Positions 1 through 32,346 are shown, counted from the first letter of the stretch. The stretch: 32,346 nucleotides of DNA from a virus (IMGVR_UViG_3300034018_002494:1-32346), one strand, 5' to 3'. Program-made: numbers and translations. The notes: generated from the sequence alone by a model not told the origin.

Positions 1-2
1 CT

Positions 3-218
3 CGCAAAGAGTTAGCAGCTAAGTATGAGTTGCCAGAAACAGAAATCAAAAAGATTATGACAACTTTTGGTTTAAAAATTAGTAGAAAACAACATGCTAC
101 TTATACAATTGTAGATGATACAATTGGAAATGATATAGTAAATACTGAAGCAGTTGAAATGACTCCTTTTACTGAAGCTTTTTCTCAAAATATTGAATCA
201 GAATCACAAGTAAATTAA
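3..218 (+). CDS. Hypothetical protein, 5'-truncated by the window edge; possible HTH-like N-terminal part and acidic tail
   Basis: Frame is open from position 3 (RKELAAKYELPETEIKKIM...), so the TTG start at 30 is probably not the real start. RKELAAKYEL resembles an HTH helix pair. Confidence 0.5.
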   Translation, partial: RKELAAKYELPETEIKKIMTTFGLKISRKQHATYTIVDDTIGNDIVNTEAVEMTPFTEAFSQNIESESQVN

Positions 219-225
219 TTAATAT

Positions 226-756
226 ATGTACGGAATATCAAAAGACCTAACGGTTGATGAAAACAATCGTTTTGATGGTGGAATCCATAATGGAGTAATC
301 ATTGAAAAAATCTCTTACGAGAACGCAAAGAAAGACGGAACAGGTAAAGATGTTTTAGCTTTTCATTTTAAAGGTGTTAAAGGTGAAACATTTAGACATG
401 TAGAATGGCCTATAGAATCTTCTGACGATAAAGCAGAAAGCAAAGTTGCTAATATGAGTAAACGTATTAAGCATATTTTATCTAAGTTTGTAGCTGAAGA
501 TACTATTGTAGTAGGTAATGTTTCTACTTTTCAAGAATATGCTAACGAAATTATTCGTATTGCAGCTGACAATTATAACGGTAAAACTTTTGAAATCAAG
601 TTATTATTTGATGATAAAGGTAATTTAGGTTTTCCTAAATACGTAGGTTTTATTGCTAAAGATGCTGGTACTTTGAAAGTTAGTAGTACTGAGAAAATAA
701 CTAAAGCTTCTCCTACTTCTAATGACGAAATAAACAATTTCGTTGCAGAATTTTAA
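226..756 (+). CDS. Putative single-stranded DNA-binding protein (DUF669-like phage SSB)
   Basis: 176 aa, beta-rich N-terminus (GIHNGVIIEKISYE...VLAFHF), tail ending in acidic/aromatic residues (DEINNFVAEF), immediately upstream of the primase. Confidence 0.55.
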   Translation: MYGISKDLTVDENNRFDGGIHNGVIIEKISYENAKKDGTGKDVLAFHFKGVKGETFRHVEWPIESSDDKAESKVANMSKRIKHILSKFVAEDTIVVGNVSTFQEYANEIIRIAADNYNGKTFEIKLLFDDKGNLGFPKYVGFIAKDAGTLKVSSTEKITKASPTSNDEINNFVAEF

Positions 757-780
757 TAAAAACAAAGAATAATTTAAATT

Positions 781-1749
781 ATGTATAGTATAAATGATAA
801 ACCTGAATATTTAACTCCAAATTATTTATTAAGTAAAATATCACAAGAAGATGTTTGGAAATACTATACTAATTTAACTCCAGATTCATCAAGTTTATAT
901 ACAAATCCATCAAGACATGATGTAAATGCAGGTTGTAAATTTTTTCAACAATCTGGTTATTGGTGGTTAACTGATTTTGCTAGAAAAAAAGTATATAATT
1001 GCTTCACTATACTTAAAGATATGTATAATATATCTTACCCGAAGGTACTAGACATGGTATATGAAGATTTTTTAGGTAAAGGAAGCGATTATGTAAAATC
1101 AGATTATATATACATACCTAAATTAATTAAAGAAGAAACTATAATTCAATGTAAACTTCAAAAATATACTAAACAAGACATTGATTATCTTAAATCCTTT
1201 TATCTAACCGCAAATATTTGCAAAAGACATAATGTCTATAGTGTAGCAGTGTATTGGATTAATGGTAAACAAGTTTATAGTTATAAAAATAGTGACCCTT
1301 GTTTAGGATATTTAGAAAATGGTAAATGGAAATTATATCATTATAAAAGAAAAGATTTCAGATTTGTGAGCAACATAAATTCTTCAATGTTACAAGGTTT
1401 AGACCAACTTAAATATGAAAGTAATTTATTAATTATAACAAAAAGTAAAAAAGATGTTATGGTTTATGATTTATTAGGATATGAATCAGTTGCTCCACAT
1501 TCTGAAGCTTTATCTAAATGGGAAATGCATTTGCCTCATTTACAAAACAATTACGACCAAATATTAATTAATTTTGACAATGATGAAGCTGGATATATAG
1601 CTTCTGAATCTGTAATTAATAAATATTCAAATTTGATTCCTTTATTTATTCCAATAGAATCAAATCAAAAAGACATTAGTGACTATATAAAGTCATACGG
1701 AATAAATCAAACAATAAATAATTTAAAAAAATGGCTAGAAAAATTATAG
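781..1749 (+). CDS. DnaG-like Toprim DNA primase (crAss-like type)
   Basis: Toprim motifs LIITKSKKDVM and INFDNDEAG, C-terminal KDISDY, degenerate zinc-binding-type N-terminal region (NPSRHD...C...WLTDF). Confidence 0.85.
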   Translation: MYSINDKPEYLTPNYLLSKISQEDVWKYYTNLTPDSSSLYTNPSRHDVNAGCKFFQQSGYWWLTDFARKKVYNCFTILKDMYNISYPKVLDMVYEDFLGKGSDYVKSDYIYIPKLIKEETIIQCKLQKYTKQDIDYLKSFYLTANICKRHNVYSVAVYWINGKQVYSYKNSDPCLGYLENGKWKLYHYKRKDFRFVSNINSSMLQGLDQLKYESNLLIITKSKKDVMVYDLLGYESVAPHSEALSKWEMHLPHLQNNYDQILINFDNDEAGYIASESVINKYSNLIPLFIPIESNQKDISDYIKSYGINQTINNLKKWLEKL

Positions 1750-2135
1750 TTTTTTCAACAAAAACAAACACATCACAAAGTTTAATATCAAGTTCTACAA
1801 CATGGGGAGAACTTAGAGCAGAAATTCCTTCATTATTAAATGAAGATATGGTAGCTACTATTGTAGAAACTAGAAATCAATTAGTATCTATGGAAGCAAT
1901 ACTTCCTGAAGGAGAATTTAAATTAGTTTTAACTCCTGCTAAAACCAAATCTGGTTCTGAATCTATTGATGTAGCTTCAATAATTGCTCGTCTTAAAGAA
2001 AAATTTGACGAAGCTTTTGAAGTTATTTTAGAAGAAATCGAATATGGCGAACACTCATCTGGTTTATCTTCAAATTCATCTGATTCAAATTTAGCAGCAG
2101 AAGCAGCTAAAATTAAAAAAGAATTAGGTTTGTAA
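1731..2135 (+). CDS. Putative ubiquitin-like (beta-grasp) protein precursor with C-terminal extension
   Basis: Residues 1-75 show a beta-beta-alpha-beta-beta pattern (RKIIVF / SQSLIS / TWGELRAEI / MVATIV / LPEGEFKLVLTP) ending KTKSG75, followed by a 59-aa acidic tail. Adjacent to E2-, JAB- and E1-like genes. Confidence 0.6.
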   Translation: MARKIIVFSTKTNTSQSLISSSTTWGELRAEIPSLLNEDMVATIVETRNQLVSMEAILPEGEFKLVLTPAKTKSGSESIDVASIIARLKEKFDEAFEVILEEIEYGEHSSGLSSNSSDSNLAAEAAKIKKELGL

Positions 2136-2143
2136 TTTTATTT

Positions 2144-2180
2144 AAAACTCTCTTGTTGTATTTAACAAGAGAGTTTTTTT
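2144..2180 (+). terminator. Rho-independent terminator
   Basis: Perfect 14-bp stem AAAACTCTCTTGTT / AACAAGAGAGTTTT with a 6-nt loop, running into a T tract, just after the 2135 stop. Confidence 0.8.
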
Positions 2181-2197
2181 ATTTTTAAATTAAAAAA

Positions 2198-3502
2198 ATG
2201 AAAATATTAGTAACTGGAATTACAAAAACTCGCTCTGGTGGTGCACCTGCAACTTTAATATATAAAATATTTGAAAAATTTACATTAATTGATAATTACT
2301 ATAATATTATTGATGATATAACTGATTGTAATTGGTCAATTGATAAAAGAGATGTTATAGTTATAGAAAACAAAATTCCTAAAATAGAATATGACCCTGA
2401 TTGTTATATTGAATCTGAAGAATACTATAATAATGTTTCTGCAACATTTTTAGATAATTTTACATTAAATTCTTATAACAAATTAACAGGAAAAGAACAT
2501 CTTACCGATGAAGAATTCTTTAATAAATATTTAAAAAATAATAAAGGTGATTCTTTTGATTGGAAAATATCAATTAAAAACTTTTTTGGAGATAGAGTAG
2601 ATATACAAAATGATTTTTTTATAGTATATTTTCCAATAAAACATGTTCAAAATAGTTCAGGAAGACAACATACTATTTATGATGTTTATTTAAAAGTAAT
2701 TGTTACTGAAATAAATACTTTTAATAAAAAATATTCACCTTATTTTTATCAATATTTTGAAGAATTTTTAAAAAAAGATAGTTTTGATTCTTGTTTTACA
2801 TTAACAAGTGGAACAAGAACTAGAGTTTCTGATGAAGAATATTCTAGTTTATATAATTTTTCTCATTTTCAAAGAGGATTTGGTGAATGGAAAAACACTT
2901 GTTTAGGTGAAGGATTGTTAAGTGCATACAAAACTATTCCAATTTGTAATGAAGAACATGTTATAAGTTATTGTGTAGCTTTAGAAAATTATCTTTCTTG
3001 GGAATCTTTAGAAGGTGGACCTTATATTAAAATTAGTGATATTAAATCTAATATTGAAAAAGAAACTTTATCTTATTCTGCATTTTATAAAACAATGATA
3101 CCTAGTTTAATATCAAATATGTTTAAAGATTTGATTTTAGATATAAATGAAAATACAATTTTTATAAATTATTCTGCTTTAGATGAAGTTAATTCTTTTT
3201 ATGCTATTAACAAAAATTATATTTCTATAAATAAATTAAATCAAAATGATAAAAATACTAATAGTACTACAAAAACTATTGGAAATGACTTTTTTGTTTT
3301 TAATGAAAAAAAAGTTGGCAAACTTACAATTGATAGTTCTTTAAACAAAACTTCAAGCGAAACAATTTTTTCTGGAGAATTAGATGTATATAAATATCAT
3401 TATTTTCAACTAAAAGATGACTTAATTAATCAAATAAATATTATTATAAATGACAAATCAAACAATTTCCTTGAAAAAAAACCCTTATTCAGAATTAACT
3501 GA
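2198..3502 (+). CDS. Putative E2-like (ubiquitin-conjugating fold) protein
   Basis: Central motif YNFSH223...NTC235LGEG resembles the E2 His...Cys-Leu-Gly active-site region, preceded by beta strands and followed by a helix (YCVALENYLSWES). Located between the Ubl and JAB genes. Confidence 0.5.
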   Translation: MKILVTGITKTRSGGAPATLIYKIFEKFTLIDNYYNIIDDITDCNWSIDKRDVIVIENKIPKIEYDPDCYIESEEYYNNVSATFLDNFTLNSYNKLTGKEHLTDEEFFNKYLKNNKGDSFDWKISIKNFFGDRVDIQNDFFIVYFPIKHVQNSSGRQHTIYDVYLKVIVTEINTFNKKYSPYFYQYFEEFLKKDSFDSCFTLTSGTRTRVSDEEYSSLYNFSHFQRGFGEWKNTCLGEGLLSAYKTIPICNEEHVISYCVALENYLSWESLEGGPYIKISDIKSNIEKETLSYSAFYKTMIPSLISNMFKDLILDINENTIFINYSALDEVNSFYAINKNYISINKLNQNDKNTNSTTKTIGNDFFVFNEKKVGKLTIDSSLNKTSSETIFSGELDVYKYHYFQLKDDLINQINIIINDKSNNFLEKKPLFRIN

Positions 3503-4616
3503 GTTTTCTAAAAAGAAGGGTAAATTAATATTGAGTCAAACTGTAATTGACCAAATTAAGTATTTATGTTCTAAAATGCCATTAGTAGAATGGTCAGGTG
3601 TATTATATCACACTAGTGAAGGTGATTTACAAAATCCAGAACAATTTACATGTAAAGCTGAATATATATTGCTATTAGACAAAGGCACTTCAGGTTATAC
3701 AGAATATGATTTTTCTTCTCCTTCTTTTACAGAAGCTTTGATGGAAAAACCAGAACTTATGGAATGGTCTATGAGCCATATTCATTCACATAACAACATG
3801 GCAGTTTTCTTTAGTGGAACTGACAATGAAGAGCTTACAGACAATGCTCCTAATTACAACTACTACCTTTCGTTAATTGTAAATAACAAAAATGAATATT
3901 GCGCTAGAATTGCATTCATTGGTGAAATTGAAGGTAGGACAATAAAATTTAAAGATAGATATGGAGTAGAACAAATGATAAGTTCACCAAATAAACAAGT
4001 TACATTTTATTATGAAATGGAAATATTTGCTGAAAAATCTAATTTAATTGATGATTTCTTTATTAAACAATACGAAAAAGTAACTGAGGTTAAACCAATA
4101 GAAACTTTTTCTAGATATGGTAACTTTTTCTCAAAAGAAGATTTTGATTATAATGCAAGTTATTCAAAAAATAAACAAAGTCATTACAAACAAGGTAATT
4201 TGTTTAGTGAAAAAAACAAAGAAAGAAGCGAAAATCAATTAACTTGGGATTCTCAAGCTGTAAATTTTATTAAAAGATTAATTGACGTTAATTATGAAAT
4301 AAAAGATATCTCATTATATTTTATTTACAATCAAGATTATTCTTCTCCTTTACATAATTATTTAGACGATTTGATTCCTAAAAATAAAGGACATTTTAAA
4401 AACAATAAAGAAGTTAAAGAGTTTATTGAAGTTAGATTAAATAATGCAGATGAAATATTTGAATATTTTGCAATTAGTTCTGATGATTATGATAATACAA
4501 GTAGCTTAAATGATGTTTGGACGGATTCCGTTAACTTTCTAAAAGTAAGTAGTTTTAAAAATCATCCAACAACAAAATTAATTATAGAGGAAATGGACAA
4601 ATGGGTATGGCAATAA
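3450..4616 (+). CDS. JAB/MPN+ (JAMM) metallo-isopeptidase domain protein
   Basis: Complete JAMM motif: E47 (VEWSG) and H112-S-H114-x7-S122-x2-D125 (HIHSHNNMAVFFSGTD). Confidence 0.88.
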   Translation: MTNQTISLKKNPYSELTEFSKKKGKLILSQTVIDQIKYLCSKMPLVEWSGVLYHTSEGDLQNPEQFTCKAEYILLLDKGTSGYTEYDFSSPSFTEALMEKPELMEWSMSHIHSHNNMAVFFSGTDNEELTDNAPNYNYYLSLIVNNKNEYCARIAFIGEIEGRTIKFKDRYGVEQMISSPNKQVTFYYEMEIFAEKSNLIDDFFIKQYEKVTEVKPIETFSRYGNFFSKEDFDYNASYSKNKQSHYKQGNLFSEKNKERSENQLTWDSQAVNFIKRLIDVNYEIKDISLYFIYNQDYSSPLHNYLDDLIPKNKGHFKNNKEVKEFIEVRLNNADEIFEYFAISSDDYDNTSSLNDVWTDSVNFLKVSSFKNHPTTKLIIEEMDKWVWQ

Positions 4617-5284
4617 AAATAATTAAACAAAGTACAGTAAGATTTTCAGAAGCTTACTTTTACAAACCAAAAGTAGAAGTTTTAGTATTAGGATTAGGGG
4701 GTATTGGCTCATGGCTGACCCTTAATCTTGCTAGACTAGAATGTAATTTACATCTATATGATTATGATTTAATTGATGAAGTAAATTTAGCTGGTCAATT
4801 GTATGCTAATACTGATATTGGAATGAGAAAGCTTGATAGTATTAATAGTTTAGTCAATTTATTATGTGATAAACCTAATATAATTTCTTTAAATGAAAAA
4901 TATACTAATGAAAGTTTTACTGGTCCAATAGTATTTTCTTGTTTTGACAATATGGCTGCAAGAAAATTAGCTTTTGATAAATGGAAAGTTGAAGATGATA
5001 GAGAACTTTTTATTGATGGAAGAATGGCACTTTCAACAGGAGAAGTTTATTGTGTAACAAAAGGAAAAGAAGAAGAGTACGAAAGAACTTTATTTGATGA
5101 TTCTGAAGTTGAAGATGCTGCTTGTAGTATGAAAGCAACTACTTTTAGTGGTATGGCTATTGCAAGTATAATGACAGCGTTATTTTGTAATTATGTAGGT
5201 ACAACTTTAAATCCAGATTTACCAGTTAATTTATCTTTTAAAACAACTTACAATTTTCCGTTAATGATGTTTGAAAGTATATGA
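4601..5284 (+). CDS. ThiF/MoeB/E1-family adenylyltransferase (ubiquitin-activating-like)
   Basis: VLVLGLGGIGS nucleotide-binding loop, LYDYD, NLAGQ, CFDNMAAR, IDGR, and candidate thioester Cys175 (AACSMK). Confidence 0.92.
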   Translation: MGMAIKIIKQSTVRFSEAYFYKPKVEVLVLGLGGIGSWLTLNLARLECNLHLYDYDLIDEVNLAGQLYANTDIGMRKLDSINSLVNLLCDKPNIISLNEKYTNESFTGPIVFSCFDNMAARKLAFDKWKVEDDRELFIDGRMALSTGEVYCVTKGKEEEYERTLFDDSEVEDAACSMKATTFSGMAIASIMTALFCNYVGTTLNPDLPVNLSFKTTYNFPLMMFESI

Positions 5285-6648
5285 AAATTCTTAGAAATAC
5301 TAGAAATTTTAATCCTTTATCTCCTGAAGTAGAAATAGATGTAAAAAGTTTAAATATTATTCCTTTATTTGATATAAATACTTGCAATTTTGATTTAGAA
5401 AAAACTGATTTAAATAGAACACTTCTTAAAAATAATACTGCTGTTAGAATTTTATTTAATAAAAATTTAATTGATTATATTTATTTTTCAAATAATCTAT
5501 TAGAATTTGATTACAAAACATTACAATCAAAATATAAAAATTATAAAGAAAGAATAAAAGAATCAATTTATGGTATTTTTAATAATAAAGTAATTTTACT
5601 TAATACTATTGCTAGTACTAATTTTCAATTTAATGAAAAAGTATATATTAATGTCTTTAATATAAAAAATAATTTTCAATTTAAAGGTAATAATCAAAAT
5701 ATAAAAAATGTTTTTGATAATCTTTTTACAAAAAAAGTAATTAGAAATAATGAAAAATTAGCTATTTATTTTGGTTCTGTTTTTAAAGAAGTTAGTGAAG
5801 GTATATATCCTGTTTTATTATCAGGTATTGATGCAAATAAAATAGATTCTTTTAAATTAAATTTATTATATAATTATATAAATGAACCTACTGATTTTAA
5901 TTCAGTTAAAGTTTATGTAGATAAAGATTGGTATTTACAATCTTGCAATAAATCTTTAAAAACTTATTTTCTAAAAAGTTTAAACGAAAAATATTATAAT
6001 TACGAACTTATATTATTTGACGGTAAAGAATTTGCTAATCAAAATATGTTTTCTTATCAGCCTTTATCATTTTCTACTCTTTCTAAGAAAAAGAAATATT
6101 TTACTGAAATTGAAACTAAACTTTTTGAAAATTTAACAAAAAACTATGTAGATAATTTTGATTATAAAATTTTACAAAAAACATTTTTAGATAAATACAC
6201 TCAATTATTAGAAAATAATAGAAAAGAAAAAGAAAATATTGAAGAAAGTAAACCTGAAATATTAGAAACTAGAAGTTTAACTTCAGAAGAAATGTCTTTA
6301 ATTGATTCGTTATTTCAAAATGATTTTGCAACAGATTTAAGTGAAAGTGAAGGAGAAAATCCTGTAGAAAATATTAATTTTCTTCCAACTGGTATACATT
6401 ATAGTGAACTTACACCTAGTATTCTTACAGACTATATTCGTGATATTACCAATAATAGTACAGAAAATCAAGAAATACCTGTAGAAAATGTTAATTCTTT
6501 TCCAACTGCTATATCTCATCCTGACCTTAATCAAGAAATACCTTCATTTGATTTAGGTTTAGAAGAATCAATTTCTCAAATAGATGAAACATTTACAGAT
6601 TTAGAAGATGAATTACGTAGAATAGCTAATGAAATACAAAATGGATAA
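5281..6648 (+). CDS. Hypothetical protein with acidic low-complexity C-terminus
   Basis: 455-aa ORF coupled to the E1 gene by an ATGA overlap; no recognisable catalytic motif. Confidence 0.7.
   Translation: MKILRNTRNFNPLSPEVEIDVKSLNIIPLFDINTCNFDLEKTDLNRTLLKNNTAVRILFNKNLIDYIYFSNNLLEFDYKTLQSKYKNYKERIKESIYGIFNNKVILLNTIASTNFQFNEKVYINVFNIKNNFQFKGNNQNIKNVFDNLFTKKVIRNNEKLAIYFGSVFKEVSEGIYPVLLSGIDANKIDSFKLNLLYNYINEPTDFNSVKVYVDKDWYLQSCNKSLKTYFLKSLNEKYYNYELILFDGKEFANQNMFSYQPLSFSTLSKKKKYFTEIETKLFENLTKNYVDNFDYKILQKTFLDKYTQLLENNRKEKENIEESKPEILETRSLTSEEMSLIDSLFQNDFATDLSESEGENPVENINFLPTGIHYSELTPSILTDYIRDITNNSTENQEIPVENVNSFPTAISHPDLNQEIPSFDLGLEESISQIDETFTDLEDELRRIANEIQNG
6361..6543 (+). repeat. Intragenic imperfect direct repeats
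   Basis: CCTGTAGAAAATATTAATTTTCTTCCAACTG (6361-6391) vs CCTGTAGAAAATGTTAATTCTTTTCCAACTG (6478-6508); AATCAAGAAATACCT at 6466 and 6529. Confidence 0.8.
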
Positions 6649-7258
6649 AAACTTTAAACATTTATATACGTTAGAAATTCCTAAGTATATAACATCAGTA
6701 CAAACTTCTAAATCGATTAGACCTAAATATTATTCTAATATTGCTGGAATAGGTAGAGTTAATAAATGTCCTAAAAAATTAGAAGGTGCTCAAGTAGACA
6801 GTAAAGGTTTCTATCTTGACAAAGATGGTAATAAAATTATAGCTAATACAAGAAGTGTAGGTAAAGCTAGGCAAGTTCCTATTAATGCTCAAATACTTTA
6901 TGTAGGTAGTACATGGAATAGAGTTGCTATTAAAAATGGATTAGAAGAATTTTTTATAGATTACATTAGAGATATGCCAGTTTTTAATGGTAGTATTGTA
7001 ATGGAATGTGAAATTCATACTATAATAGGACATTCTCAAGCAGATTTGGACAATTTAGGTTATATGTATGGTAAAGTATTAACTGACACTATGGTAAACA
7101 TGGGAAGATTAGTTGATGACAAAGTGCCTTATGTAACTAAACCTTGTTCAGCTCCTTTATTTTATCCTGTTGATTCATTTGATAATAGAAAATTAGTTTA
7201 TCATTTTTATCAAGATGAAAGACCTGAAATATTAAAATTAAATAAAGTAGAAGATTAA
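6629..7258 (+). CDS. RusA-like Holliday junction resolvase (start may be 6641)
   Basis: RusA-type motif ADLDNL...KVLTD...LVDD in the C-terminal half. Confidence 0.7.
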   Translation: MKYKMDKNFKHLYTLEIPKYITSVQTSKSIRPKYYSNIAGIGRVNKCPKKLEGAQVDSKGFYLDKDGNKIIANTRSVGKARQVPINAQILYVGSTWNRVAIKNGLEEFFIDYIRDMPVFNGSIVMECEIHTIIGHSQADLDNLGYMYGKVLTDTMVNMGRLVDDKVPYVTKPCSAPLFYPVDSFDNRKLVYHFYQDERPEILKLNKVED

Positions 7259-7278
7259 TTTCTTCTACTTTATTTTTA
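7240..7278 (+). terminator. Rho-independent terminator-like hairpin
   Basis: Perfect 15-bp stem AAATAAAGTAGAAGA / TCTTCTACTTTATTT with loop TTAATT containing the stop codon, then a T tract. Confidence 0.7.
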
Positions 7279-7300
7279 AAATTAAAAAAATTAAATTAAC

Positions 7301-7543
7301 ATGAAAAAAATTATTATTCTATTAGCTGTTATTGCAATAATGGCTTCTTGTAAAAAAGAATGCAATTTCCCACCTGCTCCTTATGGCACAGCAGACGATG
7401 TAACCGAGTATGTATCTACTGGGTACAACACCATTACTTACACCTACTACTGCTATAATGGTAGGTACACTTCTGTTACCTACACGAATACAGAAAGCTG
7501 TATTTGGGAAGAAAGTTATTTTTACTCTACTTGTATTAAGTAA
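7301..7543 (+). CDS. Small lipoprotein
   Basis: Signal peptide II MKKIIILLAVIAIMASC17 followed by KKE; Tyr/Thr-rich mature part with 4 further Cys. Confidence 0.8.
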   Translation: MKKIIILLAVIAIMASCKKECNFPPAPYGTADDVTEYVSTGYNTITYTYYCYNGRYTSVTYTNTESCIWEESYFYSTCIK

Positions 7544-7628
7544 CGGTTGGGTGTATGAGAAGGTTTGCTTAGATAAACTTTCAATTTACCGAAAATGTTG
7601 ATAGCAAACTTTCTTATACACCTTGTTA
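7541..7628. repeat. attC-like imperfect palindrome (element A)
   Basis: TAAC-ggttg-GGTGTATGAGAAGGTTTGCT ... AGCAAACTTTCTTATACACC-tt-GTTA; arms 18/20 complementary. The TAA of TAAC is the stop of the upstream gene. Confidence 0.75.
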
Positions 7629-7668
7629 TATTTAAGTTTGTTTTTGTTTTACCGATTAAAAAAATATT

Positions 7669-8055
7669 ATGAAAATAGAAAAAGTATACAATAATATTAG
7701 ATACACTTTATCTAATGAAGACCTTCAAGTTGGGGATAAAGTATATCCAATTGCAAGAGGCAGGTGCTTAGATGGTGGGGGGTGGATATTGCATGATATA
7801 GATTTTAGGGATTTCTCAAGTGGATTTCCTGACGAACCACACACTATACTAGACTTGAACTATGATAATGGTAGGCAAATGCCTGAGTTCTTCCTAGGGA
7901 AATCTTATCAAGTAAGGACTAATTATGGCTATTCTAATATTGAGTCTTACTATAAAATAATTAAACGAGAAGAACATGTTAAGGTAAAAGAAAGCATGTT
8001 TGGAGGCTATTACGAATGGGTTGAAATAGATACCTCAAAACAAAAACAAACTTGA
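7669..8055 (+). CDS. Hypothetical phage protein (cassette-borne)
   Basis: 128-aa ORF with A-rich leader, enclosed by 22-bp terminal inverted repeats at 7625-7646 and 8041-8062. Confidence 0.75.
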   Translation: MKIEKVYNNIRYTLSNEDLQVGDKVYPIARGRCLDGGGWILHDIDFRDFSSGFPDEPHTILDLNYDNGRQMPEFFLGKSYQVRTNYGYSNIESYYKIIKREEHVKVKESMFGGYYEWVEIDTSKQKQT

Positions 8056-8124
8056 ATATAACAATTCGCTATACGCAACTCACTTCGTAGAGCATACTAA
8101 ACAGAAAAGCAAAAAAAAAACTAA

Positions 8125-8253
8125 ATGGATAAACTAATTGATAGATATTGGGAGTTAAAGCGTGAAATAATTAATACGCCACCAATTTATTTTTTAAAAC
8201 TAAAAAGACTATTTCGTGAATATAAAGAAATCAAAGAAAAAATCGAGAGGTAA
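8125..8253 (+). CDS. Small hypothetical protein (42 aa, not in the ORF track)
   Basis: MDKLIDRYWELKREIINTPPIYFLKLKRLFREYKEIKEKIER*, poly-A leader, flanked by the 11-bp inverted repeat TATACGCAACT/AGTTGCGTATA. Confidence 0.55.
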   Translation: MDKLIDRYWELKREIINTPPIYFLKLKRLFREYKEIKEKIER

Positions 8254-8292
8254 AGTTGCGTATAATTAGAACAAACTAAAATTGAAACACAA

Positions 8293-8571
8293 ATGAATAC
8301 TGAAAGAATTAAAGAGATACAACAAGCAACAGCTTACCCAGAAAGTGTAAGTGTGCAACAAGCCTTACTACAAGTTTGGAATGAAACCGAACAAAGCAAT
8401 AACACCAATGTGCTGTTAGGTGCAGTTAATAACCTTAAATTAGTTGGAAGCAACAAAGGTTTTAATGTTTACTTCAATGCTAATGACCAAACCTATACGG
8501 TATTTAAGGATGGTAAATTTGTAATAGGAAACAAATATAGATTTACTGATGTTAAGTGCTATCTCGATTAA
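8293..8571 (+). CDS. Hypothetical phage protein, apparently chimeric across a cassette junction
   Basis: 92 aa; reads through GTTAGGTGCAGTTAAT (8415-8430), which pairs with 8567-8582. Confidence 0.7.
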   Translation: MNTERIKEIQQATAYPESVSVQQALLQVWNETEQSNNTNVLLGAVNNLKLVGSNKGFNVYFNANDQTYTVFKDGKFVIGNKYRFTDVKCYLD

Positions 8572-8644
8572 TTGCACTTAACAATTTGCTTTACGCAATA
8601 GTTCTCAAAGCACACCTTAAATAGAATATATACGAATAAAAAAT

Positions 8645-8872
8645 ATGAACGCAAAAGAAAAAGCAAAGGAGTTAATCGAAAAATATCAAAAACTTGATAT
8701 TGAAATAGGTGGTCAATATGATGGCTACCTTACAATGAAAATACACGATGCCAAACAATGTGCTTTGATAGTAGTTGAAGAAATCATAAATTCAAGACCT
8801 GCTATAACAGATAGTCAATTTGAATATAATAAATATTGGAATGATGTCAAGTCGGAGTTGCAGTTTTTGTAA
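8645..8872 (+). CDS. Hypothetical phage protein
   Basis: 75 aa, KEKAKELIEK...AKQCALI.VEEI...YW..VK.EL pattern that I recall from Bacteroidota phage accessory proteins; A-rich leader. Confidence 0.75.
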   Translation: MNAKEKAKELIEKYQKLDIEIGGQYDGYLTMKIHDAKQCALIVVEEIINSRPAITDSQFEYNKYWNDVKSELQFL

Positions 8873-8881
8873 GGTTGCCGA

Positions 8882-9006
8882 TAACGTTTCGCAGCTACCA
8901 GAAGGGCGGGATTTAGGAAGATAAACTTTCAATAACAACAAAATTATGATAGAAGAAAAAAACACCAATGAACCACAGAACCCCGCCTTTTTGGTAGGTG
9001 CTGTTA
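8882..9006. repeat. attC-like imperfect palindrome (element D)
   Basis: TAAC-gtttc-GCAGCTACCAGAAGGGCGGG ... CCCGCCTTTTTGGTAGGTGC-t-GTTA; arms 17/20 complementary. The loop shares AGATAAACTTTCAAT with element A. Confidence 0.75.
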
Positions 9007-9164
9007 GCGGCTGTATTAAAAAGACTTCTTGGAGGGGTGAAAAATGTTTTCATTGTGAAACATCTAATAATACAGAGCGAATGGGTGTCAGAATTAACGG
9101 AAGCGAAGAGTGGAAATGCTTTGATTGTGGTAGATGGTTTGTGCTGTCGGAATATAGCCGCTAA
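8946..9164 (+). CDS. Small zinc-ribbon protein
   Basis: CFHC...CFDC pairs; starts inside element D and ends at the TAA of the next TAAC. Confidence 0.65.
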   Translation: MIEEKNTNEPQNPAFLVGAVSGCIKKTSWRGEKCFHCETSNNTERMGVRINGSEEWKCFDCGRWFVLSEYSR

Positions 9165-9356
9165 CTCATTTATATACGCCACAAACTTGCGTAAAGCGTG
9201 CTGAAAGTAACTTATTAACGAATAAATAAAATGAATAATTATGGAAAATAAACAAACAGCTAAAAATGAAAAGTAGTTTACTTTATACCATAAGTGGTAT
9301 TATATGTCGCTTATTAAGTATAATTGTACCTTTTAAGGTATATAATAAACATAATT

Positions 9357-9611
9357 ATGAAATCAAATAAACAAACATCTGTCGAATGGTTGGTTGAGCA
9401 AGTAGAAGATTTTATTTTTATTGGATTGATTCCTGTTGATATTATTGAACAAGCCAAAGAAATGGAAAAGGAGCAGATTTCTGATGCTTGGGAAAACGGA
9501 TTCATGTCAACAGGACAAGGGTGGAATGGGGAAGTTACTCCTGAAATGCACAATGAAACATTAGACACAGAACAATACTACGAACAGACATACGGAGGTA
9601 AAGATGAATAA
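9357..9611 (+). CDS. Hypothetical phage protein (KQTxVEWL type)
   Basis: MKSNKQTSVEWL...QAKEMEKEQI.DAW...EQYYEQTY pattern. The ATG at 9357 is preferred over the non-ATG start at 9324. Confidence 0.75.
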   Translation: MKSNKQTSVEWLVEQVEDFIFIGLIPVDIIEQAKEMEKEQISDAWENGFMSTGQGWNGEVTPEMHNETLDTEQYYEQTYGGKDE

Positions 9612-9783
9612 ACCAGAACCAACAATAATAACCATATCGCATTATGGTAAAAAATTCACAGCAGAATTACCATCTGATGTAGCAATTGGAGAGCTTTGTG
9701 ATGCCTTAAAAGGATTATTAAAAGCTTGCGGGTACGCAAATGAAACAATTAACGAATATATTAAAGGTGAATACGATGAATAG
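9604..9783 (+). CDS. Small hypothetical protein (59 aa, not in the ORF track)
   Basis: MNKPEPTIITISHYGKKFTAELPSDVAIGELCDALKGLLKACGYANETINEYIKGEYDE*; fills the gap and overlaps both neighbours by 8 nt. Confidence 0.7.
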   Translation: MNKPEPTIITISHYGKKFTAELPSDVAIGELCDALKGLLKACGYANETINEYIKGEYDE

Positions 9784-10111
9784 TAAAAATTTTAATGAAA
9801 TCGTTTTAAGACGATTAGATTTAGTTGAAGAAACTTTAACTAAAAAAGCAGCAGAATATGCAGTTAATGACGATAGATTACATAACTTTAATAAAGCTGC
9901 TGCATTTACAGGTAAATCTAGAGAAGAATGTTTATGGGGAATGGCTTTAAAACATTTAGTATCTGTTACCGATATTATTGATAAAGTAAGTATTGGAGAA
10001 TTACCTTCTATACATATGTTAGATGAAAAAATTGGAGATTTAATAAATTACTTATGTTTATTAGAAGTAAGTATTACAGATAAAATAGATAAAAATGAAA
10101 GATTGGATTAG
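9776..10111 (+). CDS. DUF1599 / nucleotide-modification-associated domain (Nmad1)-like all-alpha protein
   Basis: KKAAEYA...DRLHNF...KHL.S...DLINY pattern. Start at 9776 (MNSKNF) avoids a long overlap with the 59-aa ORF. Confidence 0.6.
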   Translation: MNSKNFNEIVLRRLDLVEETLTKKAAEYAVNDDRLHNFNKAAAFTGKSREECLWGMALKHLVSVTDIIDKVSIGELPSIHMLDEKIGDLINYLCLLEVSITDKIDKNERLD

Positions 10112-10589
10112 AGATATAATAATAGTACTGGGAATATTTATTTTAGGTTTAATTGTCGGTTTAAATAGTCAATATAACAATAAAGAATTAAAACAATTAG
10201 ATAAAGTTTATTATAATGTTGATAGTAATAATGTTTCTAAAGATTTATATTTTGAAAAACATAAAATTAGATTTTCACATATAGTTTATGCTCAAGCAAC
10301 ATTAGAATCTAATAATTTTAAATCAAAACTTTGTAAAGAAAATAACAATATATTTGGAATGAAAGTTCCAGCTCAAAGATTTACATTTTGTAATAATCCT
10401 TATGATTATGGAAATTATGCAAAATATGATAATATTGAAAGTTGTATTTTAGATTACAAAGCTTGGCAAATGCAAAATGCTTATAATATTACTACTGAAG
10501 AAGGGTATTTTAATCTTCTTCGTAGTATATATGCTGAAGATACTGAATATGTTAACAAATTAAAGAAAATAATAAATAGAAAATTATAA
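10095..10589 (+). CDS. GH73/glucosaminidase-family peptidoglycan hydrolase with N-terminal transmembrane anchor
   Basis: AQATLES, NNIFGMK and YAEDTEYVNKL motifs; hydrophobic segment IIIVLGIFILGLIVGL at the N-terminus. Confidence 0.8.
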   Translation: MKDWIRDIIIVLGIFILGLIVGLNSQYNNKELKQLDKVYYNVDSNNVSKDLYFEKHKIRFSHIVYAQATLESNNFKSKLCKENNNIFGMKVPAQRFTFCNNPYDYGNYAKYDNIESCILDYKAWQMQNAYNITTEEGYFNLLRSIYAEDTEYVNKLKKIINRKL

Positions 10590-10592
10590 AAT

Positions 10593-11381
10593 ATGACTAC
10601 GCAAATTAAAATAGCCATAATGGATATGGATAGCATAGCCTATACAGTGGGTCATGGTAATAAAATACAAATTGATGAAGTTGATGGAGAACCTGTTTAT
10701 CAAAGAGATGAGTTAGGAAGATTAGTTTATATTGATAAATCAGAAGAACAACTAATAGAATCTTGCAATTTTGTTATAGGAGATATTTTAAATAAAGGAG
10801 GCTTTACTCATTATGTTGGTTATATTAAAGGTGTTAATACTATATCTCACAAATTAAATTTTAATCCAACTTATAAACAAGATAGAAAATTAGAACAACC
10901 TAAGTGGTGGAATTTTGTTAAATCTTATTTAGTAAACAATTATAATATATTTTTAGCTAATGATTTTGAAGTTGATGATTATGTTGTTTCAGCTTATAAA
11001 TGTATTCCTAATTCTCATATTGTAGCTATTGATTCAGATATTCTTGCAACAACAGGTACTCATTACAACTGGAGAAAAAATGAATGGGTGACTATAACAG
11101 AAGACCAAGAAAGATATGCTTTTTGGAGTCAAATGATTACAGGAAATCATAACAACATTAAAGGTTTAGCTAAGAAAGGTCCAAAATATGCTGAAAATGT
11201 TTTAAAAGGTATAGATATATTTAAAGATAATATAGCTTCTATAATGTTAACAGAATATATTGACCATTATAAAGACGTTACTTTAGCTATTGATGAGTAT
11301 TATAAAAATTATAAATCGTTAAAAGTTATAGATAATATAATTGTTGACAATAATGTAGTAAAAGAATGGAACGTTTTTTAG
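10593..11381 (+). CDS. 5'-3' exonuclease / flap endonuclease (T5 D15 / T7 gp6-like)
   Basis: MDMDSIAY, YKQDRK, FEVDD, IDSD and HhH-like NNIKGLAKKGPKYA motifs. Confidence 0.85.
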   Translation: MTTQIKIAIMDMDSIAYTVGHGNKIQIDEVDGEPVYQRDELGRLVYIDKSEEQLIESCNFVIGDILNKGGFTHYVGYIKGVNTISHKLNFNPTYKQDRKLEQPKWWNFVKSYLVNNYNIFLANDFEVDDYVVSAYKCIPNSHIVAIDSDILATTGTHYNWRKNEWVTITEDQERYAFWSQMITGNHNNIKGLAKKGPKYAENVLKGIDIFKDNIASIMLTEYIDHYKDVTLAIDEYYKNYKSLKVIDNIIVDNNVVKEWNVF

Positions 11382-11773
11382 TTAGAAATGCAATGCAATG
11401 TTTAAATTGCAATGATGTAATAGAAAGTAAATATAGACATGATTATGTAACATGTAATTGCGGAGGATGTTCTACTTATGGAGGTTTAAATTATATTCAT
11501 AGAGCACATCAAGATGGAATAGATTATGTTGAATTAGATATGTATTCTACTGACCCTCATTGGGCAATAAGAGAATATGTAAAAAGACTTGGTTACGGTA
11601 AAATTGGAGCTTCTGATTACGGTAAATTTAAAGTTACTTTGTTAAAAGATATGACAGATGAACATTTAAATGCTTTATTAACTTATTGTCAACATAATAA
11701 TTTATATTTACCTATTTACAAAAATGAAATAGAATATCGCAAAAAAAATAATATTAAAATAGATGAACTCTAA
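11366..11773 (+). CDS. Zinc-finger phage protein
   Basis: CLNC-DVIES-RHDYVTCNCG motif. Confidence 0.75.
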   Translation: MERFLVRNAMQCLNCNDVIESKYRHDYVTCNCGGCSTYGGLNYIHRAHQDGIDYVELDMYSTDPHWAIREYVKRLGYGKIGASDYGKFKVTLLKDMTDEHLNALLTYCQHNNLYLPIYKNEIEYRKKNNIKIDEL

Positions 11774-12023
11774 AAAAGATAAAGTAGTATTAGAAATACT
11801 TAATAAACAATTATCTTATTTTAACAAAACTGTAGATGATGTTAAAAATAATGAAAAATGGTATGAAGAAAATTCTCTTACTGAAAAACAATATGAAGAG
11901 TGGAAAAATTTTAGTATAGATTTATTAAGAAAAAAACTTAAGTTTAATAAAACTTTTGCTATAAAAGAATTTTCGTGGATTAATTTTATGTGGGGATTTA
12001 AAGTTAAAGAAAATGAGATATAA
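11763..12023 (+). CDS. Hypothetical phage protein
   Basis: 86-aa ORF overlapping both neighbours, co-oriented. Confidence 0.7.
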   Translation: MNSKKDKVVLEILNKQLSYFNKTVDDVKNNEKWYEENSLTEKQYEEWKNFSIDLLRKKLKFNKTFAIKEFSWINFMWGFKVKENEI

Positions 12024-12198
12024 TTGTGCATTTACAATAGAAAAAGATGGAAATGCTGAATCTAAATTTGAAACAGTATCTTCAGAATCAAATAATAAAG
12101 ATTATATATTAAATCTTATACAAAAAAAGTACAAAGACTTTAATATTACTATCAAATATATTAGAGAATCTATAAACGGTAAACCTAATATACTTTAA
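12013..12198 (+). CDS. Hypothetical protein
   Basis: 61-aa co-oriented ORF with an overlapping start. Confidence 0.6.
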   Translation: MRYNCAFTIEKDGNAESKFETVSSESNNKDYILNLIQKKYKDFNITIKYIRESINGKPNIL

Positions 12199-12208
12199 TA
12201 AAAATAAT

Positions 12209-12412
12209 ATGATAATAGATGTAATATTAACAATTTTACTATGTTTGTTGTTTTTTAAACTTGCTATAAATATTTATGAAAAAATATTTTATAATATTAA
12301 CGATATTAGATATATATTTTTAATAACACAAATGTTATTTGTTACATTATTTACAGCAAGTATTTTTGGAATGATGTATTATATAATATATAAGTTATGG
12401 ATAGTAAATTAA
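12209..12412 (+). CDS. Small membrane protein (2 predicted TM helices)
   Basis: Two hydrophobic stretches (about aa 2-22 and 34-60). Confidence 0.6.
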   Translation: MIIDVILTILLCLLFFKLAINIYEKIFYNINDIRYIFLITQMLFVTLFTASIFGMMYYIIYKLWIVN

Positions 12413-12588
12413 TAAAAATAAACTTTTTTACAAATATATCAGAATATACTCGTACTTTAGAAAAAGACAATATAAATGAAGTATTAGATTCTATAATAAT
12501 TGGAATGAAAGAAGTAGGCTACACTAACAATGAAATAAAAGAAGCTTTTAAACAAAAGTTTTTTTATGTTTTGCTAAATAATAATTAA
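12397..12588 (+). CDS. Hypothetical protein
   Basis: 63-aa last ORF before the convergent terminator. Confidence 0.6.
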   Translation: MDSKLIKINFFTNISEYTRTLEKDNINEVLDSIIIGMKEVGYTNNEIKEAFKQKFFYVLLNNN

Positions 12589-12616
12589 AAGAAAGTAGGA
12601 AAACCTACTTTCTTTT
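12587..12616. terminator. Bidirectional rho-independent terminator
   Basis: AAAAGAAAGTAGG-aaaa-CCTACTTTCTTTT perfect 13-bp stem with A/T tracts on both sides, between convergent stops at 12588 and 12618. Confidence 0.88.
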
Positions 12617-12617
12617 T

Positions 12618-15600
12618 TTATTTGACCTCGTTAATTTCATTTTTGACTATATCATCAAAAAATCTAGAACCTTGTGACCAATATGGAATCATTTGACCTA
12701 CATTCTTTTTTAATTTTTTTTCAATTTTTTCTAAATCTTTTTCATCACTAACAGATATATCTTTTATACTACCTAACAATCTTCCAAATCTTTCAAGAGT
12801 TGAAATAGATGGTGCAGGAGATATTAAAATTTTATGCATATCTGCATAACCAAAACCAGTAAAAAACATCATTTCTGATTTATAACGAGATAAAACTTTT
12901 AATAAATATTTTAATTTTTTTCTTTTTTCTTTATCTTCATCTGACCCAGCAACAGCAGCGTAAAGACCGTATGCTAAAAGAATAATGGATATTTCAGCAA
13001 TAGCTTCTTTAACATTTGCTTTATCCTCATTAGATAAATTTTTCCAATTTAATTTATTAATTGTAACAAATCTAATAAGAGTGTTAAATCTACCTTCTAC
13101 ATATTCACCTAAAACATAATTGTATTTTTTTGATGACCAGTGAGCTTCTAACATTGCAGGAATCCATCCACGATGTTGAGTAATAGCTCTACCTAAAAAA
13201 AACTGTTTAATTTTAATTTTATCGTCAGGATTCATATTACCTAAAGCTCTACCATTAACATGAAGAACTTTTTGTCTAAATGCTTCCTTAACACCTTCAT
13301 CAAGAGAATTTTCTCCAATATATTGTAATTCATCATTTACTACTTTCCAATCATTCCATTTAATAGAATGTTTGTTAGATTTAATCATTGCAATTAAACC
13401 TGCATTTTGCATATGAGATTCAGTTGAAGTCATACCTGACATTGGACCTGGTATGCTAGAAAATGCTTTAAATCCTGTAGAATTTTTTTCTTTTTCTTTA
13501 TCGGAATATTCGCTAGATTGTAACTGAAACATATCAATAAAAAGTCTAGCTTTTCTTGCATCTTCTGTTAAATTAGAAAAAGGACCTAACGATACTACAG
13601 AAGAAGCAAAACTGTAATCTTTAACATCATACCATCTTCCTCCAACTCCCATTAATAATTGCATTGATTTACCACCAAGTAAATTAGTTATAGGAGAATA
13701 CAAATTATAACCTAAATTATTTAATCCTGTGTATCTTAATATAGAATTTAAAAGTTTAACACTTGATATATTTATTTCACTTTTTTCACCCATCATTCCT
13801 AAAGAGTCAAAAACTCTTCCTACAAAACTTTCTTTTTCTACAGTAAATGATGAACCTTCATCTGTAGATTTTCCATAAACAGTAGATTGTATAAAATAAT
13901 CTAAACTATTAATAGTGTTTTCTAAACCTTTTGCTGTTTTAGATAAATTAAAACCTCCTTTTGCTTCTTCTCCTGATGCTGTTAAAATTTGTTCTTTTTG
14001 ATTTAATAAAATATCTCTACCTGTTTCATGTACATGCTCTACAAGAGAAAGTTCATGATAACGCATTGCTGATTCAAAAAATATAGTTAAAGATTTACCT
14101 AAATCATAAGATTTTTCATTTTCTATAAAAGATTTTTTATTTTTAAAAGGAATTTGCATTTTTCCTAAAATAGGTATATTTCTTACATATTTACCTGTAA
14201 AAGGATTTATTTCTAAATAACTATCATCAGAAGTCATACTTATACTATTTACAAGACTTTCTCCTAATTTCATATCTCCTATTCCATTTGTAATTATTCG
14301 CTCTATAAAAGAACGTTTGAATTCTGCAATATAATTTTTACGAATATCAAAAGGAACAAAATCTTCAATAGATTCCATTGTAGAAGTATACATATCATAA
14401 AATTCTTCAACAGGAGTTCCTTTATACTTACCTTCTTTAATTTCTTTCCATTTAGAATCAATCCATTTATCAGTAGGTATATTAAACAACATTATATTAT
14501 TATTGTCTTTAATCCATTTAGCTAAAGCTAAATTATGGTCTTTAGTTACATATTTTTTAGCTTCACTTTCAATAATTTCTTCTTTATATTTTTTAGATTT
14601 TTTAAGACTTTCAATTTTAACTAATAAATCTGCGTTAAATTTATTTTTTAAAAATTCAACATAACTGTTTTTCTTTTTGTTATAAGATTCTGTATCTAAA
14701 ATAGTATTGTTTTTAAACCAATTTAAATCTCCATTCTTTTTAGCATTTTTTCTTTCTTCGTAAAAAACAGATGAATATTTGTCTACAAGATAACCTGTAG
14801 GTTTACCGTTTAAATATTGTAATAAAGGTTCGTATATTTTTTCACCTGTCATTCCCATGTAACTTTCTAAATTTTTAACTGCTTTGTTAATTTTAGAACT
14901 CATTTCAGAAGATTGTTTTCTAGCTTTAGCTATAGCTGTACTTACAGTTTTATATATATAAGCTACTATAGGATTACTAATATAAGAAGCTCCTTTAAAA
15001 TTAGCTTGATATGCATTTATATCTTTTACTGGAGCAAGAACATCTTCAGGAGAAGTAATTATGCTACCTTCAAAAGATAAATCTTTAGCTGCATTGTTAG
15101 CAAAATTTTCTTCAATATTACTATACATTTGTTGATATAATCTTTTAGCTCTACCTTGAATTTTTTCAATTAAATCTGTATTTTCTTTTGTAATATTAAT
15201 AAAAGAACCTATGTTTTCGTACATACTTAAATCTTTTCTAAATTCAATATAGTTATTAATATTTTTATTTTCAGACATAAATACTTCAATAGCAATTAAA
15301 TCTTCCATAATTACACTAAGCATTTCATTATCTTTAACTCCTTTTTGAATACTTTGCATTAATTTTAATTTTGCATCCATTAAAGCATTAATTTTTTCTA
15401 TATTGTTTTTATCTTTTTTATTATCTAACATTTTTATTTGGTTAAATAATTCCCCTAACATTTCGTTTTTTCTTTTATCTAAAGAAGTTTGGTAAATAAC
15501 AGGAGATGTTTCTAGAACTTTAAAAGTAGGTATCCCATCTTTCATATAAGATACTATTTTCATTAACTCTTGGTATTTAATGTTTATTCCTTCTCTTCCT

Positions 15601-18146
15601 AAATTAGGGTCATCATAATCTAATATTTTCTTATAAAGAATTTGTTGTTCAGAATTACCTAATAGTTTTTTATAATTAGATTTAGTAGTACCTTTATTCA
15701 TAGAAGTTTTATAATCTAAAGATTTTATTTCTCCATCTTTAGTTATTTCTAATAAATCTATTGTTCCAGCTATTTTAGTTTTAGTATTAGCAACCATTAA
15801 TTCAGCAGATAACACAGAACCTTGTTTTTTAGCAGCTTCTATAACTGGTTTAATAATAGCTAATATATTATTTCTACTAATATCAGGTAATGTAGATAAA
15901 GAAAATTGTTTATTATCAGGAGCATCTACAAGTTCTATAGTTTTAAAATGTTTATTAAAATCAGGAAAAGCTTCTTTTACAGCATTAGCTGCAATAGCAT
16001 GAAACATGTTTCCTAAAAACTGACTCATTTCTGTATCTTTATTTCCTAAACCAAAAGTTTTTTGTGTTATACTAGTTACCCTTTTATATCCTTTTTCACC
16101 AAGAACTACGTATTCATCTCCTTCTTTACTAATTTTACCAACAGGATTTATTTTATCATAAATTTCCTTTTGATTTTTAGGTTCCACTTTTCTATTAAAA
16201 GCTACTTTATCATTTTTTTGACCACGAGTAAACTCTTTAAATCCTTCTATATCTTGTTTAGAACCTAATATGTGAATTTGTTCTGGTTCAAATACTACAT
16301 ACTCATCAGAACCTAATAAAGAATCATAACCTTTTTCTTTATAAAACTCATATAAAAATGGTCTGTTTGTTAGAGAGATAACTTTATTATTTAAGCTTTC
16401 TTCTCTATCATTTAATTGTTTTAAACTATATCCTCTATTGTCATTTTCGTCTATAAAATCTTGAAAATCTATAAATAAATTTATATCTTCATCTCTTTTA
16501 TCTGTCCTTGCTAGATTATATATATTTAATAAATTTTGACTATTTATAATAACCTGTTTAATATTAGACCCATAAACTTTAGCGTAATTTTTATTTTTAG
16601 TTAAAAAAATACCATTTTCAAATTGTTTTATGAAAGCATCAAAATCTTTATCAGTACCATGATAAACAATATCTTTTACTTTACTATCAGGAAATATAGT
16701 ATCTAAGTATTGAGAGTATAGTTGTAGAGCTTGTTGTTTTTGTTGTGGGGTTATTTGATTATTAATAGATATAAACCCTGTTTCAGTTTTTTTAGCTAAC
16801 CCTTGTTTAATTAAACTATTCCAAACTCTATTAGCTTCATCAGTAGCCATAAAACTTTCTAAAGGTTTATCTGCAATTTGCATAGCAGCTTTATAAGTTT
16901 CTACTCCTAGTCCTTTACCTCTAAATTCTTGTTTAATGTTTACATCACCAATAGATATTGTATCACCTTCTAAGTCAGAAGGAATGTCTATTGTTCCAAT
17001 AGTTTCATTGTTATAAATTATGTTATATGTATCAGCAAACTTCTTTTGTAATATTACTTTAGAAGTTACAGTATTATCAAACCCTAAAGTTTCATATACT
17101 TGATTAGCTAATTCAGGAGTAGAATCAAATAATTCTTGTACTCCTGGTTTAATATTAACAATTTCATTTAAATTAACAACTCCTTGTTTTAAATTAAATA
17201 TGTCAGATAATGTTTGTAAAGAAGTTTCAGCAGATAAAGTAGATAACTTTAATTCTTTTCTACCAAAAACATCTTTTAACATTGTAGTTAAAAAACGTAA
17301 TAATTTTTCTACAGCTTTTTCAAATAAACTACCTGTTTTAAGATTATAATCTTTTTTAGCAAGTATAGTTAATGCACGTACAGCAATTTCTTCAGCTTGT
17401 TCTTCTTTATCGTATTTTAAATCTATTACTTCTTGTAATATTTGTTTTCCTCTATTAGTAGCAAGAATATCAGCTACAATATTTTGAAATAAAGAAGGAT
17501 TATATTTATTTAAGGCTCTCATAAACGGATGACCATATTCATGAATAGCTGAATCTAAATCTAAACCATCTCCATTATCAACAATATATACTTTGTTACC
17601 AAAATAAAATCCAGTTTCATTATTGTAACCATCTCTAGTATTTGATAATAACCCTTTTGCTTCAGCAGGTGATATTATTTGATAATCTACTTTAAATCTA
17701 TTTTTAAGTTTATCAAGTATAGTAATAACCGTTTGATTAGGTAACATATCACCTTCAGTTTTATTAAATAAAGCTAACTGAGAATTATTTCTTTTATCCC
17801 ATAATCTTTTTGCTATAGCAATTACCCATTTTCCAGCAGCATTTAATCTTGCTTCAAAATAATATTCTGGACTATTGTTATTAACAGTAGCCCATTTTTT
17901 AGCAGCAGATTCAGTTAAGTCTTTAATAGTTCCTTCTACATTTAAAAGATTATATTGTTTATATATATCTATATTTTTAGACCAAGGTAAAAAAGGCATA
18001 CCTAAATCTACATGAGTAGGTATTTTGCCTTCATTACCATTGCTTTGCCATACAGCTATTTTAGCAGCAACAGCCGCAGCAGGCAGTCCTGTAATTTCAG
18101 AAAGTTTGGTAACATTGCCGTTATTTTTATTTATACACGTACTCAT
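12618..18146 (-). CDS. Large polyvalent virion/ejection protein: zincin (HExxH), GNAT, ART-like and PD-(D/E)xK nuclease domains, helical C-terminus
   Basis: HEYGH (17529-17543); QEFRGKGLG acetyl-CoA motif (about 16905-16932); VYHGT...GIFLT...EYVVF (about 16260-16670); GNMFH...E...AGTIDLL...LDYKTS (about 15700-16015). Directly follows the RNAP gene. Confidence 0.75.
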   Translation of the reverse strand: MSTCINKNNGNVTKLSEITGLPAAAVAAKIAVWQSNGNEGKIPTHVDLGMPFLPWSKNIDIYKQYNLLNVEGTIKDLTESAAKKWATVNNNSPEYYFEARLNAAGKWVIAIAKRLWDKRNNSQLALFNKTEGDMLPNQTVITILDKLKNRFKVDYQIISPAEAKGLLSNTRDGYNNETGFYFGNKVYIVDNGDGLDLDSAIHEYGHPFMRALNKYNPSLFQNIVADILATNRGKQILQEVIDLKYDKEEQAEEIAVRALTILAKKDYNLKTGSLFEKAVEKLLRFLTTMLKDVFGRKELKLSTLSAETSLQTLSDIFNLKQGVVNLNEIVNIKPGVQELFDSTPELANQVYETLGFDNTVTSKVILQKKFADTYNIIYNNETIGTIDIPSDLEGDTISIGDVNIKQEFRGKGLGVETYKAAMQIADKPLESFMATDEANRVWNSLIKQGLAKKTETGFISINNQITPQQKQQALQLYSQYLDTIFPDSKVKDIVYHGTDKDFDAFIKQFENGIFLTKNKNYAKVYGSNIKQVIINSQNLLNIYNLARTDKRDEDINLFIDFQDFIDENDNRGYSLKQLNDREESLNNKVISLTNRPFLYEFYKEKGYDSLLGSDEYVVFEPEQIHILGSKQDIEGFKEFTRGQKNDKVAFNRKVEPKNQKEIYDKINPVGKISKEGDEYVVLGEKGYKRVTSITQKTFGLGNKDTEMSQFLGNMFHAIAANAVKEAFPDFNKHFKTIELVDAPDNKQFSLSTLPDISRNNILAIIKPVIEAAKKQGSVLSAELMVANTKTKIAGTIDLLEITKDGEIKSLDYKTSMNKGTTKSNYKKLLGNSEQQILYKKILDYDDPNLGREGINIKYQELMKIVSYMKDGIPTFKVLETSPVIYQTSLDKRKNEMLGELFNQIKMLDNKKDKNNIEKINALMDAKLKLMQSIQKGVKDNEMLSVIMEDLIAIEVFMSENKNINNYIEFRKDLSMYENIGSFINITKENTDLIEKIQGRAKRLYQQMYSNIEENFANNAAKDLSFEGSIITSPEDVLAPVKDINAYQANFKGASYISNPIVAYIYKTVSTAIAKARKQSSEMSSKINKAVKNLESYMGMTGEKIYEPLLQYLNGKPTGYLVDKYSSVFYEERKNAKKNGDLNWFKNNTILDTESYNKKKNSYVEFLKNKFNADLLVKIESLKKSKKYKEEIIESEAKKYVTKDHNLALAKWIKDNNNIMLFNIPTDKWIDSKWKEIKEGKYKGTPVEEFYDMYTSTMESIEDFVPFDIRKNYIAEFKRSFIERIITNGIGDMKLGESLVNSISMTSDDSYLEINPFTGKYVRNIPILGKMQIPFKNKKSFIENEKSYDLGKSLTIFFESAMRYHELSLVEHVHETGRDILLNQKEQILTASGEEAKGGFNLSKTAKGLENTINSLDYFIQSTVYGKSTDEGSSFTVEKESFVGRVFDSLGMMGEKSEINISSVKLLNSILRYTGLNNLGYNLYSPITNLLGGKSMQLLMGVGGRWYDVKDYSFASSVVSLGPFSNLTEDARKARLFIDMFQLQSSEYSDKEKEKNSTGFKAFSSIPGPMSGMTSTESHMQNAGLIAMIKSNKHSIKWNDWKVVNDELQYIGENSLDEGVKEAFRQKVLHVNGRALGNMNPDDKIKIKQFFLGRAITQHRGWIPAMLEAHWSSKKYNYVLGEYVEGRFNTLIRFVTINKLNWKNLSNEDKANVKEAIAEISIILLAYGLYAAVAGSDEDKEKRKKLKYLLKVLSRYKSEMMFFTGFGYADMHKILISPAPSISTLERFGRLLGSIKDISVSDEKDLEKIEKKLKKNVGQMIPYWSQGSRFFDDIVKNEINEVK

Positions 18147-18151
18147 ATTTT

Positions 18152-21100
18152 TTATTTTGGTTGATTACATTTAATTGCGTTTTCTTGTTCTTCTTTAGTA
18201 AGTAAGCTAAATACTTTTTCTGTTATACCTACACTAGTAAGTTGTTTAGATTGAGCTACTGTTAAATTATCCCAAGCTGAAGTTTGTGATGTTGAAGTTT
18301 TATCACTTTCATTTAAAATTTCATCATTTTCAGATTCAACATTAAAATTTTGTCCAATTAAACCGTTATTAAATTTATTATTACTTTTAATATTAACTTT
18401 ATTAAATCTTACAGTATTAGATGTTTCTAATCCTCTTTCGTACAAAGCTATATTTTTTTGATTAGTTTTTGTTAAAAAAAGTGAATCTCTATATTTAATA
18501 TTACTTGAATCAATAGTAAAATATTCAGGTAAACCTGCTTTATTATCTAATATGTCATTTCTTCCAACTTTATTAGCCATGCCTTTTATAGAATAAACGT
18601 TTTTAACAAGTTCAGACATCATTTCTATTTCAGTTATAACAGGTTCTTTTAAAAGATTTCTTGTTATTTCTACAAAATCTGCTACAGGAATATACTTATA
18701 AAAAGAAATAACTGATTGTACAACACCTGTTTGAAAAAAAGAAACTTTAATTAAATCTTGATACAATCTAGGATTTTTTTGTTTTAAATCAATAAACGCA
18801 TCGTTTATTACTTGTTCTAAATCCGAATCTATTTTAACAGTATTATCAAATTTAATAATATCAGGCTCATTATCTTTAGTTGCAAAATCAACAGTTAATA
18901 AATTATCAAATAAATAATTACCTTTCATTGCATCACTTCTAATTAACGAAGCTATTTGTTTAGCTACAGAAGTTGAACTTAACATATGTTCTTTCCACCA
19001 ATCTTCTTTTGTATAATTAGATTTTACTTTAACAGGGTCATTTTGAATATCAAAATCAACAAGATTATTTTGTAAAATAATATTTGTAAGCATAGCATAT
19101 ATTTTATATATGTTTTCTGAATTAAGTTGAGATTTAGAATAAAGCATATCAAATACATCATTTAATACTTGTTTTGCAACATATCCTTGTTTTTCTACTA
19201 ATACAGTATTATTATATAAAGTTATAGCTAAATCTAATACATTTTCTTTAAAAGAATTTAACATACTATTTTTTACTAAAGCTTCTACTCCTATATATAA
19301 AGTTCTAGGCATATGTCTATTAGAACCAATTATTCTTCCATATTTATATTCAGAAATTCTTGATTCAGGTAAGTTTTTTCCAGCTCCTTCTGTATCAAAT
19401 TTTATAGAAGATATTATTTTACGTCTTTCAGATGCCCATTCTTTATAAAATAAAAAATCGTCTAATAAATTAAGTTGTTCTAAAGAAGGTTTTTTTATAA
19501 ATTCTAAAAGCTCTTCGCTATTATATTTTTTAGGATTTGTATTATCTTTAGGTATATGTAATTCATCAGCATCAAGATTATCAGATGCTTCTAAAAATTC
19601 AGAAGGTATAGCTGTTCCTCCAAACTTTGCTCTAGCATTAAGAATAATATCTGATTCTGTTGAACTTTCATTAAATTGAATTCTTCTAAGTTTGTTTAAC
19701 ATACTTTTTCTTTTCTCCATTCCTTTTACATATTCTATAATAATAGGTTGAGTCATAAATCTACATACCCAAGATAAAGGAAGACCAATACTTATTAAGT
19801 AATAATGTAAATCATTAGTAACACCATTTGCATTTAATTTAAAAATAAAAGGTTTGTTTGCAGCATCCACATTTGCAGTAAGATGTTGATTAGCTTGAAT
19901 ATCCATAATAGATTTACCTTCTGTATTATTTTGTTTACCAAAAATAATATCTCCATCTTCATCTGTCCAAAAACTACCATCAGGAGCATACATTCTTTTT
20001 GAATATTTAGCTTGAGCAATAGGATTAAGTTGAGTAAGAGCAGTAAATACACCTTGACTAGCTGCTTGACCAACACCTAATTTAGCTGACCATAAATTTT
20101 TAGCTACTTTTATATTAGTAGAAGTAAAAAATTGTTTCACGCCTTTATAATCAGTAGTAAGTTTATAAGGATTTGTTTGAGCGTTATTGATTTCTGTAGC
20201 TTGGTCTTCTAAATCTTGAGCAGAGTTAGGGTTAACATAATCGTTAAATCTATCTACATCTAAAAGTCTTTCTTGAATTAAAGTAAAAAGTCTTTCTTGT
20301 AAAAATATTTTTTTATATTTTTTCAAGAAACGCTCAGAATTCTCTTTCATTTTCTTTAGTTTATCTAAAGCTTTATCATAATCATTTTGTTTAAAACCTG
20401 CTTCAACTAAAAGTTCTTTAAACTCTTCATATTCATCATCTATGTTTAAAGTTTCCATATCGGGAACCATTACAGATTCTAAATAAGAAATAAAACTTTC
20501 TAATTTTTTAACTTTAGATTTATAATATTCTTCAGGATTAAGAGTTATACTGTCAAAATTATTAGTTTTTTTGTTATAAAAATAGTTTCTTAAAAACATA
20601 TTAATTTTATCCACGTCAAAGTCAGAACCTGATTGCATTGTAATTTCATAAGGAACAGCAGCTAATTGGTCAGCAGATTTAGGTAAAAATCCAACTACTT
20701 TAAAAGACACCATTGAATTAAGACCTTGAGTAGGAATACGATAACCTATTGCTTCTAATAATTCAGGAGTTATAAGATTAATATCTTTAATTGTTTCTTT
20801 AAAAATATAAGGAAGAAGAATTTCAGCAGAATAAACTTTATTATCTTTTATATTTAAAAATCCTAATCTTGCATTTTCATTGTTAAAAACACCATTTACA
20901 TAATGTGATTCGTAAAAATGACTATTTTTTAAAATTTCTCCTTTTTTTACAGCAGCTAATAAACTTTTTTCATCTGCGTATTCAAAACCAACAGAAGAAG
21001 CTTGTACATAAGAACGTCCTCTCATATATTGTTTTTGAATACGATTATTAAGTAAAGAGTTCATTAAGTTTTGAATCTTATCTCTAGTAGGAAGAACGTC

Positions 21101-24100
21101 AATTGTTAAAGATTGGTCTTTAAGATAATCTAAACCTATAATAACATTATCTGACTCTTCTCTTTCAATAGCAGATTCTTTAAATAACTCAATTAATTTT
21201 TTCCATGCACTTTCGTTCAAATCTCCTTGTTTTAATTCTTCAGGTGATATATCTAAGAAATCAGCTAACGCTTCTACTTCTAAAGAAATTAAATCTTTAA
21301 TTGTTTGAGTATATTCAACAGAAGCATTTTCATTTTTTATATCAAAACCAGCATCAGCAATATTTTGTTCAATTAATTTTCTAAGCTGAGTACCAAATAA
21401 CTGCTCCATTTTATCTCCTTTAGGAGCAATATCTACTTGTATTTTTAAATCTTTTACATTTAAAATATGAGTTGCATTTTCATTAGCTTCTTCAGAATAA
21501 AAGTTGTCTTTTTCTTTAGGAGTACCTACTTTATTACCACTTTCAAATATATACATACTTGAACCAGAATTATAAAGTTTTTGTTGCATTTTTTCCAATT
21601 GTCTACCTTTAATCATAGAAGGTAGTAAAGGATAAATTGAAAACTTATAATATACATTTTGTTCATTAGTTGTTTCTGAACCAAAATGTACAAGTTTCAT
21701 TGGAGGAAATAATCCTGAATGAGATTCATTATTTATTTCTTTAAGAAAATTACTTTCATTTTCTGTTGACCATTGACCTGTACGAATACTATATTCTCTA
21801 TAAAATTCAAAAGTAACTAATCCTTGTGCATCAACAGGATTAAGTTTATCGTATTGATTATGATTTAAACGAGAAGCATAATCTTTAGCATAAGCACTAG
21901 CTACTTCAATATCTTTACCTACAATAGATTTAAAATGATGAATGTTAGAAGGTAAAGCTTCTAATTGTTCACTTGTCATATTGTATTTTTTACGAGTTTC
22001 AGCAATAAATTCATCTACATAATTATCTATAGAAGCTAAACGTCCATTTGCTCTAATAGCAGGAGACCTTTTAAATAAAGCTTTATATTGAGATGGTGCT
22101 CCAAAAAATACATTCATTTGTTCAATATTTGTAACAAATTCAGTAAGAATTAGTCCTCCAACAAGAGCTTTTATTTTATCTTGCATTGAGTTACCAACTG
22201 TACTATCTGTAATATTTTTAGGAATTATAGATTTTACATTATTTTTAGAATCCAAACCAATAAATTCTGAACTAAGTTGTAAAGTTTCTAAATAATTTAT
22301 AGTTAAATACTGAGATAACTTTTCAGCAAATTGTTTTTTATCAGTAAAAGGAGAATTTCCATTCATTTCTTCAAATATTCCAGCAGCAGTTCCGCTTTCT
22401 TCATAATAATTTAACTCTTTCATTTTAGAGTCATACTCTATATAATTTTGATAAACGTTCCATAATCTTTCAACTGCTCTGTGAGATTCAGAAAGAGATA
22501 TTATTAATTTATCAGAATCAGCAAATTTAATTTCATCAGGACTATATATTAATTCTTCTTTATTTAATTGTAAACCAAAGACAAATTTTTTATCTGCCAT
22601 TTGTATGAAATTAACTGTGTTTTTTTGATGTAAATTAACAATACGATTTAAAAGCATATCTTCTTCTGTAAAAGAAGATATATGTTCTCCTTGCTCTCCT
22701 TGTTCAGAAAACCTTTGACCATCAATACCAACAACAGTTACATTGCCATATTGAATAGCTTCCCACAATTCACTTCCTTTTGCTATTATAGGTTTTGTAA
22801 TTTTATCTTTAATGTCTTTAATTCTTTGGTATAAATATGAAGGTTTAACGTATCCAAATATAGTTTCTCCTTGACTATTTTTCATTTGTGATTCAACACT
22901 TGCATTATATAAAGGACTTTCTAATTCAACAAGTTCTTTTAAATTATTATTATATGCACTTATTTTTTCTCTAACTTTTTTATCAAATTCTGCGTTTTCT
23001 CTAATATAATCTTCTAAATTAAACATAAACGCACTAAATCCTTGTATTTCAGGAGTTTTACTGTTACCTGTTTTAATTATTTTAATTGGTAATTCAAAAA
23101 AACTTTTTCTAAAAGAATCTATAGCTTTTAATAAATTAGAATCTTTAATATTACCTCTAATATCTAAGTTTAAAGCATTTACAAAATCTAAAATAGGCAT
23201 TTTTAATAATTTTTCCGCATTAGCTTTACTAATATATCTTTGACCATTAAGTACGCTAACATAAGAAGACATCATTGATTTTGAAGCCCAGTAAGATTTC
23301 ATTTTATTATTAATAGTTTGTTCCATACTATCTACAGTAGTAGCAGTATTATTACTATAATATAATGTTGTCATTACAGGTTGTTTCGATAAACTCATAG
23401 CATCTTGAAATTCTGTTTTAAAAAGAACAGATTCAATATTATTATCTAATACGTCTATAGATTGTAATATTTGTTTAGCAATAGATATTTTCTTTTGTTC
23501 ATATACACTATTAGCATTTTGTGAAGCTTCATCTCTTAAAATTTCTAACATTTCTGCAAATGAAAACTTATCATGTAGCATATGAGTTAAATAAGCTTTA
23601 ATTTCAGAAAAAGGTATAGTTTTATATAAAGCATATTCTGTTTTTGGAGAAGTAACATCTATAATACTACTAAATAAAAATTTAATTCTATCTGATATTC
23701 CAGTAAAAGAAGAAACTTTTGCATAAGATTCTACCCAAGCATCATCTCTAGTTTTTTCTTCTTCTGATATTTCTATGTCAACACCTATTTCTGAAAGAGC
23801 ATTATCTTTAAAATGTTGTAAAAACCATTGAGGGTCTTTATTAAAAGCACTATTTGGAAAAGCAGCAAATCTTTCAATTGCCATTTTTTCAAAATCAAGC
23901 ATGTTAGTTTTTACATTTATTTTATAAAAAGGTATTTTGTTAATTAACATAAATGCTCTAAAATAAGTTAATAAAGCTTCATTTATATTATGATGTTCAG
24001 TAGGAGTAAATTCAACATTAGGTAAATCAGAAGTTCTTGTAAAAAAACCTGATTTTTCTTTACCTAATCTATTGATATATTTTGTTTGATTATAATAACC

Positions 24101-27100
24101 ATCATTAATTTTAGCAAATATTTCATTAACTGTTTCAACTTTCATTCCTAAAAGCTTTTTAATAAAGTTTAAAAGTTTTTGAAATATATTATTTTGAACT
24201 TCAGGATATTTGACTTTACCATTTGTCATAACATATTCTCTAAAATCTTCAGCTAATATTTCTTCAGCTTCTCTATCAGTTAAATTATAATTATTTAATT
24301 TTTTTCTTACTTCGTTATAAAGAGATTTTCTTTGAGAAAGAGTTAAATACATTTGACTTACAAGGTGAAATGCTTCATGATATTCAGTACCTTCTTCAAA
24401 AGCATTACTTAATACAACAGTTCCATTATAAAAATAACCAAATAATGCTTTGTCATATCCAGCTACATAAATTAATCCATCTACAATAGAAACATCTACT
24501 CCCATTTTATCTTTCATCCATTTTTTTGCAGATTCAATATCTCCTTTTATATAAGGAGCTTCTTTACTTTTTTCTCTAGCAAATAAATCATTAATATCAT
24601 CATTTATACCTTTAGCATCAGGGTCTTGAGGAATATCATTAGGAGCAGTTACACTTTTTACTTCAGAAACAACTTCTCCAGTAACATTATCTACATATTC
24701 TGTAACAGGTTCTGTTCCGTTATTTTTTATAACAACATTTATTTCAGCAAGAGCATTATCTATTTGAACAGCTAAATCGTTAGTTTTAGTTTCACTAAAA
24801 TCCCAAGGTATTTCTTTATTTTGTTTTTCTAATTTAGCTTTAGCTAAAGATATAATTCTACCTTTAACTTGTTTAACAAGTCTTGTTTTACTTTCATATA
24901 CAGGTTTTCCTTTATTGTCACCTGTAGTTGATAATATAAAGTAGTCATTTACTCCTTTTTCAACAACTATATAATTATTCTTTTTAAAATTTTGTATTGG
25001 ATAAGAACCTTTAACAAATATCTTATCTGTTGTTGTAACAACTTGCGTACCTTTACCTTGAGCAGAAGTTAAATTTACTACTGTACCATCTATACTAATA
25101 ACAACATATTCTTTATCATTATGTAAAACAAGAGAACCTATTTTTAAATCTTTATCGTTTTCATTAAAAATTTTAGCATAAGCTTTTCTTTTAACAGGTT
25201 TTTTACCAAAAACAGCTTTAGTAGGATTGTTTAATTTTTTAAGAGCTTCAAATTTTTCAGGAGAATCTTTGTAAAACTCTTTTGCAAAATCTATAAAAGA
25301 AGGAAATATAGGAATAGCATCTGGTCCTTTGCTTGCAGCAACAGCTGATGCTTCTCCCATTGCTTTTCTAAAAGCTTTAAATAAATCATCATATTCAGGC
25401 ATCGGAGTACCTGTAACATCATTACCATCATTTAACTCTTCCATATTTTTCATATATGTCGATTGTTCTTCAGAAGTCAACATATAAAATTGAAGTTTTG
25501 TAATAGGCTTAGTTAAATTTACAGGTTCTTTTTCTTCATTTTCTAATCCACTATCGCTTTCTTTACGAACTTTTCTAGGTCTTACTTTTAAAGTAGTATT
25601 AGGGTTTTCTCTAATTTGAGAATCAAAAGAAGCATATTTATTAAGTACAGTTCCTTCTGCCGATATATTAGTAGTTAAAGCAGCTTCAAAAGGTCCATTA
25701 CCTGCTAATAAATCTAAATAACTTACTTCATGCATTTTATCTCCTGTTGGAGAAAAAGTGGGTATGTTCATTTTAGTAAACATACGAGGTAAGTAATATT
25801 TATTTACGTGTCTTTTTTTATTTTTTAAAAAACTTCTAAGTTCTTCTAAATTATTTAAATTATTTTTTGAAATTTGAAATTTAGCACCATTAGCATCAGA
25901 ACCAAAATATAAAGTTCTAGCATGAACACCTTTACCAAAAAATATAGCAGTATTATCACTATATTTAGAAGTACCGAAAAATAAAAAAGCATCTAAAATA
26001 GAAGGAGTTTTTGCTTTTCCTGTTTTATTATAAGATAAAATGTCTACTTTTACTCCATCTAACTCTACAGTATCATTACCTTCTATATATTTAAGAATAA
26101 GAGGTAAAATTGTTTCTTCTATTTCTTTATCGTTTAAAGTACGAGTGTTTAATTCTTGATATTCGTAAACTGGTCCAGAAGCAGTATCTCCAACCTTAAC
26201 TCTTATGTAAGGACGTCCAGACCATTTAACATATTTCACATCTTTACCATTAATAATAATAGCTGGTTTTTTCTGGTCATTACTTAACATACTTACTTCA
26301 ATAGACACACCACCTGTTTTAACTGCTGGTGAGCTAAGTATATCTTTTAAAGGTTTCCATGAAGAAGTTATGTTAATAAATCCAGAACTTATATCTGTAA
26401 TATATACAAAACTATCTTGACCTTTATTAAATCTATCTTCAACAGTATCTCTAAAAGCTTGAAATTCTTCTAAAGTTTCTTTTATGTTAGGGTCACTAAA
26501 CCTTGAACCGTTACTAGCTAAATCTGCTGTATGTAAAACACAATATGCTTTTTGTCCATCTTTTTCTACAATTTTACCTTTACGATATAAATATCCTATT
26601 ATTACAGGAAGTTGAGTATCTGTTGGAGGAGTATATACACCTTCATCATTTAAAAATAACTCTTCATACATGTATTCTGGAGCAATTTCTAATTTTAAAG
26701 ATAAAGGGTCTTGAATATTATTTAACTCTTCATAAAATAAAGCACGACCTCTACTTAACCATAAATTTCGTCTATCACCTAAATTATTAAAAGTACCTTT
26801 TGATGTAGAACTAGCTCCTGCTGAAGCAAAAGGAGATGGTTTTTTAAAAGCCCAGTCTCTTTCAATTATTTCAGGTTCTTCATTTGATTCTCCATCACCT
26901 TCTTCTTCATAATCTAAATTAGTTATTTTATAATTATTTCCGTAAGTTTTATGAAAATCTAAAGTAACATCATTTCCTTTGTTATCAAGTATTACAGGTT
27001 TACCATTAGCATCAACAGATGAAAAAAAGTTATTTCCATCAAAAGATACAATTTTAAATTCTTCAGTTGGCAAATTGTTTTTAACAGCAGCTTCATTTAT

Positions 27101-29233
27101 TTTATCTTTTATAGATTTAGCTTTATTTATAGCTTCTACATTATCTTTTACTATTTGTTTTTCAGCATTTTCTTTAATTTCTTCATCTTTAGCTACTTTA
27201 GTTTCAGCTTTTTCAGGAGATTTACTATATTCTTTAAGAACATCATTAATTTCTTCATATCTTTTTTCAAGTAATTCTTGTTTATTTTCTAATTCTTTTT
27301 TTCTTAAATTTTCAACAGGATTAGTATAATCATCTTCTTCTACTTCTAAATCTGATAATCCAAATTCATTAGTAGGAGCTTCTATTTTTGTTTTTTTCTT
27401 TGAAGGAATTATAGGAGCATTTTTTAATTTAGCTTTTTCTGAAATTATATCTTTATGTGATTCGGCAATAACATCTTGTTCAACAAGCATTGCTGCAATA
27501 TGATTTTTAGCTTGAGGACTTAATTTAGAAAATTCTTTAATTTGAGATACTCCATCAATCATGTTAGCTATTTTTTTAGCTTCAGCTATTTTAGTATTAG
27601 CTATATCACGAGGAGACATAACATTTCCATCTTTATCAAGAGGATTTTCTCCAAGAATTTTTTTAATTTCTTCAGGAGTAGATTTACCTAAAACTTCTAA
27701 TTCATCTATATACTCTTCTAATTTTCCAGCTTGATGTTTAGCAGCAACAATTTCAGCAAATTGTTTTTTCTCTAACAAGTTATATGCTTCTGTATCATTT
27801 TTTGCTAAAGCCGCATCTTTTAATTTTTCATAAAATAAAAACTTAGTTATTTGTGAAGAAAACTCTGGACGAATAACTCTTTTACCTTCTGAATTTATTA
27901 CATAAGCATCTTTAGGGTCAATATTAGAATTTAAATTATCAACTAAAGATTTTAAAGTTTCATTTTGAGATTTAGCATTCATTGCACTAAATCCAGCAGA
28001 TGCTCCTCCTCCTAACAATGCTCCAAGTAACATTGATTTTTGTCCTTCTACTGTTGTAAACAATTCTTCTGTAGATTCAGACATACCTTTAAAAAAACTA
28101 ATGTTTTCAGTTGCTGCTTTTTCAGCTCCTTTTTGTAATAAAAATTGATAACCTTCTTCACCTGCTTCTTGTAAAGCTTCTCCAGCATAACCTAAAACTT
28201 TTTGTCCTATAGTTCTTTTTTCAGCTTCATGTATAAGACCTTTTTTTAATATTCTATCTGATAAAGGGTTTCTACCAAAAAGTCTTGCTGCTTGATAAAA
28301 ATCAGAAACTCCAATTAACATATTTCCAAAAAGAATATTATTTTTTTGTTCACTAGCAACTTTATTGATTTCTTTATCAGTTAAGTTTAAATCATTTGGA
28401 TTATCGGCATATCCGTAATTTATAAGTTGTTGTTGAGCTTTACTTCTTTTATTTTTTAAAGTTGCAACAATAGTTTCATAACTATCATTAGCTTCAATAG
28501 CACTTTCTCCTAAACGAGAAACGAACGCTGCTGTAATATTACCTGTATTATTGATAGCATTAACAAGACCTGATAGTTTACCTGCTTCATCTACTTTAAT
28601 TACACCTTTACTTACAGCATCATCCAAAACACCTGTCAATTTACCTAATTTTCCAGCATTAACTGCTTTAGCTAAATTACCAAATATTTTACTTATTAAA
28701 ACATTAGGCACTAAATTAGAAGCTAAAAACCCTAATCCATTAAGTAAATCTGTACCTGTAGATGCACTTATTAAACTTTCTTGTTGTTCTTTAGTATAAT
28801 AAACAGGCATTAACTCTTCTTTAATGTATTTATCAGCATCAGATATAGCTTTAACTAGAGGATTAGAAAATATATCACCTATTGTATCTTGGTCTCCTTC
28901 GTTCATTAATTCATTTACAGGAGCATAAGCTAATCCTCCTAATACTCCAGCAGTTGAAGCTACAGTAGTAAGAAAAGTTCCTCCTGCTTGACCAAAACTA
29001 TTTTTAATTTTATCAAAACTACTTTGTCTTAATGCTCTTTTTTCATCCCATGTTTCTACAGCATCAGATATAGGCTGTCCATCTTGACTTAAATAATCTT
29101 TATATTTGTTATAATCAATATCTAAAACACTTGATGAAGGAGTTCTGTCTATTTCTTCTTGAGATAAAAAATATGGATTTACTAACGTAGCTTCATTTGG
29201 TATAAGCAATTCTGTTTTATTTTTTTTAGCCAT
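18152..29233 (-). CDS. Giant virion-associated DNA-dependent RNA polymerase (crAss-like two-barrel) with zincin-like domain and long N-terminal extension
   Basis: Catalytic GSDFDVDK (DFDVD at 20609-20623), upstream GYRIPTQ, DAQG and K-containing motifs; HEAFH...EEILAE.FR zincin motif (24365-24379); Gly/Ala-rich hydrophobic N-terminal region. Confidence 0.88.
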   Translation of the reverse strand: MAKKNKTELLIPNEATLVNPYFLSQEEIDRTPSSSVLDIDYNKYKDYLSQDGQPISDAVETWDEKRALRQSSFDKIKNSFGQAGGTFLTTVASTAGVLGGLAYAPVNELMNEGDQDTIGDIFSNPLVKAISDADKYIKEELMPVYYTKEQQESLISASTGTDLLNGLGFLASNLVPNVLISKIFGNLAKAVNAGKLGKLTGVLDDAVSKGVIKVDEAGKLSGLVNAINNTGNITAAFVSRLGESAIEANDSYETIVATLKNKRSKAQQQLINYGYADNPNDLNLTDKEINKVASEQKNNILFGNMLIGVSDFYQAARLFGRNPLSDRILKKGLIHEAEKRTIGQKVLGYAGEALQEAGEEGYQFLLQKGAEKAATENISFFKGMSESTEELFTTVEGQKSMLLGALLGGGASAGFSAMNAKSQNETLKSLVDNLNSNIDPKDAYVINSEGKRVIRPEFSSQITKFLFYEKLKDAALAKNDTEAYNLLEKKQFAEIVAAKHQAGKLEEYIDELEVLGKSTPEEIKKILGENPLDKDGNVMSPRDIANTKIAEAKKIANMIDGVSQIKEFSKLSPQAKNHIAAMLVEQDVIAESHKDIISEKAKLKNAPIIPSKKKTKIEAPTNEFGLSDLEVEEDDYTNPVENLRKKELENKQELLEKRYEEINDVLKEYSKSPEKAETKVAKDEEIKENAEKQIVKDNVEAINKAKSIKDKINEAAVKNNLPTEEFKIVSFDGNNFFSSVDANGKPVILDNKGNDVTLDFHKTYGNNYKITNLDYEEEGDGESNEEPEIIERDWAFKKPSPFASAGASSTSKGTFNNLGDRRNLWLSRGRALFYEELNNIQDPLSLKLEIAPEYMYEELFLNDEGVYTPPTDTQLPVIIGYLYRKGKIVEKDGQKAYCVLHTADLASNGSRFSDPNIKETLEEFQAFRDTVEDRFNKGQDSFVYITDISSGFINITSSWKPLKDILSSPAVKTGGVSIEVSMLSNDQKKPAIIINGKDVKYVKWSGRPYIRVKVGDTASGPVYEYQELNTRTLNDKEIEETILPLILKYIEGNDTVELDGVKVDILSYNKTGKAKTPSILDAFLFFGTSKYSDNTAIFFGKGVHARTLYFGSDANGAKFQISKNNLNNLEELRSFLKNKKRHVNKYYLPRMFTKMNIPTFSPTGDKMHEVSYLDLLAGNGPFEAALTTNISAEGTVLNKYASFDSQIRENPNTTLKVRPRKVRKESDSGLENEEKEPVNLTKPITKLQFYMLTSEEQSTYMKNMEELNDGNDVTGTPMPEYDDLFKAFRKAMGEASAVAASKGPDAIPIFPSFIDFAKEFYKDSPEKFEALKKLNNPTKAVFGKKPVKRKAYAKIFNENDKDLKIGSLVLHNDKEYVVISIDGTVVNLTSAQGKGTQVVTTTDKIFVKGSYPIQNFKKNNYIVVEKGVNDYFILSTTGDNKGKPVYESKTRLVKQVKGRIISLAKAKLEKQNKEIPWDFSETKTNDLAVQIDNALAEINVVIKNNGTEPVTEYVDNVTGEVVSEVKSVTAPNDIPQDPDAKGINDDINDLFAREKSKEAPYIKGDIESAKKWMKDKMGVDVSIVDGLIYVAGYDKALFGYFYNGTVVLSNAFEEGTEYHEAFHLVSQMYLTLSQRKSLYNEVRKKLNNYNLTDREAEEILAEDFREYVMTNGKVKYPEVQNNIFQKLLNFIKKLLGMKVETVNEIFAKINDGYYNQTKYINRLGKEKSGFFTRTSDLPNVEFTPTEHHNINEALLTYFRAFMLINKIPFYKINVKTNMLDFEKMAIERFAAFPNSAFNKDPQWFLQHFKDNALSEIGVDIEISEEEKTRDDAWVESYAKVSSFTGISDRIKFLFSSIIDVTSPKTEYALYKTIPFSEIKAYLTHMLHDKFSFAEMLEILRDEASQNANSVYEQKKISIAKQILQSIDVLDNNIESVLFKTEFQDAMSLSKQPVMTTLYYSNNTATTVDSMEQTINNKMKSYWASKSMMSSYVSVLNGQRYISKANAEKLLKMPILDFVNALNLDIRGNIKDSNLLKAIDSFRKSFFELPIKIIKTGNSKTPEIQGFSAFMFNLEDYIRENAEFDKKVREKISAYNNNLKELVELESPLYNASVESQMKNSQGETIFGYVKPSYLYQRIKDIKDKITKPIIAKGSELWEAIQYGNVTVVGIDGQRFSEQGEQGEHISSFTEEDMLLNRIVNLHQKNTVNFIQMADKKFVFGLQLNKEELIYSPDEIKFADSDKLIISLSESHRAVERLWNVYQNYIEYDSKMKELNYYEESGTAAGIFEEMNGNSPFTDKKQFAEKLSQYLTINYLETLQLSSEFIGLDSKNNVKSIIPKNITDSTVGNSMQDKIKALVGGLILTEFVTNIEQMNVFFGAPSQYKALFKRSPAIRANGRLASIDNYVDEFIAETRKKYNMTSEQLEALPSNIHHFKSIVGKDIEVASAYAKDYASRLNHNQYDKLNPVDAQGLVTFEFYREYSIRTGQWSTENESNFLKEINNESHSGLFPPMKLVHFGSETTNEQNVYYKFSIYPLLPSMIKGRQLEKMQQKLYNSGSSMYIFESGNKVGTPKEKDNFYSEEANENATHILNVKDLKIQVDIAPKGDKMEQLFGTQLRKLIEQNIADAGFDIKNENASVEYTQTIKDLISLEVEALADFLDISPEELKQGDLNESAWKKLIELFKESAIEREESDNVIIGLDYLKDQSLTIDVLPTRDKIQNLMNSLLNNRIQKQYMRGRSYVQASSVGFEYADEKSLLAAVKKGEILKNSHFYESHYVNGVFNNENARLGFLNIKDNKVYSAEILLPYIFKETIKDINLITPELLEAIGYRIPTQGLNSMVSFKVVGFLPKSADQLAAVPYEITMQSGSDFDVDKINMFLRNYFYNKKTNNFDSITLNPEEYYKSKVKKLESFISYLESVMVPDMETLNIDDEYEEFKELLVEAGFKQNDYDKALDKLKKMKENSERFLKKYKKIFLQERLFTLIQERLLDVDRFNDYVNPNSAQDLEDQATEINNAQTNPYKLTTDYKGVKQFFTSTNIKVAKNLWSAKLGVGQAASQGVFTALTQLNPIAQAKYSKRMYAPDGSFWTDEDGDIIFGKQNNTEGKSIMDIQANQHLTANVDAANKPFIFKLNANGVTNDLHYYLISIGLPLSWVCRFMTQPIIIEYVKGMEKRKSMLNKLRRIQFNESSTESDIILNARAKFGGTAIPSEFLEASDNLDADELHIPKDNTNPKKYNSEELLEFIKKPSLEQLNLLDDFLFYKEWASERRKIISSIKFDTEGAGKNLPESRISEYKYGRIIGSNRHMPRTLYIGVEALVKNSMLNSFKENVLDLAITLYNNTVLVEKQGYVAKQVLNDVFDMLYSKSQLNSENIYKIYAMLTNIILQNNLVDFDIQNDPVKVKSNYTKEDWWKEHMLSSTSVAKQIASLIRSDAMKGNYLFDNLLTVDFATKDNEPDIIKFDNTVKIDSDLEQVINDAFIDLKQKNPRLYQDLIKVSFFQTGVVQSVISFYKYIPVADFVEITRNLLKEPVITEIEMMSELVKNVYSIKGMANKVGRNDILDNKAGLPEYFTIDSSNIKYRDSLFLTKTNQKNIALYERGLETSNTVRFNKVNIKSNNKFNNGLIGQNFNVESENDEILNESDKTSTSQTSAWDNLTVAQSKQLTSVGITEKVFSLLTKEEQENAIKCNQPK

Positions 29234-29235
29234 AA

Positions 29236-31197
29236 TTATTTATTTGCGTAAGTTTTAGGTAATAATTTATACATAGATTGACTTATTGCTTCGACTTCTC
29301 CTTGAGGGTTTAATCTAGAATAAGTTCCGTCATCATTCATTCTTATAGAGTAATCTTTAAAAGCTTTAATCATATTTATTTTAATTTGATTTTCTGGCAT
29401 TTCTTCTAAAAGTTCAGCAATAGTTTTTTGTGACCCTTTTCTTGTAATAGGAATAATATCTTTATACAAATATGTTTCATAAACATTTGCTTGAGGATTT
29501 ATTTTATTTATTTGACTAAGAATACCTTCAACATCTTGTTTTTTAGGCGAAGCAATTACTCTATTTCCTTCTGCATCTTCAAGTTCAAAAACTATACCTG
29601 TTCCAGCTCCATAAGGTTCTATTGTATAACCTGTAATGTTTGATATTTTTTTACTATCACTTTTCCATTCACCTTCTACAATATCAAATTTATCTTTATT
29701 AAAATCTGTTTTTAATTTATCTAAAGCATCTCTAGTTTTTTCATTACTTATATCAAAACTTACAAGAGGAAGTTCTCTTGTTGAAGGATTGTTTTTTGTA
29801 TAAGCTTCATATTTATTTTCAAAATCTGCATCAAAAAAACCTTTATTTGCTAATTGTTGATACCTTTCTACTAATTTTTTTCCTTCAGGAAAAACTTTAG
29901 AATCTTTATTTTCATCTTCAATTGCTAAAACTAAATGTTCAAAAGCTGTAAACATTTTTTGAACTGCACTATAACCAGCAAAATTTCCTAAATTTGCTGT
30001 ATTTCTATTTAACATGCTTGCGTATTCAGGATATTTTGTTCCAAATTCAATCATATCTTTTACTAAATTTTTAGCTTCTTTTGCTTCAGGAACATCTTTA
30101 CTCATTCCATCTAAAGTAGATAGTAATTCTGATTTAGCTTTAGCGTTTCCACTTAAAGCAGATGAAAGTTTGTCAGGAAATTCTTCATTTGTTGCTGAAC
30201 CATAAGTTTGAAAAATATCATTTGGAGAATACATGCCTGCATTAGGTGAATCTTGACCATAACCAGCTTTAGCTAATTTTAAACCAAAACCTTCATTTTC
30301 TCCTATCTTATAACCAGTAAAAGAATCATCAACTCTAAACAATGCTCCTGCTGCATCTAAAGCTGGATTTATTAAAGATTCTCTATATTGTTGTTTAATA
30401 ATTTCATCTTTTTCTGGGTCACCTGTAAGTTCTAAATTTTCAGAATAATCTCTATTTAACATTGCATTAAATCCAGCATCAGCAACTAAGTATTTACTTA
30501 CAGCTGAACGTATTTCTTCAGGAGTAAGAGTTCTTGTTTTTCCAGAAGTACTAGTAGTAACAGTTCTAAATGCTTTCATCGGGTCAGTTGTTACTTTATT
30601 TTCAGCATCATAATAAGTTATTTTTTCAACATCTTCACCAAAATCTTTAGGTTTCATCATAGAAGCTGCTTTAGTTGTTAGTTCAGCAGTATTAACATCA
30701 GCTGCTCCAGCATAAGGAGTTACATTTAAATTAGAAAATGTTCTTTTTTCAGCATCCCATCCAATAGAAGGTAAACTTTTTTCAAAAGCTTTAAGTCTAT
30801 CTTGTCTACTAAATTGATATCTAGGGTCTTTAGAAATCATTTCTTTTTGTGCTTGAATTTCTTTATTGCGTTGAGCAACAGACATATAGTTGTTAGCAGC
30901 TTCAGTAGCTAACTTTAATGTTTTCCACCTAGCATTATGTAAATCATCTTTGTCTATATTTTTTAATTGTTCTGAATATTGACTGTATATTCTTTCAACT
31001 TCAGGTCTATCAATTTCATTAGCATTTAATGCCATTTGACGAAGAGCTTCTTCTGATTTAGTTAAATTTTCGTACGATTTATCGTATCTATCTTGCAATA
31101 CTTCTCCTACTTTAAGACCTGCTTCTAAAGGTAATTGTTCTGGAACAATTTGTAGTTTTGGTGCGACAAATTCCGCTTGATTCCAATTTATAGCCAT
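29236..31197 (-). CDS. Putative internal virion / ejection protein
   Basis: 653 aa, coiled-coil N-terminus, 2 nt upstream of the RNAP start; call is based on position. Confidence 0.6.
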   Translation of the reverse strand: MAINWNQAEFVAPKLQIVPEQLPLEAGLKVGEVLQDRYDKSYENLTKSEEALRQMALNANEIDRPEVERIYSQYSEQLKNIDKDDLHNARWKTLKLATEAANNYMSVAQRNKEIQAQKEMISKDPRYQFSRQDRLKAFEKSLPSIGWDAEKRTFSNLNVTPYAGAADVNTAELTTKAASMMKPKDFGEDVEKITYYDAENKVTTDPMKAFRTVTTSTSGKTRTLTPEEIRSAVSKYLVADAGFNAMLNRDYSENLELTGDPEKDEIIKQQYRESLINPALDAAGALFRVDDSFTGYKIGENEGFGLKLAKAGYGQDSPNAGMYSPNDIFQTYGSATNEEFPDKLSSALSGNAKAKSELLSTLDGMSKDVPEAKEAKNLVKDMIEFGTKYPEYASMLNRNTANLGNFAGYSAVQKMFTAFEHLVLAIEDENKDSKVFPEGKKLVERYQQLANKGFFDADFENKYEAYTKNNPSTRELPLVSFDISNEKTRDALDKLKTDFNKDKFDIVEGEWKSDSKKISNITGYTIEPYGAGTGIVFELEDAEGNRVIASPKKQDVEGILSQINKINPQANVYETYLYKDIIPITRKGSQKTIAELLEEMPENQIKINMIKAFKDYSIRMNDDGTYSRLNPQGEVEAISQSMYKLLPKTYANK

Positions 31198-31225
31198 TTG
31201 TAATTTTATTTTTAATACTGAACTA

Positions 31226-31250
31226 CAAAGATAGATATATTTTAAACAAA
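31226..31250 (-). promoter_or_regulatory. Candidate Bacteroidota sigma-A promoter
   Basis: Minus strand reads TTTG-N13-TATCTTTG, matching the TAnnTTTG -7 consensus about 29 nt upstream of the 31197 ATG. The spacer is shorter than typical. Confidence 0.5.
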
Positions 31251-31279
31251 AAAAGCTTAGATTTTACTCTAAGCTTTTT
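31248..31279 (-). terminator. Rho-independent terminator
   Basis: AAAAAGCTTAGA-ttttac-TCTAAGCTTTTT 12-bp stem, T7 tract on the minus strand, just downstream of the 31284 stop. Confidence 0.75.
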
Positions 31280-31283
31280 ATTT

Positions 31284-32345
31284 TTATTTCTTTAAAGAAC
31301 GTTTTTTTACAGTACCACCATTCATATAAGGATAAGTATAAGTGTTAAATGGTATAACATAACGATTAAGTTTATCTATACTCGATTGTGTAGAAGGAGA
31401 TAAAGTTGCAGGACTATTAGAATTATTAAAATTATATTTAAGTTTAGGTTCATAATTAGAATTAGAATCAGAATTAGAATTAGAATTAGAAGTAAAATTA
31501 GAACCAGGCATTCCTATATCTCTACCAACATTACCACTATACATGTTTTTCATAACATCCCAATATGCCATTTGGTTATTTTTGGCAATTTGATTATTAA
31601 ACATATTAGTCATATTATCTCCTGAAGAACCAATAATTTTCATTCTATTACCAGCTTTCCATAAATTATAATTATATAGATTTTCTAAGTTATATTGGTC
31701 AATACCTAAATTAGCTTGTACTCCTTGATTATAAGCAGCAGCTTGTGCTCCAGCATAAGCGTTATCTAATTGAGCATTAGCATTTCTTTCAGTTTGAAGA
31801 GAACGACCTTTATTCATCATTTGTTGATTTCTAATCTTTTGTAAATTAGCAGCTTGAGTAGAATAACTACCACTTCCTAAATTTACACCTCTTCTTGCTC
31901 CAACAGTTTCAGCATCTATTGCTGCTCTTTCTCCGCTATAATCAACATAACTAGGTCCTCTACCTGCACTAAAAGCTACATCTTTTATTGTTCTAGGAGG
32001 TGCAATTTTATTAATTTGTTGATTTTGTAGTATACTACTAAGAACTTGAGCAGTATAACCTCCTTGTTGAGGAGTTATTCCACCATCCTGCATCAATGTT
32101 ACATTATGTGCAGGATACATACCATTATGCGAAGGAGGTATTGTTCCACCTTTAGCAAATAACTTACGTTGTTTATTTTGTTCTTTAACTATTTTCATTT
32201 CTTCTTGAGTATTAAATAAATTATCTAATTGTTGATTAAATAACATTTCAGTATTTGTTTTAGCTTGACTATTAGGTTTTTTATCTAATTTAGCTATTTT
32301 ACTATTAATTGATTTAGCATCTTGAGCAAAAGTTCTTTTACCATT
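31284..32345 (-). CDS. Putative virion protein, 5'-truncated by the window edge
   Basis: Frame remains open upstream of 32246 to the window end (NGKRTFAQDAKSINSK...). Gln/Asn/Ala-rich, with repeated xxGG motifs (FAKGG, MQDGG, YMNGG). Confidence 0.7.
   Translation of the reverse strand, partial: NGKRTFAQDAKSINSKIAKLDKKPNSQAKTNTEMLFNQQLDNLFNTQEEMKIVKEQNKQRKLFAKGGTIPPSHNGMYPAHNVTLMQDGGITPQQGGYTAQVLSSILQNQQINKIAPPRTIKDVAFSAGRGPSYVDYSGERAAIDAETVGARRGVNLGSGSYSTQAANLQKIRNQQMMNKGRSLQTERNANAQLDNAYAGAQAAAYNQGVQANLGIDQYNLENLYNYNLWKAGNRMKIIGSSGDNMTNMFNNQIAKNNQMAYWDVMKNMYSGNVGRDIGMPGSNFTSNSNSNSDSNSNYEPKLKYNFNNSNSPATLSPSTQSSIDKLNRYVIPFNTYTYPYMNGGTVKKRSLKK
31455..31490. repeat. Hexanucleotide tandem repeat (ATTAGA)x6 encoding a Ser-Asn tract
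   Basis: ATTAGA ATTAGA ATCAGA ATTAGA ATTAGA ATTAGA, translating as SNSNSNSDSNSN on the minus strand. Confidence 0.85.
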
Positions 32346-32346
32346 T

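Follow-up and report, generated by a model that had tools for sequence, protein, structure and literature searches.

Ubiquitin-like conjugation in bacteria has so far been established experimentally as a form of anti-phage defence, i.e., in CBASS and Bil, with Bub placed beside them by its context. The closest of these to the locus described here is Bil (BilABCD, types I and II; 10.1101/2023.09.26.559546), a bacterial defence operon with the gene order Ubl-E2-DUB-E1, a Ubl with residues past a conserved glycine, a cysteine in both E1 and E2, and no recognisable E3. Its E1 has an IAD-AAD-CYS architecture with a four-Cys zinc site, and its E2 bears a conserved histidine after the cysteine (the CEHH type). 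The Ubls of Bil and Bub alike are trimmed after a conserved glycine by their own JAB (PMC11601596; 10.1101/2023.09.26.559546). Type II CBASS (Cap2/Cap3) and Bub also represent E1, E2 and JAB chemistry in bacteria, the former with an E2-E1 fusion (Cap2) and a CD-NTase, the latter (6E) with Tyr and Ser in place of Cys. PMC1779556 describes the bacterial operons 6a–6e along with Ubl/JAB pairs of phage tails; in its Table 1, operon type 6d, i.e., PRTRC (TIGR03734-42), has separate Ubl, JAB, E1 and E2 genes together with a fast-diverging extra gene, and is found on mobile DNA of Bacteroidota hosts.

A locus from a crAss-like phage shares much with these systems, and we find it to be a real, highly conserved module and a new phage-borne variant of the Ubl-E2-JAB-E1 theme. 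It appears to function like Bil and has the same gene order, but it shows neither the Bil E1 architecture nor the Bil E2 motif. The most probable reading, which we hold with fair confidence, is that its four (probably five) genes constitute a self-contained ubiquitin-like protein-conjugation pathway.

The locus lies in a virus record of 32,346 nt (IMGVR_UViG_3300034018_002494, estimated to be ~34% complete), the whole of which is referred to as the window. It derives from a distant crAss-like phage, because its 3,693-aa giant protein resembles those of crAss-like, Flavobacterium Fpv and Cellulophaga phages (124 records matched). Adjoining this crAss-type giant is a 1,842-aa protein (12618-18146, minus strand) with GNAT, ART-PolyVal ADP-ribosyltransferase (E 1.2e-8) and PD-(D/E)XK nuclease domains, a polyvalent and probably ejected protein that would represent a second protein-modifying activity. 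As the initial annotation had noted, four co-oriented genes directly follow a DNA primase (781..1749, plus strand, as are all cassette features; PHROG 12622, E 1.7e-31), with ORFs of 134, 434, 388 and 227 aa. These are the pro-Ubl (1731-2135), whose start overlaps the primase by 19 nt, the E2-like gene (2198..3502), the JAB/JAMM metalloprotease (3450..4616) and the E1-like adenylyltransferase (4601..5284). Three of the junctions from primase to E1 overlap, the single gap being one of 62 nt 3' of the Ubl gene, and a candidate fifth member, ORF5 (5281..6648, 455 aa), overlaps the E1 stop (ATGA). A direct family match was obtained for just one of the four cassette proteins, the E1 (Pfam ThiF, E 1.5e-19). 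No RNA run among the matches listed contained window positions 781-6648.

The same block is present in cultured and uncultured phages. Among 50,697 phage records, the E1 query matched 79 and the JAB domain query 74, these being Bacteroides phages (crAss001, DAC15), Flavobacterium Fpv phages and uncultured gut crAss-like phages. The crAss001 gp79-gp75 stretch, i.e., the beta-group genes, holds homologues of the window's four in the same order (NC_049977), with gp79-76 after the primase gp80; FpV4 and a rodent-faeces phage share this block. Two unrelated phages of 227-229 kb (Erwinia Ep032, H69; Xanthomonas PhiXhv-16, H70) carry a more distant ThiF-like gene of 29% identity, and the JAB query gave no match in either. 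In IMG/VR, 370 relatives of the E1 and no fewer than 543 of the JAB were confirmed. The 80 best for either protein, along with further loci, yielded a set of 161 loci on 155 contigs; since selection was by similarity to E1 or JAB, this set represents the nearer part of the family. Ubl, E2, JAB and E1 are all present and in order in 154/161 loci, the remaining seven ending at a contig end, so the four-gene arrangement is not a matter of chance. The primase family accompanies 146 of the 154 complete cassettes and a UDG 112; the upstream gene varies. The E2-like family, for which there is no Pfam model, is large: a profile search of 1.84 billion proteins recovered 3,411 of its clusters (50% identity).

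JAB patterns searched across 185,579 GTDB genomes returned 15 loci, of which 14 are cassette copies on MAG or bin contigs, flanked for the most part by the replication genes seen in the phages. That the cassette is at home in bacteria was set aside on this evidence, in a scan of two short patterns that distant bacterial copies could escape. One complete cassette with a crAss-type replication block, on a 374-kb contig of a Bacteroidota MAG (L166, G001:C20), could be an integrated crAss-like phage. Another contig, of 640 kb and binned as Bacilli, has E2, JAB, E1, ORF5 and UDG (L167:6075-11535), and its frame 5' of E2 has a repeated short motif resembling a translated repeat array, with no intact Ubl domain match; this might be an assembly error or a fragment captured from a phage. 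A Heimdallarchaeota contig (L179:4805-5446) has a lone JAB (E 4e-11 against the phage JAB profile) without other cassette genes.

The Ubl domain (residues 1-75, 1731..1955) ends in K-T-K-S-G75, and the model computed for it is a beta-grasp, in keeping with what the initial annotation had proposed; the case for a ubiquitin-type fold, as judged from this model, is strong. The Foldseek matches listed are ubiquitin-type domains, and MoaD tied with ubiquitin by Z; a PDB sequence search with the Ubl profile gave nothing meaningful, and the Pfam families Tir_receptor_N and transloc_TIR scored below cut-off and were rejected. Gly75 is internal because the ORF runs 134 aa. It is kept in 135/135 distinct homologues and is never the terminal residue, being followed in all of them by a tail of 1-226 aa, which in the window is a 59-residue extension (1956..2135) predicted to be removed by the JAB. 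The tail evolves faster than the domain (dN 0.118 vs 0.018 between the window and L005). Pfam found one match above cut-off in 34 such tails: in L030:2307-2984 the tail includes the C-terminal domain of ribosomal protein L7/L12 (PF00542, E 1.9e-14), a fusion that the JAB is predicted to split and that resembles the eukaryotic ubiquitin-ribosomal protein precursors. Between the Ubl and E2 genes lies a terminator-like 15-bp hairpin with a U tract (2144..2177; -18.5 kcal/mol, z -5.6), and a hairpin of this kind is found 3' of the Ubl gene in 96/125 distinct loci, as against 3/125 after E2, 5/123 after JAB and 3/120 after E1. A second 15-bp hairpin (7240-7275) is found just 3' of a RusA-like gene (6629-7258). 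A sigma-70 promoter scan, with 51 sites vs 60.7 expected, was uninformative.

The JAB (388 aa, domain ~22-215; crAss001 gp77 homologue) has the motif E...H-x-H-x7-S-x2-D, with S122 and D125 in 140/140 homologues and E47, H112 and H114 in 135-136 of the 140, the rest being alignment gaps; these residue counts bear out the intact JAMM motif reported initially. Pfam JAB gave no match to the window protein, Prok-JAB (PF14464) is matched by 44 of 81 aligned homologues, and the profile weakly matches CSN5 and archaeal Rpn11-like proteins (E 0.02-0.5). The E1 (227 aa; crAss001 gp76 homologue) is a minimal, single-domain enzyme, and its candidate catalytic cysteine, C175 (codon 5123-5125), also stands, being present in 127/128 distinct homologues that keep the residues of the ATP site. 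A CxxC zinc motif occurs in 0/72 E1 homologues. Against the PDB its profile best matches UBA5 by sequence (E 1e-12), with MccB, TcdA and ThiF close behind, the UBA5 match spanning the nucleotide-binding half of the E1 only; likewise, the PADLOC E1-E2 models match the nucleotide-binding stretch alone. A parallel might be struck with the minimal eukaryotic pathway UBA5-UFC1-UFM1, wherein UBA5 is a homodimeric E1 of minimal size whose Cys lies in the crossover loop, and UFM1 ends up with one Gly, exposed when its precursor is processed, the difference being that the protease of the cassette is a JAB.

Several relatives have interrupted cassette genes, affecting JAB, E1 and E2 overall. The JAB is split at residues 112-115 in L006, L020, L021, L028 and L081, and the E1 at ~64 in L006 and L148 and at ~141 in L141 and L162; further split genes occur in L106 and L029. 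Most of these splits are inserts with ORFs of 244-355 aa, often at active-site motifs, and we take the inserts to be probably homing introns. Fpv1-like records show JAB matches in two places.

The E2-like protein (434 aa; crAss001 gp78 homologue) comprises an N-terminal SH3/KOW-like barrel (residues 1-59, 2198..2374), which is a candidate targeting domain, a UBC-like core and a C-terminal domain. The probable E2-fold core (residues 118-285, 2549..3052) has the motifs Y-x-H/F-S-H223 and C235-x-G (C235 codon 2900-2902), with H223 in 137/138 homologues and C235 in 138/138; a UBC superfamily feature is therein present, namely an invariant Cys after a beta-sheet with a His-containing motif before it. 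His223 precedes Cys235 and no conserved His lies downstream, and the site is unusual in also having an invariant S-H, E-S-x-x-G-x-P and an Arg. Of the initial E2 call, the conservation of Cys235 held; the structural neighbours of the Cys/His domain are mostly E2/UEV/RWD, with a weak fold match, such that the model weakly suggests a UBC fold. With the E2 model, Foldseek gave no PDB match at E <= 0.001 and eight BFVD matches at that level, all uncharacterised or unnamed phage proteins; the ESM Atlas gave no usable match for the core, and a PDB search with the profile nothing meaningful. Comparison of the core by hhalign with 4 Prok-E2_B and 10 Prok-E2_D proteins was not significant; the best local alignment, in which C235 pairs with the cysteine of Prok-E2_D (E 0.093), is not counted as support, nor is a complex prediction of two E1 copies with E2 118-420 (score 0.04) counted as evidence. 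One cassette holds a tandem pair of E2-like genes of 350 and 365 aa (L149:3986-6056).

Set against Bil, the cassette thus has the same order, a Ubl continuing past its glycine, cysteines in both enzymes and no recognisable E3, but its E1 is a single adenylation domain of 227 aa without an IAD, the 80-aa CYS domain or the zinc CxxC, its E2-like His lies before rather than after the Cys, and the E2-like protein has extra N- and C-terminal domains. Its Ubl tails reach 226 aa as against 9 in type II BilA, and it belongs to a replication block rather than to a defence operon. The BilD model gave no match to the window E1, nor PADLOC to three E2 proteins. Type 6d/PRTRC resembles it in the separate genes, the fast-diverging extra gene, the mobile DNA and the Bacteroidota hosts, but in the E2 of type 6d the Cys comes first and the His follows, and the window ORFs include no ParB; PRTRC models scored below cut-off (ThiF TIGR03736, 39.5 vs 144.75 bits; protein A TIGR03735, 14.6 vs 101.8 bits), Prok-E2_D/protein B and Prok_Ub/protein C had no Pfam match in 102 and 95 members respectively, and NCBIfam yielded none in three sets. 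Unlike type II CBASS, E1 and E2 are separate and no CD-NTase occurs in the ORFs scanned; unlike Bub, C175 and C235 are kept and there is no DUF6527 match.

In 158/158 loci counted, the next gene starts no more than 15 nt from where the E1 coding sequence ends, and 140 of these 158 proteins join one iterated profile; ORF5 is probably a fifth member of the cassette. The window's own ORF5 subfamily (9 ORFs) falls outside the profile (best E 1.3e-4 in one round, hhalign probability 9%), and because these links are weak its membership is taken mainly from position. A SET domain for ORF5 1-300 was rejected, the ESM Atlas SET-domain clusters (0.82) being at chance level. Pooled over 31 disjoint close pairs, dN/dS is 0.19 for the Ubl domain, 0.13 for the JAB domain, 0.15 for the E1 domain and 0.15 for the primase, as against 0.31 for E2 and 0.42 for ORF5, with dN exceeding that of the primase in 25/31 pairs for E2 and 27/31 for ORF5. 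These values indicate purifying selection, with Ubl, JAB and E1 conserved like the primase; E2 and ORF5, which are predicted to contact targets, change fastest, a pattern that relaxed constraint would also produce. Over 114 loci, the primase tree shares 20/27 of the well-supported splits of the E1 tree (1 conflict), 24/34 of those for JAB (4 conflicts) and 20/36 of those for E2 (8 conflicts); the module has therefore mostly been inherited with the replication genes.

In the proposed pathway, the JAB would cleave pro-Ubl after Gly75. The E1 would then adenylate Gly75 and hold the Ubl on Cys175, from which it would pass to Cys235 of the probable E2 and be ligated by that enzyme to target proteins; the JAB may also take the tag off. 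The hairpin 3' of the Ubl suggests that Ubl would be made in excess over the enzymes. As no E3 is recognisable, targets might be selected by the variable SH3-like domain of the E2, by ORF5, or both. Host proteins are the most likely targets, since E2 and ORF5 diverge fast and Ubl, JAB and E1 are conserved like the primase. They would be tagged during the replication phase, a timing suggested by the position of the cassette, the replication genes of crAss001 being middle genes (PMC8375218). The co-occurrence of the four genes, the beta-grasp and the conserved Cys235 all lend weight to the tagging pathway that the initial annotation had put forward. New with respect to that annotation are the tail that every precursor carries, the hairpin, ORF5 and the occurrence of the cassette in crAss001.

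Two other readings may be envisaged, both unlikely and to a like degree. The E1-E2 relay might place Ubl on a non-protein acceptor (phage DNA ends, RNA, a nucleotide or lipid) within the replication programme, as could be argued from the fixed site among primase, UDG and exonuclease genes (primase 146/154, UDG 112/154), the unusual E2-like site, the KOW/SH3-like barrel, whose fold is widespread among proteins that bind nucleic acids, and the non-standard chemistry of the bacterial relative Bub (PMC11601596). However, a phage middle-gene neighbourhood says little on substrate, no nucleic-acid enzyme is constantly coupled to the cassette given the varying upstream gene, and the studied Ubl-E2-JAB-E1 operons form lysine isopeptides. 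Equally improbable is a sulfur-transfer or small-molecule route, in which the Ubl would be a ThiS/MoaD-like thiocarboxylate carrier and the Cys/His protein its user enzyme, e.g., in nucleotide thiolation. The best NCBIfam matches of the E1 are indeed ThiF/MoeB families and its homologues are deposited as 'thiamine biosynthesis protein', MoaD equals ubiquitin by Z, the E2 fold call is weak, and sulfur carriers can be unmasked by a JAB (PMC1779556); yet the E1 falls far below the ThiF and MoeB cut-offs (best 49.6 vs 159 bits), the Foldseek matches listed are ubiquitin-type domains, and the Cys/His protein is closer to UBC folds than to a synthase. Moreover, no thiazole, Moco, rhodanese or desulfurase family occurs in the 26 window ORFs or the annotated crAss001 stretch; the absence of thiamine and Moco genes asserted initially holds for those 26 ORFs, a limit set by the ~34% completeness of the record. 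Least probable of all is a counter-defence device, in which the JAB strips host Bil/CBASS conjugates or Ubl with E1/E2 jams host enzymes, for although E2 and ORF5 change fast and some Bacteroidota genomes have such systems (Prok-E2_B 4/301, PRTRC 8/301), they are rare among the genomes sampled, a decoy needs neither its own processed Ubl nor both cysteines, and the four genes occur together in every untruncated locus and mostly track the primase tree, unlike a patchy accessory gene, so the jamming or reversal of host immunity suggested initially is less likely than a self-contained pathway.

Suppl. Fig. 2B of PMC7886860 presents the beta-group genes as a ThiF, an MPN metalloprotease and three uncharacterised neighbours; its main text has no 'ubiquitin', 'ThiF' or 'JAB' and its searched supplements no 'ubiquitin'. 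PMC6235969 contains none of these terms, PMC11601603 no 'crass', and PMC7824862 two mentions of 'ubiquitin', both unrelated. Among the papers listed by literature searches, and within the texts accessible, none describes a crAss-phage conjugation system.

A wider reading, which we rate at somewhat below even, is that the beta/Steigviridae Crassvirales and thousands of environmental relatives possess a complete virus-owned ubiquitination system as a core module, which tags and takes over host machinery in a mirror image of Bil defence. Its E2 would belong to a new family equipped with a targeting domain, ORF5 would act as an E3-like adaptor, and the tail of the pro-Ubl would be a co-expressed cargo protein. 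The tagging prediction is directly testable, cultures being at hand for crAss001, DAC15 and the Fpv phages. If true, it would provide a function for four or five genes that are conserved in abundant phages of gut and aquatic habitats and are currently labelled 'thiamine biosynthesis' or 'hypothetical', and ubiquitin-like chemistry would also exist on the side of the virus, in a form owned by the phage and inherited mostly vertically.
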